A stretch of DNA of 64,000 nt from Spirochaetia bacterium (lineage in GTDB: Bacteria > Spirochaetota > Spirochaetia > UBA9216), in NCBI GenBank assembly GCA_965140585.1, contig OZ223270.1, forward strand, positions 320,001 through 384,000, written 5' to 3'. The position numbers and the translations under genes are program-made. This document shows, piece after piece, positions 1 through 64,000 of the stretch. The notes below the pieces were generated by a model. It was not told the origin of the DNA, did not search any database, and saw nothing but the letters and a program-made list of their open reading frames with translations. Position 1 is the stretch's first letter. Every line of letters starts with the position of its first letter.

Positions 1-53
1 GACTTCGTCGGTGACACTTCCTCCTGAAACTCTCCCTGCGCGTTTTTTCTCAT
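1..53 (-). CDS. Possible 5' end of a gene running off the left edge (MRKNAQGEFQEEVSPTK...)
   Basis: ATG at 53-51 on the minus strand with AAGG upstream and an open frame to the window edge; too short to assign a function. Confidence 0.3.
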   Translation of the reverse strand, partial: MRKNAQGEFQEEVSPTK

Positions 54-93
54 TTTTATTAACCTTTCGCCGGAAAATTATTATATTTACAAC

Positions 94-2262
94 ATGGGTC
101 TCAGACATAAGTATAACATGATTCTTGAATTTAGCAGCCTGGACTGGAATTTCGAAGCTCCCGGGGATATTAATGATTTTCTACAGACAACAGGAAACCT
201 TATCAGCAATCATATGCAGACGAACCTCTGTCATATATACCTCTGGGACGACAGCCTTAGCCAGCTGATTTTTCACGATGATACGCCTCAGGATATCATC
301 AGTTTCTGTTCTCAAATTAATGATTTTCAAAACACTCAATATGCTGATAAAGGCAGAAAAATGATGTGCCATCCAATACTGCGCGGTCCGCAGATTCTTG
401 GGGTCATATTTCTAAACAGAAGCAGAAAACCTTTTACAGTAGTTGATGAAAGAATAATTAATCTGCTTTCACAGCAGCTCGGGAATATAATTGAGACAGC
501 GAGAAGGATTTCCACCGAAAAAATTTCAGGAAGCATTGAAACCGGTGAGGGCACCCTGGAATTCAACCGGCAGATACTTATGCAGGGCGTCGGCGCATCT
601 CCGGGAATGGCTCTGGGCTTAAGTTATACACTTGACAGGAAACGGCGATTCAATGAACTTCAAAGAACACGTTTCAAAAAGAAATACAGCCTAGATGAAT
701 TTGATAATGCAATTTCGGCAACAAAAGAGCAGATAAAAAAGCTGCAGCAGAAGGTTGAAACAAGACTGTCCGATGATGCCGCCCTTATCTTTACATCGCA
801 TCTGCTTATTCTGGATGATTCAGGATTCAGAAAAGAGATAAGCAGCATGGTCTACACCGGCATAAATCCCCCGGCAGCGCTTTTATCAGTAGCCAATAAG
901 TACATCAACGTTTTTTCAGCAAGCGACAATCCGCTGGTACAGGAAAAAGCTGATGATATGGAAGACCTGGTGTTCAGAATCATTGCAAACCTGATGGGAG
1001 AAAAAACATCATCATTCTCTGCCGACGGAAGAATTATAATTGCGAGATCAATTTATCCTTCCGACATACTTGCGCTGGCTTCTGAAAACTGTGCGGGAAT
1101 CCTGCTTGTTTCAGGAGGAGTTACAGCCCATATATCCATTCTTGCCCAGTCTCTTAAACTTCCTCTTGTGATTATTGATTTCAACGACATCCTGAGAACA
1201 AGCAAACCTGTACCCATTGCAATTGACGGAACTACCGGTAGAATATGTATTAATCCTGAGCAGGATCTGGTTGAGGAGTTTCACGAGGTTCAAAGAACTG
1301 AACGTCAGCAGAAAAAGGATATGTCCCTCAAGCAGGAAACTCTGACTCGGGACGGCGCAAGAATTAAACTGCTCAGCAATATTAACCTCATTTCAGATCT
1401 TGAAGAAGCCATGGCAATTGAAGCCGAAGGGATAGGTCTATACCGTACAGAATACCAGTTTCTGCTTAGAAACAACTTTCCCACCGAAAATGAACAGTAC
1501 AGGATATACAAACAGATAATAGACCTGTCTGACGGACGGCCTGTGACCTTCAGGACGCTTGATGCAGGCGGTGACAAGGTTCTCTCATATTACGGCGGAC
1601 ATAAGGAAGAAAACCCCTTCCTGGGACTTCGATCCATACGCTTCAGCCTTCAGAATCCTGTAATTTTCAATCAGCAGATCAGGGCAATTCTAAGAGCTGC
1701 AGGCAGAAGAAAGATTAAAATAATGTTCCCGATGATTTCGACTCTCGAAGAGCTTAGAACAGCAAAGAGCATGGTAATCGAAAACTACCGTCAGCTTTCA
1801 GAGCGTGGACTGGAAATTGAAATGCCCGAAATAGGCGCTATGATTGAAATTCCCTCTCTTCTTTTCATGATAGACCATGTATGTGAAGAGGTTGATTTTC
1901 TGTCGATTGGAACCAATGATTTTATTCAGTATATGCTTGCAGTCGACCGTAACAATGAGAAACTGAGCAGCTATTACAACCCGCACAATCCTTCGGTTCT
2001 CAGAGGCCTTAAAATAATTGCCGATGCCTGTATCAAGTATAGCATCGACCTGACAGTCTGCGGGGAGATGGCACACCAGAAAGAATACTTACCCTTTATC
2101 CTTGGTATCGGTATCAGAAGCCTGAGCGTGTCTACAGGCTTCCTCAAGGAAACACAGGAGACTATTGCCGGAATAAGCGCAGCCGAGGCCGTAAAGACAG
2201 CAGAGAGAAGCCTTGAGTGCAGTTCTCTCTATGAGATTGAGAAGATACTTGGAATAGTATAA
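94..2262 (+). CDS. ptsP: Phosphoenolpyruvate-protein phosphotransferase with N-terminal GAF domain (EI-Ntr type)
   Basis: GAF-like N-terminus; phospho-His motif GGVTAHISILA; EGIGLYRTE, RTLDAGGDK, EENPFLGLRSIR, SIGTNDF and VCGEMA motifs of enzyme I. Confidence 0.92.
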   Translation: MGLRHKYNMILEFSSLDWNFEAPGDINDFLQTTGNLISNHMQTNLCHIYLWDDSLSQLIFHDDTPQDIISFCSQINDFQNTQYADKGRKMMCHPILRGPQILGVIFLNRSRKPFTVVDERIINLLSQQLGNIIETARRISTEKISGSIETGEGTLEFNRQILMQGVGASPGMALGLSYTLDRKRRFNELQRTRFKKKYSLDEFDNAISATKEQIKKLQQKVETRLSDDAALIFTSHLLILDDSGFRKEISSMVYTGINPPAALLSVANKYINVFSASDNPLVQEKADDMEDLVFRIIANLMGEKTSSFSADGRIIIARSIYPSDILALASENCAGILLVSGGVTAHISILAQSLKLPLVIIDFNDILRTSKPVPIAIDGTTGRICINPEQDLVEEFHEVQRTERQQKKDMSLKQETLTRDGARIKLLSNINLISDLEEAMAIEAEGIGLYRTEYQFLLRNNFPTENEQYRIYKQIIDLSDGRPVTFRTLDAGGDKVLSYYGGHKEENPFLGLRSIRFSLQNPVIFNQQIRAILRAAGRRKIKIMFPMISTLEELRTAKSMVIENYRQLSERGLEIEMPEIGAMIEIPSLLFMIDHVCEEVDFLSIGTNDFIQYMLAVDRNNEKLSSYYNPHNPSVLRGLKIIADACIKYSIDLTVCGEMAHQKEYLPFILGIGIRSLSVSTGFLKETQETIAGISAAEAVKTAERSLECSSLYEIEKILGIV

Positions 2263-2271
2263 ACTTTCTGG

Positions 2272-2694
2272 ATGAACATTATTCAGAAAGAGATACAGCT
2301 GCGTCCTGTAAGACGCGGATTTCATCTGGTAACTTCGGAAATAGAGGCGGCTATCCCCGAACTTCGAACAGTAAAAAAAGGCATTGCCTTTCTTCACATA
2401 AAGCATACATCAGCTTCACTTACCCTCAACGAGAATGCAGATCCGGATGTAAGGGCTGATATGGAATCCATATTCAACCATATGGTTCCTGAATCACAGT
2501 CATACTATGTACACACATTCGAAGGTACTGATGACATGCCGGCACATGCGAAAAGTTCACTGCTTGGTGCGGGACTTACAATTCATATAACTGACGGAAG
2601 GTTCAACCTGGGAACATGGCAGGGAATATATCTCTGCGAACACCGCAATAACGGCGGTGCCCGCAGAATGGTAATAACAGTTATCGGGGAATAA
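2272..2694 (+). CDS. yjbQ: YjbQ/UPF0047 family protein (secondary thiamine-phosphate synthase family)
   Basis: HTSASLTLNENADPDV, DDMPAH and LGTWQGIYLCEHR motifs. Confidence 0.92.
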   Translation: MNIIQKEIQLRPVRRGFHLVTSEIEAAIPELRTVKKGIAFLHIKHTSASLTLNENADPDVRADMESIFNHMVPESQSYYVHTFEGTDDMPAHAKSSLLGAGLTIHITDGRFNLGTWQGIYLCEHRNNGGARRMVITVIGE

Positions 2695-2703
2695 CCCCGA
2701 TAA
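2681..2703. terminator. Hairpin between convergent yjbQ and CoA-disulfide reductase genes
   Basis: TTATCGGGG-AATAA-CCCCGATAA perfect 9-bp inverted repeat overlapping the yjbQ stop codon. Confidence 0.6.
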
Positions 2704-2705
2704 TT

Positions 2706-5216
2706 CTAAATAAACAGGTTTACATTTGAATCTTCGGCGGCATCAAGATAGGCAGCAACACCTCCAAGTTCGATACCGTCGACCAGTTCTTCAGCTTTAA
2801 TTCCCATAAGATCCATACTCATATTACAGGCAATAAGCTTTGCTCCGCCTGCTACGGCCTGCTGAATGAGATCCTGAAGAAGGGGAACATTGTGCTTTTT
2901 CATCAGCCCCTTGATCATGGCCGGGCCCATACCGCCCATGTTCATATTAGACAGCTTAAGCCTCTTTGCCCCGCGCGGCATCATGGCACCGAACATTCCG
3001 CTAATAAAATCCTTCTTAACGGCAACCTTTTCATGCTTCCTTATAACATTCAGACCCCAGAAGGTGAAAAACATCGTAACCTTACGGCCCATTGCAAGGG
3101 CGCCGTTGGCTATAATGAAGGAAGCGATAGCTTTATCAAGATCTCCGCTGAAGCAGACCATTGTTTTGTCGTCTGCAGCCTTCTGCACTGAAGTTACAAC
3201 TCCGGTATTCATTGCGGAGACGGAATTTTCGAGATCACCCTTTCTGATTCTGGCAACAAACTCCTTGTCTTTTTTCTCTATATTCAAAAGAGTATTTCCG
3301 GTACGTTTGCACCAGGACGCAATATCAGATTTAAAGCCGGGGTCGGTAACATGGACTTCAAGAACATCGCCTTCGGCCATTTCACCCATCCGTTCGTAGA
3401 CCTTCTTAATAGGGCCGGGACAGGAAAGACCACAGGCATCAACTATAATTATATTTCCCTTATGCATATCAGCCATCTTTACAGCAACCTCTTTGAGATT
3501 TACTGTTTTAAGACCCGCATCGGCAACTCCGCAGGAATCAGACTTATTCCACATGGCAGGCTGCCAGGTTCCAAACCCTCCGGCCAGATTTTTTACATTT
3601 TCAAAGCCGTGCTGTTTCATCATTCGGGCTGCGATATAGCCGCGAAGTCCCTGTGCACAGTAAATAATGTACGGCTTACTCTTATCAAGCTCACCAAGTC
3701 TTTCACGCAGCTGCGGAAGAGGCAAAAGAGTAGAACCCGGAATTGCTCCAAGTTCAAATTCCTCCTTATCACGGACATCAAGGAGAACTGCAGTCTCATT
3801 ATCCTTAAGTTCATTCCATTGAACCATTTCGATATAGCCGTTAAGAATATTTTCCGCTACAAAGCCTGCCATGTTAACAGGGTCTTTTGCAGATGAATAG
3901 GGAGGGGCATATGCCAGTTCAAGGTCAGTCAGAACATCAACTGTTCCGCCCATTCTGATTACCGTGGCAATAACATCTACCCTTTTATCAACACCTTCCC
4001 ATCCTACAAGCTGGGCTCCGATAATCTTCCTTGTCTGTGGATCAAAAATCATCTTCATTGACAGAGGAAGCGCTCCGGGGTAGTAGCTTGCATGTGACTT
4101 GGAATGGGTCATTGTAAAAAGGTAGTCCTTGCCATATTCTTTTCCGGCGGCCTTAAGCTGCTTTTCATTCATACCCGTCGCCGCTACTGTGATATCAAAT
4201 ATCTTTACAATACTTGTACCCTGGGTTCCGCGGTATGATTCATTTCCGCCTAGAACATTAGCAGCCGCCATCCTTCCCTGCCGGTTAGCGGGCCCCGCGA
4301 GGGGCACCATAGTCTGCTCACCGGTCATATAGTCTTTGATTTCAACAGCGTCTCCGACTGCATATATATCAGGATCAGAGCTCAGCATGTTCTGATCAAC
4401 AACTATTCCTTTACGTTTATTGAGGGTAAGGCCTGCAGCTTCTGCAAGTTCAGTCTGCGGCCGAACTCCGATTGCAAGAATTACCATGTCAGTTTCAAGC
4501 TTGACTCCGTCTTCCATAACAACAGCGACTCGGCGCGGATCATCTGTATCTTCAAAACCCTTAACAGGACTTCCAAGATGCAGATCAACCCCCTCCTCAT
4601 CAAGATGTCTGTGTACAACCTGAGCCATCTCAAAATCAAGCGGCATCATTACCTGGTCTGCTGCTTCAACGAGGGTAACGTGCACGCCCCTCTCAGCAAA
4701 GTTTTCTGCAACTTCAAGACCAATAAAGCCTCCGCCGACAACGACAGCTCTACAGACGTCTTTCTCTTCCATATACGCCTTGATTCGGTCAAGGTCGGGG
4801 ATAGTCCAGAGTGTAAAAATCTGTTTCTTGTCTATTCCGGGAATAGGGGGAGTAATGGGCTTAGAACCGGGAGACAGAATCATTCTGTCATATGATTCTT
4901 CATACTCTTCAATCACATTTCCAGACTTATCAGAGTGCCTTACGCTTACAGTTTTACTGTCACGGTTAATTGATATAACCTCGCTGAATACTCTTACTTC
5001 AATATTGAATCTTTCTTTGAAACTTTCGGGAGTCTGTAGAAGCAGGTTCTCACGTTCAGAGATTATCCCGCTTATATTATACGGAAGTCCGCAATTTGCA
5101 AATGAAATATACGGCCCCTTTTCAAACATAATTATTTCGGCGTGCTCATCAAGCCTCCTGAGTCTTGCCGCCGCGCTTGCTCCGCCGGCAACTCCACCGA
5201 TGATGACAACTTTCAT
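2706..5216 (-). CDS. CoA-disulfide reductase fused to rhodanese, TusA/SirA and DsrE-like domains (persulfide reductase type)
   Basis: GGVAGGASAAARLRR, SFANCGLPY, YAPPYS; rhodanese YCAQGLRG; TusA DACGLSCPGPI; DsrE-like FFTFWGL and ACNMSMDLMGI. Strong AAGGAGG RBS. Confidence 0.92.
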   Translation of the reverse strand: MKVVIIGGVAGGASAAARLRRLDEHAEIIMFEKGPYISFANCGLPYNISGIISERENLLLQTPESFKERFNIEVRVFSEVISINRDSKTVSVRHSDKSGNVIEEYEESYDRMILSPGSKPITPPIPGIDKKQIFTLWTIPDLDRIKAYMEEKDVCRAVVVGGGFIGLEVAENFAERGVHVTLVEAADQVMMPLDFEMAQVVHRHLDEEGVDLHLGSPVKGFEDTDDPRRVAVVMEDGVKLETDMVILAIGVRPQTELAEAAGLTLNKRKGIVVDQNMLSSDPDIYAVGDAVEIKDYMTGEQTMVPLAGPANRQGRMAAANVLGGNESYRGTQGTSIVKIFDITVAATGMNEKQLKAAGKEYGKDYLFTMTHSKSHASYYPGALPLSMKMIFDPQTRKIIGAQLVGWEGVDKRVDVIATVIRMGGTVDVLTDLELAYAPPYSSAKDPVNMAGFVAENILNGYIEMVQWNELKDNETAVLLDVRDKEEFELGAIPGSTLLPLPQLRERLGELDKSKPYIIYCAQGLRGYIAARMMKQHGFENVKNLAGGFGTWQPAMWNKSDSCGVADAGLKTVNLKEVAVKMADMHKGNIIIVDACGLSCPGPIKKVYERMGEMAEGDVLEVHVTDPGFKSDIASWCKRTGNTLLNIEKKDKEFVARIRKGDLENSVSAMNTGVVTSVQKAADDKTMVCFSGDLDKAIASFIIANGALAMGRKVTMFFTFWGLNVIRKHEKVAVKKDFISGMFGAMMPRGAKRLKLSNMNMGGMGPAMIKGLMKKHNVPLLQDLIQQAVAGGAKLIACNMSMDLMGIKAEELVDGIELGGVAAYLDAAEDSNVNLFI

Positions 5217-5234
5217 ATGAATCCTCCTTTATCG

Positions 5235-5278
5235 ATATATGTTGCATCTAATATATGGCGAGATTTATATACTGTCAA
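5235..5278 (-). promoter_or_regulatory. Sigma70-type promoter of the CoA-disulfide reductase gene with an overlapping palindrome
   Basis: TTGACA (5278-5273), 17 nt, TATATT (5255-5250); ATATAT-N10-ATATAT at 5235-5256 overlaps the -10 and start region. Confidence 0.6.
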
Positions 5279-5301
5279 GTTATCGATAAAAAAAGTGATA
5301 T

Positions 5302-6459
5302 TTACTGTTTTTCTTCGATAAGATCAATTATGGTCATTGCAAGGTATCCGGCCGCACGGATCATTGCCTCTTCTGCATCAGGTGTTTTACTTCCTTCAAC
5401 AACATCCGTTGAGTGCCATGTAATTCCCGCCTCATGCGTTTTGTAGAGCAGCGATACAGCTGGAATACTGCGGCTTACATCACCAAAATCGGAAGAAGCT
5501 TCCCACAGCGGCATTCGTTTAAGCTTTTCGCCGCATGTTGCCATATTTTTTTCAAGCAGACCGAATATCTTTTCATCGAAAAGAATCGGATTAACACTTG
5601 AATTCACAATAAACTCAAAGCCGCAGTTTGATGCAAGAGCTGAGCCTTCGGCTGCCTTCCGGATAAGCTTTTCAGTTTCTTCCAGGTCCTCAGGTTCAGA
5701 AGAACGTATCATAACCTCCGCACTACTATAATCGGGTATAACATTAAGAAGCTTCCCGCCTTCGGTTATTATACAATGAAGTTTTACTCCGGGCAAAAAT
5801 TGTTGTCTCATTCGGCCAATTGAATTGTAGAACCCCACGACAGCGTCCAGAGCATTACTGCCGTGCCAGGGATCAGCTGCAGCGTGAGCTGTCTGTCCTG
5901 TAAAATTTACGCTAAAGGAGCGGTAACCGAAATCCTTCAAAGCAACCCCCGTTTCTGTCCAGGGATGAAAAATAAGTGCGTTTTCAATATTGTTAAATGC
6001 ACCCTTCTCAAGCAGAAGGGTTTTACCTGAAATCTTATCTATAACCTCTTCTGCAGGAGTACCGAAAAGACAGAATGAAGAAGCAAGTTCCGGATAATCA
6101 GGCATCAGTGTATTTTTTACTGCTATAGCGGCTGCAGCAGCCGCTGAGGCTATAAAATTATGGCCGCATCCGTGACCTATACCCTCAAGTGCATCATATT
6201 CAGCAAGGACAGCAGTCTTCTTACCGGAAAAATCAGCTGTTACATCTGGATCAGCACGGAATGCTGTTTCTACATCACAAAAAGGTGCCTCTATGCGGAA
6301 CCCCTTTTCTCTAAGAAAGCTGCTTATTTTATAGGCGGAACCTTTCTCAAGATAGGCGGTTTCCGGATGATCTATAAGATACCGGCTGAGTTCAAGGATC
6401 TCAGGCTTAAGCTTCTGTAGTTCATTGAGAACCTGCTGTTTCAGTTCTGATAAGTTCAT
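5302..6459 (-). CDS. M20 family amidohydrolase/peptidase (AbgB-like)
   Basis: HPETAYLE, AEYDALEGIGHGCGHN, GTPAEE, AHAAADPWHG and SSDFGDVS motifs. Confidence 0.88.
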   Translation of the reverse strand: MNLSELKQQVLNELQKLKPEILELSRYLIDHPETAYLEKGSAYKISSFLREKGFRIEAPFCDVETAFRADPDVTADFSGKKTAVLAEYDALEGIGHGCGHNFIASAAAAAAIAVKNTLMPDYPELASSFCLFGTPAEEVIDKISGKTLLLEKGAFNNIENALIFHPWTETGVALKDFGYRSFSVNFTGQTAHAAADPWHGSNALDAVVGFYNSIGRMRQQFLPGVKLHCIITEGGKLLNVIPDYSSAEVMIRSSEPEDLEETEKLIRKAAEGSALASNCGFEFIVNSSVNPILFDEKIFGLLEKNMATCGEKLKRMPLWEASSDFGDVSRSIPAVSLLYKTHEAGITWHSTDVVEGSKTPDAEEAMIRAAGYLAMTIIDLIEEKQ

Positions 6460-6465
6460 TTTGCG

Positions 6466-8544
6466 CTATGCCTCTCTCTCAATTTTTACAAAGGTGCTGT
6501 GTGTTCTGGCTCCGCCTGACGGCATTGTTGGTTCAGAAGAAGTAAGCATGTTCGGACAGCCTGCAGTATCTGTACACATATCAGCAGAAATGTCCGGCCA
6601 TGTTCCGGCCTCCAGACAGAGGGTTCCGCTTATTATATCATCTGTGAGCCTTGCCTTGATACGGATCTTTGCCTCATTCCTGCTTAATATCACCGGCTTC
6701 CCGTCACTTATATTAAGTGCTGCAGCATCGGAGGAGTTAATTAAAATACCGGAGTTCCGGTCTGTCATTGACGGAACATTAGCAAACTGGGAATTTATCT
6801 TTAAAAAACTGTGGGGAGTTATTAGTGAGAACATACCTTCCTCTTTAAAATCGGTATACACAGGGAAGGGTGAACCTCCCGCTTTTTCATATGGAGCACT
6901 GCATATTTCGATCTTTCCGGATGGAGTCTGCAGCGGATTAGCCTCGGGGTCTTTAACAAATTCAGAAAGTCCTACCCTCTCATGTTCATTTCCGTAGAAA
7001 ATTCCTCTGCTCATAAATTCCTCAGGATCGCTTATTTCAGAATTTTGCATAAAATGGCGGAGCCATCCGGTTTCATCCCGGCCCCCGGTGAATTCTTCCT
7101 TGAATCCAAGCCTTTCAGATAAAAGAGTAAATATTTCATAATCTGTTTTTACTCCTGAAGGAGGCTCAACAGCCTTTGCTGAATAGAGTAAAAAGTTACC
7201 TTCAGGAAACACAATATCCGATCTTTCAGTAAAATCAGCAGCAGGAAGTACCACTGAACTTTCAGCAGCAGTGGGAGTCATAAAAAGATCATGAGTAACA
7301 GAAAAATCGAGACTCTTAAAAGCCCGCCTGCTGCGAAGAGTATCCGCCCCCTGAACCAGATAGTTTCCGCCGCAATTATATGCAGCCCTTATCGGCGGAG
7401 ACAGTGAATCATCGAGTATCCGGTCGGCCCAGGTGTAGACAGGGATAAGCCTTTTGCGGATCGGCTGAGCTGCAACGGCATAGTCTTCCGGTAGCTGACC
7501 GAGCTTTCCGCAACGCGGATGAGGCATAGGGCCCCAGATATTTGCACCGCTTGAACCGCCTTTGATACCAGTGTTCCCGGTCACGGACTGAAGAACCATC
7601 GCCAGCCTTGCGGCATCCTCACCGCCGAGAGTTCTTTGTATTGATAAACCGGGAATAAGCGCAACGGGGTGTGATTGTGAGTAAGCATCAACAATCCTGA
7701 TTATATCAGAGACTTCTGTACCGCAGATATCTGATGCCCACTGGGCGTTTTTTACAGGAGCCAGTTTTAGCCATGAATTAAATTCTTCAAAACCGCTGCA
7801 GTATTTTTCAATATATTCATAATCCAGGGCTTTTCTTTTATCAAGCTCACAGATCACCGCAGCCATCATTGCAGAGTCAGTCCCGGGCTTTATACGAACC
7901 CATTCAGCATCAAGGCTGCGGACTGTTCTGCTTTTTCTGGGATCTACAACTATAATTCTGACGCCACGGCTTCCGGCCTCTTTGAGTCTGCTCAAAAGAG
8001 CCGGTCCGAATCTGGTTTCAGCTATATTCGCACCCCAGAGAATGATAAGTTCAGAATACGTAAGCGTACCGGCATCGATTGCCGCGTTCGAAGTTCCGTA
8101 GACAAAGGGAGTTGCAAAACTTACAGCTGCTGAACTGTATGAACCGGTTGTCTCTGTATAGCCTCCGAACAGGTTGAGAAAGCGTTTTGCAAGGGTTGAT
8201 GTATTATGGAGAGCCCCCCTGCAGGAGCCGCTTCCCCCAAGCCTTATAACAGCCTCCGGACCGTAGCTATCCTTAATTTCAAGCAGTTTTTCGGCTGTAA
8301 AATCCAGGGCGTCATCCCAGCTGCATTCTTTCAATGTCGCATCGGGACCTGTTCTCATCAGAGGCTTAAGAAGCCTTTCAGGATGATAGGTCAGCTTTGC
8401 AGCATTATATCCGCGGGCACAGCCTTTCATCCATTGTGTTTTCAGGGGATTGTCGGTGATTTTTGTAATTCGGCCGCCGATAACTTCCGCCATAAGCGGG
8501 CAGCCTCCGCCGCAGTCTTTATTGCAGCTGACAGGTATTCTCAT
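6466..8544 (-). CDS. Molybdopterin (bis-MGD) oxidoreductase, DMSO reductase chain A-like, no Tat leader
   Basis: N-terminal CNKDCGGGC...GCARG Fe-S motif, RLLKPL, GSYSSAA (Ser ligand region as in DmsA), IKPGTDSAM, TPSGKIE. Start moved to ATG 8544 because the longer ORF runs through a terminator hairpin. Confidence 0.85.
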   Translation of the reverse strand: MRIPVSCNKDCGGGCPLMAEVIGGRITKITDNPLKTQWMKGCARGYNAAKLTYHPERLLKPLMRTGPDATLKECSWDDALDFTAEKLLEIKDSYGPEAVIRLGGSGSCRGALHNTSTLAKRFLNLFGGYTETTGSYSSAAVSFATPFVYGTSNAAIDAGTLTYSELIILWGANIAETRFGPALLSRLKEAGSRGVRIIVVDPRKSRTVRSLDAEWVRIKPGTDSAMMAAVICELDKRKALDYEYIEKYCSGFEEFNSWLKLAPVKNAQWASDICGTEVSDIIRIVDAYSQSHPVALIPGLSIQRTLGGEDAARLAMVLQSVTGNTGIKGGSSGANIWGPMPHPRCGKLGQLPEDYAVAAQPIRKRLIPVYTWADRILDDSLSPPIRAAYNCGGNYLVQGADTLRSRRAFKSLDFSVTHDLFMTPTAAESSVVLPAADFTERSDIVFPEGNFLLYSAKAVEPPSGVKTDYEIFTLLSERLGFKEEFTGGRDETGWLRHFMQNSEISDPEEFMSRGIFYGNEHERVGLSEFVKDPEANPLQTPSGKIEICSAPYEKAGGSPFPVYTDFKEEGMFSLITPHSFLKINSQFANVPSMTDRNSGILINSSDAAALNISDGKPVILSRNEAKIRIKARLTDDIISGTLCLEAGTWPDISADMCTDTAGCPNMLTSSEPTMPSGGARTHSTFVKIEREA

Positions 8545-8560
8545 ACTTAAAAAAATATAA

Positions 8561-8600
8561 AAAAACCGGTGTCTTTTCAACGGAGAAGACACCGGTTTTT
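8561..8600 (-). terminator. Rho-independent terminator after the outer membrane protein gene
   Basis: AAAAACCGGTGTCTT...AAGACACCGGTTTTT 15-bp stem with T-runs. Confidence 0.8.
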
Positions 8601-8621
8601 CAGTGGATTATAGTATGAAAA

Positions 8622-10073
8622 TCAATCAAATCGGATGGCAGCCTCTATTGTAGCTCCGAAATCTGAATAACCTACTCTTGCACCATTTGCCTTTACAAAT
8701 GCAGCGGCAGAGAGTTCAAATATCAGAAGGTCAAAGGAAGCTCCAGCACTCAGGTAACCTGAATTATATCCAGCCATTACACCGATAAAATTAAAGAGTT
8801 CAGCATAGGCACCGGCGTGGATGACTGAAAGATAATCAAAATAATCACCGTTTATCAGGGCGGCGATTCCTGTATACATATTATCAAGTTCAGCATTGAT
8901 TCCAAGAGCAAACCAGTCGCCGAGGTTAATATCAAATGCTGCGCCGAAAGTTACGTCCATAGGTATTTTATAAACAGTATTTGTTGCGGTGCTCGAATCA
9001 CTTACAAGACCGAAGCTTTCTATTACAGAACCTATTGATGTTTCTGTAAAATGCATCTTTGTGCCAAACAGGTCGGTAACTGTTAAACCAAGCTTTAATG
9101 GACCAAGTTTCATTATTGTTCCGAGATCGAGGCCAACACCCCAGCCTGAATAGGCGGAATATGCATTCATCGCCGTGGCTATATCAGTGGCACCAATCAA
9201 TTCAAAAACCTGAGAACCGGAAACAGGTACGTAGACCTTGTACATGGGACGTAAATCTGCTCCGATATACAGGAAGTCAGGCAGAACCTCAAATGAGTAG
9301 CCGCCGGTAAACGTTGCTGTAGTATCAGCCCATCCGACAGCTCCGAGGATTGTAGCACCCTTCATATAGATGTCTGAGTTAAGGTTAAGTCCGAAACCCC
9401 AGCCTTTGCCTACTATACCAAGCAGACCGAAGTTTGCACCAAGCCTGAAGTTTCCTGAAGGAAGGGCTTTAAGGTCCTCTCCTGTAACATCTTCAATTAC
9501 AAGGGTGGCTAGGTTAACTGTGTTGGCAGCAAGTGCAGGATCATCTAAAAGCGATTCGGGATTCGCAACTACAGATTCAGGATCATCTATAATTGCCTCA
9601 ACCCCTAAATCTGCAAGAAGTGCATCAACACTGTCATAAGAATCCAGATCGTCTACTCCAAATCCGGCTTCCTGTAGAAGTGTCCCCATACTCTCAACAT
9701 CCTGCTCCTCAGCCCAATTCGCAAAATCTTCTGCATCAACAGAGGCAAGAGTTTCAGTAAGCTGGGTCTGAGTATCGGCAATATATGCTTCCGGGTTAGA
9801 GGCAAAATCGATTAAGGACTGATCGAAAAACCCCCAGACGTTGGCGCTGGTCAGAGTAAATGAACCGTCTTCCATTGCAAATCCGGCCGGATTCTTGAAA
9901 AGCGAGTTATATCCGGATGCATTGGCAGTAAACGAACCGCCCTGGCCGGCAACCTGCGGATTAACAGGAACTGCGGAGGGGATATCTACAACTGTGGTAT
10001 CGGTCTGAGCAAAAAGCAGCATTCCGGGAACCAGTACATTTATTAATATGAATAATAACAGTAAGCGTTTCAT
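8622..10073 (-). CDS. Secreted probable outer membrane beta-barrel protein (TraF/FadL/PorV-like N-terminal motif)
   Basis: Signal peptide MKRLLLLFILINVLVPGMLLFA; GQGGSFTA...SLFKNPAG motif; amphipathic beta-strands; C-terminal IRFD. GGGAGG RBS. Confidence 0.65.
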   Translation of the reverse strand: MKRLLLLFILINVLVPGMLLFAQTDTTVVDIPSAVPVNPQVAGQGGSFTANASGYNSLFKNPAGFAMEDGSFTLTSANVWGFFDQSLIDFASNPEAYIADTQTQLTETLASVDAEDFANWAEEQDVESMGTLLQEAGFGVDDLDSYDSVDALLADLGVEAIIDDPESVVANPESLLDDPALAANTVNLATLVIEDVTGEDLKALPSGNFRLGANFGLLGIVGKGWGFGLNLNSDIYMKGATILGAVGWADTTATFTGGYSFEVLPDFLYIGADLRPMYKVYVPVSGSQVFELIGATDIATAMNAYSAYSGWGVGLDLGTIMKLGPLKLGLTVTDLFGTKMHFTETSIGSVIESFGLVSDSSTATNTVYKIPMDVTFGAAFDINLGDWFALGINAELDNMYTGIAALINGDYFDYLSVIHAGAYAELFNFIGVMAGYNSGYLSAGASFDLLIFELSAAAFVKANGARVGYSDFGATIEAAIRFD

Positions 10074-10117
10074 GGCTTCCTCCCTAAATAGTTTCTCCCA
10101 GTACTTCTAATGATATC

Positions 10118-10133
10118 GCATTTTACATGCCAA
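10118..10133 (-). promoter_or_regulatory. Candidate sigma54 (-24/-12) promoter
   Basis: TTGGCATGTAAAATGC: GG-N10-GC spacing with TGGCA, about 45 nt upstream of ATG 10073 and with an AT-rich region further upstream. Confidence 0.6.
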
Positions 10134-10322
10134 AAAAAGATTATTCTTACAAAAAAAATCAATTTTTTAAATCACTTATATACAAGAAATTAAACTTACG
10201 ATTTTTCTGGTATTAATATATATACCACAAAATGAAGATAACTGTATGTTTTTTAATACAGCTCTTCTTAAATTTGTATTATATTGCATCTTTACTTTCC
10301 AGCTGATAATATATCCCCGTCT

Positions 10323-12239
10323 ATGAATAACAGAATTAATAAAGCATATTTTCTTATACCGATATTTTATTCTTTGATTATTGTATCACTGCTCTATCTT
10401 CAGTTTTCAGGCTCAAGGTCTTTTTCTGCAGAGATTGAGGGGATAAGCATAAAAGGTAGAACTACAGCAGGAGGCCCGGGGAAAGAAAGGGCTTTAAAGA
10501 ATCTGCATGTATACTGCGGGGGTATAGACTTCTCCTTTGACGAAGAAAACCCCGTAATAATTTATACTCAGGACGGGCTGAACCACCTTGCGCATCCGGT
10601 TGACTACAGGGTAACCGCAACAGGTATTGATGTCCTTCTCGCCAAGAAAACCTCTGTATCCTTTTATATTCAGCAGAACAACAAGCAGCAGATAAATATT
10701 GAAGTTAATTCTGAAGATCCTCTTTCTGTGAGGTACATTTCACTTCCCTTTTCAAGCGAAGGCTATACCGTTAGTGCAAGAGACGGTGTACCAGTAATTA
10801 CCCTGGAAAACGAGGAAGGTTCATCCAGATACTTTATTACCATGCCTGAAAACTGCGAATTCGATGCTGAAAATACTAAACTCAATATTTATCCTTCGGA
10901 TGCAACTTTCGGCTTACTGGCTGTAGAAAAAGCTCCAGAAAATATTCTTGATGCCTTTGCGTTCTGGTTTAACGGAAATTCGGAGCTGACTACCGAAGAA
11001 GATCTGCAAAAAGAAATAAAGAATTACCTTGATAAATCAGTTTCCGCCATGAGAAATTCCAGATACAATTCAAGCGGCGGAACATGGGAATCGAAAACCG
11101 GACTTGATGTTTTTTCTGAAACAGCTTTAATGGCCAGCATGTCAGAAGCAGTAAATACTTCAAACTATATCAGAACCAGGGAAACGCTTGAGAACTCAGC
11201 AGCAAGAAACAGCGAGGACCTTACTATACTGAGTGCACCTTTATTCGGAAATATTGTAAACGCCGGATGGAGCTATGATAAAAAAATCTCGGATCTTGTG
11301 AACACGCTTGAAAGAAAATCCGGGCTCTCTGATTACTCAATCTTTACCCAGCCTGAACTTATCAATGTCATAATGACAGAGAGTTCGGATAAGCTGCTCA
11401 CAAACATCCGGAAAATGTCTGAAGATCTTGCCGGGCACAGCATTGATGTATCAACTGCTGTTTCAATCCTGGATTTTTACAACAGGCTTAAAATGGAAGC
11501 ACCCTCAAAAGCCGTCGGGCTACAAGGTTTTGAAACTCTGCTCAGTGAGGTTATTCTTCCTTCTGTGGCAATGGCCGGAAAAGGGCTCTTCATCATGACT
11601 GATGAGTCGAGTTCCGATGTCTCTGTATCACTTACTGCGGGACTCAACATGATTCACAACGAGAGCGCCGAAGAGGCTGAAAACGTTCGTACTCTAGGAC
11701 GTGAGCTTGTAAAATCGGTACTGGATCTTTCAGACAGCAGAGGCTTTCTGCCGGAGAGGGTTATTAAAGATGAAAACGATGAGGCTTTAACCGACGGAGT
11801 AATAAACCCGGAAGACGTTTACCCATTACTGAGTACAAACACCTACTATCCAAAGGAAGACTTCTTTCTTAGCGAACTTGGCGAGCCGGTCAGCGTTTAT
11901 AATGCGGCTGATAATTTTGAGATTGAAAAGACTGAAACCGGTTACAAAATAAGTATGGATTATCCCGCAGGAGCGATTCACTCCTTTGTAATTAGAAACT
12001 TCAAACCGTTTTATTCGATGAATCTTCTAGGCTATCAATGGAACGCCGACCACCGCTTTATGACCTACTTCAGCGGATGGTGGTACGATAGATCTAACCA
12101 GTGTCTGTATGTAAAAATACGTCACCGGTTCACAACAGAAGAGATCCTGATCGAAACAAACCGTCCGGCAACACAGCCCGCCCCGGCAGCTGAAACAACA
12201 ACTGAAACAGCAGCACCTGCAGCGGAAACCGTACAATAA
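10323..12239 (+). CDS. Membrane-anchored hypothetical protein (single N-terminal TM helix, Ala/Thr/Pro/Glu-rich tail)
   Basis: Long ORF; TM YFLIPIFYSLIIVSLLYLQF; ATG 10323 preferred over TTG 10284, which lies within a likely promoter (TTGCAT-17-TAATAT). Confidence 0.75.
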   Translation: MNNRINKAYFLIPIFYSLIIVSLLYLQFSGSRSFSAEIEGISIKGRTTAGGPGKERALKNLHVYCGGIDFSFDEENPVIIYTQDGLNHLAHPVDYRVTATGIDVLLAKKTSVSFYIQQNNKQQINIEVNSEDPLSVRYISLPFSSEGYTVSARDGVPVITLENEEGSSRYFITMPENCEFDAENTKLNIYPSDATFGLLAVEKAPENILDAFAFWFNGNSELTTEEDLQKEIKNYLDKSVSAMRNSRYNSSGGTWESKTGLDVFSETALMASMSEAVNTSNYIRTRETLENSAARNSEDLTILSAPLFGNIVNAGWSYDKKISDLVNTLERKSGLSDYSIFTQPELINVIMTESSDKLLTNIRKMSEDLAGHSIDVSTAVSILDFYNRLKMEAPSKAVGLQGFETLLSEVILPSVAMAGKGLFIMTDESSSDVSVSLTAGLNMIHNESAEEAENVRTLGRELVKSVLDLSDSRGFLPERVIKDENDEALTDGVINPEDVYPLLSTNTYYPKEDFFLSELGEPVSVYNAADNFEIEKTETGYKISMDYPAGAIHSFVIRNFKPFYSMNLLGYQWNADHRFMTYFSGWWYDRSNQCLYVKIRHRFTTEEILIETNRPATQPAPAAETTTETAAPAAETVQ

Positions 12240-12245
12240 AGAAAA

Positions 12246-12271
12246 ACCCCTCAGCGAACCCGCCGAGGGGT
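12246..12271 (-). terminator. Terminator between convergent genes
   Basis: On the minus strand ACCCCTCGGCG-GGTT-CGCTGAGGGGT followed by TTTT. Confidence 0.7.
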
Positions 12272-12297
12272 GATTAATCAAATTTATTTATTAATAT

Positions 12298-14454
12298 TTA
12301 CTCAGTAATGTGGAAAGTGATGCTCATGCTAAGGCTGTCAATGAAATTATTAAGATTTAAGCCATCATAAGTTATTAAAGTACCATCTGCTGTTGCATCA
12401 CCATCTGGATCATTAGTTCCATCCCCAAAAATATCAAAATTTAATGCAGTCATTATGGACTGACCAAAGAAATCCAGGGTAACAAAGCCAGTGGGTTGCC
12501 ATCTTACCATGAAGTTCATCAGACCTCCCCAGTCTGTATTGGTATAATCCACCGTTGTTGATCCTGTTGTAGAAGAACTGACAGAAGTGCTTGCAGCAGG
12601 AGAAACATTTGTACCATCTGTTGTAGTACTTGTAATGACACTGGTTATTGTTGAATCAGCTGTAGTAACAACTTTTTTACTTACCGAACTAAACAGGTTA
12701 TACCCGCCGACAATAGTAAGTTTGTTATCAAAAAGATTGACCGCGGCAGAAACAGGAATGATAAAGTTATGTGTAAATTCGTTATCTGTGGATTTTCCAG
12801 TGTAGGAAGTTGTGGTAACTTCAGTAACAGTTCCCTGTACATTACCTGCACCAAGTCCGACATCTGTAACACCGGAAGCATTTGTAGCCTGTGCAAGTGT
12901 TGATGTTGCATCTGTAGCAGTAGCGGTCTCAGTAGTAACTTCATTCAGATTAGAGGTACTACCGAATGTGAAATCAGGAGCATAAAAGGCTCCGGCAGAA
13001 ACAACTAGAGTATTATCCTTAGTTTTAGCTTCAAGGACTCCTCCGACTTCAAAATTCATAAGGAAGGAACTGCTTACATTAGGATTTGTAGTGGTATAGC
13101 TATATGAATATGTTGAGTTTGTAGCCGCACTGTCAGCTCTTGAATAGCTGATAGTTTTTGTTCCTGAAGTAGTATCGGTATTAGAGTAATAACCAAAACC
13201 CATTTGAAATCTGGTCTTTGCACTTAAAATATCTGAAAGTTCAAATTTCGGATCTATTCTACCTTTTACAAGTCCTGTGAAAAATCCGTCATCAATTGCT
13301 GCCATATTTTGTGCTTCATTTCCAACAGCATCCCTAATAGCTGTAACATCAGCCCATTCTGCGCTTGCGGTAACCGGGGTTCCAGCAGCTATATGCTCAG
13401 CAGCTATAGTGTCATAATCCAGATTTGCAACACCAATAAGGTATGTAAGAGTTGAAGTATCATCTGCAGTTCCACCTGCACCATCGGTATCAACGTATGA
13501 ATCAACAACAGTTACATTTTGCGGGATGCCCCAAGAGGTACTGCCGTCACAGCCTGCATTGACCTGGACTGAAGCAGTCACCGGCATTGAGTAATCAGCA
13601 ATCGTAAGCGGAAACTCTCCATTTAATGCAAGTGTCCAGTTATTATTAAGCAGCCCGGCTCCAGCAGAACCGTCTTCCTTATAACCATAGATGATATTTT
13701 TTGATACTGTCTGTTCGGCGGCAGTTGGATTGAAATCCAGCGTATCTGTACCCGGGGTGATTGTGTATGAATATGTTCCGCCTGTGTATTCAGTATAATC
13801 GTTTATATTGAAGTATGCAGAGACTCCCATAAACCCTAGGTCCACTCCGGAACCGATTGAGAAACTATTACCTGTAGCATAATCAGTATATGTATAAGCA
13901 GAGGTTGCAGTATATCCGCTTACACCGTCAACGTTAGTATCATCATTTACATAGGTTGTTGATTCTGAATATTCTGAGTTGAGCTCTCCACCGTTGGTTG
14001 GATAATCATCAAGAAGCTCAGTATAAAACTCTTCAAATCCTAATACAATTCCAGACTGGAAACCCATAACAGGCATAAGGTAGCCAAGAGAAAAAGCCAC
14101 ATCACCAGATGAAGTATCTCCGTTTCCAAAGACTCCGGTAAGAAGGTTTGTCGTAAATGGATTCACAGATTGAACAGGCACAGTGACAGGGGCGCCAAGA
14201 GGGACGAAATTAAATGATTGATAATTACCATAGGCTGTATAAACTGATACCCCCTCAAAATCTGAAAGTTCAGCCGGTGAGGTAAGCAGAACATCTATTG
14301 CATCATAGAGCATTCCGTTCGAAACAACACTTATCATTGATCTTGGAATCAGATAGGTGCTTGAGTCATAGGGGTTTGTCCAGGTTGTTTCCTGCGCGCT
14401 TGCGAAGGAAACCGCGAGAACCAGTAGAAGGCAAATCACGAGTAGTTTTTTCAT
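12298..14454 (-). CDS. Secreted acidic Thr/Ser/Gly-rich surface or outer membrane protein
   Basis: Signal peptide MKKLLVICLLLVLAVSFASA; beta-strand-rich sequence; C-terminal SLSMSITFH; AGGAG RBS and TGnTATAAT upstream. Confidence 0.7.
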   Translation of the reverse strand: MKKLLVICLLLVLAVSFASAQETTWTNPYDSSTYLIPRSMISVVSNGMLYDAIDVLLTSPAELSDFEGVSVYTAYGNYQSFNFVPLGAPVTVPVQSVNPFTTNLLTGVFGNGDTSSGDVAFSLGYLMPVMGFQSGIVLGFEEFYTELLDDYPTNGGELNSEYSESTTYVNDDTNVDGVSGYTATSAYTYTDYATGNSFSIGSGVDLGFMGVSAYFNINDYTEYTGGTYSYTITPGTDTLDFNPTAAEQTVSKNIIYGYKEDGSAGAGLLNNNWTLALNGEFPLTIADYSMPVTASVQVNAGCDGSTSWGIPQNVTVVDSYVDTDGAGGTADDTSTLTYLIGVANLDYDTIAAEHIAAGTPVTASAEWADVTAIRDAVGNEAQNMAAIDDGFFTGLVKGRIDPKFELSDILSAKTRFQMGFGYYSNTDTTSGTKTISYSRADSAATNSTYSYSYTTTNPNVSSSFLMNFEVGGVLEAKTKDNTLVVSAGAFYAPDFTFGSTSNLNEVTTETATATDATSTLAQATNASGVTDVGLGAGNVQGTVTEVTTTSYTGKSTDNEFTHNFIIPVSAAVNLFDNKLTIVGGYNLFSSVSKKVVTTADSTITSVITSTTTDGTNVSPAASTSVSSSTTGSTTVDYTNTDWGGLMNFMVRWQPTGFVTLDFFGQSIMTALNFDIFGDGTNDPDGDATADGTLITYDGLNLNNFIDSLSMSITFHITE

Positions 14455-14502
14455 AGTTTTTCTCCTAACTTATTTTTCTATAATTATATCACGTAATATA
14501 AT

Positions 14503-15126
14503 TTACATTTCGAATATTACTGTAAATCTCATCCGCACAGCGACCGGGGAGCTGCCGGAAATTGCCGGACTGAAATCAGATTCTCTTATCATTCTCTCAG
14601 CTGCTTCATCAAAGCCGAAACCTGCAGACTTCAGTATCCGTATTTCGTGCACGGTTCCTGCTTCATCAATATCCGCTTCAAGGATGACTGTACCCTCTAT
14701 CCGTTCACGTTCGGCCTGAAGCGGATACTCGAGCTCAGCCCTGTATAAAAACTCCGGGCGGGTATCCACGCGATAAAACGGAAGATATTCTCTTGCAGGC
14801 ACCCCGCCTTCAGCGACCGCAGGTTCAGTTTTCTGAAGCGGCGCCTCTACCGGTTCGGGCTCTTCAGGAACAGGTTCCTCAACAGCGGTTACTGCCTCGT
14901 TTACTGTTTCCCTGATTTCCGGTTCAGGCTCTATAAACGACTCCGGCCTGGGCTGTTCCGGAATCACCGGTTGTTCAATCAGAACGACATCTACCATCTC
15001 TATGAATTCCGCTTTTTTCTTTATTGTTTCATCTGCAGAGATATGAAAAGTCCGCGACAGCAGCAGGACATGAATCAGGATTGAAACGGCAACTGCCGCA
15101 GCCCAGGCAAAACGTTTAAGTTTCAT
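14503..15126 (-). CDS. tonB: Energy transducer TonB
   Basis: TM with SxxxH-like SILIH, Pro/Glu-rich linker, YPLQAERERIEGTV TonB C-terminal domain, GFGFDEAA. Confidence 0.9.
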   Translation of the reverse strand: MKLKRFAWAAAVAVSILIHVLLLSRTFHISADETIKKKAEFIEMVDVVLIEQPVIPEQPRPESFIEPEPEIRETVNEAVTAVEEPVPEEPEPVEAPLQKTEPAVAEGGVPAREYLPFYRVDTRPEFLYRAELEYPLQAERERIEGTVILEADIDEAGTVHEIRILKSAGFGFDEAAERMIRESDFSPAISGSSPVAVRMRFTVIFEM

Positions 15127-15518
15127 TCATTCACCGTTTCATCATCCATGATCAGAACTATATCGGTAAGACCTGCGGACTGCAGGAGATCAAGTGTTTT
15201 ATCTATATTACTGTAATAAGTGTTTTTATCGGCAACAAGGTTGATTACCGTCCCTTGCGGCACCTGATTCAGAGCCGCTGAAAAACTATCCGCAGACATA
15301 TATTCACCGCTTATTCCGGTGAGTCCTCCGGAAGATATATTAACCGTCAAGGTTGCCGGAAACTCGGTCTGCTGCATAAAGCGGAACTGCGGCAGCTGAA
15401 TCTCACCATACTCATCAACGCTGGCTGTTAGTATCAGAAAAATGAGCAGAAGAAATGCAATATCCGGCATAGCAAACATCGTTATTGAGGATTTTCTCTG
15501 TCTGATGCGTATTTTCAT
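15123..15518 (-). CDS. exbD: Biopolymer transporter ExbD
   Basis: MPDIAFLLLIF TM with conserved Asp; ADK motif; 4-nt overlaps with both neighbours. Confidence 0.85.
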   Translation of the reverse strand: MKIRIRQRKSSITMFAMPDIAFLLLIFLILTASVDEYGEIQLPQFRFMQQTEFPATLTVNISSGGLTGISGEYMSADSFSAALNQVPQGTVINLVADKNTYYSNIDKTLDLLQSAGLTDIVLIMDDETVNE

Positions 15519-15958
15519 TCAGCAGCCTCCCCTACCTTTAAACCTATCGGCTCGCCTTCAAGGTAACGGATTGTAAACTTTGAAATTCCTGATTCTTTAG
15601 TTATTTCCATTATACTGATAATGCTCTGATATCTCACATCAGCGTCTACATTCAGTATCATTACCGGGTCCAGAATCGAAACTGCGGCCTGCTCAATCAG
15701 CACAGAGAGCGCAGGTTTTCCGGAGGCAGGCTGAGTGTTTACCATAAAATCATCCTCTGAGAGAACATCGACAATAACAACTTCGTCGGCAGTAATGGTT
15801 CTGGGACTTGAATCTTTCTCGGGGAGCTTCAGAACAATACCTGATGTGGACATAAAGACTGCTGAAACAAGAAAAAAGATTATCAGGAGAAATGAGATGT
15901 CAGTCATGGCTCCGGTAAAATCACTAACTTTCCCGGACTTTCTGGTATTTAACTTCAT
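15515..15958 (-). CDS. exbD: Biopolymer transporter ExbD (second copy)
   Basis: MTDISFLLIIFFLV TM with conserved Asp; LKLP motif. Confidence 0.85.
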   Translation of the reverse strand: MKLNTRKSGKVSDFTGAMTDISFLLIIFFLVSAVFMSTSGIVLKLPEKDSSPRTITADEVVIVDVLSEDDFMVNTQPASGKPALSVLIEQAAVSILDPVMILNVDADVRYQSIISIMEITKESGISKFTIRYLEGEPIGLKVGEAAE

Positions 15959-15962
15959 AGTG

Positions 15963-16529
15963 TCAAACGTTTCTGTTTCTGGCTATCCTGGTCACAAGCT
16001 CCTCTACACTGTGAGCCGAAGCCGTAAGAACAAAACGAAAGAGATGCTCGGAAGCGAGGCAGATAACAGCAATTATAAGTCCGAAGCCTGTTGTAATAAG
16101 TGCCTCGGAGATTCCGCCGGCGACAAGATTAACCGACACCTTGTTGGCGTCGGCAATAGTCTGAAAGGAGGCGATCATTCCAGACACTGTTCCGATAAAG
16201 CCGAGAAGCGGCGCTACTGCGCTGATAGCAGAAAGATACTCCAGCCTCCGGAACATCCGATCATAGACAAGCTGTACTTCCTGGCCGATGTACTTCTCAA
16301 AATCATCTGCACTCTGAGAGAAAAGATCAGTTTGCTCAAATCCCGGAAGCAGGCGGCCCTGTGCACCGGAGCTTTTTAAAAATATCTGAAACTGCGAGAT
16401 ACTCTTATTAAAGAAGAACATCTGTATAAGGCATTCAATGATCAGAGCAACTCCGGCTGCTGATAAAACCAGAAGCGGCCACATAAAGATACCGCCGGAA
16501 AAAAATAAGGCTGAAATTGTAGTATTCAT
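15963..16529 (-). CDS. exbB: MotA/TolQ/ExbB proton channel protein
   Basis: GGIFMWPL, APLLGFIGTVSGMI and GISEALITTGFGL motifs; start at ATG 16529 with AGGAG RBS. Confidence 0.9.
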   Translation of the reverse strand: MNTTISALFFSGGIFMWPLLVLSAAGVALIIECLIQMFFFNKSISQFQIFLKSSGAQGRLLPGFEQTDLFSQSADDFEKYIGQEVQLVYDRMFRRLEYLSAISAVAPLLGFIGTVSGMIASFQTIADANKVSVNLVAGGISEALITTGFGLIIAVICLASEHLFRFVLTASAHSVEELVTRIARNRNV

Positions 16530-16549
16530 ATATTCTCCTGAAAATATTT

Positions 16550-18994
16550 TTAAAATGAAATGCTGAAGCCTAATTCGCACATAATAAGAGTTACCAGAAG
16601 ATCAGTCCATGTGTAATCATAGGTATAGTTTCTTGATGAAAAATTTGCAGTGGTCGCACCAGGCGTTTCCTGAAGAGTCTCCTTCAAACCAAAACCCGAA
16701 AAATTCAGCCCGTCAATCAGGTTTCCGGTTTTGAAAAAGAAACTTAAGCTTTCATCCCCGTAAGACAAATTGGCATTCAGTTCATAGGTTGGAAGATAAT
16801 TATAAACTGAATTGTAATCACCGGAGGTTTCTATAATTCCGAACAGGCTATCTTTGATTACAACAGGGGTAAACGGCTGTCCGCTGTACACAAAGAGATT
16901 CATTCCCAGCCGGAACTTACCTTTTTTATAAACCATCCCGCCTTTCAGGGCATTCTGCACTTCTGTATTCGGCGGAATCCACCCGTAATCGTCGGTCAGA
17001 TATCTGGTCCAGGCGAAGGCATATGTGAGTGATAAATCAAAATTGCTGTTCAGTTTGCTCTTCCAGCTTAAATCAATACCTGTTGAATATCCTCGATCAG
17101 GCTCAAGGGCAATAAGAGTATTATCCACATCAGAATAGGAAGTATTCATGTTTGCCCCAGTCAGATCATAATACCAGGCAAAATAAGGTGTGGCCTTAAG
17201 AAGGGTGTTATCGTTGAGTTCATACACAGACTGAAAAGAGCCGGAAACAGCCATCGGCGGCTGTTCAAAATCGGTTATAGTCTCAGCTTCATAATAGATT
17301 TCATCTATGCGGCGTTCGATTAGTGAAAACTCATCGATTATTCCAGGCGACCAGCCGGCTGTCATGGCAAGCGAAAGTTTATCGGCTGAATAAACAAGCT
17401 CTCCGTCAACAGCAGGCCTGAAGGCATTTGATTCAGGATACCAGAGAACGCCTGCACCTGTGTGATAGTTAAAAAGCTCTGAAGTGCCGAATATTTTACC
17501 ATAGCCATAAGATGTAAATAGTAAATCATCAAACTTCGGATGATTTTCGAAATAAGCAATAACTGTTCCTGCTTCATCTGAAATATTCTGACTATCATTG
17601 TAGGCTGCAATCAACTTTGAAAGCCTGGTGTTAACTCCGGCGATAAAGAAATGGTTTTGCCCGAAATTTATCTGAAACTCTTCACCGGCCTGGAAAGACT
17701 GTGACTGGTATAAATAATTTGCGGCATAATCCAGCTCAGAGAGGCTTTCATCATCTTCCAGATGATATGAGATATCGGCAGTATCCTGATAAAGGGAGCC
17801 GAAGGCATAGACCGTATTTCCCATATCGGGATTCAATGACCATACCCATTTGGATCCTGCGGAAACAAAGAAGGGAAGATAGGAAGTATGCATTTCTGAA
17901 CCGGCATATTCGAGATCCCATTTAAAGGAATCGTAAAACCCCAAAAGATCAACCGATACCTTATGATTCGGAGGCGTATACCTGAGACTTATCAGGGCAT
18001 CACCGTAAGATAGATCAGTAGGCATGTCATCTTCATTCATGTCCTCATCACCTTCAATGGTCATAACCGTACTCAACAGAGGCAGCGTTGTATAATTAAG
18101 AATTGACTGAGTCAGTGAAACCAGAAGACTGAGTTCCGGAGTAAAACTCCCGATGATTAATCCTGAAACTTCCGATGTTGACGGGGTAACTGTAAAAACC
18201 CACCCTTCATCGGGTTCTACAGGATTAAGCACAAAAGTTCCCCCGATTGCCGGACCGTATTCAACCGGACTTGCGCCCTTGTAGATACCAACCGAATCTA
18301 CGGCTTCACGGGGAATGACAGTTTCGGCCACAGGACTTCCGTAGGCATGTTTGTTTGAAGGAAGGCGGATATAGTCATAATAATAATTGTTCCAGTCACT
18401 TTCACCGCCGTAAACTGAAACGCCCCTGTTGTCTGAAGTTTTCAGCCTGCGCTCAGGCATAGCAGCACTCTCAACCGTATCTTCAGAATAATAATCTGTA
18501 GATACGGCATCTGAGACCAGCGCCGAAAGAATGTTAAGCTCACCGAGGACTCCATCCTCCAGGGCTGCGGCATCAAAGGGATCAGCTCCGACAGGAAGCC
18601 GCTCAAGCTCTTCCGCCGTAACACCGTCGTTGATTTCAGCTGCAGCCTTCTTCGGTTCAGCCTTTACTGTTATTGTATCCATCTCGACGACTTCCGGTTC
18701 AATCTGCAGAGTCAGCGGTTGGTTGGTGAGCTCCAGACCGGGGAATTCTTTCTCAATAAATCCTGGAACAGAAACCAGGATGGTAAAAGTACCGTCCGGG
18801 ATAAGATACAGAATAAAGCTGCCGTCTGCTTCGGTAATCGCTATGTCGTCGGTTTCAAGAAGAACTACGGTAGCATCCGCAACAGGCTTCCCGGTATCAG
18901 AAATAATTACACCGTTAAGTTCCTGCGAAAAACCCGCAGAGACCAATACCATACTGATAGTAATGATACTTAATAATAATTTTACATTTTTCAT
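16550..18994 (-). CDS. TonB-dependent outer membrane receptor with N-terminal carboxypeptidase-regulatory-like domain
   Basis: Signal peptide; G..G.PV.DATV...T..DGSF domain; plug motif YKGASPVEYG..IGG; terminal Phe; first gene of the exbB-exbD-exbD-tonB operon. Confidence 0.8.
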   Translation of the reverse strand: MKNVKLLLSIITISMVLVSAGFSQELNGVIISDTGKPVADATVVLLETDDIAITEADGSFILYLIPDGTFTILVSVPGFIEKEFPGLELTNQPLTLQIEPEVVEMDTITVKAEPKKAAAEINDGVTAEELERLPVGADPFDAAALEDGVLGELNILSALVSDAVSTDYYSEDTVESAAMPERRLKTSDNRGVSVYGGESDWNNYYYDYIRLPSNKHAYGSPVAETVIPREAVDSVGIYKGASPVEYGPAIGGTFVLNPVEPDEGWVFTVTPSTSEVSGLIIGSFTPELSLLVSLTQSILNYTTLPLLSTVMTIEGDEDMNEDDMPTDLSYGDALISLRYTPPNHKVSVDLLGFYDSFKWDLEYAGSEMHTSYLPFFVSAGSKWVWSLNPDMGNTVYAFGSLYQDTADISYHLEDDESLSELDYAANYLYQSQSFQAGEEFQINFGQNHFFIAGVNTRLSKLIAAYNDSQNISDEAGTVIAYFENHPKFDDLLFTSYGYGKIFGTSELFNYHTGAGVLWYPESNAFRPAVDGELVYSADKLSLAMTAGWSPGIIDEFSLIERRIDEIYYEAETITDFEQPPMAVSGSFQSVYELNDNTLLKATPYFAWYYDLTGANMNTSYSDVDNTLIALEPDRGYSTGIDLSWKSKLNSNFDLSLTYAFAWTRYLTDDYGWIPPNTEVQNALKGGMVYKKGKFRLGMNLFVYSGQPFTPVVIKDSLFGIIETSGDYNSVYNYLPTYELNANLSYGDESLSFFFKTGNLIDGLNFSGFGLKETLQETPGATTANFSSRNYTYDYTWTDLLVTLIMCELGFSISF

Positions 18995-19000
18995 TCTAGT

Positions 19001-19029
19001 ATTATATCTGCAGCCAGCAGCTGTATCAA
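19001..19029 (-). promoter_or_regulatory. Sigma70 promoter placing the transcription start at the receptor ATG (leaderless)
   Basis: TTGATA-17 nt-TATAAT-6 nt-ATG(18994); no Shine-Dalgarno. Confidence 0.7.
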
Positions 19030-19033
19030 TAAA

Positions 19034-19074
19034 AAAGCCTCCGGAGATACTTAAAACGTTTCTCCGGAGGCTTT
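19034..19074 (-). terminator. Rho-independent terminator after tkt
   Basis: AAAGCCTCCGGAGA...TCTCCGGAGGCTTT stem, ending in a T-run on the minus strand. Confidence 0.8.
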
Positions 19075-19093
19075 CTATAAGCTGTTAAGCTTC

Positions 19094-21064
19094 TTATTTT
19101 TCTATAAGCGCCTTGAGGTATGGTGCTGTAAAATGGAAGTGCTCGGCAACCTTTGCTGCAGGTCCTGATTCACCGAATCTTTCGATGCAGAACATATCAT
19201 CAGCTGAAGTCGCAAGTTTTTCCCATCCGTATGAGCTTCCTGCTTCAGCGGCAATAACTCTGCAGCCCGGAGTTACTATTGAATCCCTGAAAGCCTTATC
19301 CTGCTTGAGGAAGGTTCCAAGATCCGAGATGGATACAACTCTTACTTTCTTTGATGAACCTTCTGCGGCTTCTACAGCAAGTGAAACCTCAGAACCGGTT
19401 GCAACAACAATTACATCAGGTGTTCCGTCACAGTCAACGGCCACGTATCCGCCCTTTCTATAGTTTGTTTTCCAGTTTTTATCGGCCTTTTCATAAACCT
19501 TGAGGTTCTGCCTTGTAAGAGCGATTGATGTAGGTCCGTCTTTTTTCTCGATAGCCATCTGCCATGCTACGTTTGTTTCTTCCGCATCTCCGGGTCTGAG
19601 CGCCTGAAGGTTCGGAATAACACGGAGCGATGCCATATGCTCAATCGGCTGATGTGTAGGTCCGTCTTCACCGACAAAGATTGAATCATGAGTGAAAACC
19701 CATACTGAGGGGATTCCCATGAGTGCTGCAAGCCTGATTGGCGGTCTCATATAGTCGGCAAATACGAGGAATGTTGCACCGTAGGATCTGAGTCCGCCGT
19801 GAAGAACCATACCGTTTACGATACCGCCCATTCCGTGTTCCCTGATTCCAAAGTGAAGGTTTCTTCCGCTTCTGTCTGTTTTGGAATAATCGCCCATTCC
19901 CTTGAGAACTGTCTTGTTTGAAGGACCGAGGTCAGCAGAACCTCCGTAGAGGTTTGGAATTGCAGCTGCTACAGCATTTATTGCCTTTTCACCGGCCACA
20001 CGGGTAGCAACACTGTCGCCGGCCTTATACTCGGGCATTGCAGAATCGGCAACGCTTAAATCCTCTTTAAACCACTGATCCCATTCGGCCTTGAGAGCTG
20101 CATTTTCACTGCTCCAGTTTTTGAAAGCATCCTGCCATGCATCATATGCAGAAGCACAGCGCTTTTTAACATCGTTGAAGTATGATAGCGCATCCGGATC
20201 AACATAGAAATCCTGATCCTCAGGGATTCCGAGTTTTTTTCTAGTAGCAACAATTTCTTCCTGGCCGAGCGGTGCGCCGTGGGTGTTATGATCGCCTTCC
20301 ATGTTGGCTGAACCCTTTCCGATAATGCCTTTCATAATAACCAGAGTCGGTTTTCCTGTTTCAGCCTTTGCCTTTTCAACTGCGGCATAGAGCTCATCAA
20401 CGTTGAATGCATCAGCATTGAGAACCTGCCAGCCGTAGGCTTCGAATCTCTTGCCAACATCTTCTGAAAAAGCGATATCAGTATCACCTTCGATAGTGAT
20501 TCCGTTTGAGTCGTAGAACATAATAAGCTTGCCAAGACCAAGATGGCCGGCAAGGGAAGCCGCTTCAGATGAAACGCCTTCCATAAGACAGCCATCGCCA
20601 TTAATAACATAGGTATAATGGTCGATAACCTTATGCTTATCGGTGTTGAACTTTTTGGCCAGAATGGTCTCGGCCATTGCCAGACCTACTGCATTGCTGA
20701 TACCGGCACCAAGCGGTCCGGTTGTTGTATCAACACCTTCGGTATAATTATATTCAGGATGACCCGGAGTCATTGAGCCAAGCTGCCTGAAGTTTTTCAG
20801 GTCATCCAGAGTTACCTTGAATCCTGCAAGATGCAGAATAGAATAGAGAAGCATTGAACCGTGTCCCGCAGAGAGGACGAACCTGTCTCTGTTGATCCAT
20901 TTCGGATCTGCAGGGTTGTAGTTCATTACTTCACCGTAAAGAACTGAGGCTACCTCAGCGTTACCCATCGGCATTCCGGGATGTCCCGAGTTAGCCTTCT
21001 GTACGGCATCCATTGCAAGAGCTCTTATACTCTTTGCTGATGCACTTAATCCTTTGTTATTCAT
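19094..21064 (-). CDS. tkt: Transketolase
   Basis: NSGHPGMPMG, RDRFVLSAGHGS, TTGPLG, GDGCLMEG, GSADL, FGIREH and GEDGPTHQP motifs. Confidence 0.97.
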   Translation of the reverse strand: MNNKGLSASAKSIRALAMDAVQKANSGHPGMPMGNAEVASVLYGEVMNYNPADPKWINRDRFVLSAGHGSMLLYSILHLAGFKVTLDDLKNFRQLGSMTPGHPEYNYTEGVDTTTGPLGAGISNAVGLAMAETILAKKFNTDKHKVIDHYTYVINGDGCLMEGVSSEAASLAGHLGLGKLIMFYDSNGITIEGDTDIAFSEDVGKRFEAYGWQVLNADAFNVDELYAAVEKAKAETGKPTLVIMKGIIGKGSANMEGDHNTHGAPLGQEEIVATRKKLGIPEDQDFYVDPDALSYFNDVKKRCASAYDAWQDAFKNWSSENAALKAEWDQWFKEDLSVADSAMPEYKAGDSVATRVAGEKAINAVAAAIPNLYGGSADLGPSNKTVLKGMGDYSKTDRSGRNLHFGIREHGMGGIVNGMVLHGGLRSYGATFLVFADYMRPPIRLAALMGIPSVWVFTHDSIFVGEDGPTHQPIEHMASLRVIPNLQALRPGDAEETNVAWQMAIEKKDGPTSIALTRQNLKVYEKADKNWKTNYRKGGYVAVDCDGTPDVIVVATGSEVSLAVEAAEGSSKKVRVVSISDLGTFLKQDKAFRDSIVTPGCRVIAAEAGSSYGWEKLATSADDMFCIERFGESGPAAKVAEHFHFTAPYLKALIEK

Positions 21065-21088
21065 TTTTCACCTCGTTTTGTGAGCTGC

Positions 21089-23134
21089 TTATTTCATCAT
21101 TACTGCCGCAGTAGGACAGACCTTGACGCATTCTCCGCAGCCGTCACATGTCGTATTAACCAGAGACTTGCCAAAAGGAGCCCGCATCCTTGTAACAAAA
21201 CCTCTGTTTACATAGGCCAGAACATCCAGCCCCTTTACTTCGGCACATGCACGCACACAGCTTCCGCAGTTGATACATTTACCGAATTCCATTTTAACAA
21301 GTTCATGAGTTCTGTCGACCTCATATTCCCTTCTTTCACCAAGGAAGTAGGACTGATCAGCACCGTAACGGCCCGAGTAGTCACGAAGCTTACAGTCATC
21401 TGCGGAATCACATCCGCATTTAAGACAGCGTTCGGCTTCCTTTCTGGCAAGTTCAGTACTGAAACCGGTCTCGATCTCTGTGAAAGTTGTATTTCTGGTT
21501 TTATCATCAATAAGAGGCATTTCGATCTTTGCCTGCTTTTCATAACCTTCGAAGAGCTTTTCGCTTACATCCTTGAGTTCACCCATCTTCGAGTTGAACA
21601 GTACAGGTTCACCTGTAACAGCTTCTCCGGCAAGGAACTGATTGATAGAGTAGGCAGCCTTTCTTCCGGCTCCAACTGCCCTTACGGCAATATCTGCACC
21701 GGTCTGACAGTCTCCGCAGGCAAAAACGCCGGGGCGTCCGGTCATATAGGTTTTTTCATCAGTTAGGATTGAACCCCATCTTGTAAGCTCTATTCCAAGC
21801 TCTGCGACAGACTCGGGAACGACCTTCTGGCCGATTGCTCCTATAACCGCGGATGCTTCAATTTTAAACTCTGAGCCCTTGATCTGAACAGGACTTCGGC
21901 GGCCACTTGCGTCAGGTTCACCGAGTTCCATTCTGATGCACTCAACCATCAGCTTGTTGCCCTCTTTGGAAATACCGACCGGAGCTGCAAGGTATTCTAT
22001 GTTTACGCCTTCATGAAGTGCTTCATCGATTTCAAAGTCGCTTGCAGGCATTTCAGCACGTGTTCTTCTGTAGAGGATGGTTACGTTCGCGCCCTTTCTG
22101 AGAGCAGATCGGGCAACATCGATAGCGGTATTTCCGCCTCCGACAACAACAACATTTGAGCCGACATCCGGGTCCTCATCCTCGGCAAGCTGACCAAGGT
22201 ATTCGATACCGGAAAGTACGCCGGGAAGATCTTCACCGGGAACCCTGATTGATGAGGCACCCTGAGCACCGATAGCAAGCAGAACTGAGTCGAACTCTTT
22301 TTCAAGATCTTTTGCACTGATGTCCTTGCCTACTGTTGTTTCGTATTTTACTGTTGCACCCATATCCTCTACAACACCGAGTTCGTCCATCAGGACTTCA
22401 TCCGGAAGTCTGTAATATGGAATACCATAGCGGAGCATACCGCCTGATTTTTTATGTGATTCGAACACAGTTACATTGTGGCCGTTGAGCCTTAAAAAGT
22501 ATGCGGCCGACATACCTGCAGGACCGGCACCGATAACTGCGACTTTCTTGCCAGTTGATGCTGCAGGAGAGGGAATCGAACGCTTGCCCAGTTCCTTCTT
22601 CTCAAAGTCGGAGATGTAGCGCTTCATGTAGCAGATGGACATAGCATCTTCCACACGGTTTCTGCGGCAGGCATCTTCACAGGGTCTTGGACATATTCGG
22701 CCGAGAATTCCCGGAATGGGGGCTTTTTCCCTGATTAGTTTTGCGGCTTCGAGTTCCTTACCCTCTGCAACAAGACCCATAAAGCCCTTGATGTCGATTG
22801 ATGAGGGACATGCATCCTCACAGGGAGGGAGACAGTCACCGCAGTGGTCGGAAAGAAGCAGGTTCAGACACATGCGTCTGGCTGCGTCGATTTCTTCTGA
22901 TTCAACAGTTACCACCATTCCGTCTCTGACCTTGGTTGCACAGGAAGGTACAAGGTTTCCCTTTCCACCCTCAACCTTTACCGCACAGATAAAGCAGCTT
23001 GTAAAAGGTTTGAGGTTTTCGGCATGACAGAATGTCGGAACGTCAAATCCGGCTGTTCTGGCGGCTTCAAGGATTGTGGAATCCGGCGCCACCTTTACTT
23101 CTATATCATTTATCTTAACTGAAACTTCAGACAT
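21089..23134 (-). CDS. Fe-S flavoprotein: NuoG/HydA-like N-terminal Fe-S domains with an inserted GltD/NfnB-like FAD/NADPH domain (StnC/NsoC-like, short form)
   Basis: PTFCH...CFICAV...SC 2Fe-2S motif; PPCEDACP, GRICPRPCE, GAGPAG, GGGNTAID, YRRT; C-terminal CINCGSCVRAC and CDGCGECVKVCP; no H-cluster or Mo domain. Confidence 0.8.
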   Translation of the reverse strand: MSEVSVKINDIEVKVAPDSTILEAARTAGFDVPTFCHAENLKPFTSCFICAVKVEGGKGNLVPSCATKVRDGMVVTVESEEIDAARRMCLNLLLSDHCGDCLPPCEDACPSSIDIKGFMGLVAEGKELEAAKLIREKAPIPGILGRICPRPCEDACRRNRVEDAMSICYMKRYISDFEKKELGKRSIPSPAASTGKKVAVIGAGPAGMSAAYFLRLNGHNVTVFESHKKSGGMLRYGIPYYRLPDEVLMDELGVVEDMGATVKYETTVGKDISAKDLEKEFDSVLLAIGAQGASSIRVPGEDLPGVLSGIEYLGQLAEDEDPDVGSNVVVVGGGNTAIDVARSALRKGANVTILYRRTRAEMPASDFEIDEALHEGVNIEYLAAPVGISKEGNKLMVECIRMELGEPDASGRRSPVQIKGSEFKIEASAVIGAIGQKVVPESVAELGIELTRWGSILTDEKTYMTGRPGVFACGDCQTGADIAVRAVGAGRKAAYSINQFLAGEAVTGEPVLFNSKMGELKDVSEKLFEGYEKQAKIEMPLIDDKTRNTTFTEIETGFSTELARKEAERCLKCGCDSADDCKLRDYSGRYGADQSYFLGERREYEVDRTHELVKMEFGKCINCGSCVRACAEVKGLDVLAYVNRGFVTRMRAPFGKSLVNTTCDGCGECVKVCPTAAVMMK

Positions 23135-23145
23135 TATTCTTACCT

Positions 23146-24903
23146 CTACTCCACATCGATGGCGTCAAACTTACAGGTGTCACGGCAGATACCGCATTTA
23201 ACGCATTTTTCAGGATCAATAAAATGAACACCCTTTCTTTCGCCGCTGATACACTTGGTAGGACAGGCCTTTGCACAGGCTGTACAACCGATACATTTAT
23301 CCGCATTCACTGTGAACTTGATAAGCGGCTTACAAACTCCGGCCGGACATTTCTTGTCGAAGATGTGGGCTTCATACTCATCTCTGAAGTACTTCAGGGT
23401 TGTGAGAACCGGGTTCGGCGCAAGCTGTCCCAGACCGCAGAGTGATGTCTTGTTGATATGTCCTGCAAGCTCTTCAAGCAGGGTAATATCACGTTCAACA
23501 CCCTTACCCTCGGTAATCCTTGTGAGAATTTCGAGCATTCGCTTTGTTCCGATTCGGCAGAAGGTACACTTACCGCAGCTTTCTTTCTGGGTAAAATTTA
23601 AAAAGTACCTTGCAACATCCACCATACAGGTCTGGTCGTCCATAACAACCATACCGCCGGAACCCATGATAGCACCGGTAGCGTTAATTGCATCATAGTC
23701 GATGGGTGTATCAAAGAGGCTTTCAGGAATACATCCGCCTGCAGGCCCGCCCATCTGGACAGCCTTTATAGGCCTTCCGGTTGAACTTCCGCCGCCGATT
23801 TCTTCAATTACCTCACGAAGCGTAAGCCCCATTGGAACTTCTACAAGTCCTACTCTTTTAATCTTTCCTGCAAGAGCAAAAACCTTGGTTCCGACACTCT
23901 TTTCGTAGGAGTATTTGTTAAAAGCCGAAGGCCCCTCACGCAGAATGAAAGGAACGTTCGAATATGTTTCTACGTTATTTATGTTAGTTGGCTTCTTATT
24001 GATACCTGCTTCAGCTGGAAAGGGGGGTCTGAGAGCCGGCATTCCGCGACGGCCTTCAATTGAAGCCATGAGAGCGGTTTCTTCACCGCATACAAATGCT
24101 CCTGCACCTTCCTTAACCTTGAGATGAAAGGAAAAGTCTGTTCCGAGGATGTTATCACCCATCAGGTTCTTCGCTTCCGCATCCTTAATTGCAATTTTAA
24201 GTCTCTTGATTGCAAGGGGATATTCAGCACGGCAGTAAACGTAACCGTAGCTTGCGCCTGTTGAATAGGCGGCAATAAGCATACCCTCGATTACTGCATG
24301 CGGGTCGCCCTCAAGCACTGCCCGGTCCATAAACGCACCGGGGTCGCCCTCATCGGCGTTACAGACCAGATACTTTGGCTCGTTCTTTGCGCCTGCAAGA
24401 AATGACCACTTAAGACCGGTAGTAAAACCCGCACCGCCGCGGCCTCTGAGGCCTGATTCCTTGACAGCTTCGATAACCTCTGCCGGCTTCATGGTTTTAA
24501 CGCACTTTTCAATTGCAGAATAACCGCCTGCAGCTATGTAGTCATCAATGCTTTCGGGATTAATAACACCGCAGTTTTTAAGAGCGATTTTCACCTGACG
24601 ATCCAGGTATTTTTTACCGGTTTCATCTTCTTTAATCCTGTTTTCAACAGGAAGATCTTCAAAATTATTTTTTACAGCTTCGATAAGCCTTTCAGTAAAC
24701 TTTGCATCAACATTACCGTACATAATCCGTTCGGTACCGTTGTCCAGTTCCACTATCGGCTCAGCGTAGCACATTCCTACACATGAAGTAACACTGAGTT
24801 CCGTACTCAGTTCAGCCTTTTCAAGCTGTTCATATACAGCCTTCGCACCTGCAGCAATACCGCAGGAGCCCATTCCTACTATTACCCTGCTGTTATTTAC
24901 CAT
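23146..24903 (-). CDS. NADH-binding FMN/Fe-S subunit, NuoF/HydB/BfuB family
   Basis: LRGRGGAGF, NADEGDPGAFMDR, GAFVCGEETAL, ESCGKCTFCR, CPAGVC and two C-terminal 4Fe-4S motifs; start at ATG 24903 overlapping the upstream gene end. Confidence 0.92.
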   Translation of the reverse strand: MVNNSRVIVGMGSCGIAAGAKAVYEQLEKAELSTELSVTSCVGMCYAEPIVELDNGTERIMYGNVDAKFTERLIEAVKNNFEDLPVENRIKEDETGKKYLDRQVKIALKNCGVINPESIDDYIAAGGYSAIEKCVKTMKPAEVIEAVKESGLRGRGGAGFTTGLKWSFLAGAKNEPKYLVCNADEGDPGAFMDRAVLEGDPHAVIEGMLIAAYSTGASYGYVYCRAEYPLAIKRLKIAIKDAEAKNLMGDNILGTDFSFHLKVKEGAGAFVCGEETALMASIEGRRGMPALRPPFPAEAGINKKPTNINNVETYSNVPFILREGPSAFNKYSYEKSVGTKVFALAGKIKRVGLVEVPMGLTLREVIEEIGGGSSTGRPIKAVQMGGPAGGCIPESLFDTPIDYDAINATGAIMGSGGMVVMDDQTCMVDVARYFLNFTQKESCGKCTFCRIGTKRMLEILTRITEGKGVERDITLLEELAGHINKTSLCGLGQLAPNPVLTTLKYFRDEYEAHIFDKKCPAGVCKPLIKFTVNADKCIGCTACAKACPTKCISGERKGVHFIDPEKCVKCGICRDTCKFDAIDVE

Positions 24904-25378
24904 TGGCGTATTCCTCAAGAATTTTTGTCATTTTGGCGGGTGTGAGCTTTCCATAGATGTTGTCATTTATCATAACAACCGGAGCAAGCGAACAGCATCC
25001 CAAACAGGCTACAGATTCAACTGTGAACATGCCGTCTTCTGTTGTTTCACCCTCATCCACTTTTAGATTTTCAGTGATAATGGAAAACACCTTTTCGGCT
25101 CCTGCTACGTGGCAGGCAGTCCCTTTACATACTTTCACGAGATATTTACCCATAGGTGTAAAACGGAACTGCGAGTAAAAAGTTGCTACTCCATAGAGCC
25201 TTGAAACAGGGAGATTAACTTCCGCGGCTACAGCTTCCACAAGTTCCTGTGAAAGATAACCGTGCCGGACCTGAATTTCCTGTAAAAGAGGAATTACCTT
25301 CTCCGGTTCAGAACCGACTTTCTGGACGATTTCGCGGGCTTCCTCTACGATTGCGTTTCCGCAGTCAGCACAAGACAT
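24893..25378 (-). CDS. 2Fe-2S subunit, NuoE/HydC/BfuC family
   Basis: YGVATFYSQF, VCKGTACH and CLGCCSLAPV motifs; AAGGAGG RBS; TTGAAA-17-TACACT promoter upstream. Confidence 0.92.
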   Translation of the reverse strand: MSCADCGNAIVEEAREIVQKVGSEPEKVIPLLQEIQVRHGYLSQELVEAVAAEVNLPVSRLYGVATFYSQFRFTPMGKYLVKVCKGTACHVAGAEKVFSIITENLKVDEGETTEDGMFTVESVACLGCCSLAPVVMINDNIYGKLTPAKMTKILEEYANGK

Positions 25379-25469
25379 ATGCCCTCCTTTCTCTTAGATA
25401 TAATATTTGGGGACTGGTTAGTGTACCGTAACTATATAAAAGTTTCAAATTTTATTCTATAATTGAGGC

Positions 25470-25505
25470 ATGGAAAATAAAAACATTAGTATGGATATAA
25501 AATGA
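25470..25505 (+). CDS. Putative 11-aa leaderless uORF (MENKNISMDIK) overlapping the NYN gene start
   Basis: TATAAT (25458-25463), 6 nt, ATG 25470; its TGA overlaps ATG 25502 as ATGA. Confidence 0.4.
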   Translation: MENKNISMDIK

Positions 25506-26530
25506 AGGAATCTATAGCAATTCTATGGGATATTGAGAACGTTACCCCGCGTTCAGACTCACTTTTTGTGAATGGACTAATCGAATATGCAAACGACATC
25601 GGAAAGGTTTCGGTTGCAACAGCCTACGGAGACTGGGCCAGACCGCAGATTAGAAAGACATCAGAAGCGCTTGCCGAGCACTCCTTTGAAATGGTCCATG
25701 TTCCGACCAACAAGAAACAGAAAAACAGTGCTGATATGGCCCTGAGCACACACGCAGTTGAGCTCATCTATCAGTATCCTCATATAAGAAAACTGATACT
25801 GGTAACAGGCGATGCAGACTTCAGACCGCTGCTTCAGAGCCTTAGAAAGCATGGTATAGAAACAATAATTATCTGTGATTCACAATCTGCAAGTGAAGAC
25901 CTGCTGCTGCTTGCCGACGAGTACAAGGACTTCCGTGACCTTATTCCCGATCCGGATGAAGATTATCATGATACCAGCAGTACAAGCGCTGAGGTTGAAA
26001 AACACGCCATCAGCCTTCCCGAGGCAGTAAACCTGCTTAAGGAAGCAATAGTTCTGATGAACCGACGTAAAAAGCTCACTACAATGGGCGCGGTCAAAAT
26101 CAGGATGAAACTGCTCAACGATACATTCGATGAAAACCGGCTTGGGTTCAAAACCTGGAAAAAATTTATTCTATTTGCTGAACAGCAGAAAGCCATCGAA
26201 CTGGAACATACCGAGAACGACGTAATCCTGAGACTACCCGAATCGGACAGCAGGGAAGTTGAAACACAGGGAGTCCGCCTGCCGCAGATCATGTACAACA
26301 TGCTCAAGGCAATCAGGGAAAGCAACCAGAAATCTGGCAAATCGCTTATCCCCTTCTCTACTGTAAATAACCGGATGCTTGAGCAGAATATAGACATCAA
26401 GAAATCGGGATATTCACAGATGAAGAAGCTTGTGCAGGATGCCGAGAAGCGCGGACTTGTCAGGGCTGAGAACCAGGGAAAGTTCTGGTATGTTGAAATG
26501 ACCGACGACGGATCCGCCTACTTTAAGTAG
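25502..26530 (+). CDS. NYN domain (LabA/DUF88, PIN-like) protein with C-terminal OST-HTH/LOTUS domains
   Basis: WDIENV, AYGDW, KNSADMAL, TGDADF; C-terminal FDENRLGFKTWKKF and DIKKSGYSQMKKL repeats. Confidence 0.88.
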   Translation: MKESIAILWDIENVTPRSDSLFVNGLIEYANDIGKVSVATAYGDWARPQIRKTSEALAEHSFEMVHVPTNKKQKNSADMALSTHAVELIYQYPHIRKLILVTGDADFRPLLQSLRKHGIETIIICDSQSASEDLLLLADEYKDFRDLIPDPDEDYHDTSSTSAEVEKHAISLPEAVNLLKEAIVLMNRRKKLTTMGAVKIRMKLLNDTFDENRLGFKTWKKFILFAEQQKAIELEHTENDVILRLPESDSREVETQGVRLPQIMYNMLKAIRESNQKSGKSLIPFSTVNNRMLEQNIDIKKSGYSQMKKLVQDAEKRGLVRAENQGKFWYVEMTDDGSAYFK

Positions 26531-26542
26531 ACGTTTTCCGGA

Positions 26543-27568
26543 TTAAAAAATAACATTCTGCTCCTGCACGGCCCGTTTAATCTGGTCGTGCTGAGTGTTC
26601 AGGTCTTCAATTTCCTTCTGCCAGAAGGCTCGGCTTCCCCAGTCGGGAAAATGCTGCTGAAACTTGTAGTCATGCCGCTGCGAACCGCACCAGCATAGAA
26701 AATAGATCATCCGCATTGCGCGCAGGGGTTCTATAAGCATCAGGGTTTCGGTGTTGAAAGACCGGAACTCCCGGTAGCCTTCAAGGATTAGGGCTATTTC
26801 CTTTCCTGAGTCAGGTGCATGATCGGGCAGTAGAAGCCAGAGATCCTGAACCGGCAGCGACATGGACATATCATCAAAATCTATCACCATAAGCCCCTCT
26901 CCGGGCCGTTCAAGAAGGTTGCCGCTGTGAAAGTCGCCGTGCACACGTATGAGTTCATCATTTCCGTACTCACTGAATAGGTTATCCACCGATTCCTGCA
27001 GTCTGGTGACAGAGGCCTCCAGATCTGCGTACAGTTCCTGCGGAACCCAGTCGGAGCCGAGAAGTTTATCAACATCAGCCGCAAAGCCTTCCGAAGCCGT
27101 AAGCGTAATACGGTTTTTAGCCTGGCGCTCAGAGCCTACGTTGTGAATCCTTGCCAGTAGTGAACCTACCCTGCCCCAGGCTTCCTCATCGGAGGATTCC
27201 CATAGGCGGCCTCCCTTGCGGGGAAATACGGCAAAGGGCATGCCTTCTATACGTCCAAGTGTAGGAGCTGAGGACTCATCCCCGTCGTCAACCAGACCGG
27301 TAAGTTTTAATGGGGCGGCGACAGGGATATCAGAAGCCTCACAGTCAAGGATGAAGCGGTGTTCCTCAAGAATGGCCTTATCGGACCAGCGTCCCGGACG
27401 GTAGAATTTTACGATATAATAATTTCCTTCATCATCCTTAAGCTCGAAAACGCGGTTGATGTAACTGGGCATGGGCTGGGTGTAGCCGGTAAGATCGATA
27501 TCAAGCCCGGCCTCTACAGCGTCGATTACAAGATCGGGTGACAGGTTTTCAAATTCCGATTTATTCAT
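26543..27568 (-). CDS. srkA: Stress response Ser/Thr kinase (SrkA/RdoA/YihE family)
   Basis: SYINRV, KFYRPGRWS, HGDFHSGN, DFDD, QDLWLLL, IEPLRAMR. Confidence 0.9.
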   Translation of the reverse strand: MNKSEFENLSPDLVIDAVEAGLDIDLTGYTQPMPSYINRVFELKDDEGNYYIVKFYRPGRWSDKAILEEHRFILDCEASDIPVAAPLKLTGLVDDGDESSAPTLGRIEGMPFAVFPRKGGRLWESSDEEAWGRVGSLLARIHNVGSERQAKNRITLTASEGFAADVDKLLGSDWVPQELYADLEASVTRLQESVDNLFSEYGNDELIRVHGDFHSGNLLERPGEGLMVIDFDDMSMSLPVQDLWLLLPDHAPDSGKEIALILEGYREFRSFNTETLMLIEPLRAMRMIYFLCWCGSQRHDYKFQQHFPDWGSRAFWQKEIEDLNTQHDQIKRAVQEQNVIF

Positions 27569-27615
27569 ACTGAAACAAGATAATAATTTGTATGAGTGTT
27601 ATCAAGCGGAAAGTA

Positions 27616-28815
27616 TCATGCGTTGAATTTAATAGTGCAGATAGTTCCTTTATCGTTCACAAGAGTAATTTCACCTTCCAGCTGACTCACCATCATATCT
27701 ATCAGAAACAATCCAAATCCGGACGTCTTCCTGGAAATATAATCTTCAGAAAGGCCCAGGCCGTTATCCCTGATCTCCAATATGACTTTCCCTTTAATCT
27801 GATGCATGCTTAATTCAATCTTTCCTGATTGTCTTCCAATAAATGCATATTTCATTGCGTTTGTTATCAGCTCATTCACGATAATCCCAATCAGAAACAG
27901 CTTTTTCACATCCATAGTAAAATCATCGATATGTTTTTCAAGCTTAATATTATGGACTTCTGAAAAAATTGCCATGACTGCCTGCAACAGATCTTCAAGA
28001 TAATCTTTGACTGAAACCTCATTGAAACTTTCGTTCAAAAGCATCTTCTGATACAGCTGCCCCATACTCTCAACTCTGCCAATCGCATCAAGAAGCGCCG
28101 ATTTGCCTTCTCCATCCGGCATATTATTTGCCTGAAGGCTCAGGAGGGTTTCGATATATACAAAATTATTCTTTATTCGGTGATGAACTTCACGTAGAAT
28201 TATTTCTTTCTGCTCCAGCTGCTGCCTAATTATAACTTCATCTTCCTTCACTTTAATCTGAGCCTGTTTATGAGCTGCCGACTCCTTTTCAAGCAGTATG
28301 TTGGAGTAGCTTAAATCTGATACCATTTTGAAAAATCTGACCAGGAAAGACATCAGATCATCAACATACTCTCTGCTATACCGGGGAACCCTATGAAGCG
28401 CATCGAGATAAAGATCTCTGTCGAAGCCGTATTCTTCTGCCTGCTTGATAAAAACATCCTCATCTACAACATCTTCTTCATAGAAAAACTGTCCCGTAAA
28501 AATGTTTCCTATGTGTTTTCCACCAATATACAGCGGCGTTACAACATCCCAGAGACCGTTTTTACATTTATACGACGCGACTTCGCCCGGTTTGATTCTG
28601 CTGGACAGGTTAAGATCACTTTCAATACAGTTTTTTGCTGATTTATCATTAATCCTGTGAAACTTTGTGCATATATCCTGCCACCCGGTTGCAACAAGAA
28701 TATTTCCTTTTATATCCAGAAGTGCAGAAACCATACCGGTAAATTTATACAGGAGCTCCATAACAGACTGAATTTCTTCACGATTTATAATTTCTTCGAG
28801 ATTGATTTCATCCAT
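27616..28815 (-). CDS. Cytoplasmic histidine kinase, PocR sensor plus HisKA_2/HATPase
   Basis: GWQDICTKFHR...C..SD and YKCKNGL PocR motifs; EVHHRIKNNF, NELITNAMKYAF, DNGLG, GFGL. Confidence 0.88.
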   Translation of the reverse strand: MDEINLEEIINREEIQSVMELLYKFTGMVSALLDIKGNILVATGWQDICTKFHRINDKSAKNCIESDLNLSSRIKPGEVASYKCKNGLWDVVTPLYIGGKHIGNIFTGQFFYEEDVVDEDVFIKQAEEYGFDRDLYLDALHRVPRYSREYVDDLMSFLVRFFKMVSDLSYSNILLEKESAAHKQAQIKVKEDEVIIRQQLEQKEIILREVHHRIKNNFVYIETLLSLQANNMPDGEGKSALLDAIGRVESMGQLYQKMLLNESFNEVSVKDYLEDLLQAVMAIFSEVHNIKLEKHIDDFTMDVKKLFLIGIIVNELITNAMKYAFIGRQSGKIELSMHQIKGKVILEIRDNGLGLSEDYISRKTSGFGLFLIDMMVSQLEGEITLVNDKGTICTIKFNA

Positions 28816-28892
28816 AATAACTAAAATAATAAAGGATTATGTCTTCAGATCAAATAGTAAGCATTGTTTTAATTTATTTCGTTAAAATATTA

Positions 28893-28950
28893 TTGACATT
28901 ATATAGAACTTATTATATATTACTAAAAGCAAATGTTGCTAAGCGCAAAT
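28893..28950 (+). promoter_or_regulatory. Sigma70 promoter plus tandem operator repeats upstream of the MarR operon
   Basis: TTGACA (28893), 17 nt, TATATT (28916); repeats TTACTAAAAGCAAAT (28920-28934) and TTGCTAAGCGCAAAT (28936-28950), 12/15 identical. Confidence 0.7.
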
Positions 28951-28980
28951 ATTTCATTATAATTACTATTGGAGAACATT

Positions 28981-29376
28981 TTGATCGACCAGATACTTGA
29001 GTTGAAAAAAAAGTGTAATTTCGACCGCGAGATAGGAGAAGCCCTTAACCTTAAAGATAAGGAAATTTCCGCCATTGCCGCCATCGCTGAATGCAGTGAA
29101 CTTACATCAAAAGAAGTATCAGATCAGATTTTGCTGTCACCTTCCAGAGGAAGCAGGGTGATAACCGGCCTTATGGAAAAGGGCCTTGTTGAACTTAACC
29201 ACAACAGCGACGACAGAAGGGTTATCAATATCACTCTTACCAGGGCCGGAGAAGCATGCTACTCAAATATGGTTGAAGAAATAAAGAAATGCGAACGGCG
29301 CCTTACAGAGAATCTTACCGAGCAGGAAAAGCTGATTATTTCAGAAGGCCTGCAGATATTACTGAAAACGATATAG
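28981..29376 (+). CDS. MarR family transcriptional regulator with four Cys
   Basis: Winged HTH LSPSRGSRVITGLMEKGLV and DDRRVINITLTRAG; TTG 28981 has GGAG 6 nt upstream (the ORF track starts at TTG 28969). Confidence 0.9.
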   Translation: MIDQILELKKKCNFDREIGEALNLKDKEISAIAAIAECSELTSKEVSDQILLSPSRGSRVITGLMEKGLVELNHNSDDRRVINITLTRAGEACYSNMVEEIKKCERRLTENLTEQEKLIISEGLQILLKTI

Positions 29377-29384
29377 GAGAGAAA

Positions 29385-30047
29385 ATGGCTGAAACAAATA
29401 CTTCAAACGCAATAAATATAAGGTATTCGGATCTGGCGGAAACAAGCTGCTGCCTTTCATGCGGCGGGGCTGTAAATCATAGCAAGGCTAAAACCGGTGA
29501 GGTTTGTGTCGATCTTGGAAGCGGAAGAGGTACTGACGTCCTCAGGCTGGCTGAAGATGTGGGCGAAACAGGTTTTGTATACGGTATTGATCTTTCAGAC
29601 GGGATGATACGGAAAGCCGAAAAAACAGCAGAAAGGCTTGGCGTTAAAAACGTGAAATTTGAACAGGCGGATCTTGAAGCACTTCCGGTTGAAGATTCCA
29701 CCGTTAATCTAGTGATCTCAAACTGTGTAATTAATCATGCTGAAAACAAACAGAATGTATGGAACGAAGTTTACAGAATTCTGAAAAAGGGCGGACGCTT
29801 TGTTGTCAGTGATATCTATTCAAGTGAACCTGTTCCTGAAGAATATAAAAACGATCCTGAAGCAGTAGCAGAATGCTGGGCGGGCTCAGTTACCCGTGAA
29901 GTGTATCTGAATCAGCTTGCTGCAGCGGGATTTAAGGATGTAGAGATTCTTGAAGAAAGCAATCCCTACCCCAAAGGCAAGATTGAAGTTAGCAGCTGGA
30001 CCATTCTGGGCAAAAAACCGGGTGGCTGCAGCTGTAACAATAATTAA
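29385..30047 (+). CDS. SAM-dependent methyltransferase, arsenite methyltransferase (ArsM/AS3MT)-like
   Basis: DLGSGRG motif I; Cys motifs LSCGG, ISNCVIN and ECWAG equivalent to ArsM; extra SCC and terminal CSC; ATG 29385 with AGGAG RBS. Confidence 0.85.
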   Translation: MAETNTSNAINIRYSDLAETSCCLSCGGAVNHSKAKTGEVCVDLGSGRGTDVLRLAEDVGETGFVYGIDLSDGMIRKAEKTAERLGVKNVKFEQADLEALPVEDSTVNLVISNCVINHAENKQNVWNEVYRILKKGGRFVVSDIYSSEPVPEEYKNDPEAVAECWAGSVTREVYLNQLAAAGFKDVEILEESNPYPKGKIEVSSWTILGKKPGGCSCNNN

Positions 30048-30058
30048 AGGAGTGGTAG

Positions 30059-30154
30059 ATGAAATCACTTATCAAGAAGAAACCGGAAGGCAAAAAAGAA
30101 GTAGCTCAGTGCTGCGCTAAGCTTTCCAAAGTTGTGGCCGGCTGCCACGATTAA
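30059..30154 (+). CDS. Unannotated 31-aa Cys-rich peptide, putative radical SAM-modified RiPP precursor (MKSLIKKKPEGKKEVAQCCAKLSKVVAGCHD)
   Basis: AAGGAG at 30047-30052, 6 nt before ATG 30059; TAA at 30152-30154; Lys-rich leader-like half and Cys-containing core; directly upstream of a SPASM maturase. Confidence 0.85.
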   Translation: MKSLIKKKPEGKKEVAQCCAKLSKVVAGCHD

Positions 30155-30161
30155 TCCTTTA

Positions 30162-30192
30162 CCGGAGCGGAGGGTTTAATCCTCCGTTCCGG
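30162..30192 (+). other. Intergenic RNA hairpin after the precursor peptide gene
   Basis: CCGGAGCGGAGG-GTTTAAT-CCTCCGTTCCGG 12-bp stem with no clear U-tract. Confidence 0.75.
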
Positions 30193-30217
30193 ATCTTATC
30201 AGGGGCTATTTTAATTT

Positions 30218-31540
30218 ATGGAATATACATTATCGAAACATAATATTATCGGGAAACTTGCGGACTCAGAAAACTGGTACATCGTAAACCCTTTAAGCAG
30301 GAACGCAGACATCATTACTTCTGAAACCGCTGATGCGCTGAATGAGGGAACCTTTACAAATCATGAAGAACTTCTGGAAAAGGGCTACATCGTTGACCTC
30401 ACTGAAGAGGATAAAACATTCAGAACTGAATACCTGAGTTTCATTGACAACCGTGAAACTGATGAAATCCAAATCTTTTATGTACCGACCTATGCCTGCA
30501 ACTTTGCATGTTCATACTGCTACCAGGAAGGCTATTCTCATGATAAGAACGAAAAGCCGCTGGAAGTAATTGATGCATTTTTCAGTTACATCGATAAGGA
30601 ATTCGCCGGACGCAGAAAATATATAACCGTTTTCGGAGGCGAACCTATGCTGCCGGATCCGCTGACCCGGGAAAAACTCGGCCATATTATTAAGAATGCC
30701 AATGAGAGAAATCTGTCTCTTGCCTTTGTGACCAACGGCTATACCCTTGAATCCTACGTTCCGATGCTGCAGATGGCCAGCGTAAGGGAAGTACAGGTTA
30801 CCCTGGACGGACCGGCAGAAGTTCATGATAAGCGCAGAATGCTCAGAGGCGGAAAGGGTACTTTCAGTGAAATAGCCGACGGAATAAATGCAGCTCTCAG
30901 AGCAGACATTCCAATAAACCTGAGGGCGGTTATAGACAGGGACAACCTGCCTTCACTGCCTGAGCTTGCAGAGTTTGCAGTATCACAGGGATGGACCGAT
31001 AATAAACTTTTTAAAACACAGCTCGGCCGAAATTATGAACTGCACTACTGTCAGGCGGATGAGAACAGACTTTACGACAGACTGACAATGTATGCAGATC
31101 TGTATGAGCTTATTAAGAAAAATCCGGTGATAATGCAGTTTCACCGTCCGGCATATTCGATTTCAAGATTTCTATTTGACAACGGAGAGATGCCGGAACC
31201 GCTGTTTGACTCATGTCCGGGCTGCAAAACCGAGTGGGCCTTTGACTACACAGGAAACATCTACTCGTGCACCGCGACAGTCGGTAAGAGCGGAGAAGAA
31301 CTTGGAACTTTTTATCCTTCTGTTACAAGGAAGGAAGAAATAATAGAAGAATGGCAGGATCGCGATGTCACATCAATCAGTGAATGCGCGGACTGTTCAC
31401 TTAAGCTGGCATGCGGCGGAGGCTGTGCTTCTGTAGCCAAGAACAAATCCGGCAGGATTTGCTCCCCTGACTGCCGTCCTGTAGACGGACTGTTGTCATA
31501 CGGACTTTCGCTTTATTTCGGAGAAGAAGCGGAAGCTTAA
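30218..31540 (+). CDS. Radical SAM/SPASM domain peptide maturase
   Basis: CNFACSYC radical SAM motif, FGGEP, TNG, VTLDG...HDKRR; SPASM Cys pattern CPGC...IYSC...CADCSLKLACGGGC...C; N-terminal RRE-like segment ending LLEKGYIV. Confidence 0.92.
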   Translation: MEYTLSKHNIIGKLADSENWYIVNPLSRNADIITSETADALNEGTFTNHEELLEKGYIVDLTEEDKTFRTEYLSFIDNRETDEIQIFYVPTYACNFACSYCYQEGYSHDKNEKPLEVIDAFFSYIDKEFAGRRKYITVFGGEPMLPDPLTREKLGHIIKNANERNLSLAFVTNGYTLESYVPMLQMASVREVQVTLDGPAEVHDKRRMLRGGKGTFSEIADGINAALRADIPINLRAVIDRDNLPSLPELAEFAVSQGWTDNKLFKTQLGRNYELHYCQADENRLYDRLTMYADLYELIKKNPVIMQFHRPAYSISRFLFDNGEMPEPLFDSCPGCKTEWAFDYTGNIYSCTATVGKSGEELGTFYPSVTRKEEIIEEWQDRDVTSISECADCSLKLACGGGCASVAKNKSGRICSPDCRPVDGLLSYGLSLYFGEEAEA

Positions 31541-31576
31541 ATAAGTAATTTTAACCCACACGAAAGGAGTTTAGAT

Positions 31577-32860
31577 ATGGCAGGAAAAATTAAAGAGATT
31601 CAGCAGGCAGATTTTGAGAATGAAGTACTGAAAGCAGATAAGGTAGCTGTAGATTTCTACTCAACCGAATGTCCGCCCTGTGAGGCGCTTGCAGCTAAGT
31701 ATGAAAGCCTCAGTATAATATACGGTGATGATATAAAATTTATCAAAATATTCCGTCAGGGAAACAGAGAACTTGCACAGGAACTTGATATCAGCGGTTC
31801 ACCTACAGTTATATTCTATAATAACGGAGAGAGAACCGGAGCAACACTCACAGGCGGGATAAAAAGATCAGAGCTGATGGAAAACCTTGATGCTCTTCTT
31901 CCTGCAGAAAAAGTAGAAGAAATTCATGCAAAGATTGCACCCGTGGTTACCAACGCTGATGTTGTAATCCTCGGCGGCGGGCCTGCAGGTCTTACTGCAG
32001 GAGTATATCTTGCTCAGGCTCATCTTAAAACTATACTCGTTGATACAGCACTTCCCGGAGGATATGTTGCAACTACACACCAGGTATCAAACTATCCCGG
32101 TTTCATTGAACCGCAGCAGGGATACATGCTTAGCCATTACATGAGCGAGCAGGCAAAGGCTAATGGTGTTGAGTTCAGAAGTGCGGTTGAAGTAACAAAG
32201 GTCGACCTTGCAAACAAGAGTATTCTTGTAGACGGATTTGAAACAATAGAAGCCAAAAAGGTTGTTATAGCTACAGGCTCAAGACCAAGACCACTGGGAA
32301 TCCCCGGCGAAAAAGAATATGCAGGTCAGGGAATCAGTTACTGTGCAACATGCGACGGAAAATACTTTGAAGGAAAGGAAATCGTCGTTATAGGAGGCGG
32401 AAACTCTGCTATTGAAGAATCGCTATTCCTCTCAAAATTCGCCAGTAAAATAACCATTGTTCATCAGTTCGACACTCTGCAGGCAAACAAGGAAGCTCAG
32501 CAGAAAATCTTTGACGATCCTAAGGTTAACATCATGTTTGAACATGAGCCCAGAGAGTTTAAAAAATACGGCAACATGGACATGGCTGTAGTAGTTGAAG
32601 ATCTTAAAACCGGTGAAAAGAAAGAGGTTAAAACTAACGGTATTTTCGTATTCGTAGGCTTTATACCAAATCTTGAAAGCTTTCATGACAAACTTGAAAC
32701 AGACCAGTGGGGATATCTTAAGACCACTGAAAACATGGAAACAAATATCCCCGGAGTTTTTGCAGTGGGCGATGTTAAAACCAAGGCTTACCGCCAGATA
32801 ACAACCGCTGTTTCTGATGGAACAATTGCCGCAATTACAATATCAAAAGAACTTTCCTGA
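31577..32860 (+). CDS. Thioredoxin (N-terminal, CPPC) fused to thioredoxin reductase
   Basis: DFYSTECPPC and SPT Trx fold; GGGPAGLTAG, NYPGF, SYCATCDG, GGGNSA and VFAVGDV...QITTA TrxR motifs. Confidence 0.92.
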   Translation: MAGKIKEIQQADFENEVLKADKVAVDFYSTECPPCEALAAKYESLSIIYGDDIKFIKIFRQGNRELAQELDISGSPTVIFYNNGERTGATLTGGIKRSELMENLDALLPAEKVEEIHAKIAPVVTNADVVILGGGPAGLTAGVYLAQAHLKTILVDTALPGGYVATTHQVSNYPGFIEPQQGYMLSHYMSEQAKANGVEFRSAVEVTKVDLANKSILVDGFETIEAKKVVIATGSRPRPLGIPGEKEYAGQGISYCATCDGKYFEGKEIVVIGGGNSAIEESLFLSKFASKITIVHQFDTLQANKEAQQKIFDDPKVNIMFEHEPREFKKYGNMDMAVVVEDLKTGEKKEVKTNGIFVFVGFIPNLESFHDKLETDQWGYLKTTENMETNIPGVFAVGDVKTKAYRQITTAVSDGTIAAITISKELS

Positions 32861-32883
32861 TAAGTGGTTAGTTTCTAATATTG

Positions 32884-32920
32884 AAGCCTGTATCGTATAA
32901 CCCGGTGCAGGCTTTTTTTT
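32884..32920 (+). terminator. Rho-independent terminator closing the MarR-radical SAM operon
   Basis: AAGCCTGTATCG...CGGTGCAGGCTT running into an 8-T tract. Confidence 0.85.
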
Positions 32921-33003
32921 AATAGAATGACATTCAACACAAATCCGGAACCACGAGATTGATTGCAGGATACTAATAAATTAGAATAACTGCGGAGATA
33001 AAT

Positions 33004-33960
33004 ATGAAAAAACCAAAGGTTCTTGTTGGATTAAATGTTCCTGATTCTGTCAAACAGTACCTCGATACTTTCTGTGACTGTGAATACTTCAACCTGCGCG
33101 GTATTCCTCAGCTAGAGATTCTGCGCCGGATAAAAAACAAAAAGGGGCTGCTGATCGGTGGATCTAAAATTGACAAACAGCTTCTTGATGAGTCGCCGGA
33201 ACTTAAGGCGGTATGCTGCGCCTCTGTCGGATACAATAATGTTAATATCGAAGAAACCCGCAGGCGCGGAATTATTGTAACTAATACCCCCGGCGTTCTT
33301 AATGAAACTGTAGCCGATCTCATTCTGGCCCTCATGCTTTCAGTATCCCGCAGGATTGTAGAGCTTGACGGATATCTTAGAGCCGGGCTGTGGAAACCGG
33401 CTGATAATGAAAACCTGTTCGGTCTGGATGTACATCATAAAACACTTGGAATTATCGGCATGGGCCGTATTGGCGAAGCTGTTGCGAAGAGAGCTGTCGG
33501 CGGTTTTTCAATGAAGGTTCTATACCACAACAGAAACAGAAACTCCGAGGCGGAGAAAAAACTCGGCGCAGTATACTGTGAGTTTGGTCAACTTCTTTCA
33601 GATTCAGATTTTGTTCTTGTCATGACTCCGCTGACGGAACAGACCCGTAAAATGTTCGGCCGCAGGGAGTTTTCACTTATGAAAAACACCGCCTTTTTTA
33701 TAAATGCATCACGGGGGCAAATAGTTGATGAGGCCGCTTTGGCAGAGGCCCTGCAGAACGGAAGCATTGCAGGAGCCGGGCTTGACGTATTTGACGCAGA
33801 ACCGGTTACTTCGGACAACCCGCTTTTAAAATTTAAAAATACTGTTTTAGTCCCTCATATCGGTTCGGCCTCTTATCAGACTCGGGGCAATATGGCCATG
33901 CTGGCTGCACAAAATCTGAATGAAATTTTTAAAACCGGCAATGGAATAACTGAAGTTTAA
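33004..33960 (+). CDS. D-isomer-specific 2-hydroxyacid dehydrogenase (glyoxylate/hydroxypyruvate reductase-like)
   Basis: SVGYNN, TNTPGVL, GIIGMGRIG, INASRG, LDVFDAEP, PHIGSA. Confidence 0.92.
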   Translation: MKKPKVLVGLNVPDSVKQYLDTFCDCEYFNLRGIPQLEILRRIKNKKGLLIGGSKIDKQLLDESPELKAVCCASVGYNNVNIEETRRRGIIVTNTPGVLNETVADLILALMLSVSRRIVELDGYLRAGLWKPADNENLFGLDVHHKTLGIIGMGRIGEAVAKRAVGGFSMKVLYHNRNRNSEAEKKLGAVYCEFGQLLSDSDFVLVMTPLTEQTRKMFGRREFSLMKNTAFFINASRGQIVDEAALAEALQNGSIAGAGLDVFDAEPVTSDNPLLKFKNTVLVPHIGSASYQTRGNMAMLAAQNLNEIFKTGNGITEV

Positions 33961-34077
33961 TTTTGGTCAAGACTTAGAATTATTGTCTTTTTAGCCGAAT
34001 TTTAATTTTTTAATAACAGAGTTCTCAATATTTCTTAACAATATTTATTCATAGAAATGGTTTTTACGGAGAGATAT

Positions 34078-34527
34078 ATGTTAAAAACAAAAAAGATAAT
34101 ATTTACCATTGCAGCACTTATGCTGATGCTTACAATAATAGGCTGTTCAATCGAAATGGGGATATCGGCATCCGATGCAGACTATACATCTAAAAGCACC
34201 GCCGGTATTTCAATCAGCATCCAGCCCGGAGCTGAAGGCAGCAGGCGGGTTTCATCAGAAGCTTTTTCGGTTAAGACTCTGACAGTAATCATAACCGATG
34301 CTGCAGATGCAGATGCCGGCTCAGTATACTGGGTCTCAGGTGAAGGTGAAAAATTAATCAGCTTTTATCCGGATGCAGATAAAGACTACACTATCAAAAT
34401 TATCCAGAGCGGTGAAGAGAAGGGAGAAAAGAAAACCGTAACCGAGAGCTCAAGCCTTTATCTTTCAGAAAGCGATGTGGTAAACCTGATAATTGTTCCA
34501 GGCTATGCCTTGATCATCGTAAACTAA
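34078..34527 (+). CDS. Putative lipoprotein
   Basis: MLKTKKIIFTIAALMLMLTIIG-C lipobox-like signal; GGAG upstream of ATG 34078. Confidence 0.7.
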   Translation: MLKTKKIIFTIAALMLMLTIIGCSIEMGISASDADYTSKSTAGISISIQPGAEGSRRVSSEAFSVKTLTVIITDAADADAGSVYWVSGEGEKLISFYPDADKDYTIKIIQSGEEKGEKKTVTESSSLYLSESDVVNLIIVPGYALIIVN

Positions 34528-34545
34528 TCAGAGCATAAAATGAGA

Positions 34546-35667
34546 TTAGAGGGTCTGCACAGCCTCAGGCTTTCCGCTCTCTGAGCTGCGGTAGGCTGCA
34601 TCCAGAACAAACTGGGCTTTGGCACCGTCCTCTGCTCCCGGCCTGAAAGCTGAACCATCAGAGATGGACTTTAGAAACCTGTACTGATTTTCACAGTGAA
34701 AGCGCTGCCAGCCGATAACGGAACGGGGGGTCGGTATAACGGCACCCGAATAATGCTGAGCTGTTTCAAGCCGTTTCCATCCGTCTTCTTTCTGCGCCTC
34801 ATCAAACCAGTACAGATATCCCGGATCCATTAGATTAAACCTGAAAGATCCCCTGCTGCCGAAAACCGTGATATTCAGCTCATCAAGCGTCCCGGTCGCG
34901 AAACGTGAAACCTCAATCGTCCCTGTGCCTCCTGAAGCAAGTTCACAATGAAGCCATGCCGCATCATCAACAGTAACCGGCTTTTTATTCGAAACTCCTG
35001 CATATTCAGGCCTTTCTTTTATATAAGTTTTAACATCAGCCCTGACGGTCTTAAAATCACCAAGCAGATATGCAAGCAGGTCGATTACATGGACGCCCAG
35101 ATCAGCTATGGCGCCGCCGCCGGAACGGCTGAAATCCATCCGCCATGACCAGGGCTTTTCAGCATTCTGATAACCGGTATGGAAATATTCACCCCTGAAA
35201 GAGTAAACCTCACCCAGCCGTCCCTGCTCTATGAGCTCTCTGGCTTTAAGAATTGCAGGCACAAAACGGTAATTGAAGATCATTCCAAGTGTTTTATCGG
35301 AGCGCCGGGAGGCTTCAAGCACTTCAGAAGCCTCGGCGGCATTTAGTGCCAGAGGCTTTTCACACAGAACATGCTTTCCGGCTTCAAGAGACTTCAGGAT
35401 CTGCTCTTTATGCAGATAATTCGGGGAGACAATATCTACAACATCCACCTCCGGATCAGCAAGAACCTCATCGAGACTGCCGTAACCGAGTTCCATACCA
35501 GCAGCCTCTGCAGTGGCGGCAGATCGCTGTGGTGTTGAAGCAAGAAGACCTTTAATCCTCAACGGAGGAATAATCCCCGGATAATATTCTCTGATATCAC
35601 GGTATCCAAGAAGATGAATCCGCCCAATCGAACCAAAACCTAAAAAAGCAATATTGATTGTTTTCAT
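34546..35667 (-). CDS. Gfo/Idh/MocA family oxidoreductase
   Basis: GFGSIG, SPNYLH, HVLCEKP, FNYR, GGAIADLGVH; start at ATG 35667 after TTGAGA-17-TACGAT-7. Confidence 0.9.
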   Translation of the reverse strand: MKTINIAFLGFGSIGRIHLLGYRDIREYYPGIIPPLRIKGLLASTPQRSAATAEAAGMELGYGSLDEVLADPEVDVVDIVSPNYLHKEQILKSLEAGKHVLCEKPLALNAAEASEVLEASRRSDKTLGMIFNYRFVPAILKARELIEQGRLGEVYSFRGEYFHTGYQNAEKPWSWRMDFSRSGGGAIADLGVHVIDLLAYLLGDFKTVRADVKTYIKERPEYAGVSNKKPVTVDDAAWLHCELASGGTGTIEVSRFATGTLDELNITVFGSRGSFRFNLMDPGYLYWFDEAQKEDGWKRLETAQHYSGAVIPTPRSVIGWQRFHCENQYRFLKSISDGSAFRPGAEDGAKAQFVLDAAYRSSESGKPEAVQTL

Positions 35668-35783
35668 CCCATTTATCGTAACCATATAAGCCCGTTTTCT
35701 CAAGATTTAAATGAGGATATTTCAAAGATCTGTTTTAATTACCTATCCTTGACTTTCCGCCAGATTATGCCACAATTAAGTTC

Positions 35784-36605
35784 ATGTATGATCTAAGTGG
35801 AAAAACAGCTGTTGTAACCGGCGGCGCCGGTGGTATAGGCTTTGACACAGTTGTCCGGCTTCTTAAGGAAAAGTGCCGGGTTGCGGTCTGGGACGCGTCG
35901 GAAACAGGAATGAAGGAGGCATCAGTTAAACTGATTGACTATTCGAACATGCTTCTGTGGAGGAAGGTCGATATTGCCGATCCGAAAGATACCAATGCAG
36001 CCGCGGAAGAACTGAAAGCCTCATGGGGCTCACCGGATATACTGATAAACAACGCAGGAGTAATGCGCAGAGGGACATTCCTTGAAGGAAAAAATTCCGA
36101 CTGGCCGCTGACTATTGATGTAAACCTGAATGGTGTAATGAATACAATAAAGGAATTTCTGCCTGATATGTATGAAAGAAATTCCGGACACATTGTGAAT
36201 ATCTCTTCTGCCGCTGGAATGCTCGGAGTATCAGGCCTGGCAGTTTATTCAGCAAGCAAATGGGCTGTTCACGGACTTACAGATTCTCTTCGGGAGGAAG
36301 CCTACACGGCCGGCAAGAACGTCCGCTTCAGTTCTGTACATCCTTTTTACATTGCAACCGGACTCTTCGAAGGGGCTCAAATAAAAGGCCTCGGGAATAT
36401 TCTTGTCCCGAGAGTTAAAAACCATGATGTTATTGCTAAAGCAATTGTTGAAGATGCCCTGCGGCGCGGAAGAATTAAAATATACAGGCCGCGCTCACTG
36501 TTTCTAATAGACCTGCTTAAAGGAATCCTGCCCTACCCGGCCTTTGTACGATTTATTCGCCTTCTAAAAGTTCAGGACAGCATGAATTATCACAGGAAAA
36601 AATAA
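35784..36605 (+). CDS. Short-chain dehydrogenase/reductase
   Basis: TGGAGGIG, NNAG, ISS and YSASK motifs. Confidence 0.92.
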   Translation: MYDLSGKTAVVTGGAGGIGFDTVVRLLKEKCRVAVWDASETGMKEASVKLIDYSNMLLWRKVDIADPKDTNAAAEELKASWGSPDILINNAGVMRRGTFLEGKNSDWPLTIDVNLNGVMNTIKEFLPDMYERNSGHIVNISSAAGMLGVSGLAVYSASKWAVHGLTDSLREEAYTAGKNVRFSSVHPFYIATGLFEGAQIKGLGNILVPRVKNHDVIAKAIVEDALRRGRIKIYRPRSLFLIDLLKGILPYPAFVRFIRLLKVQDSMNYHRKK

Positions 36606-36847
36606 TGGCAACATCAGCCATTTATAAAATTGCTACGGCAATATCTGCAGCACTTCTATTTTCAGTCTGTAACAACGGTCCGGCAACAGAGGAGTCCTGG
36701 CAGGCAGTCAAGGACAGTGCTGCAGTATGGCTGGCTCTGACCGAGGACTGGAACAGCTGGAATACACCCGAACTTGTCATATCTGCCGGAAACACAGCCG
36801 GGTCCGGAGACATTTTCTTTGTTGTAACCCCGAGGGAACAGACATAG
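36605..36847 (+). CDS. Small hypothetical exported protein or gene remnant
   Basis: TAATG coupling to the SDR gene with AGGA upstream; signal-like N-terminus ending SVC; no recognisable domain. Confidence 0.35.
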   Translation: MATSAIYKIATAISAALLFSVCNNGPATEESWQAVKDSAAVWLALTEDWNSWNTPELVISAGNTAGSGDIFFVVTPREQT

Positions 36848-36898
36848 CTCGCTATGACGGTGATCCATGGATGGCAAAAGCAAAATAAAGATATAAAA

Positions 36899-36924
36899 TA
36901 CAACCTTTTTGAATTACAAACGTA
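36899..36924 (+). promoter_or_regulatory. ECF-type autoregulatory promoter
   Basis: TACAAC-N16-CGTA with a T-tract after the -35, 9 nt before the sigma ATG. Confidence 0.65.
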
Positions 36925-36933
36925 TATAAAAGT

Positions 36934-37503
36934 ATGAATGGTTTAAGAGAGCAGCTGAAAATATTCAGCTGTTCATTCAGCGAAAAAAAGTTAATTGAAA
37001 TCTTTGAACAAATCTGGTTCGAATACTATCCAAAACTCACTGTATACATTCAGGTCAGTTTTAATATCAGCGAATGTGAAGACCTTATACAAGAAATAAT
37101 GCTGAAAGTCTTTAAAAACCTGTCGGACTATAATCCGGTTTTCTCATTCAACACCTGGATTTTTTCTATTGCCCGGAATCATGTAATTGACGAGTTAAAA
37201 AAATCAGCCACTGCAGACCGGACAGTCAGCCGGCTCAAATCTGATTATCACAGTACAGAGTTCTACAAATACGGGTCACCTGAGAGCCTACAGCTGCGGG
37301 AAGTTTTAAAAAAAGACATACAGATTTTTATAGAAAAACTGCCGAAGCCGGAAAGACAAATTTCATATCTCAGGTTTTATGAGGAGCTTAAGTACTCGGA
37401 AATTTCAAAAATAACAGAGATACCTGAAGGCTCTGTTAAAAGCCATGTGCACAATATTAGAAAGAAACTTAAAGAATACTACGGGGAGGAATATGAAAAC
37501 TGA
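36934..37503 (+). CDS. ECF RNA polymerase sigma factor
   Basis: EDLIQEIMLKVF, FNTWIFSIARNHVID (region 2); LKYSEISKITEIPEGSVKS (region 4). Confidence 0.92.
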   Translation: MNGLREQLKIFSCSFSEKKLIEIFEQIWFEYYPKLTVYIQVSFNISECEDLIQEIMLKVFKNLSDYNPVFSFNTWIFSIARNHVIDELKKSATADRTVSRLKSDYHSTEFYKYGSPESLQLREVLKKDIQIFIEKLPKPERQISYLRFYEELKYSEISKITEIPEGSVKSHVHNIRKKLKEYYGEEYEN

Positions 37504-37804
37504 AAAGTTAATACAGGAAGAATTCCAGAGAATGATGGAACAGGTTGAAATACCTGAAGTTCCAATAGAAATTAAAGGAGAAATCTCCGGAAGAAATCAT
37601 CGAAGCATCCCTTCACTGCTTGCCGCCGCAATCATTGCCCTAAGCTTTATTCCCTTCATAGGCAGTGCAGAAAGACCTTCTATTCTAGCAGAGAAAACAG
37701 CCGGTTTCAGCCGGAATACTGAACTTGGAACAACACTTTCCAAACATCTTATCGATTTGCATAACATTGCAGAAAACTCATTTAACACAGGAGGAAAAAA
37801 ATGA
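37493..37804 (+). CDS. Small single-TM protein, probable anti-sigma factor
   Basis: Overlaps the sigma gene end; GGAGG RBS before ATG 37493; one TM helix LLAAAIIALSFIPFI. Confidence 0.6.
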   Translation: MKTEKLIQEEFQRMMEQVEIPEVPIEIKGEISGRNHRSIPSLLAAAIIALSFIPFIGSAERPSILAEKTAGFSRNTELGTTLSKHLIDLHNIAENSFNTGGKK

Positions 37805-38244
37805 GGAAAACATATTTTATTAATTTAATTCTATACACAGCCATACTGATTCTTGCCATGTTTATAGTCGGATGTACAGCCTGCTTCTTTGATATTCCCA
37901 GCCTTTTAATGGTCCTGCTGCCGACCCTGTTGATGCTTTTAACCTGTTACAAACTGTCAGAGATGGGAAAGTATTTTTCTATCGCATTTTCTGATAAAAA
38001 AGCAGATACTGCAGTAATCGAAAAAGGCATAGGTTTCTTTAAAACAATGCAGAAATATCTTTTTATCGCCAGCGGCGTTGGGGTAATGATAGGCCTTATC
38101 GCTATGCTTGCAACACTTGATGATCCGGAGTACATAGGTAAAGGCATTGCGCTTGCCTTACTTACAATGCTTTACAGCCTGTATTTCACAATGATAATTG
38201 CTATTCCATTCCGCTCCGCCCTTGAAAAAAAACTGGTACAATAA
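37801..38244 (+). CDS. Short MotA/TolQ/ExbB-family membrane protein lacking the large cytoplasmic domain
   Basis: FDIPSLLMV (MotA TM2-like) and GVMIGLIAMLATLDDPEYIGKGIALALLTMLYS (MotA TM3-TM4-like); only 147 aa. Confidence 0.7.
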   Translation: MRKTYFINLILYTAILILAMFIVGCTACFFDIPSLLMVLLPTLLMLLTCYKLSEMGKYFSIAFSDKKADTAVIEKGIGFFKTMQKYLFIASGVGVMIGLIAMLATLDDPEYIGKGIALALLTMLYSLYFTMIIAIPFRSALEKKLVQ

Positions 38245-38289
38245 GACAGAATTGATTATAAATCCTACTATAACATAACTCCCTATTGA

Positions 38290-38318
38290 ATCCGCCTGAA
38301 CACTCGCATCAGGCGGAT
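38290..38318 (+). terminator. Hairpin after the ECF operon
   Basis: ATCCGCCTGA-N9-TCAGGCGGAT perfect 10-bp stem; weak U-tract. Confidence 0.55.
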
Positions 38319-38405
38319 ATTATAAGTAAAAACAAATTTGACATCTGAAAATTATTAGCCTAGGATATCTAATCATTTAAATAATTTTTAAAAACAGATC
38401 CTAAG

Positions 38406-39374
38406 ATGAAGAAAGTTTTATTTGTCTATTATTCACAGACAGGACAATTAACAAACATTGTTAAAAACTTTGCTGAGCCCCTATTAGATGATCCTGACAC
38501 AGAAGTAATTTTTGAAAGAATCAGACCGGTTGAAGAATACCCCTTCCCCTGGAGTTTCTTTAAATTCTTTGACATCTTTCCCGACTGCGCGCATATGGTT
38601 GCGCCTGAAATTCATCCTTTGGAAACCTCAGTATCGAACATCTACGATCTAATCATCCTGGCATATCAGACCTGGTTTCTTGCACCATCACTGCCTATGA
38701 CCGGTTTTTTAAAAAGTGAATCAGGCAGAGAAATACTCAAAGGTAAACCTGTTATAACAATCGTCGGAAGTAGAAACATGTGGATGATGGGTCAGGAAAA
38801 AATGAAGACAATGATTAAAGAAGCCGAGGCTCATCTTCTGGATAATGTAGTACTCACCGATGATGTAAACAGTTTTGCTTCATTTATAACCACTCCGCGC
38901 TGGATGTTCAGCGGTAAAAAAGACCGTTTTTTACGGGTATTCCCTGTGCCCGGTATTTCAAGGAAAGAGATAAAAGCAACCTCCCGCTTTGGAAAGGCCC
39001 TTGTTCAGGCTTTGAGAAGTAATCAGGAGCAGGAAGGAAAGCCGCTCCTACTGGGCCTTGGAGCCTGTACCGTCGATGAAAAGCTTATATTCAGTGAGAC
39101 TCTGGGAAGTAAAAGTTTTTTTCTCTGGGGGAAACTGATAAATAAACTGGGGGTCCCCGGTTCTACTGTAAGAAAACCCTTTCTGATTTTTTACTCAGTT
39201 TTTCTGGCTGCTATAATTATCGCCCTGACGCCTCTATCCTACCTTCTTCATTTTTTACTTAAACCATTCCTAAAGAAGAACCTAACGCACAAAAAAAACT
39301 ATTTTGAAGGTCCTTCAGGATCTGAAACATTTAAAATAAGTGAGAAAATAAATGAACGAAGCATACATCACTAA
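38406..39374 (+). CDS. darA: Dialkylresorcinol condensing enzyme/aromatase, DarA-like
   Basis: YYSQTGQL, YPFPW, LAYQTWFLAPSLP, RNMW...QEKMK and SFITTPRWM motifs; adjacent to a DarB-type ketosynthase; TTGACA-17-TAGGAT promoter at 38338-38366. Confidence 0.82.
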   Translation: MKKVLFVYYSQTGQLTNIVKNFAEPLLDDPDTEVIFERIRPVEEYPFPWSFFKFFDIFPDCAHMVAPEIHPLETSVSNIYDLIILAYQTWFLAPSLPMTGFLKSESGREILKGKPVITIVGSRNMWMMGQEKMKTMIKEAEAHLLDNVVLTDDVNSFASFITTPRWMFSGKKDRFLRVFPVPGISRKEIKATSRFGKALVQALRSNQEQEGKPLLLGLGACTVDEKLIFSETLGSKSFFLWGKLINKLGVPGSTVRKPFLIFYSVFLAAIIIALTPLSYLLHFLLKPFLKKNLTHKKNYFEGPSGSETFKISEKINERSIHH

Positions 39375-40494
39375 TATCTCAGCATTTTTTCCGAATAAAC
39401 CGGTATCAAACGACAGCATGGAAAATATACTCGGAAAAATCAGTGGACAGGCATCAAGAGCCAGAAAGATAATTTTAAAAAGCAATAAAATTATCAATCG
39501 CTTTTACGTAATTGATGAAAACGGAGAAATAAGATTCTCAAATTCACAGCTAACCGCAGAAGCAGTTAAAAAACTAGAAAATACAAATTTTAAAATTGAG
39601 CAGATAGATGCACTGATATGCGGAACAACAGTTCCCGATCAGATAGCACCGAATCACGCTGTGATGGTTCACGGTGAAGTCAGGAATCCTCCCTGTGAAG
39701 TTATATCGACATCAGGTATCTGCCTGTCCGGAATAGCAGCCCTGAAGGTTGCCTACATGGGGATTTTCGGAGGATTTTATGAAAAAGCCGTATCTACAGG
39801 CTCGGAAATTGCCAGCTTAATGATGAGATCTGATAATTTTGAAAAAGAATACAGCCAGAAAGTCGATGCGCTGGAAAAACGGCCGGAGATTGCATTTGAA
39901 AAAGACTTCCTTCGCTGGATGCTTTCCAATGCATCAGGGGCCTTTCTTGTTGAAAACAAACCCAACAGCGATCGACTGTCACTCAAAATCGAATGGCTTG
40001 AGATGCGGTCATACGCGAATGAGCTTGATGTTTGTATGTATGCAGGGGCAGAAAAACAGGATAATGGCTCCCTGAGGGGATGGGCTACATACCCCAACGG
40101 GGAAATCCTTGAGAAATCACTCATGTCCTTCAAACAGGATGTAAAGCTTCTTAATGACAATGTTATTGATTATTGCGGAGTAAAAACACTGCAGTCGGTT
40201 CTTGAAAAGAAGGCTCTGCATCCTTATGAAATAGACTACTTTCTGCCGCATATATCGTCTTTCTACTTCTGGGATGAATTATACGAAAAATTAAAAGGCA
40301 TAGATTTTGAAATACCTGAAGAAAAGTGGTTCACAAACCTTGGAACAAAAGGAAATACAGGAGCCGCATCCATGTATGTGATGCTGGAAGAACTGTTTAA
40401 TTCCGGAAACCTGAAAAAGGGTCAGAAAATACTCTGCGGAACCCCTGAGAGCGGAAGGTTCAACGGTTCGTATATGCTTTTAAGCGTTGTCTGA
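39352..40494 (+). CDS. darB: StlD/DarB family beta-ketosynthase (KAS III-like)
   Basis: PNKPVSN..ME..LG, HAVMVHGE, GICLSG (catalytic Cys), FEKDFLRWMLS, LPHISS, GNTGAAS, PESGRF. Confidence 0.88.
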   Translation: MNEAYITNISAFFPNKPVSNDSMENILGKISGQASRARKIILKSNKIINRFYVIDENGEIRFSNSQLTAEAVKKLENTNFKIEQIDALICGTTVPDQIAPNHAVMVHGEVRNPPCEVISTSGICLSGIAALKVAYMGIFGGFYEKAVSTGSEIASLMMRSDNFEKEYSQKVDALEKRPEIAFEKDFLRWMLSNASGAFLVENKPNSDRLSLKIEWLEMRSYANELDVCMYAGAEKQDNGSLRGWATYPNGEILEKSLMSFKQDVKLLNDNVIDYCGVKTLQSVLEKKALHPYEIDYFLPHISSFYFWDELYEKLKGIDFEIPEEKWFTNLGTKGNTGAASMYVMLEELFNSGNLKKGQKILCGTPESGRFNGSYMLLSVV

Positions 40495-40499
40495 ATAGA

Positions 40500-41018
40500 C
40501 TATGACTGCTCTGAAGCATCCTGAACCTCCTCAACCTTTTTAGGCTGAAGCAGGATAAAGGCTACCGCCCCGAATGTAATTGAAAGATCCGCTACATTAA
40601 GAATCCCGGTACGCAGATTACCAATACCGAAGTTCATAAAATCAACAACAATACCGTTATTGAATATCCTGTCCCAGAGGTTTCCGACTCCTCCGCCTAT
40701 TATGCATGCAAGACTTATGACCTGTCCCAGGGTAAGATTTTTACTTACCACAACATAGACCAGGGCTGCACCTGTAAGCAGTACCGGAAAGAGCACAAGA
40801 AGCAGAGTTTTAAAAGGCTCAGGCAGGTCACCGCCCATCCCTAGAAAGGCCCCGTCATTTTCAGCATAGTGCAGAATAAAAACCTCGCCGACAACATTTA
40901 CAGTACCATGTCCTCTCAGATCATTTTCAGCAGCGATTTTTGTTAACCGGTCAACAGTAAAGTTCGCGGCTGCAATTACAAGTATAAGCACCGCAAACAG
41001 ATATTTCTTATTCTTCAT
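40500..41018 (-). CDS. lspA: Lipoprotein signal peptidase II
   Basis: DRLTK, NDGAFLG, GNLWDRI, VVDF, NVADL. Confidence 0.95.
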   Translation of the reverse strand: MKNKKYLFAVLILVIAAANFTVDRLTKIAAENDLRGHGTVNVVGEVFILHYAENDGAFLGMGGDLPEPFKTLLLVLFPVLLTGAALVYVVVSKNLTLGQVISLACIIGGGVGNLWDRIFNNGIVVDFMNFGIGNLRTGILNVADLSITFGAVAFILLQPKKVEEVQDASEQS

Positions 41019-41089
41019 GACTAAACAATAACATCAATATAGAAAATAAAAAATACCCGGGCATTAAAACCCTGTATTATAATAGGTCT

Positions 41090-42229
41090 ATGAAATACAG
41101 AAAATTCGGAAAAACAAATCTTGAGGTATCTGTTTTAGGCTTCGGCTGTATGCGGCTGCCCTTAACACAGGGCTCTGAAAATGAAGTTGACAGAAAGGAA
41201 AGTATCAGGCTGATACGTGACGGAATCGATCGCGGAATTAACTACATCGACACAGCCTATCCCTACCACAACGGTGAAAGTGAAATAATCACCGGTGAAG
41301 CCCTGAAAGACGGCTACAGAGACCGAACATACCTGGCAACAAAACTACCGTCCTGGCTAGTAAAATCCAGAGCAGATATGGATAAACTGCTTGATGAACA
41401 GCTGAAAAAGCTTGGTACGGACCACATCGATATGTACCTGCTTCATGCCCTGAATACTGACCTCTGGGAAAACCTTCAGAAACATAAAGTCTTTGATTTT
41501 ATAGAAAAAGCAAAAGCTTCAGGCAGGATAAAGCATATCGGTTTTTCCTTTCATGATGAGCTGCCTATTTTTAAAACAATTGTTGACGCCTATGACTGGG
41601 AGTTCTGCCAGATTCAGTACAACCTGATGGATGTTGATTATCAGGCAGGCCGCAGCGGCCTTGAATATGCTGCAAAAAAAGATCTTGGTATAGTAATTAT
41701 GGAACCGCTTCGGGGAGGCAGCCTGGTAAGAAATATTCCTGATGATATAAACAGCCTTTGGAAAAGCAGTGCTACGCTGAAATCGCCGGTCGAAGCGGCT
41801 TTCCGTTTTGCCTGGAACCACCCCGGTGTCGGAACCGTGTTAAGCGGTATGAACTCTCAGCAGCAGCTTGATGAAAACCTTGAGGCTGCAGATAACTCAG
41901 TGCCGGAATCGCTTACAGAGAATGAATCAGCACTGCTGAATACTATCCGTAAAGAGTACCGGGCAAGAATAGCTGCAGACTGTACAAACTGTAAATACTG
42001 CATGCCCTGCCCGTCCGGTGTTGATATTCCCGCAAACCTCGGCTTTCTGAATAATGTCTCTATGTACGGAAACCTTGAACCCTTTAAGACCGGATATACA
42101 AGGTTTTTTGCAGAGGAAAAAAAGGCCCACAACTGCACCGAATGCGGAAGCTGTGAGCCCTCCTGTCCTCAGAAGATTGAAATAATCAAACACCTTAAAG
42201 AGCTTGATAAAATAATGAATCCTGCTTAA
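41090..42229 (+). CDS. Aldo/keto reductase with C-terminal 4Fe-4S domain
   Basis: GFGCMRLP, DTAYPYH, ATKLP, GFSFH, MEPLRGG; CTNCKYCMPCP and CTECGSCEPSCP. Confidence 0.92.
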   Translation: MKYRKFGKTNLEVSVLGFGCMRLPLTQGSENEVDRKESIRLIRDGIDRGINYIDTAYPYHNGESEIITGEALKDGYRDRTYLATKLPSWLVKSRADMDKLLDEQLKKLGTDHIDMYLLHALNTDLWENLQKHKVFDFIEKAKASGRIKHIGFSFHDELPIFKTIVDAYDWEFCQIQYNLMDVDYQAGRSGLEYAAKKDLGIVIMEPLRGGSLVRNIPDDINSLWKSSATLKSPVEAAFRFAWNHPGVGTVLSGMNSQQQLDENLEAADNSVPESLTENESALLNTIRKEYRARIAADCTNCKYCMPCPSGVDIPANLGFLNNVSMYGNLEPFKTGYTRFFAEEKKAHNCTECGSCEPSCPQKIEIIKHLKELDKIMNPA

Positions 42230-42933
42230 TGCACAGTCAACATTGTCCTCCACTTATCGTAGGGGGTATCAAGCTGCATTTTAAGCTTTTCACGATAGGA
42301 ATCCAGACGGTCGTCGTGCCAGCTCACGAAGGGATTCACTTTTTTCTCCAGACCGATAGTTGAAAAAAGCTGCTTCCTGTTTCTTATTCGAAGGTAGGCT
42401 TCAAAATCGGTGTTGTCCGGATCAATTTCACGGATGACACCGGTTGCATATTCAAAGATATCATGCCCGCAGTAGATTTCAGTTTCATCCGGATAAGCCA
42501 TTACCGCTGAAAGCGACTTAAAATACAGAGGATAATCCTTCGTGTAGCAGTTGCCCACTGTTCCGGTGAACAGTGTATCTCCTGTAATCAGCTTTCCATC
42601 GGTATAAAACACCACAGAATCTGCCGAATGACCTGGTGTCCGTAGAACCTCAACGCGTTCATCCCCCAGTGTAAAAGATTCCGGAATATCCTTGGAAGAT
42701 GGATCAATTACTACTGCTGCATGCGCCGATAATTTTTCATTCCCAGCAATATGATCGGAATGCATATGTGTATTTGTCATCACTTTCAGCTTCAGACCGT
42801 TTTTATCACAGTAGCCAAGGATTTCTTCCGCAGCACAGCCGTCTATGACAGCAGCTTCGGAACCCGACCATATGAGATACCCGAAAACAAATCCAAGTCC
42901 GGGATAATCAAATTTAAACTGTTCAATATTCAT
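42226..42933 (-). CDS. Metallo-beta-lactamase-fold hydrolase, hydroxyacylglutathione hydrolase-like
   Basis: THMHSDH, TPGHS, TGDTLF, YCGH, STIGLEKKVNPF. Confidence 0.88.
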   Translation of the reverse strand: MNIEQFKFDYPGLGFVFGYLIWSGSEAAVIDGCAAEEILGYCDKNGLKLKVMTNTHMHSDHIAGNEKLSAHAAVVIDPSSKDIPESFTLGDERVEVLRTPGHSADSVVFYTDGKLITGDTLFTGTVGNCYTKDYPLYFKSLSAVMAYPDETEIYCGHDIFEYATGVIREIDPDNTDFEAYLRIRNRKQLFSTIGLEKKVNPFVSWHDDRLDSYREKLKMQLDTPYDKWRTMLTVH

Positions 42934-43022
42934 GCTTATAAAATACTACCATTATCAGCATATAGTAAATATTTACATAGGGGTAAAATATAGAACTCCC
43001 TTTTGTTTTGGATTTTATTGAA

Positions 43023-43051
43023 TTGACGCAAGAACATATTAGAGTTAATAT
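43023..43051 (+). promoter_or_regulatory. Sigma70 promoter of the tRNA gene
   Basis: TTGACG-17 nt-TAATAT, 9 nt upstream of the tRNA 5' end. Confidence 0.65.
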
Positions 43052-43060
43052 TTTTGAACC

Positions 43061-43134
43061 GGGGCTGTAGCTCAGCTGGCTAGAGCGGTTGGTTCGCAAT
43101 CAACAGGCCGTGGGTTCGACTCCCATCAGCTCCA
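43061..43134 (+). tRNA. tRNA-Ala (anticodon CGC), CCA not encoded
   Basis: Cloverleaf: acceptor GGGGCTG/CAGCTCC with G3-U70, D arm GCTC/GAGC, anticodon loop TT-CGC-AA, T loop TTCGACT, discriminator A. Confidence 0.96.
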
Positions 43135-43184
43135 GAAATATTTCTTGCTGAATACGCATCTAACCCCTTATAATTCTGATAGTT

Positions 43185-44978
43185 ATGAAAAAAAAGATCC
43201 TGCTGGTTGAGGATGAAGCTATTCTGGCCATGTCGGAAGCTTCGACCCTTGAAAAGGCCGGATTTGATGTAATCACTGCAGCTGACGGAGATGAAGCCCT
43301 TAGTTATATCAAAACCGACCATGAAATATCCCTCGTGCTGATGGACATTGACCTGGGTTCCGGAATCGACGGAACAGAAACCTCACGTCTCATTCTAAGT
43401 TTCAAGCAGATTCCTATTATTTTTCTGACAAGTCATTCCGAAAAGGCCATGGTTGAAAAAGTTAAGGATATTACAAAATACGGTTATGTTCTTAAAAACT
43501 GCGGCGAATTCGTTCTAATTGAAGCTATCAAAATGGCGTATGAACTTTTTGAAGCGAACAGCAGCATCACCACAAGAGAAATTGAATACAGGGAAATTGT
43601 AAATGATCTTGAAGCTGCCATTCTTAAATTCAACAAACAGGGAGAAATAATATTCTTCAGCCGCGGAGCGGAAAATATCTTTGGCTATAAGGCTGAGGAA
43701 GTGATTGGAAAAAAAAGCATAGAAACAATAAATCCCAGAATTGATAAATTTGGAAACGACCATTCGTTAATGATAAAAAATATATTCTCCTCCCCTGATA
43801 AATTCCGCTTCCACCGAAACGAAAACCGGACTAAGGACGGTACCAATTTATGGATGAGCTGGAATAATAAACTTGTAAAGGATCAGTACGGAAATAATCT
43901 TTACATGCTATGTATCGGTAATGATTTGAGTGATCAGATAAGGGCAAGAGAAACACTCAAATATACTGAGGATATTCTCTCAAAAATATCTGAAAATGAA
44001 AGAGTCTGGCAGGCCGCAATTGAAAGTGCAGGAGACGGCGTCTGGGACTGGAATACAATCACAAATAAAGTATTCTTTTCAAAAACCTGGAAAAATATGC
44101 TTGGATATTCCGAAGAGGAAATTGAGGACAACGTTGAAGAATGGATTTCAAGGATCCATCCGGATGATAAGGAAAGGAGCCTTGAAGCCGTCAGGAATTA
44201 CATTTCAGGAATAACCGATCACTATAAGAGCGTCCATCGTCTAAGAGATAAATCAGGTAATTATCACTGGATACTGGACAGAGGTAAGATTATTGAAAAA
44301 GATATCGATGGAAAAGTACTTCGGATGGTCGGAACTCATACGGATATATCGGTTCAGAAAGAATCAGAGAAACAGCTTCTTCAGCTCAATGAAGAGAAAG
44401 GCTTTTTATTAAAAGAGATCCACCACAGGGTAAAAAACAATCTACTTATCATATCCTCACTTATCAGTCTTAAAGAAGGAGTGAGCGGAGATAATCTTTC
44501 AGATATTAAAAACCAGATTGACGCCATTCGCATAATCCATGATAAGCTCTACAGGGGGAATTCGCAAACAAACGTACCCTTCGGTGATTACTGTACAGAT
44601 CTTTTATATACAATTTTTGAAACTTTTCTTGATACAGGGATTAAAATAAACATAGACTCAGAAGAAATCTCAATACCCGAAGATAAAATAGTCTCTTTGG
44701 GGCTGTTTATAAATGAGATTGCAACTAATGCAGTTAAATATGCCTTTCATAACAACGAAAATCCGGAATTTTCTGTAAGCCTGAAGCCTGATGAAAAGTC
44801 AGATACGCATATACTTAAAATTCAAAACAATGGACCGGCACTGCCCGACAATCTCATAATAGAAGAAGCAGAGACGCTGGGAATGAGGCTGATGACCTCT
44901 CTGGCAATGCAGTTAAGGGCTGACCTGAAGGTGGAAAAATCACCTCATCCTCAGTTTTCCTTAACCTTTAAACTATGA
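43185..44978 (+). CDS. Hybrid sensor kinase REC-PAS-PAS-HisKA_2-HATPase
   Basis: LLVEDE...LMDIDL REC; PAS motifs (GVWDWN, RIHPDD, HWILDRG); EIHHRVKNNL, NEIATNAVKYAF. Confidence 0.9.
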   Translation: MKKKILLVEDEAILAMSEASTLEKAGFDVITAADGDEALSYIKTDHEISLVLMDIDLGSGIDGTETSRLILSFKQIPIIFLTSHSEKAMVEKVKDITKYGYVLKNCGEFVLIEAIKMAYELFEANSSITTREIEYREIVNDLEAAILKFNKQGEIIFFSRGAENIFGYKAEEVIGKKSIETINPRIDKFGNDHSLMIKNIFSSPDKFRFHRNENRTKDGTNLWMSWNNKLVKDQYGNNLYMLCIGNDLSDQIRARETLKYTEDILSKISENERVWQAAIESAGDGVWDWNTITNKVFFSKTWKNMLGYSEEEIEDNVEEWISRIHPDDKERSLEAVRNYISGITDHYKSVHRLRDKSGNYHWILDRGKIIEKDIDGKVLRMVGTHTDISVQKESEKQLLQLNEEKGFLLKEIHHRVKNNLLIISSLISLKEGVSGDNLSDIKNQIDAIRIIHDKLYRGNSQTNVPFGDYCTDLLYTIFETFLDTGIKINIDSEEISIPEDKIVSLGLFINEIATNAVKYAFHNNENPEFSVSLKPDEKSDTHILKIQNNGPALPDNLIIEEAETLGMRLMTSLAMQLRADLKVEKSPHPQFSLTFKL

Positions 44979-45058
44979 ATAAAAAACATTAAAAATTTGA
45001 ATGCTTAATCCCCGTTTACTACAATTAAAGCAAACGCATAATCTAGGGGGATTGAAGA

Positions 45059-47131
45059 ATGTTAAAAAACCTGCGGATGTCAGGAAAAATGCTGATTGGT
45101 TTCGGCAGTGTACTTTTGATTGTAGCAGCCGTAGTGGCTCTGACAGCTATAAATCTGTTAAAAATTGAGAATCTTGCCGGATCAATGGAGAATGAATATA
45201 TACCCGAAGTACAAACTGCCAATTCGCTTGAAAGGGACACCCTGCATATGATGCTGGGAACAAGAAGTTACGGACTCTCATTTAAAGATGAATATCTGGT
45301 AGAATCTGAAAACTATTCAAAAAAGATCGAAAAAGAACTGATAAACGCGAAAAATCTTGCTGAACAGTCCCCGGATCTGGTAAAACTGAACCAGTATGTC
45401 CTGAGCGCTGAAAGCAGTTACAGTATTTATAAAAACAGTACCGATAAAACCAACAATATTATTGTTGAAATTCTCGCTGAAAGAAGGGAACTTGATTCCT
45501 CAGCTGCTGAGTTTATGAAGAGCTCAGAATCTTTTATCAGCAGTCAGCATGAACAGTTTAATGAAGATTTGGCACTGAATAAGACAGATGCGGCAATGAG
45601 GGAAAGGCTTACAAAAATTGACCTCATGACTGACGTAACGAATCACGGGAATGAAGCCAGGGTAAAGGCCTTTAAGGGTCAGTTAAATACTGATGTAAAC
45701 ATCATATCTGAAGCTGTTTCAGAACTGAATGCGGCCCTTGAGAATATTACCGCTATCAGAGCGCTAACCCGTAAACAGCAGAATATTAACGAGCTTAATA
45801 ACATTTATTCCACGATGGAGCGATATAAAACTGCACTTCTAAAGATGGTTGGATTATACAAAGAAATGGACTCAATATTTGCTGAACGCAACAAGGCTGC
45901 CAATGAGTTTCTTTCCGCAGTGCAGACAATCAGTACAGCGGGGCTCACTGAAACTAAAACCAGAGCAGGCCTTACTTCCGAAACAATTGCATCAGCACTA
46001 CAGGTGCTGATGCTTGGTTTTATCACGGCTCTCGCTGTTTCAATACTTATTGCAGTACTTATTACCATTTCAATAGTTAAAGCCCTTAAAAAAGGCGTAG
46101 AGTTTGCATCCATTATGTCTGACGGAGATCTTACGGCTGTTCTGGATATTGACCAGAAAGATGAAATAGGAAAACTATCCGAAGCCTTGAAAACAATGCG
46201 TAACCGGTTGAAAGATGTGGTTGTTGAGGTCCGCGATTCTGCCAGAATGGTTTCACAGGGCAGTCAGCAGCTCGCAACAACTGCAGAGCAGATCTCACAG
46301 GGAGCAACCGAACAGGCATCGACAGCCGAGGAGGTCTCCTCTTCAATGGAGGAAATAGGAGCTTCAATCAGACAGAACACCGACAATGCTTCACAGACCG
46401 AAAAAATAGCATCAAAGGCTGCAGAAGACGCAGAGACCGGCGGAGGAGCCGTTCTAGAGGCTGTTAAAGCAATGAATTTAATTGCAGAAAAGATCAAGGT
46501 AATAGAAGAGCTTGCCAGAAACACCAATCTGCTTTCTCTCAATGCCGCAATAGAAGCGGCCAGAGCCGGCGAGCATGGAAAAGGATTCGCAGTTGTAGCG
46601 TCAGAGGTTGGTAAACTTGCGGCAAACAGCCAGAGCGCAGCGAATGAAATTCTAGCGCTGGCAAATTCAAGCGTTTCAAAAGCAAACACTGCAGGAGAAA
46701 AAATTCAGGATATAATTCCTGATATAAGAAGGACCGCTGATCTGGTTCAGGAAATCAGCGCTACCAGCATTGAACAGAATACAGGGGCAGATCAGGTTAA
46801 CCAGGTAATGCTCCAGCTTGACCAAGTTATTCAGATGAATGCAGCCTCTGCCGAAGAAAGCTCATCAATGTCCGAAGAATTATCAAGCCAGGCAGAGAAG
46901 CTTTTAGAAATGATAGGATTTTTCAAGGTGGATGAAGGTCGCAATACCTCATTGAAGCCGCCAAAAATAAAAAAAACAGACCAGACATCAGTAACATTAA
47001 AAAAAGAGTCGCCGGCATTGCCATATAAAAAGGAACCGGAACCGCCCAGGCATGATGACGAATCCTTTTTCAGGCCGGAAAAAAACAGTATTCAGGCAGA
47101 TAGCCTGGACGATAACTTCGAAGATTTTTAA
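45059..47131 (+). CDS. Methyl-accepting chemotaxis protein (2 TM, HAMP, C-terminal pentapeptide)
   Basis: [29 protein letters not shown]; HAMP GDLT...DEIG; C-terminal NFEDF CheR-tethering-type peptide. Confidence 0.95.
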
Positions 47132-47161
47132 TCTGCAATAATTAAGACCAGGAGGTAAGTA

Positions 47162-47647
47162 ATGCAGGAAAATAAGATTAGCAATCAGTTTGTGACTTTC
47201 AGGATTGAAGAGGAGACCTATGCAATTGATGTCTTCAAGATCAGAGAAATTCTGGAGGTTCCTGAAATAACAAAAGTACCCGGAATGCCAAAAATGATAA
47301 GAGGTGTAATAAATATCCGTGGAGCAGTTGTGCCGGTTCTGGATTTAAAGATGAAATTCGGGCAGACAGAGACATCAAAAAACCAGGATACCGCTGTAAT
47401 AGTTACAGAGATAGACTCAGAAGGTGAAAATGTCCTGATGGGAATTATGGTCGATGCTGCTCAGGAAGTCATCACCCTGGAGAAGGAAAATATTGAAGAA
47501 CCGCCTAAGCTGGGAATCTTCATTGACAATAAATACCTTCTTGGAATGGGAAAAATAGGAGATAACTTCGTCATTATACTCAACATCGACAAACTGATGT
47601 CCAATGAAGAGCTAAGCATGGTCAACGCTCCGAAGGCAGAAGAATAG
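47162..47647 (+). CDS. cheW: Chemotaxis coupling protein CheW
   Basis: ITKVPG...GVINIRGAVVPVLDL, GIMVD. Confidence 0.95.
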   Translation: MQENKISNQFVTFRIEEETYAIDVFKIREILEVPEITKVPGMPKMIRGVINIRGAVVPVLDLKMKFGQTETSKNQDTAVIVTEIDSEGENVLMGIMVDAAQEVITLEKENIEEPPKLGIFIDNKYLLGMGKIGDNFVIILNIDKLMSNEELSMVNAPKAEE

Positions 47648-47649
47648 AC

Positions 47650-47683
47650 TATAAAACCGGCTGTAAAAACAGCCGGTTTTATA
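47650..47683 (+). terminator. Terminator after cheW
   Basis: TATAAAACCGGCTG-TAAAAA-CAGCCGGTTTTATA perfect 14-bp inverted repeat. Confidence 0.8.
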
Positions 47684-47715
47684 TAAAAATCGGAGAAAAT
47701 GGAGAAAGATCCATC

Positions 47716-47742
47716 TAAAGAAAAATTGTGATAAGTCGAAAT
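47716..47742 (+). promoter_or_regulatory. Candidate sigma28 (FliA) promoter
   Basis: TAAA-N15-GTCGAAAT versus consensus TAAA-N15-GCCGATAA; 6 nt before ATG 47749. Confidence 0.5.
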
Positions 47743-47748
47743 ATAACT

Positions 47749-48258
47749 ATGACTACTGTCAAAGAAGATAAGATTGCTAAAGCCTGTAACATCCTTTTTG
47801 GCGAAGATTTTACAGTAGATAAAGACACAATAAATTACATACAGATCTCCGGTATAAAAAGAGCATTCAGAACAAAAGTAAAGGAATGTCATCCGGATAT
47901 CGCCATCCAGCGGGGTGAAACGGAAAATGCTGAAAAGCAGTTTATTACGCTTAAAGCTGCATACGATTTTCTGGTTTCCGTAAAAACAACACCTGCAGCG
48001 GAACGCTCCTACTCTAAAAAAGAAAGTTCAACACGCAGCGTTCCCAGACGAAGACTTAGACTTGGAGAATACCTTTACTATGCAGGAAAAATTGACTGGA
48101 ATCAGTTTATTTCAGCAATGGCATGGCAGAACATCTCTGAAAAAAAGAACAGCCGTAAACCAAGAATCGGAGACTACTTCATTATTAATAGTATTCTCTC
48201 CCCTTCCGAGATCGGTTTTGCAGTTTTCAAGATGAATATTCATAATTCTAATTATTAA
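47749..48258 (+). CDS. J-domain protein with C-terminal MshEN-like motifs
   Basis: IKRAFR....CHPD...F..LKAAYDFL J domain; RLGEYLYYAGKIDWNQFISAMAWQ and RIGDYF repeats. Confidence 0.8.
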   Translation: MTTVKEDKIAKACNILFGEDFTVDKDTINYIQISGIKRAFRTKVKECHPDIAIQRGETENAEKQFITLKAAYDFLVSVKTTPAAERSYSKKESSTRSVPRRRLRLGEYLYYAGKIDWNQFISAMAWQNISEKKNSRKPRIGDYFIINSILSPSEIGFAVFKMNIHNSNY

Positions 48259-48845
48259 AAAAGGACTACCCGTCCACCGTCTTCCGTACCGCTTAAACGT
48301 TCCTTGTACTCTTTCATGAGTCTGTCGAGGTTTGTTCGGTCGGTTTTTATCTTTCTAACTTTAACCCGGAAATCCTTAACATCCAGATAAATTTTTCTGG
48401 CCAAAACCCCGCCGGTATCTTCAGCGGCTACAGGGATTCTTTCAGTTTTAAGAAATTCGAGAGCAAACTTGATGTTTTCTTTTCCAATTTCCATGTGACT
48501 TGATTTGGTTTCAAGAACACTGCTGCCGCCGAAAACCTTGGCTACAAAATTACTTTTCCGCCCCCCGGCTTTCAGAAGCAGATTTATAAGCGCCTCCATA
48601 GCAAACACTCCGTATCTTTCCAGGTTAAAATATTTTTCACGGCTTTTTATTGCTTCCATATCAACAGTCTTTGTAAGCATGAAATGATTAAGCCCGCTGA
48701 ATTTTATTGAGGGATCTGTCAGCGCCACAGCTACACATGAGCCAAGAACAGTATTTATCATTATATCTTCCCCGGAAGCAAAGAATTCTCCCGGGGCAAT
48801 GTTCATTGTCTGTTTCTGAAACTTGCTGTCAAAATACTGATACAT
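48255..48845 (-). CDS. cheD: Chemoreceptor glutamine deamidase CheD
   Basis: TVLGSCVAV, NHFML, AKVFGG, EDTGG...RKI. Confidence 0.95.
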   Translation of the reverse strand: MYQYFDSKFQKQTMNIAPGEFFASGEDIMINTVLGSCVAVALTDPSIKFSGLNHFMLTKTVDMEAIKSREKYFNLERYGVFAMEALINLLLKAGGRKSNFVAKVFGGSSVLETKSSHMEIGKENIKFALEFLKTERIPVAAEDTGGVLARKIYLDVKDFRVKVRKIKTDRTNLDRLMKEYKERLSGTEDGGRVVLF

Positions 48846-48861
48846 TATCTGATTACTTTTT

Positions 48862-49227
48862 TCAGCCTATAACCTTTTTCACAGTGGCAATAAGTTTATC
48901 GTTGGAAAAAGGCTTTACTATCCATCCGGTTGCACCGGCATTTTTGCCTTCCTGCATTATAGAAGCCTGAGATTCAGTTGTAAGAACCAGAATAGGTGTG
49001 AATTTATGAATATCCGTAGCCCTCAATTCTTTTACCATGGTTATTCCGTCCATATTAGGCATATTCACATCTGTAATTATCAAATCAACCTTTTCAGATT
49101 TCAGCTTGTTAAGCCCATCCTGCCCGTCACAGGCTTCCATGGTTTCATATCCATTCTCTTTCAGAATAAAACTGACACTCTGTCTTATTGCATTTGAGTC
49201 ATCTACTATTATTATTTTCTGGGCCAT
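48862..49227 (-). CDS. cheY: Single-domain response regulator CheY
   Basis: VDDS, ITDVNMPNMDG, LTTE, GWIVKPF. Confidence 0.92.
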   Translation of the reverse strand: MAQKIIIVDDSNAIRQSVSFILKENGYETMEACDGQDGLNKLKSEKVDLIITDVNMPNMDGITMVKELRATDIHKFTPILVLTTESQASIMQEGKNAGATGWIVKPFSNDKLIATVKKVIG

Positions 49228-49241
49228 TCTGTACTCCTTAT

Positions 49242-51017
49242 TTAAAACAATGTAATCTCACCTGCTTCCAGAGCAGATTCTTCAACTTCAAAGCCGCTGA
49301 TATCACCGGCCGTTTTTTTATGGGTGTATATTGTAAATTTGTCAATAACTGTATTCAGCGAATCATTTTCAATCCGCCATTCTGAAAGTCCTCTGTTTTT
49401 AAGATTTTCCAGATAAACCGGTTCAACAGTCTTCTTCAGCTTTGAAAGCTGATTAATAACATCTCCCATATCTTTTGCCAGGATCTTCAGATCCTCCATC
49501 TCCTGCACTGAAATACTGAACAGATCCTTGAACTCACGTGTAAAAAAATTCAGTTTATTAAGTGTGGATGAGAAGTTCACATTTATTTCATGGAAATTGG
49601 CAGAGTGCACTTCGACATCCTTTGTAAAAAGACCTAAAAACTGTTTTTCTACTTTCAGATATTCATTGTATTCCGAATATATTTCACCTGTAGTGCCGAT
49701 AAATTTTCCAGTAAACTTCTGACCATCTTTAATCTGTTCCTGAATTCTGGTTACAAGCTCAGTCATATCATCAACGGATCCGACCATCTCACTGAGCATT
49801 CTGCTCTTTGTTAATTCGATACGGGAAAGAACAGTAACATTCTGCAGCCAATCCGAAATTTTTTCAAAATTGACAATATCATCGGATATGCTGCGGACAT
49901 GTGACAGAATCTCTGTAATTATCTTAAGATGCTCTCTGCGTTTTTCAGACAGGCTATTGATATTATTCTGAAGTTTAAGAAAGATATCTTTCGCCATCCC
50001 GATACCGGCTACCTTCTGTTCAAAAGAACTTACAGCCCTGCTTTTATCAGCCTGGATAGATTCGAGTTTGGTACTTGCATTATTAAAATTTTCTAGAAAA
50101 ACACGAATCGTTGCATTAAGCCTTTCGGTAACCTCTTCAACCATAGAAACAGCAAGATCAATAAGTCTCAACCCGAACATAACCCTGTCCATCTGCTCAT
50201 CAGAAAGCGGCTGAGCTGAGTTGAGTATCGGATCGAATTCGGGGAGCTCCTTAATCGAAAGCAAAATCTGATCTATGGTCTGCCTGATTATATCCTGCTG
50301 CTGAAGTTCCTGCATAATTCGAAGGATATAGGAACGGACCTCATCCGACTCCCTTCTGAGCTGAAGAAGAAGAGTACTAATTATTTCCGACTCATTCTGA
50401 AAAGTATCCAGATTTGCCATTATCTGTCTTTCAACAGTATCCAGAAGGACCTTACGGTCTTCGCTCAGGGCTTTGTCTATAAGCAAAAACTCATCAAGAT
50501 GACGTTTCACTTCTTTACCCTTGAGCTCAAGCAAATCTGTGTTATTTATTGTGTCTCCGGTAACCTTTTTCAGGTTATCTGTAATTACAGAAAAGCCTTC
50601 TCCGCCTTTTCCGGCCCTTACAGCGTTTATCAGGGCGTTTAGCGAGACAATCTGTAGCGATTCTGATATTTCCCGTATTTCATCAATATACGACTGGGAA
50701 TCTGCATACTCCTGTATGGAAGAAGTCAGCCTGTCGGTTATATCCTGATCTTTCTTTTTATTCTCATCCAGCTCAAGCAGGTAATTTCTTGAGGACGACT
50801 TCTGCTCATCGATATAGGAGAGTAAGGTTTTTGATTTTTCATATTCACTTTTACCGCCCGGAATCTGAATAATTGATAAATTCTGAATAAGAGCCTCTGC
50901 AGTCTTAATTCCAGACTCCAGACTGCCCAATAATTCGGGGTAATGTTCAGCAATCCTGCCGAAAATATCTTCAGTTTCTTGTACTACTTTTTCCAGGCTC
51001 ACGTCAGTTAATTTCAT
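49242..51017 (-). CDS. Atypical soluble chemoreceptor-like coiled-coil protein
   Basis: Divergent hairpin tip SLNALINAVRAGKGGEGFSVI; no TM helix; LQQQDIIRQ motif; C-terminal GEITLF. Confidence 0.72.
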   Translation of the reverse strand: MKLTDVSLEKVVQETEDIFGRIAEHYPELLGSLESGIKTAEALIQNLSIIQIPGGKSEYEKSKTLLSYIDEQKSSSRNYLLELDENKKKDQDITDRLTSSIQEYADSQSYIDEIREISESLQIVSLNALINAVRAGKGGEGFSVITDNLKKVTGDTINNTDLLELKGKEVKRHLDEFLLIDKALSEDRKVLLDTVERQIMANLDTFQNESEIISTLLLQLRRESDEVRSYILRIMQELQQQDIIRQTIDQILLSIKELPEFDPILNSAQPLSDEQMDRVMFGLRLIDLAVSMVEEVTERLNATIRVFLENFNNASTKLESIQADKSRAVSSFEQKVAGIGMAKDIFLKLQNNINSLSEKRREHLKIITEILSHVRSISDDIVNFEKISDWLQNVTVLSRIELTKSRMLSEMVGSVDDMTELVTRIQEQIKDGQKFTGKFIGTTGEIYSEYNEYLKVEKQFLGLFTKDVEVHSANFHEINVNFSSTLNKLNFFTREFKDLFSISVQEMEDLKILAKDMGDVINQLSKLKKTVEPVYLENLKNRGLSEWRIENDSLNTVIDKFTIYTHKKTAGDISGFEVEESALEAGEITLF

Positions 51018-52120
51018 TATGATTTAATCATTGCCTCCCTCAGCATATCCTGAGCAATTTTATTCAGAGGAAGGATATTATCGACCCCGCCTTTTTTTAC
51101 AGCCTCATTGGGCATGCCGTATACAACACAGCTTGCTTCATCCTGAGCAATATTGTATGCTCCCGCCTGCTTCATTTCAAGCATCCCTGCAGCTCCATCG
51201 TCGCCCATGCCGGTCATGATAATACCTATAGCATTCTTGCCTGCATACCTTGCTGTTGATCTGAAAAGTACATCTACCGACGGCCGGTGCCTGCTGACAA
51301 GCGGACCATCCTTTATTTCTACATAATATCTTGCACCGCTTCGTTTAAGAAGCATATGCTTATTACCAGGTGCAATTAAAGCATGTCCGCGAAGGACCGT
51401 ATCGTTATTCTCTGCTTCCTTAACTGTTATAGCACAAAGGGTATTAAGTCTCTCGGCAAAACTTCTGGTAAATTTCTCAGGCATGTGCTGAACAATAACA
51501 ATCCCGGGACTGTTTGCCGGCAGCGACTCAAGAAAAAGTTTCAGAGCCTCGGTACCGCCGGTGGAAGCTCCTACTGAAACGACTTTTTCAGTTGTTTCAA
51601 TAACCTTGTAGTTTGCCTGGCCGGGAATAATTACATCGGCTGTAAGTTTGGGGGCGACGCTGTGCTTGGCCATGACTGCTGTCGGGGTAACTCCTCCGCC
51701 GGATTTCCGGCTAACACGTGAGGCTGCAGCGCTCCTTACTGCATCGCTGATTATTATTTTGGACTCCTCAATAAACTGTTTTGTACCAAGCTTCGGTTTT
51801 CTGATAATATCCACCGCCCCTGCTTCAAGCGCATTTATAGCATTCTGGGAATTAGATTCCGCCTGACTTGAACATATTATCACAGGAAGAGGGTTAGTGC
51901 TCATAACCTGACGCAAAAAAGTTATTCCGTCCATCCTCGGCATTTCAATATCCAGAGTAATTACATCCGGTTTCACAGTCTTAAGTTTATCTGCGGCAAC
52001 AAGAGGATCCCTTGCCACACCAATTACTTCGATATCATCAGTGCTGTTAAGGATTTCTGTCATTGTCTGTCTGACAACTGCTGAATCATCAACTACCAGC
52101 ACTTTAATTTTATCTTTCAT
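51017..52120 (-). CDS. cheB: Chemotaxis response regulator methylesterase CheB
   Basis: REC (LDIEMP) plus [25 protein letters not shown]. Confidence 0.96.
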
Positions 52121-52127
52121 ATTTCAA

Positions 52128-52970
52128 CTACTCCTTAAGATAGACGGAAGATCCCACAGTCTCCAAATTGCTTCTCATACCAGCCAGACTTTCCGAATGG
52201 CCGAGAAAAAGATAGGAATGAGGAGTCATATGATTTACCAACCTTCTGATGACATCGGTCTGATTTGCCTTACTGAAATAGATCAGGACATTCCTGCAGA
52301 AAACAATATCATAATGATCTTTGAGTCCATACTGTTCCTTCTTTAAATTAATTTCCCTAAACCTGACTCTGTTGCGGATGAACGGCTTAACCCTTACAAA
52401 CGAAGAGTTTTCACCCTTGCCGCGCATAAAATACTTTTTCTTGAATGCATCGGAAACTACATCAATTTCACGAATCGGATAGATAGCTTTTTTAGCCTTT
52501 TCCAGAACAGAAGGGCTTATATCCGTGGCTGTTATTGAATAATCCAGCGGTCCGTGTTTTTCTATAAACTCCTCCATGAACATAGCCATGTTATAAGGCT
52601 CGGGTCCCGTGGAACAGGCTACGGACCATAACTTTATCTCACGTCTGGTTTTCACAATCTCCGGAAGTGCAGTGTGAAGCATAAATTCAAAATGAGCCGG
52701 TTCCCTCATGAAGTCCGTCTTGTTAGTTGTTATGGCATCTATCATCTCAATGATTTCTTCTTCACCCTGAGGTGTGTTGAAGACAAAATCCACATATTCC
52801 TTAAATGTCGGGATATTCAGAAGCTTCAGTCTTTTCTGAAGCCTGGATTCAAGCAGAGTCCTTTTTACCGGAGGAAGTTTAATTCCTACTTCCTCTTCAA
52901 TAAATGCACTCAGTCTGGAAAATTCCCGGTCTCCGATTTTTTTTATTCCAAGTTCAGCTGTGTTTTCCAT
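52128..52970 (-). CDS. cheR: Chemotaxis methyltransferase CheR
   Basis: TTNKTDFMRE, WSVACSTG.EPY, ATDIS, FCRNVLIYF, LGHSES. Confidence 0.95.
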   Translation of the reverse strand: MENTAELGIKKIGDREFSRLSAFIEEEVGIKLPPVKRTLLESRLQKRLKLLNIPTFKEYVDFVFNTPQGEEEIIEMIDAITTNKTDFMREPAHFEFMLHTALPEIVKTRREIKLWSVACSTGPEPYNMAMFMEEFIEKHGPLDYSITATDISPSVLEKAKKAIYPIREIDVVSDAFKKKYFMRGKGENSSFVRVKPFIRNRVRFREINLKKEQYGLKDHYDIVFCRNVLIYFSKANQTDVIRRLVNHMTPHSYLFLGHSESLAGMRSNLETVGSSVYLKE

Positions 52971-55107
52971 TTACAAAGTTCTCTTCTTTAAGCTTTGATG
53001 TTTTAATCAAACCTTCCGTATCAAGTATTAAAGCAACAGTCCCGTCTCCAAGAATTGTTGCTCCCGAAAACCCTTTTGCATTCTTAAAAATCGATGATAA
53101 TGACTTTATTACCGTCTGATTTTCACCTATTACCCTGTCTACGCAGAAACCAACCTGCTGTCCTTCGGATTTCACTACTACAATCTGTTCAATTTCAGGC
53201 CGTTCATCATCGATACCGAATTCTGTTCTCAGATCGATATAAGGAAGCAATGCGCCCCTGAACGGAATCATTTTCCTGCTTGAACTGCTTGGCCTGTCTT
53301 CTGCCTTACTTTCAATACAGGCTTCAACCACACCCAGAGGAAATATGTAGTTATGATCCGAAACACTTACCAGAAATCCGTCAATAATGGCCAGAGTCAG
53401 GGGCAGTGACAGTGATATCCTGGTAAACTCACCTTCCTGACTTTCTATGCGGACAGTTCCATTGAGGCTTTCAATCTGCCTTTTGACGACATCCATTCCT
53501 ACTCCGCGGCCGGACACATTGGTAACCTGGGCGGCAGTCGAAAATCCCGGGGCAAAAATCATCTGAAAAATCTCTTCTTCAGTAAGACCGCTCTCGGTTG
53601 TTATAATCTTGTTTTTTAATGCCTTGTCCAGTATTTTACGCTTGTTGAGTCCTGCCCCGTCATCTTCAATTATGATGCGTACCGAAGCTCCGGCATGTTC
53701 AGCCTTTAAAGTCAGTGTTCCTTCTCCAGGCTTCCCTGCAGCCCGGCGGACATCAGGGGCCTCTATTCCGTGATCCAGAGAATTTCTAATCAGATGAACC
53801 AACGGATCATTGAGTTTCTCGATAACAGTCTTATCGAGTTCTGTTTCTTCACCCTCTGTTACAAGATTCACGGTTTTGCCCATATCATTTGAAAGATCAC
53901 GAACCAGACGCTTGAACCTGCTGAATGTTGTTCCAATAGGAAGAAGTCTCATACTCATGGTATTCTCACGCAGACTCTCGGTTATCCTTCCAAGCTGTTC
54001 AACCATTGAATGCAGTTCTGCGTTAGTACTTGCACTTTCACGATCAATCCTTGCGTGGACAGTTACGAGCTCACCAACCAGATTTACCAGCTCATCAAGC
54101 TTGTCGGAATTAACTCTGAGTGAAGCGGTACCGGCTTTTTCCTTCTCCGCCCGTTTTTCATTTACTGTTTTTATAAAGTTCTGTTCTGAAAGAGCCTTTT
54201 CAACTGCCTCTTCGGTAGCGATGTTATTTTCAAGTATCAGCTCGCCAAGTCTTTTCTGTTTTCCAAGAAGGTTTCGGAGTGCATCCTCATCAATATCGCC
54301 GCGATCAAGAAGAATCTGGCCCAACTTGGGAGTTGAACCGTCTACGCCCTCAAGGTTTGATTCCGGAACCATTTCAATGATCAGCTCGGATTCATTTTCA
54401 ACAAAGATGAAAACATCTCTTATTTCATTGCCGCCTTTGGAGGAAAGAAGGAGAATATCCCAGAATATATAACATTTTTCAGGATCGATTGAATCAAGAT
54501 CCGGAATGCCGCTGATGTCTGGAAGAACCAGAGTTTCACCAAGTTCTGCCAGCTCCTGTATAAGCAGAATGGGATTAGTCCCGTTCATAAAGATATCTTC
54601 TGAAGGTTTGAATTTTATTCGCCATAAATTTTCAGGTTCTTTCTGCTGTTCCGGCTCAGCTTTCTTCGCCGGGCTGCTTTCTTTCTCTTCCCCTCCCGAA
54701 TCTTTTCCTGCAATCTCCTGAAATTTAACTGCAGCCTGAAACTTTGTAACTATTTCAGATGATTTTTCAATCAAAACCTTTCTTACATCAGGAAGCTCAT
54801 CAGCCTCAATAAGAGCGGTTATGTGATCTCCCGATTTAAGAGTCCAGTCAATCAGTTCCCTGCTTACCGCAAGCTTGTCTTCCCTTACAGCATCAAGAAT
54901 ATTCTCAATATGATGGGTAAATTCAGACACATACTCGAAGCCGAACATGGCCGAAGAGCCCTTAATCGTGTGAATAATTCTGAATACAGCTGAAACCTTC
55001 TCTTTATCATCCGGAAACTCTTCCATCTCAAGAAGTTTAGATTCAAGCGAGCTGAGTAACTCCGTGGCTTCTTCAATAAATGCCGTTTTAAACTGATCAG
55101 CGTTCAT
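52954..55107 (-). CDS. cheA: Chemotaxis histidine kinase CheA
   Basis: FRIIHTIKG Hpt, LDELVNLVGELV, HLIRNSLDHGIE, DDGAG, GFSTA...SGRGVGMDVV, LPLTLAI; start at ATG 55107 with AGGAG. Confidence 0.96.
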   Translation of the reverse strand: MNADQFKTAFIEEATELLSSLESKLLEMEEFPDDKEKVSAVFRIIHTIKGSSAMFGFEYVSEFTHHIENILDAVREDKLAVSRELIDWTLKSGDHITALIEADELPDVRKVLIEKSSEIVTKFQAAVKFQEIAGKDSGGEEKESSPAKKAEPEQQKEPENLWRIKFKPSEDIFMNGTNPILLIQELAELGETLVLPDISGIPDLDSIDPEKCYIFWDILLLSSKGGNEIRDVFIFVENESELIIEMVPESNLEGVDGSTPKLGQILLDRGDIDEDALRNLLGKQKRLGELILENNIATEEAVEKALSEQNFIKTVNEKRAEKEKAGTASLRVNSDKLDELVNLVGELVTVHARIDRESASTNAELHSMVEQLGRITESLRENTMSMRLLPIGTTFSRFKRLVRDLSNDMGKTVNLVTEGEETELDKTVIEKLNDPLVHLIRNSLDHGIEAPDVRRAAGKPGEGTLTLKAEHAGASVRIIIEDDGAGLNKRKILDKALKNKIITTESGLTEEEIFQMIFAPGFSTAAQVTNVSGRGVGMDVVKRQIESLNGTVRIESQEGEFTRISLSLPLTLAIIDGFLVSVSDHNYIFPLGVVEACIESKAEDRPSSSSRKMIPFRGALLPYIDLRTEFGIDDERPEIEQIVVVKSEGQQVGFCVDRVIGENQTVIKSLSSIFKNAKGFSGATILGDGTVALILDTEGLIKTSKLKEENFVNGKHS

Positions 55108-55411
55108 ATCCGGTTCTCCTGATGTTATAACAGTCATCCTGTCCGGTTTTGCTGCAGAGACAGAATCCGTTTGCAACAACCTTCTGATAAATATCTTCGT
55201 TCAGCTCGCCTGTAAAACAGTAAGCGGATCCGCCCTTTTCCGCTGATTTTTGAGCTGATATCAGCAGCTGAATCCCTGATAAATCTATTCGTTCAACTTC
55301 ACTGAGGTTTATGGATCCTTCCTTAGCCTTTTTCAGACCTTCCTTTAAAACTTCAAGAACTTCGGCTGTATTGGCAACAGTAAGATCTCTAAGGATTTTG
55401 CCCTTTTTCAT
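55097..55411 (-). CDS. STAS domain protein of the chemosensory operon
   Basis: LTV..., NLSEVERIDLSGIQLL STAS motif; GGAG before ATG 55411; TTGACT-17-CATAAT promoter at 55510-55482. Confidence 0.82.
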   Translation of the reverse strand: MKKGKILRDLTVANTAEVLEVLKEGLKKAKEGSINLSEVERIDLSGIQLLISAQKSAEKGGSAYCFTGELNEDIYQKVVANGFCLCSKTGQDDCYNIRRTGYER

Positions 55412-55513
55412 CAAAATTTCTCCATCGAAAACCTCAGAAATCATAGATTTTTGAAGTTCCCTATAATTATTCCTGATTTAAATTATGGTGGATCCAAATT
55501 CCAAAGTCAAAGA

Positions 55514-55550
55514 AAGAGGATTCTAAAAAAATAAGTTTTAGAACCCTCTT
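55514..55550 (-). terminator. Hairpin downstream of the vWA gene
   Basis: AAGAGG.TTCTAAAA...TTTTAGAA.CCTCTT inverted repeat. Confidence 0.55.
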
Positions 55551-55627
55551 TAAATATTTTTAATTTTTATGCAGTAATTAAATAATCAGATACCTCCATA
55601 CTGAAAATTCAGCACAAGGATCCTGTT

Positions 55628-57583
55628 TTAATGTTCTGAAGCCGCCATTAGAGCCCTGGTCTTGTATAGCAGTGTCAGAAACTCTGCACGGTATCCATAA
55701 GGATCTTCGCCAAGGGATTTCTTAACAGCACCGATTACATGCTCAATGGACGCCTCCGGGGCATATTCCGACTGCCTCAACATCATTCCCCATTCAGCGA
55801 CGGCTGAGGCAAACATCAGATTCTCGGACAGCTTTTCTGCAGGACGGCTGCTGATCACTTTCTCGGTAAGCAGACTTTCTGTTTCTCCGGGATTCTTATA
55901 CCTGAACTTCAGGTATCCTAGCTCTCCGTTATCTTCGGCACCGTCTGCTGTTGTACTCGTCTGATAGCGCAGAGTTGAAGTAAGTGCACCTTCTGCAGGT
56001 TTAATCTCATAAAGGGCTGTAACGCTGTGTCCGGCACCTATTTCACCGGCATCCTTTTTATCATCATCAAAATCCTGAGCCGCCATAACCCTGTTTTCAT
56101 AGCCAATCAGCCTGTATTCACCTACATATGCCGGGTTGAACTCTATCTGAATCTTCACATCTGAAGCTATTGTAAACATAGTACCTGAAAGCCCTTCTAC
56201 AAGCACCTTCCGGGCCTCATTCAGGGTATCAATATATGCATAGTTTCCATTTCCCTTATCCGCAAGACTTTCCATTCTTGAATCTTTATAATTTCCCATC
56301 CCGAAACCAAGAACTGTCAGGTAGATACCCTGGTCGCGTTTGCTTTCGATTAGCCTTATAAGTTCTCCTTCTGATGATGCGCCGACATTAAAATCTCCAT
56401 CGGTTGCAAGAATAATCCGGTTATTACCGTTTTTAAAGAGATTTTCGGTTGCTACACTGTAGGCAAGCTCAATGCCTTCACCGCCGGCTGTGGATCCGCC
56501 CGCATCAAGGTTATCAATTGCTTCAAAGATCGCATCCTTGTCATTTCCTGAAACAGGAGGTAGTACAAGACCAGCAGACCCTGCATATGCAACAATAGAA
56601 ACACGATCTTCCGGCCGCAGCTGATCAGTCAGCATTGCCATTGCCTGTTTAAGAAGAGGAAGCTTGTTTTCATCCTGCATGGAGCCTGAAGAATCTATCA
56701 GAAAAACGATATTTGATTCAGGAATCTTTTCAAACTCAACAGTTTTGCCCTGAAGGCCGACCATCAACAGCAGATTGTCCTCATTCCATGGACAGGCGGC
56801 AAGCTCAGTATTCAGACTGAAGGGCTCGCTCCCCTCCGGCTGGGGATAGTCATAGTCAAAGTAGTTTATAAGCTCTTCTATCCTGACCGAATCAGGATAA
56901 GGCATACTTCCATTATTAAGGAACCGCCGTACATTTGAATATGAAGCAGTATCAACATCTATCGAAAAGGTGGACAGAGGCTGTTCTGCTGGGCTATAAA
57001 ACGCATTTTCATAGATTCTGCTGTATTCCTCGGTATTAAAATCCTCAGGTGCAGCTGCACTCGATATACTGTCGTCAAAAAAATCAGCAGAGATCTCTTC
57101 ATCAGCTATGGCCAGCCCCATCGGCGCATTCATCCTCTTCATCTCAGCCGCCGGAGCTGACAGCTGTTTGGCCAGCTTATTAGCAGCCTCCTCCTTCCTC
57201 AGGGCGTTTTTAGTTTCGACAGCATAATCACGCTCCTGTTCAGTTGTTCTCACTTCAGCAGACTCGGCGGCACCTGCCCCCCTTAGAACCCTGCTGATTT
57301 CCGGTCTTACGGCAAAGGTGAGTACAAGAACCAGCGCCGCAGCAAGCCCTGCGGCTCCTACGAAGGCTTTTCTATGCATTATTAAAAACGGAACTTTTTT
57401 CCGATCCTTTTCTTCCATTTTTGAAATCAGCTCAGACTTAAGCCTGGCCTTGAATTCTGCATCCGGCTCGGCATCGGGTCTGCTTTTTATAAGTTCGTCT
57501 ATCAGCTTTTTCAATTCAGCCTCCTCATTTCTGAGTGAAGGGTCAATCCGGTATAAATCTTGTAGAATCTCATTAATATTCAT
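55628..57583 (-). CDS. Membrane-anchored von Willebrand factor A protein (YfbK/DUF3520 type) with anti-sigma-like N-terminus
   Basis: STFSIDVDTASYS, RIEELINYF, MIDAS DSSGSM, ATDGDFNVG, RLIGYENR; N-terminal P..EFKARLK segment plus TM helix; AAGGAG 6 nt before ATG 57583. Confidence 0.9.
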   Translation of the reverse strand: MNINEILQDLYRIDPSLRNEEAELKKLIDELIKSRPDAEPDAEFKARLKSELISKMEEKDRKKVPFLIMHRKAFVGAAGLAAALVLVLTFAVRPEISRVLRGAGAAESAEVRTTEQERDYAVETKNALRKEEAANKLAKQLSAPAAEMKRMNAPMGLAIADEEISADFFDDSISSAAAPEDFNTEEYSRIYENAFYSPAEQPLSTFSIDVDTASYSNVRRFLNNGSMPYPDSVRIEELINYFDYDYPQPEGSEPFSLNTELAACPWNEDNLLLMVGLQGKTVEFEKIPESNIVFLIDSSGSMQDENKLPLLKQAMAMLTDQLRPEDRVSIVAYAGSAGLVLPPVSGNDKDAIFEAIDNLDAGGSTAGGEGIELAYSVATENLFKNGNNRIILATDGDFNVGASSEGELIRLIESKRDQGIYLTVLGFGMGNYKDSRMESLADKGNGNYAYIDTLNEARKVLVEGLSGTMFTIASDVKIQIEFNPAYVGEYRLIGYENRVMAAQDFDDDKKDAGEIGAGHSVTALYEIKPAEGALTSTLRYQTSTTADGAEDNGELGYLKFRYKNPGETESLLTEKVISSRPAEKLSENLMFASAVAEWGMMLRQSEYAPEASIEHVIGAVKKSLGEDPYGYRAEFLTLLYKTRALMAASEH

Positions 57584-57593
57584 CATCAGCTCC

Positions 57594-58190
57594 TTATTCA
57601 ATGAATGTTGTGAAACCGATAAACAACAGGTAAAGAGAGAGAGGTGCGGTATCTTTGAGGTGCTTCAGGGTTCTACCAAAGCTCATTTTGCAGGAAGCTT
57701 CGGACTTTCCTGTTACTGCTGCAATTTCTGCAAAGCTCAGATCATCCCATATACGAAGCATGATCAGCTCACGTTTGCCTGCTGGAAGCTCCATCAGCAC
57801 GGGCTTCAGCTTTTCCCAGTAGATACGGTTATGTACATCAACTACATGATCTTCTTCGGAAGGAATTTCCCAGACATCGGAAGGGTTTTCTCTTCTTTCA
57901 GCGGATCTGAAATGATCGATTACAGTATTAGCCGCAATCCTGTACAGCCAGGTACTAAAACTGCCTTTTCCGGGGTTAAATCGTTCAAGCATGTCCAGAG
58001 CCTTCAGAAATGTTTTTGAGCACAGATCTTCGGCCGTTTCTCTGTGCATGGTCCGGTAGTAAATGTAGCGGTAAATTCTGTCAAAAAACAGTTCATACAG
58101 CCTGCCGAATGAATCCGTCGATCCGTCCTGAGCAGCCTTTACCAGTTTTTCCGTCTCTCTAACCATAACAATATTCCTTTTGTCGTTCAT
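57594..58190 (-). CDS. ECF RNA polymerase sigma factor
   Basis: AEDLCSKTFLKA, FSTWLYRIAANTVIDHFR, LSFAEIAAVTGKSE. Confidence 0.92.
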   Translation of the reverse strand: MNDKRNIVMVRETEKLVKAAQDGSTDSFGRLYELFFDRIYRYIYYRTMHRETAEDLCSKTFLKALDMLERFNPGKGSFSTWLYRIAANTVIDHFRSAERRENPSDVWEIPSEEDHVVDVHNRIYWEKLKPVLMELPAGKRELIMLRIWDDLSFAEIAAVTGKSEASCKMSFGRTLKHLKDTAPLSLYLLFIGFTTFIE

Positions 58191-58200
58191 CACAGAATAC

Positions 58201-58226
58201 TACGGAGCTGTCTGAAAAAGGTAACA
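58201..58226 (-). promoter_or_regulatory. ECF-type autoregulatory promoter
   Basis: TGTTAC-N16-CGTA with a T-tract after the -35, 7-10 nt before GTG/ATG. Confidence 0.65.
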
Positions 58227-58385
58227 GAAATATTTAAAAAAAATCCAGCCGATTTTTATATATAGCGTATTTCCTATGTTGATTTTTTTTCGTATATTGA
58301 TAGACAAGCTTATATTAAAACAAACCATTATTCTTCTTATTTGAAAGGATTTGTGTTAAATTAATTCTATACAGGAGTGTTATCT

Positions 58386-59327
58386 ATGAAAAAAATTATC
58401 ATTGTCGGATCGGGACCTGCCGGTCATACTGCAGCAATATACAGCGCCCGGGCAGGAATGGACCCGCTTATGTACGAAGGCTGGATGGCCGGAGGAATCG
58501 CCCCGGGAGGACAGCTTACAACTACCGGAACAGTAGAAAACTTCCCCGGATTTCCTGACGGAGTCGGGGGAACAGAACTAATGATGATGATGAGGGCACA
58601 GGCTGTGAATACCGGTGTCGAGATTCTTACAGAAACAGTTGATTCAGTTGACCTCTCAAAACGGCCCTTCAAGGTTGTTACTTCAGAAGGCGAACAGGAA
58701 GCTGAAGTAGTAATAATTGCCACCGGAGCTATTGCAAAAAGAATGAGAGTTCCGCACGAAGATGATTTCTGGCAGAGGGGAATTTCCGCCTGTGCCGTAT
58801 GCGACGGAGCACTTCCGGTATTCAGAAATCAGCCCCTCGTTGTTGTCGGCGGCGGAGATTCGGCCATGGAAGAGGCCATGCACCTTTCCAAATTCGGAAG
58901 CAAGGTTTATATCGTTCACAGAAGAGACGAATTAAGAGCCAGCAAGGCAATGCAGGAGAGAGTTTTAGCGAATCCTAAAATAGAGGTACTTTGGAGCACG
59001 ACCCTGGTTGATGTTAAAGGCGATAATGCACTGACTCATGTGGTTCTTGAAGATGTTAAAACCGGCGAACAGCGGGATCACGAGGCGAAGGGTCTTTTCT
59101 ATGCAATAGGACACAAGCCCAACACTGATTTTCTTGCAGGACAGCTTGAACTTGATTCGGAAGGGTATATAATAACAAAAACCGGAACAACAGAAACTTC
59201 GGTAGAAGGCGTTTTTGCCGCCGGTGATGTTCAGGATAAAAAGTACAGACAGGCTATTACATCTGCAGGATCCGGCTGCATGGCCGCGCTTGAAGCAGAA
59301 AAATATATATCAGCTAACCCTCTTTAA
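58386..59327 (+). CDS. trxB: Thioredoxin-disulfide reductase
   Basis: [54 protein letters not shown]. Confidence 0.96.
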
Positions 59328-59345
59328 AAGAAGGCGATAGAAATT

Positions 59346-61277
59346 ATGGGCAAGAGGCCTCCGGAAAGATACAATCCGGGAGAACTTGACAAAACCAGAG
59401 CAAATCTCGGATCTCTTTCCAAGGAAGAAGCGGCCAGAATGGCCGCCCTTCTGGGCGGAGAGGTCGGCGTTGAAAAAACTTCAGATAAAATGAAGGAAAA
59501 ATACGACGATCTTAAAAAACGTACCGAAAAAAAGAGCCAGGTCAGCTATAAACCGGCCTCCCAGTTTAAGGCGCCTAAAGTTCATACAGGCGGCTATAAA
59601 TCGGTTTCAACCCGTAAACGGAAGATAAGCTATATAGACCGTATCAGAATGGATCTGCTGGCGGCCCGGCCTGAACACCGCATAAAAACCAGAGGATCAA
59701 TTATCCATGCCTATCTCAGATTTATTTCCGGAGGAAAGGACATAATAAATCCCAACTTTCTGATACACGGAGACAGGTATTTCTTCAGCCACATCCAGAC
59801 ACTTCAAGCCTCAACAGCAAAACTGCTGGCTTTTGTTGAACCGGCTACTCTGAATATCTATGTAAACCCGTTTTACCGAAATATCCTTAAAAGCCTTGTT
59901 AAGTGGGATCTTGAATATCTCAATAATGAGATGGGCAGCCTTCAGCGCTCTCCGAGGAACAAGAATGTAATTGAGTGTTCTGAGCTATGCCGCCTAATCT
60001 ACAAACCAATAATCAGGCTGAGCAGAATAAATATCGACCACATAACCTCGGCTCTGGACAGACTGAACAGCCTTATCCTTATCCTTACAAAATTCACCCC
60101 CGATGAATATAAGAATCTTGAACCCTATTACCTGAACGCAAGGGACAAGATTCCGGTCGTATTCAAGGATGTTGCATACACATGCTACCCTCTACTGCTT
60201 AAACTCTCAGGATCCCAGTTTCATTTTTATAAGGACTTTCTTAAAAAGGACCGGCGGCATATCACAGGATTTCTGGCTCTTGCGAAAGAAGACCTTATCT
60301 CGCCGCCCATGGATATGAACGCGGAGCTTAAAAAACAGAAACCGCTGGGACAGCTTGAAGAAATCCTTAAAAAGCAGGAAGAAGAACGGCTGATGAAAAA
60401 CAGCATTCAGGATATGGAAAGGGATGAATCTGAAATAACAGCGGGTATAGAACTGCTTGAAAAACTTTTTCCCGAAGCCGGGTGGAAACAGTACAAAGAG
60501 TTTCCAGATCTTTACCAGTACTTTCAGCCTCTTTATGACTTCCCCAGGGGTGTGGAACTTATTCCGCCCGATGATCCGCTGCATCAGATAATAACCCTGG
60601 CCGACACAGTACAGGAGCTGCTTTACGGCTTTAGAAATGTAAACATACTCTCCTCACTGGGCGCTGATATCGATGAAATAACTGATAAGTGGCATCTGTT
60701 TATCGATGAAATGATTCAGAAAAACTACTGCAAGATGCTTCTTGAATACGCAAGAGCTGTTGAAAAAGGCGCTGCCCAGAATTCCGACAGCTTTGGTATG
60801 AGGCTTCTCACCGACCTGCTCTGGTACAGAAGGAGGTTCATCCTCCCGAAACAGAAGTTCAAAACTTTATACAAATCACAGGTCATTACAATGAAGGCGC
60901 CGAAGTTCTACCTTGCCGTAAGAAAACTCTACAGCCTGCTTGATACTCTGCTTAAAGATTTTGATGAGAGCCGTGATAAATCAATGGTAATAGAAAACTT
61001 CGCCGGACCATTTAAGTTCGAGATAAAAAATATCACGGCGATCAGGCTCAAACAGTATCTGAACAGAGAAAAGGTTGCTGCAACCAACGAGAACCTCCTG
61101 AGATACACCCTGATGATCCTGTCTGTCCTTGATTTTCTTATCAACAGCGAAAAAAGTATTACCTACCAGGATTTTGCCGAAGACCTTGTCCTGTTCCGTC
61201 ACGATCCGGTTTATCAGAACAAACCGCTATACTCGGTTAATCTCCTGGACACTCACGAGATCCTGAAAAAATACTGA
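59346..61277 (+). CDS. Conserved hypothetical protein (spirochaete-like)
   Basis: 643-aa ORF; N-terminal PGELDKTRANLG...MAALLGGEVGVE resembles proteins I associate with spirochaetes (recall, unverified). Confidence 0.75.
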   Translation: MGKRPPERYNPGELDKTRANLGSLSKEEAARMAALLGGEVGVEKTSDKMKEKYDDLKKRTEKKSQVSYKPASQFKAPKVHTGGYKSVSTRKRKISYIDRIRMDLLAARPEHRIKTRGSIIHAYLRFISGGKDIINPNFLIHGDRYFFSHIQTLQASTAKLLAFVEPATLNIYVNPFYRNILKSLVKWDLEYLNNEMGSLQRSPRNKNVIECSELCRLIYKPIIRLSRINIDHITSALDRLNSLILILTKFTPDEYKNLEPYYLNARDKIPVVFKDVAYTCYPLLLKLSGSQFHFYKDFLKKDRRHITGFLALAKEDLISPPMDMNAELKKQKPLGQLEEILKKQEEERLMKNSIQDMERDESEITAGIELLEKLFPEAGWKQYKEFPDLYQYFQPLYDFPRGVELIPPDDPLHQIITLADTVQELLYGFRNVNILSSLGADIDEITDKWHLFIDEMIQKNYCKMLLEYARAVEKGAAQNSDSFGMRLLTDLLWYRRRFILPKQKFKTLYKSQVITMKAPKFYLAVRKLYSLLDTLLKDFDESRDKSMVIENFAGPFKFEIKNITAIRLKQYLNREKVAATNENLLRYTLMILSVLDFLINSEKSITYQDFAEDLVLFRHDPVYQNKPLYSVNLLDTHEILKKY

Positions 61278-61404
61278 ATACCAATTCACACTCCCCATGC
61301 ACTTAATACCGGCAGTCCTATAGCATCTTTGCTTTTCTGCTGTTAATATTTATGTTAGTATTTTTAAATAAAATACAGGCTGTGATTGGCCGGGGAGAAT
61401 TAGC

Positions 61405-62268
61405 TTGAAAGAATATCTTGATCTTGTTAAGTACGTTATGGAGAACGGAAAACTGAAAAAGAACCGGACCGGGGTAGACACCCTGAGCTGTTTTTCATAT
61501 TTCTACCGCCTGGATCTTCAGAAAGGATATCCTCTTCTTACAACAAAGAAGGTATTCTTCAACTCAATGCTCCATGAACTTATCTGGTATCTTTCAGGTG
61601 AGGAACATATTAAAAATCTCAGAACACATACCAGGATATGGGATTCCTGGGCCGATGAAGAAGGAAGGCTGCAGACAGCATACGGCAGATTCTGGAGAAG
61701 ATACCCCGTTCCGGAGACCGGTCTGCCCGGTGAAAACTGGGGTAAAAAATGGGTGCATCGTGACGAGCAGTCCGGCGGTCTGGTCTTCGATCAGATAAGC
61801 TACATCATTGATACTCTTAAAGAACTTAAAACCAATCCCGAATCACCCAACCTCAGGCGAATGATTGTTGTTGCATGGCATCCCGGAAACGCCGCGGAAA
61901 GCCTGCTACCGCCCTGTCACTACACATTCTGCTTCAATGTGACCGATGGAAAACTTAACTGTCACCTCACACAGCGTTCAGCAGATATAGCCCTGGGAGT
62001 ACCCTTTAATATCGCATGTTACAGCCTGTTAACCTTCATGCTGGCAAAAGAAACAGGCTTTGAAGCAGGTGAATTCGCACACACAATGATAGATGCGCAT
62101 ATCTATGTTGATCAGATTGAAGGACTTAAGGAACAGCTGACAAGAACACCGAAAGAACTGCCCAGATTGAATATTGCAGATAAACCGATGCTGGAACTTA
62201 CATTTGATGATATCAAGGTGGAAGGCTACGATCCGTATCCTGTTATAAAGTTTCCGGTGGCTGTATGA
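61405..62268 (+). CDS. thyA: Thymidylate synthase
   Basis: NRTG, PLLTTKK, ELIWYL, YG..WR, LPPCH, QRSAD..LGVPFNIACY, DAHIY, FPVAV; TTG start with GGGGAG. Confidence 0.96.
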   Translation: MKEYLDLVKYVMENGKLKKNRTGVDTLSCFSYFYRLDLQKGYPLLTTKKVFFNSMLHELIWYLSGEEHIKNLRTHTRIWDSWADEEGRLQTAYGRFWRRYPVPETGLPGENWGKKWVHRDEQSGGLVFDQISYIIDTLKELKTNPESPNLRRMIVVAWHPGNAAESLLPPCHYTFCFNVTDGKLNCHLTQRSADIALGVPFNIACYSLLTFMLAKETGFEAGEFAHTMIDAHIYVDQIEGLKEQLTRTPKELPRLNIADKPMLELTFDDIKVEGYDPYPVIKFPVAV

Positions 62269-63530
62269 ATACCCTTGTGCTGCTGATTATAATTCATTCA
62301 GTTGTTACTGCAGCATTAATTGTTTTACTGGTTATTTTTTATTTGAAATCAAGAATGCTCAAAAACCTCAGATCGATGGTCAACCATGATCTACGATCAC
62401 CGCTGAATGCAATTCTCGGATTCAGCGATCTCCTGCTGCAGACTGAAAAAGATGATGAAAAGATCAAATTTCTCACGGCAATAAACTCCGGCGGAAAAAC
62501 ACTGCTTTCAACCCTGGAGGAGGTTGCCCACCGACTGAAGAAAAAATACAGTCCGATGGTTTTCAGCGGTATCAGGGAAATCCCAGAAAGAAGAATATTC
62601 TCGGGCAGTCTTGATTTTGATAACTCAAAAGAGCCGCAGATAATGATTGTAGATGATTTTTCCGAGAATATTGACTTTTTGGAAAACATCCTCCAGAAAT
62701 CCGGGTTCAGAACAGTTTCAGCGTCCAGCGGTGAACAGGCCATCGAACTGCTGAAAGAACACACCCCCGATCTTGTACTTCTTGATATTGTGATGCCCGG
62801 CCTTTCAGGGTTTGAAACCTGTGCCAAGATCCAGAGCAACCGGGACTTTATTGATATACCGGTAATCTTTTTAAGTGCAAAAAAGGACGAAAAAACTATA
62901 ATAGAAAGTTTCATCTACGGCGGAATCGACTATGTAGTCAAACCCTTCAACAGCCCCGAGCTGCTTGCAAGAGTAAATACCCATCTTCAGCTTAAATCAG
63001 CGAAGGAAAAACTGAATATACTGGCTTTTTCAGACAGTCTTACCGGGCTTTATAACCGCAGAAAAATAATTGAAACCCTTGATCATGAAATGGCCCGCTC
63101 AAAACGCTACGGAGAGAACATGTCTTTTATCATGATCGATATTGACCTCTTCAAAAAAGTCAATGATACTTACGGCCATGATATTGGTGACAAGGCTCTC
63201 ATACGCTTTGCGGAAATCGTAAGCAGCAGTCTTCGGGAAACAGACTTTGCAGGACGACTGGGAGGTGAGGAATTCGGGATAATACTTCCTCAGACAAACA
63301 GAGAGCAGGCGATGATCGTTGCAGAACGAATCAGAAGCAGAATTGAAAAAGAAGCGGGAAACAAGGCTAAAGGAATTCCGGCGTTTACCGCAAGTTTCGG
63401 CGTAGCCGAGTATGAAAAGAAAAACATCAGCTCCGATCTGCTGACACAGAAGGCAGATAAAGCCTTATACAGGGCAAAAGAACTAGGTCGAAACAGGGTT
63501 GAATGCTTTATACAGGAGACAGCAGAGTGA
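62265..63530 (+). CDS. Diguanylate cyclase: TM-HisKA(DHp only)-REC-GGDEF
   Basis: HDLRSPLNAILGF H-box; REC VDD...LLDIVMP...KPF; DSLTGLYNRR, DIDLFKKVNDTYGH, RETD I-site, GGEEF. Confidence 0.9.
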   Translation: MNTLVLLIIIHSVVTAALIVLLVIFYLKSRMLKNLRSMVNHDLRSPLNAILGFSDLLLQTEKDDEKIKFLTAINSGGKTLLSTLEEVAHRLKKKYSPMVFSGIREIPERRIFSGSLDFDNSKEPQIMIVDDFSENIDFLENILQKSGFRTVSASSGEQAIELLKEHTPDLVLLDIVMPGLSGFETCAKIQSNRDFIDIPVIFLSAKKDEKTIIESFIYGGIDYVVKPFNSPELLARVNTHLQLKSAKEKLNILAFSDSLTGLYNRRKIIETLDHEMARSKRYGENMSFIMIDIDLFKKVNDTYGHDIGDKALIRFAEIVSSSLRETDFAGRLGGEEFGIILPQTNREQAMIVAERIRSRIEKEAGNKAKGIPAFTASFGVAEYEKKNISSDLLTQKADKALYRAKELGRNRVECFIQETAE

Positions 63531-64000
63531 GAAATTACAGCCTGATATGTGCAGTAGCGGAAAATATGGTCATCGGAAAAGACAATAAAATTCCTTGGCA
63601 TATCCCTGAAGATCTGAAACACTTTAAAAGGCTTACTACCGGCAATATTGTTGTGATGGGAAGAAAAACTTTCGAATCAATTGGAAAACCTCTGCCGGGA
63701 AGAATCTCAATCGTTATTTCTTCTTCATATGATGAGCCGCAGGAATACACAGCCGATACTCTGCTTTATAAATGCGGGTCGCTCGAAAAGGCTCTTTTTA
63801 CAGCATCAGAAATTGTAGAAAAATCAGCTGGAGAGGGTTCCGTCGATAAACAGATTTTTGTCGCCGGAGGTGCGAGTATCTATAAACAGGCAATCGATGA
63901 TGCTGAAAAACTCTATATCTCAAGAATACCGGGAATTTTTGAGGGGGATACTTTTTTTCCGGAAATTCAGAATCATATTTGGAACCTTACCTCTGAAACA
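63527..64000 (+). CDS. folA: Dihydrofolate reductase (runs off the right edge; absent from the ORF track)
   Basis: GTG 63527 gives MRNYSLICAVAENMVIGKDNKIPWHIPEDLKHFKRLTTGNIVVMGRKTFESIGKPLPGR...AGGASIY...EGDTFFP. Confidence 0.95.
   Translation, partial: MRNYSLICAVAENMVIGKDNKIPWHIPEDLKHFKRLTTGNIVVMGRKTFESIGKPLPGRISIVISSSYDEPQEYTADTLLYKCGSLEKALFTASEIVEKSAGEGSVDKQIFVAGGASIYKQAIDDAEKLYISRIPGIFEGDTFFPEIQNHIWNLTSET

Follow-up and report, generated by a model that had tools for sequence, protein, structure and literature searches.

The window, a stretch of 64,000 nucleotides from a Spirochaetia bacterium, holds a very short open reading frame wedged between a methyltransferase gene and a radical SAM (rSAM) gene. 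Is this short frame a gene at all and, if so, what does its product do in the company of these enzymes? The frame lies in a compact cassette made up of the following features:

28893..28921, + strand, promoter-like site TTGACA-17-TATATT upstream of the cassette (11/12, a consensus match only)
28969..29376, + strand, MarR-family regulator, whose gene opens the cassette (Pfam MarR_2, 29.9 bits, cut-off 27)
29385..30047, + strand, ArsM-like SAM methyltransferase of 220 aa, with its likely start at ATG 29385 and GGAGAG 5' of it
30047..30052, + strand, ribosome-binding site AAGGAG, separated by a 6-nt spacer from the peptide ATG
30059..30154, + strand, gene for a 31-aa precursor-type peptide, ATG start and TAA stop
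30162..30192, + strand, stem-loop of 14 bp between the peptide and rSAM genes, with no T-run in this copy
30218..31540, + strand, radical SAM/SPASM enzyme with a predicted N-terminal RRE-like domain, the presumed maturase
31577..32860, + strand, fusion of a thioredoxin (CPPC) and a low-molecular-weight thioredoxin reductase (CATC)
32883..32915, + strand, terminator-like hairpin with a T-run at the end of the cassette

The full product of the short frame at 30059..30154 (+) is MKSLIKKKPEGKKEVAQCCAKLSKVVAGCHD. It comprises the leader MKSLIKKKP, a variable linker and the invariant core AQCCAKxSxxxxGCHD, which runs up to the stop codon. Translation thus bears out the 31-residue ORF with a CC-x9-C-H-D motif that the original prediction had described. 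The AAGGAG site also sits where it had been placed, 6 nt 5' of the ATG and overlapping the end of the methyltransferase gene, whose stop codon TAA (30045-30047) shares its last base with the first A of the site. A GGAG-type site precedes most homologues of the peptide gene. For the methyltransferase, ATG 29385 is the likely start, rather than the start of the open reading frame at 29289.

We searched 41 related genomes, 16 of which have the rSAM enzyme, and found the peptide encoded directly upstream of the rSAM gene in all 16. This confirms the proposed precursor-type small gene beside a radical SAM/SPASM enzyme. Among the 13 distinct peptide sequences, 15 of the 31 residues are invariant. 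Variable columns fall at codon positions 1, 2 and 3 in the numbers 16, 14 and 29 over the whole ORF and 3, 3 and 15 over the core codons 16-31; mean pS is 0.744 and mean pN 0.162, giving a ratio of 0.22. The codon-level conservation test that had been proposed therefore comes out in favour of a translated frame, and each of the five alternative frames is interrupted by stops in at least 9 and up to all 15 of the 15 sequences. A chance ORF is ruled out by the conservation together with the codon-position pattern. An alignment of 94 sequences shows no variation at the three Cys, at the His or at the terminal Asp, as the expectation of conserved cysteines would have it. The 31-residue ORF is a genuine, widely conserved gene under strong purifying selection.

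A profile search among 1.84 billion proteins, of the kind suggested for this motif next to SPASM genes, recovered 117 cluster representatives at E<=1e-3. The pattern QCC[AGS]K-x6-GCHD stands at the C-terminal end of 110 of these representatives, and eight of the 117 carry an extra CCAP. A second search gave at least 1497 protein clusters at E<=1e-3; among the 120 listed matches of these 1497, the sole name is 'hypothetical protein' and no Pfam domain occurs. The peptide itself has no match in Pfam or NCBIfam at E<=0.01. Within the phylum, the exact core pattern is present in 38 of 401 genomes and the reversed control pattern in none. The core is near-invariant over lineages whose GC content ranges from 0.37 to 0.74. 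The ESM Atlas matches are clusters named 'hypothetical protein' (0.84-0.87) and one CLI_3235 bacteriocin cluster (0.79); none attains the 0.9 level, which makes them leads only. The peptide family is large and so far unnamed. Its members are mostly 30-50 residues long, a size that gene callers and ORF tracks can discard, and the copy in the window falls under the ORF-track cutoff.

The stretch after the peptide stop can form a stable structure. In the window, segment 30152-30217 has a minimum free energy of -26.4 kcal/mol (z -3.85). Just past the peptide stop, 41 of 91 loci have a stable structure (z < -2, from mononucleotide shuffles), as does a single one of 79 control segments drawn from 400 nt beyond. 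Such a hairpin directly 3' of an ORF with tandem Cys codons would suit a regulatory leader that attenuates rSAM expression according to cysteine supply, the peptide itself being functionless. We find this barely credible: non-Cys positions (A, Q, K, S, G, H, D) are kept through synonymous change, about half of the loci have no hairpin, the N-terminal segment is predicted to dock on the rSAM enzyme (see below), and the peptide occurs in four natural in-frame fusions with the methyltransferase (P0223, P0225, P0226 and P0227).

The partners of the peptide are constant. The ArsM-like, rSAM and Trx-TrxR genes are all present in 12 of 12 genome loci, and a MarR regulator adjoins the cassette in 10 of them. 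In the metagenome loci, the ArsM-like gene lies upstream of the peptide in 47 of the 54 with enough flank, the rSAM gene directly downstream in 35 of 41 (and in 14/14 genome loci), and a TrxR is found in 18 of 22; as a naive ORF caller was used, these metagenome partner counts (80 loci) are lower bounds. One locus (L109) has the rSAM gene on the opposite strand and Trx and TrxR matching as separate segments, so that the partnership survives rearrangement. Two others (L039 and L056) have the ArsM-like gene and the peptide with no rSAM gene directly downstream, and one (L068) has no ArsM-like gene inside 3.5 kb upstream. The regulators in the neighbourhoods belong to the MarR or Crp type or are Zn-ribbon proteins. 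The genome of the window has two more TrxR-like genes (42% and 39% identity), which makes the cassette TrxR an extra copy. Regulator, ArsM-like methyltransferase, peptide, rSAM/SPASM enzyme and Trx-TrxR fusion form a fixed module. Since the peptide is nearly always encoded between an ArsM-like methyltransferase and a peptide-modifying rSAM enzyme, a new system of peptide modification probably has it as its substrate. We put at roughly 60% the probability that the ORF encodes the substrate peptide of an uncurated radical SAM/SPASM modification system within this five-part module.

The presumed maturase has the CxxxCxxC motif (C94, C98 and C101) and seven invariant C-terminal Cys. Its structure model (pLDDT 91.5) begins with an N-terminal domain of three strands followed by helices, predicted to be an RRE-like fold, which is succeeded by the rSAM and SPASM parts. 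The best solved sequence match is CteB (E 1.1e-24, profile positions 29-413), which is also the best fold match along the full length of the enzyme (5why/5wgg, TM 0.66-0.71, 18-20% identity). The enzyme scores under every NCBIfam cut-off. Its best matches, which extend over nearly its whole length, are CefB of the CefA/CefB (Cys-every-fifth) system (NF038107, 135.7 vs 600) and the rSAM/SPASM RiPP maturases of TIGR04463 (130.1, cut-off 525). Judged from the model names, these act on Cys-rich peptide substrates, as is proposed here; however, the cassette enzyme belongs to neither family and the peptide motif is unrelated.

The likeness to CteA/CteB (SCIFF/thermocellin) extends to the layout of the locus: both systems have the three-part RRE / radical SAM / SPASM architecture and a short, conserved, Cys-bearing peptide encoded directly upstream of the enzyme. 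The cassette peptide differs in having three Cys in 31 residues and another motif, and the enzyme, besides its low identity to CteB, is far under the cut-off of the SCIFF maturase model (TIGR03974, 79.7 bits vs 425). To our knowledge, SCIFF loci likewise lack a dedicated protease or exporter, and we know of no fixed ArsM-like methyltransferase and Trx-TrxR fusion partners in them.

Modelling the peptide together with the rSAM enzyme gave a complex score of 0.81 (0.81, 0.82 and 0.81 in three runs), with 0.02 for the best of three controls; among solved complexes 58 of 80 attain the mark that this score passes, and among mismatched pairs 2 of 110 do so. In the model, residues 1-8 of the peptide lie against residues 21-33, 37, 48, 51, 55, 319-325 and 430-440 of the enzyme. 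The runs share at least 46% of contacts, the partner pLDDT is 44-47, and the model is confident for the leader only, with the core unplaced. The complex of CteB with its leader has already been solved, and the docking pass may therefore reflect likeness to that complex. The basic N-terminal half had been likened to a RiPP leader at the outset, and the model agrees in placing residues 1-8 on the RRE-like domain. At the level of structure prediction, the MKSLIKKK segment is thus supported as a leader that docks on the RRE-like domain at the N-terminus of the CteB-like enzyme.

If CteB and its relatives are a guide, a leader docked in this way would present the core AQCCAKxSxxxxGCHD to the rSAM active site, where at least one core Cys may be turned into a thioether-type cross-link. 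The Cys thiolate would bind to an auxiliary Fe-S cluster while the 5'-deoxyadenosyl radical takes a hydrogen from the acceptor carbon. This putative thioether chemistry is extrapolated from the closest enzyme of solved structure, with which identity is only 18-20%.

What is absent from the neighbourhoods bears on the fate of the product. No protease or exporter, ABC exporters included, recurs in the 94 neighbourhoods, and neither does a peptidase, oxidase or glycosyltransferase. Because the module comprises no protease or exporter and distant lineages share an unchanged core, the product most likely remains cytoplasmic. The alternative of a secreted RiPP of the classical type with an antimicrobial or signalling function, a sactipeptide or ranthipeptide that methylation would tailor, would agree with the CteB-like maturase, the adjacent methyltransferase and the frequent hairpin after the precursor gene, which suits precursor over-expression. 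We regard it as improbable, since in addition to the missing export functions the core hardly varies over the GC range given above, unlike antimicrobial cores, the leader has only ~8 residues, and nothing would explain why the metalloid-binding Cys of the methyltransferase are invariant.

A better parallel for the conservation is found in cofactor precursors. In the mycofactocin (MftA/B/C) and PQQ (PqqA/D/E) systems, an rSAM/SPASM enzyme and an RRE act on a short peptide with an invariant core at its C-terminus, and the product is intracellular. The cassette peptide could accordingly give rise to a small redox cofactor that is excised from it, with the rSAM/SPASM enzyme modifying the invariant C-terminal residues and housekeeping peptidases releasing a molecule for the methyltransferase or the Trx-TrxR. 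An invariant core that is always exactly C-terminal, an rSAM/SPASM enzyme with an RRE, the lack of an exporter and a degree of conservation seen in cofactor precursors but not in antibiotics are all consistent with such a scheme. It is nevertheless unlikely: no peptidase or follow-up enzyme recurs around the cassette, and the mycofactocin maturase model scores 67.6 bits on the cassette enzyme against a cut-off of 265. The cassette also differs from these systems in that its RRE forms part of the enzyme, whereas theirs is a separate protein. We return to the favoured reading, in which the peptide is an rSAM/SPASM substrate. The invariant core, its fixed C-terminal position and the linkage to three enzymes point to a conserved biochemical role, for instance as cofactor or carrier, rather than to a variable antibiotic. 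The mature product is most likely a cytoplasmic cofactor- or carrier-like thiol peptide and not an antibiotic.

The methyltransferase offers a clue to this role. It has the class I SAM methyltransferase fold (Pfam Methyltransf_31, 120.8 bits), and its best solved relatives are the arsenic methyltransferases 4kw7/4fr0 (E 4.6e-23). All 62 cassette homologues examined have Cys residues aligned with C72, C174 and C224 of 4fr0. As to a fourth, N-terminal Cys (the counterpart of C44), 95% of the methyltransferase homologues have a CC pair, but only two residues before the C72 equivalent; in the canonical ArsM copies of related genomes the CC pair lies ~45 residues upstream. The cassette enzyme is 37-40% identical to those canonical copies and, at ~220 aa, is a trimmed version: it scores 199.7 bits with NF008823, under the cut-off of 263, and the match is limited to profile positions 58-233 of 272, so that both the C-terminal domain of canonical ArsM and its long N-terminal arm are missing. 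The genomes with a high-identity ArsM-like gene are exactly those 16 that have the rSAM gene. A CCAP like the extra one in some of the peptides is also found in the N-terminal Cys-rich arm of one canonical ArsM homologue (L157) of the five compared.

The wider arsenic context is sparse. No canonical ars gene recurs in the 94 neighbourhoods, the ArsR, Acr3 and ArsC families included, and in the genome of the window the acr3 family (TIGR00832) reaches a sub-threshold 87.4 bits vs 282.8. Together with regulators of the MarR, Zn-ribbon and Crp types, this weakens a plain arsenic-resistance role. The As-binding Cys kept by the methyltransferase and the dedicated Trx-TrxR fusion lend indirect support to a possible link of the module with arsenic. 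In the original prediction the three Cys were possible thioether donors or a possible three-thiolate site for As(III)/Sb(III), and the terminal CHD a possible metal ligand.

Given the three thiols, the peptide might act unmodified. In this alternative it would be an As(III)/Sb(III) metallochaperone or buffer, comparable to ArsD or As(GS)3, that feeds the ArsM-like enzyme while the rSAM enzyme acts elsewhere, on an arsenical or another protein. ArsD binds As(III) via a vicinal CC and a third Cys; the cassette peptide has no homology to it, as judged by the lack of a Pfam or NCBIfam match, and shares the idea of a CC plus a third Cys. The fixed spacing of these residues in 110 of the 117 representatives, the invariant As-binding Cys of the methyltransferase, the dedicated Trx-TrxR, the natural fusions of methyltransferase and peptide, the two loci without an adjacent rSAM gene and the CCAP shared with a canonical ArsM homologue would all fit. 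We consider it doubtful, however, because the enzyme has the full RRE/rSAM/SPASM architecture of a peptide maturase, on which the leader is predicted to dock, because its gene directly follows that of the peptide in 35 of 41 metagenome loci and in all 14 genome loci, and because a simple chelator needs no such conserved leader.

If the peptide is instead a substrate of the rSAM/SPASM enzyme, as we favour, it probably works with the ArsM-like enzyme, whose metalloid-binding Cys are kept, and the dedicated Trx-TrxR would keep its thiols reduced. The peptide could serve as a thiol ligand that passes a soft metalloid, e.g. As(III), to the methyltransferase; alternatively, it could itself be methylated. 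For ArsM, As(GS)3, a tri-thiolate conjugate of As(III), is described as the preferred substrate, and Trx is suggested as the reductant of its disulfide cascade (PMC6138428). The cassette resembles this arrangement in that the peptide offers three thiols, the module has its own Trx-TrxR and the methyltransferase aligns with 4fr0/4kw7 and keeps all three equivalent Cys. As a tentative proposal, which we hold to be possible and well short of probable, the module may be a self-contained metalloid-methylation machine, in which a ribosomally made, rSAM-matured tri-thiol peptide takes the place of glutathione. The CC...C site of the peptide would bind As(III), Sb(III) or a similar soft metalloid and present it to the trimmed ArsM, with the Trx-TrxR of the module recycling the peptide. 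In the boldest form of this proposal, the rSAM enzyme or the methyltransferase would make a covalent organo-arsenic or S-methylated peptide, that is, a metalloid-linked RiPP.

A literature search returned no description of the peptide or the module in the texts it covered; the enzyme family may be listed in the supplements of a compendium of RiPP-linked rSAM enzymes with ~15,000 proteins (PMC10288494). Independently of any link to ArsM, the cassette provides a clean new substrate-enzyme pair for radical SAM chemistry, with a very short and easily synthesised peptide. A functional link to the ArsM-like enzyme would offer a testable answer to the question of the role that ArsM-type genes have in anaerobes without glutathione, and metalloid methylation would gain a peptide partner. 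Should the tentative proposal of a metalloid-methylation machine be true, the family would constitute a new class of cofactors or carriers derived from a peptide, one that is widespread in anaerobic sediment bacteria.

The 31-codon peptide gene lies in a cassette with a MarR regulator, an ArsM-like methyltransferase, a radical SAM (rSAM)/SPASM enzyme and a thioredoxin-thioredoxin reductase (Trx-TrxR) fusion. The original prediction had described the ORF and its ribosome-binding site exactly (ATG at 30059, TAA to 30154, 31 codons, 6-nt spacing).

Features of the cassette in the window
28893-28921, promoter-like site
28969-29376, MarR regulator
29385-30047, ArsM-like methyltransferase, likely true start ATG 29385 (GGAGAG upstream)
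30047-52, AAGGAG, 6 nt 5' of the peptide ATG, sharing the last base of the preceding gene's stop codon
30059-30154 (+), peptide ORF, product MKSLIKKKPEGKKEVAQCCAKLSKVVAGCHD
30162-30192, hairpin of 14 bp between the peptide and rSAM genes
30218-31540, rSAM/SPASM enzyme
31577-32860, Trx-TrxR fusion
32883-32915, terminator-like hairpin

Of 41 related genomes, 16 encode an rSAM homologue (identity 56-96%), and all 16 have a small ORF immediately 5' of the rSAM gene; two of the matches are split, with only the 3' parts in loci L015 and L016 and the peptide in the 5' parts (L017 and L018). The peptide is exactly 31 codons long in 15 loci and slightly longer at the N-terminus in one, and 15 of its 31 residues are invariant among 13 distinct sequences. 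In the DNA alignment, codon positions 1 and 2 are held and position 3 is free, with 16, 14 and 29 variable columns at positions 1, 2 and 3 over the whole ORF and 3, 3 and 15 over codons 16-31. Mean pS is 0.744 and mean pN 0.162 (ratio 0.22), and in each of the remaining five frames 9 to 15 of the 15 sequences are interrupted by stops. The codon-level comparison proposed with the original prediction returned protein-level constraint: selection acts on the peptide itself rather than on its RNA or a handful of regulatory codons. A regulatory leader ORF is an improbable alternative reading.

A profile built from the 13 peptides recovered 117 proteins at E<=1e-3 from a set of 1.84 billion cluster representatives. 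The exact C-terminal end QCC[AGS]K-x6-GCHD is present in 110 of these and an MKSL-like start in 109, joined by a linker of variable length that includes a second CC pair in 20 proteins (in the form CCAP in eight). In a collection of 5.8 billion proteins, 1497 clusters matched at E<=1e-3; among the 120 cluster matches listed, the sole name is "hypothetical protein" and no Pfam domains occur, and the peptide itself had zero matches in Pfam and NCBIfam. The exact degenerate DNA pattern of the core matched at least 120 metagenome stretches. In the window's phylum, 38 of 401 genomes carry it (reversed control pattern, 0). Carriers are labelled as Spirochaetia MAGs, a Candidatus Thalassospirochaeta, one Bacteroidales MAG and one Pseudomonadota MAG, although MAG labels may be imprecise, and the GC content of the loci ranges from 0.37 to 0.74. 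The profile search also returned P0088, a predicted protein of 243 aa in which a unit of about 56 aa is repeated four times in tandem; every unit contains a degenerate stretch resembling the core (ATCCVKTPT.SSGCRD). P0088 may be a repeat element translated in a chance frame.

The order of methyltransferase, rSAM and Trx-TrxR genes is kept in all 12 fetched genome loci, 10 of which have MarR at the cassette, and the flanking genes vary. ORF clustering over 94 loci, many of them short (80 metagenome loci, 13 genome loci and the window), placed ArsM-like proteins in 71, rSAM enzymes in 69 and TrxR in 57. In loci with enough flank, the ArsM-like gene is upstream of the peptide in 47 of 54 metagenome and 13 of 14 genome loci, rSAM directly downstream in 35/41 and 14/14, and TrxR within 6.5 kb in 18/22 and 12/12, all lower bounds because the simple ORF caller overlooked some genes visible to tblastn. 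Loci L039 and L056 contain the ArsM-like gene and the peptide without an adjoining rSAM gene, and L068 lacks the ArsM-like gene upstream. In a high-GC subclass, Trx and TrxR match separately after the peptide, and in its member L109 the rSAM gene has the opposite orientation; the partners persist despite the changed gene order. The small gene is genuine and widespread, has no name, is under strong constraint and keeps three constant partner enzymes.

Peptides of L109, L084, L076, L090 and similar high-GC metagenome loci read MK(L/M)LTKP..ACCAPE..AAQCCAKASRLVSGCHD, with a second CC pair, and L084 has the end of the rSAM gene 5' of the peptide. Among five canonical ArsM homologues listed, one (L157) likewise has CCAP, in its N-terminal Cys-rich arm. 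In L056 (8501-10076), the genes after the peptide encode a TrmO/TsaA-like protein, a DUF1847 protein and another SAM methyltransferase. As a minor neighbour, DUF6132 recurs in 16 loci, a zinc-ribbon protein of IS1595 type in 15, DUF302 in 11, MarR in 10, DUF1847 in 8, Crp in 7 and rhodanese in 6; an additional small thioredoxin recurs as well. In 41 of 91 loci a stable hairpin (z < -2) comes after the stop codon of the peptide, compared with 1 of 79 control segments (mononucleotide shuffles). Such a hairpin would fit with more peptide than enzyme being made, but roughly half of the loci lack it.

Upstream of the cassette, Pfam annotations and translations gave the following.

Wider surroundings in the window
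21089-25378 (-), three consecutive Fe-S/flavoprotein ORFs of 681, 590 and 161 aa
25502-26530 (+), NYN-domain protein
26543-27568 (-), APH-family phosphotransferase
27616-28815 (-), PocR-sensor histidine kinase

Judged from their translations, the three Fe-S/flavoprotein ORFs look like NuoE/NuoF-type and glutamate-synthase-like subunits of an electron-bifurcating hydrogenase or oxidoreductase. The NYN and APH genes also adjoin the cassette in three genus g4 loci where seen and in a same-genus genome (L019), but not in more distant genomes, so this is local synteny only.

The rSAM enzyme has CxxxCxxC (C94, C98, C101) and seven invariant C-terminal Cys, and does not reach the curated cut-off for any NCBIfam maturase family (best scores, CefB 135.7 vs 600 and TIGR04463 130.1 vs 525). 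In its model (pLDDT 91.5), a strand-strand-strand-helix-helix domain at the N-terminus precedes a radical SAM barrel and a SPASM part. The nearest solved relative by sequence (E 1.1e-24) and by fold (5why/5wgg, TM 0.66-0.71, identity just 18-20%) is CteB, maturase of the SCIFF/thermocellin system, followed by the folds of anSME, SuiB and ChlB.

In one complex prediction with our own alignments (38 enzymes, 94 peptides), the peptide and the rSAM enzyme scored 0.81 (runs 0.81, 0.82, 0.81; best of three controls 0.02), a pass that may reflect likeness to the solved CteB-leader complex. Of 80 solved complexes, 58 reach the benchmark mark, as do 2 of 110 mismatched pairs; these counts are only rough here because own alignments were used. 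At least 46% of contacts agree between runs, with partner pLDDT of 44-47. Where the predicted interface is confident, peptide residues 1-8 contact enzyme residues 21-33 (strand three of the N-terminal domain), 37, 48, 51, 55, 319-325 and 430-440; the core is without confident placement. Pairing of a leader with the RRE strand is the usual binding mode. The model supports, but does not demonstrate, binding of the peptide to the CteB-like enzyme, whose RRE would recognise MKSLIKKK as a putative leader, in line with the leader-like N-terminal part originally proposed. An unmodified metallochaperone, as an alternative reading of the peptide, has to be weighed against this predicted contact with a presumed maturase.

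The closest solved relatives of the methyltransferase are the arsenic methyltransferases 4kw7/4fr0 (E 4.6e-23). Its Cys in LSCGG, SNCVIN and AECWAG align to C72, C174 and C224 and are kept in 62 of 62 cassette homologues, 95% of which have a CC pair two residues upstream of the aligned Cys. It is a trimmed form (about 220 aa, profile positions 58-233 of 272) that scores below the cut-off of the ArsM profile NF008823 (199.7 vs 263). The genomes that have copies with 58-100% identity are exactly the 16 with the rSAM gene, and canonical ArsM-type copies (37-40% identity, 264-309 aa) occur in other genomes or as second copies; the cassette methyltransferase is a distinct subfamily. In four natural proteins (P0223, P0225, P0226 and P0227), and in the fragment P0222, an ArsM-like methyltransferase continues in frame into an MKSL...AQCCAK...GCHD peptide. 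Whether these are genuine fusions or gene calls that read through a stop, the two genes abut in frame in four divergent lineages. An ArsM-like match elsewhere (L161, G038:C18:31435-31932) has one in-frame TGA and no uninterrupted frame of >=150 aa containing the motif; it may be a selenocysteine form, because NCBIfam has ArsM selenoprotein models.

The Trx-TrxR fusion is an additional copy, because the genome has two other TrxR-like genes, one in the window at 58377-59309 (+), with 39% identity to the reductase part of the fusion, and one on another contig.

Peptides modified by rSAM/SPASM enzymes are already known as a kind of system; the peptide family, the enzyme subfamily and the fixed coupling to ArsM-like and Trx-TrxR proteins were not found in Pfam, NCBIfam or the literature searched. 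Among the ORFs of the 94 loci, we found no recurrent ArsR, Acr3 or ArsC family near the peptide. The reading that ties the module to arsenic is indirect: ars genes are not recurrent nearby and the regulators are not ArsR. According to the review PMC6138428, the As(III) form that ArsM prefers is a tri-thiolate conjugate with glutathione, and thioredoxin is suggested to reduce the enzyme's disulfide cascade; a three-Cys peptide and a dedicated Trx-TrxR beside a trimmed ArsM match this picture. Less probably, the peptide would be a secreted RiPP or the source of an excised cofactor. No recurrent protease or exporter was found near the peptide among the ORFs of the 94 loci, which, together with cofactor-precursor-like conservation, argues for an intracellular product. 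We infer that the rSAM enzyme would modify the invariant core, most likely via a Cys-derived thioether, and that the product would remain inside the cell and work with the ArsM-like enzyme and Trx-TrxR.
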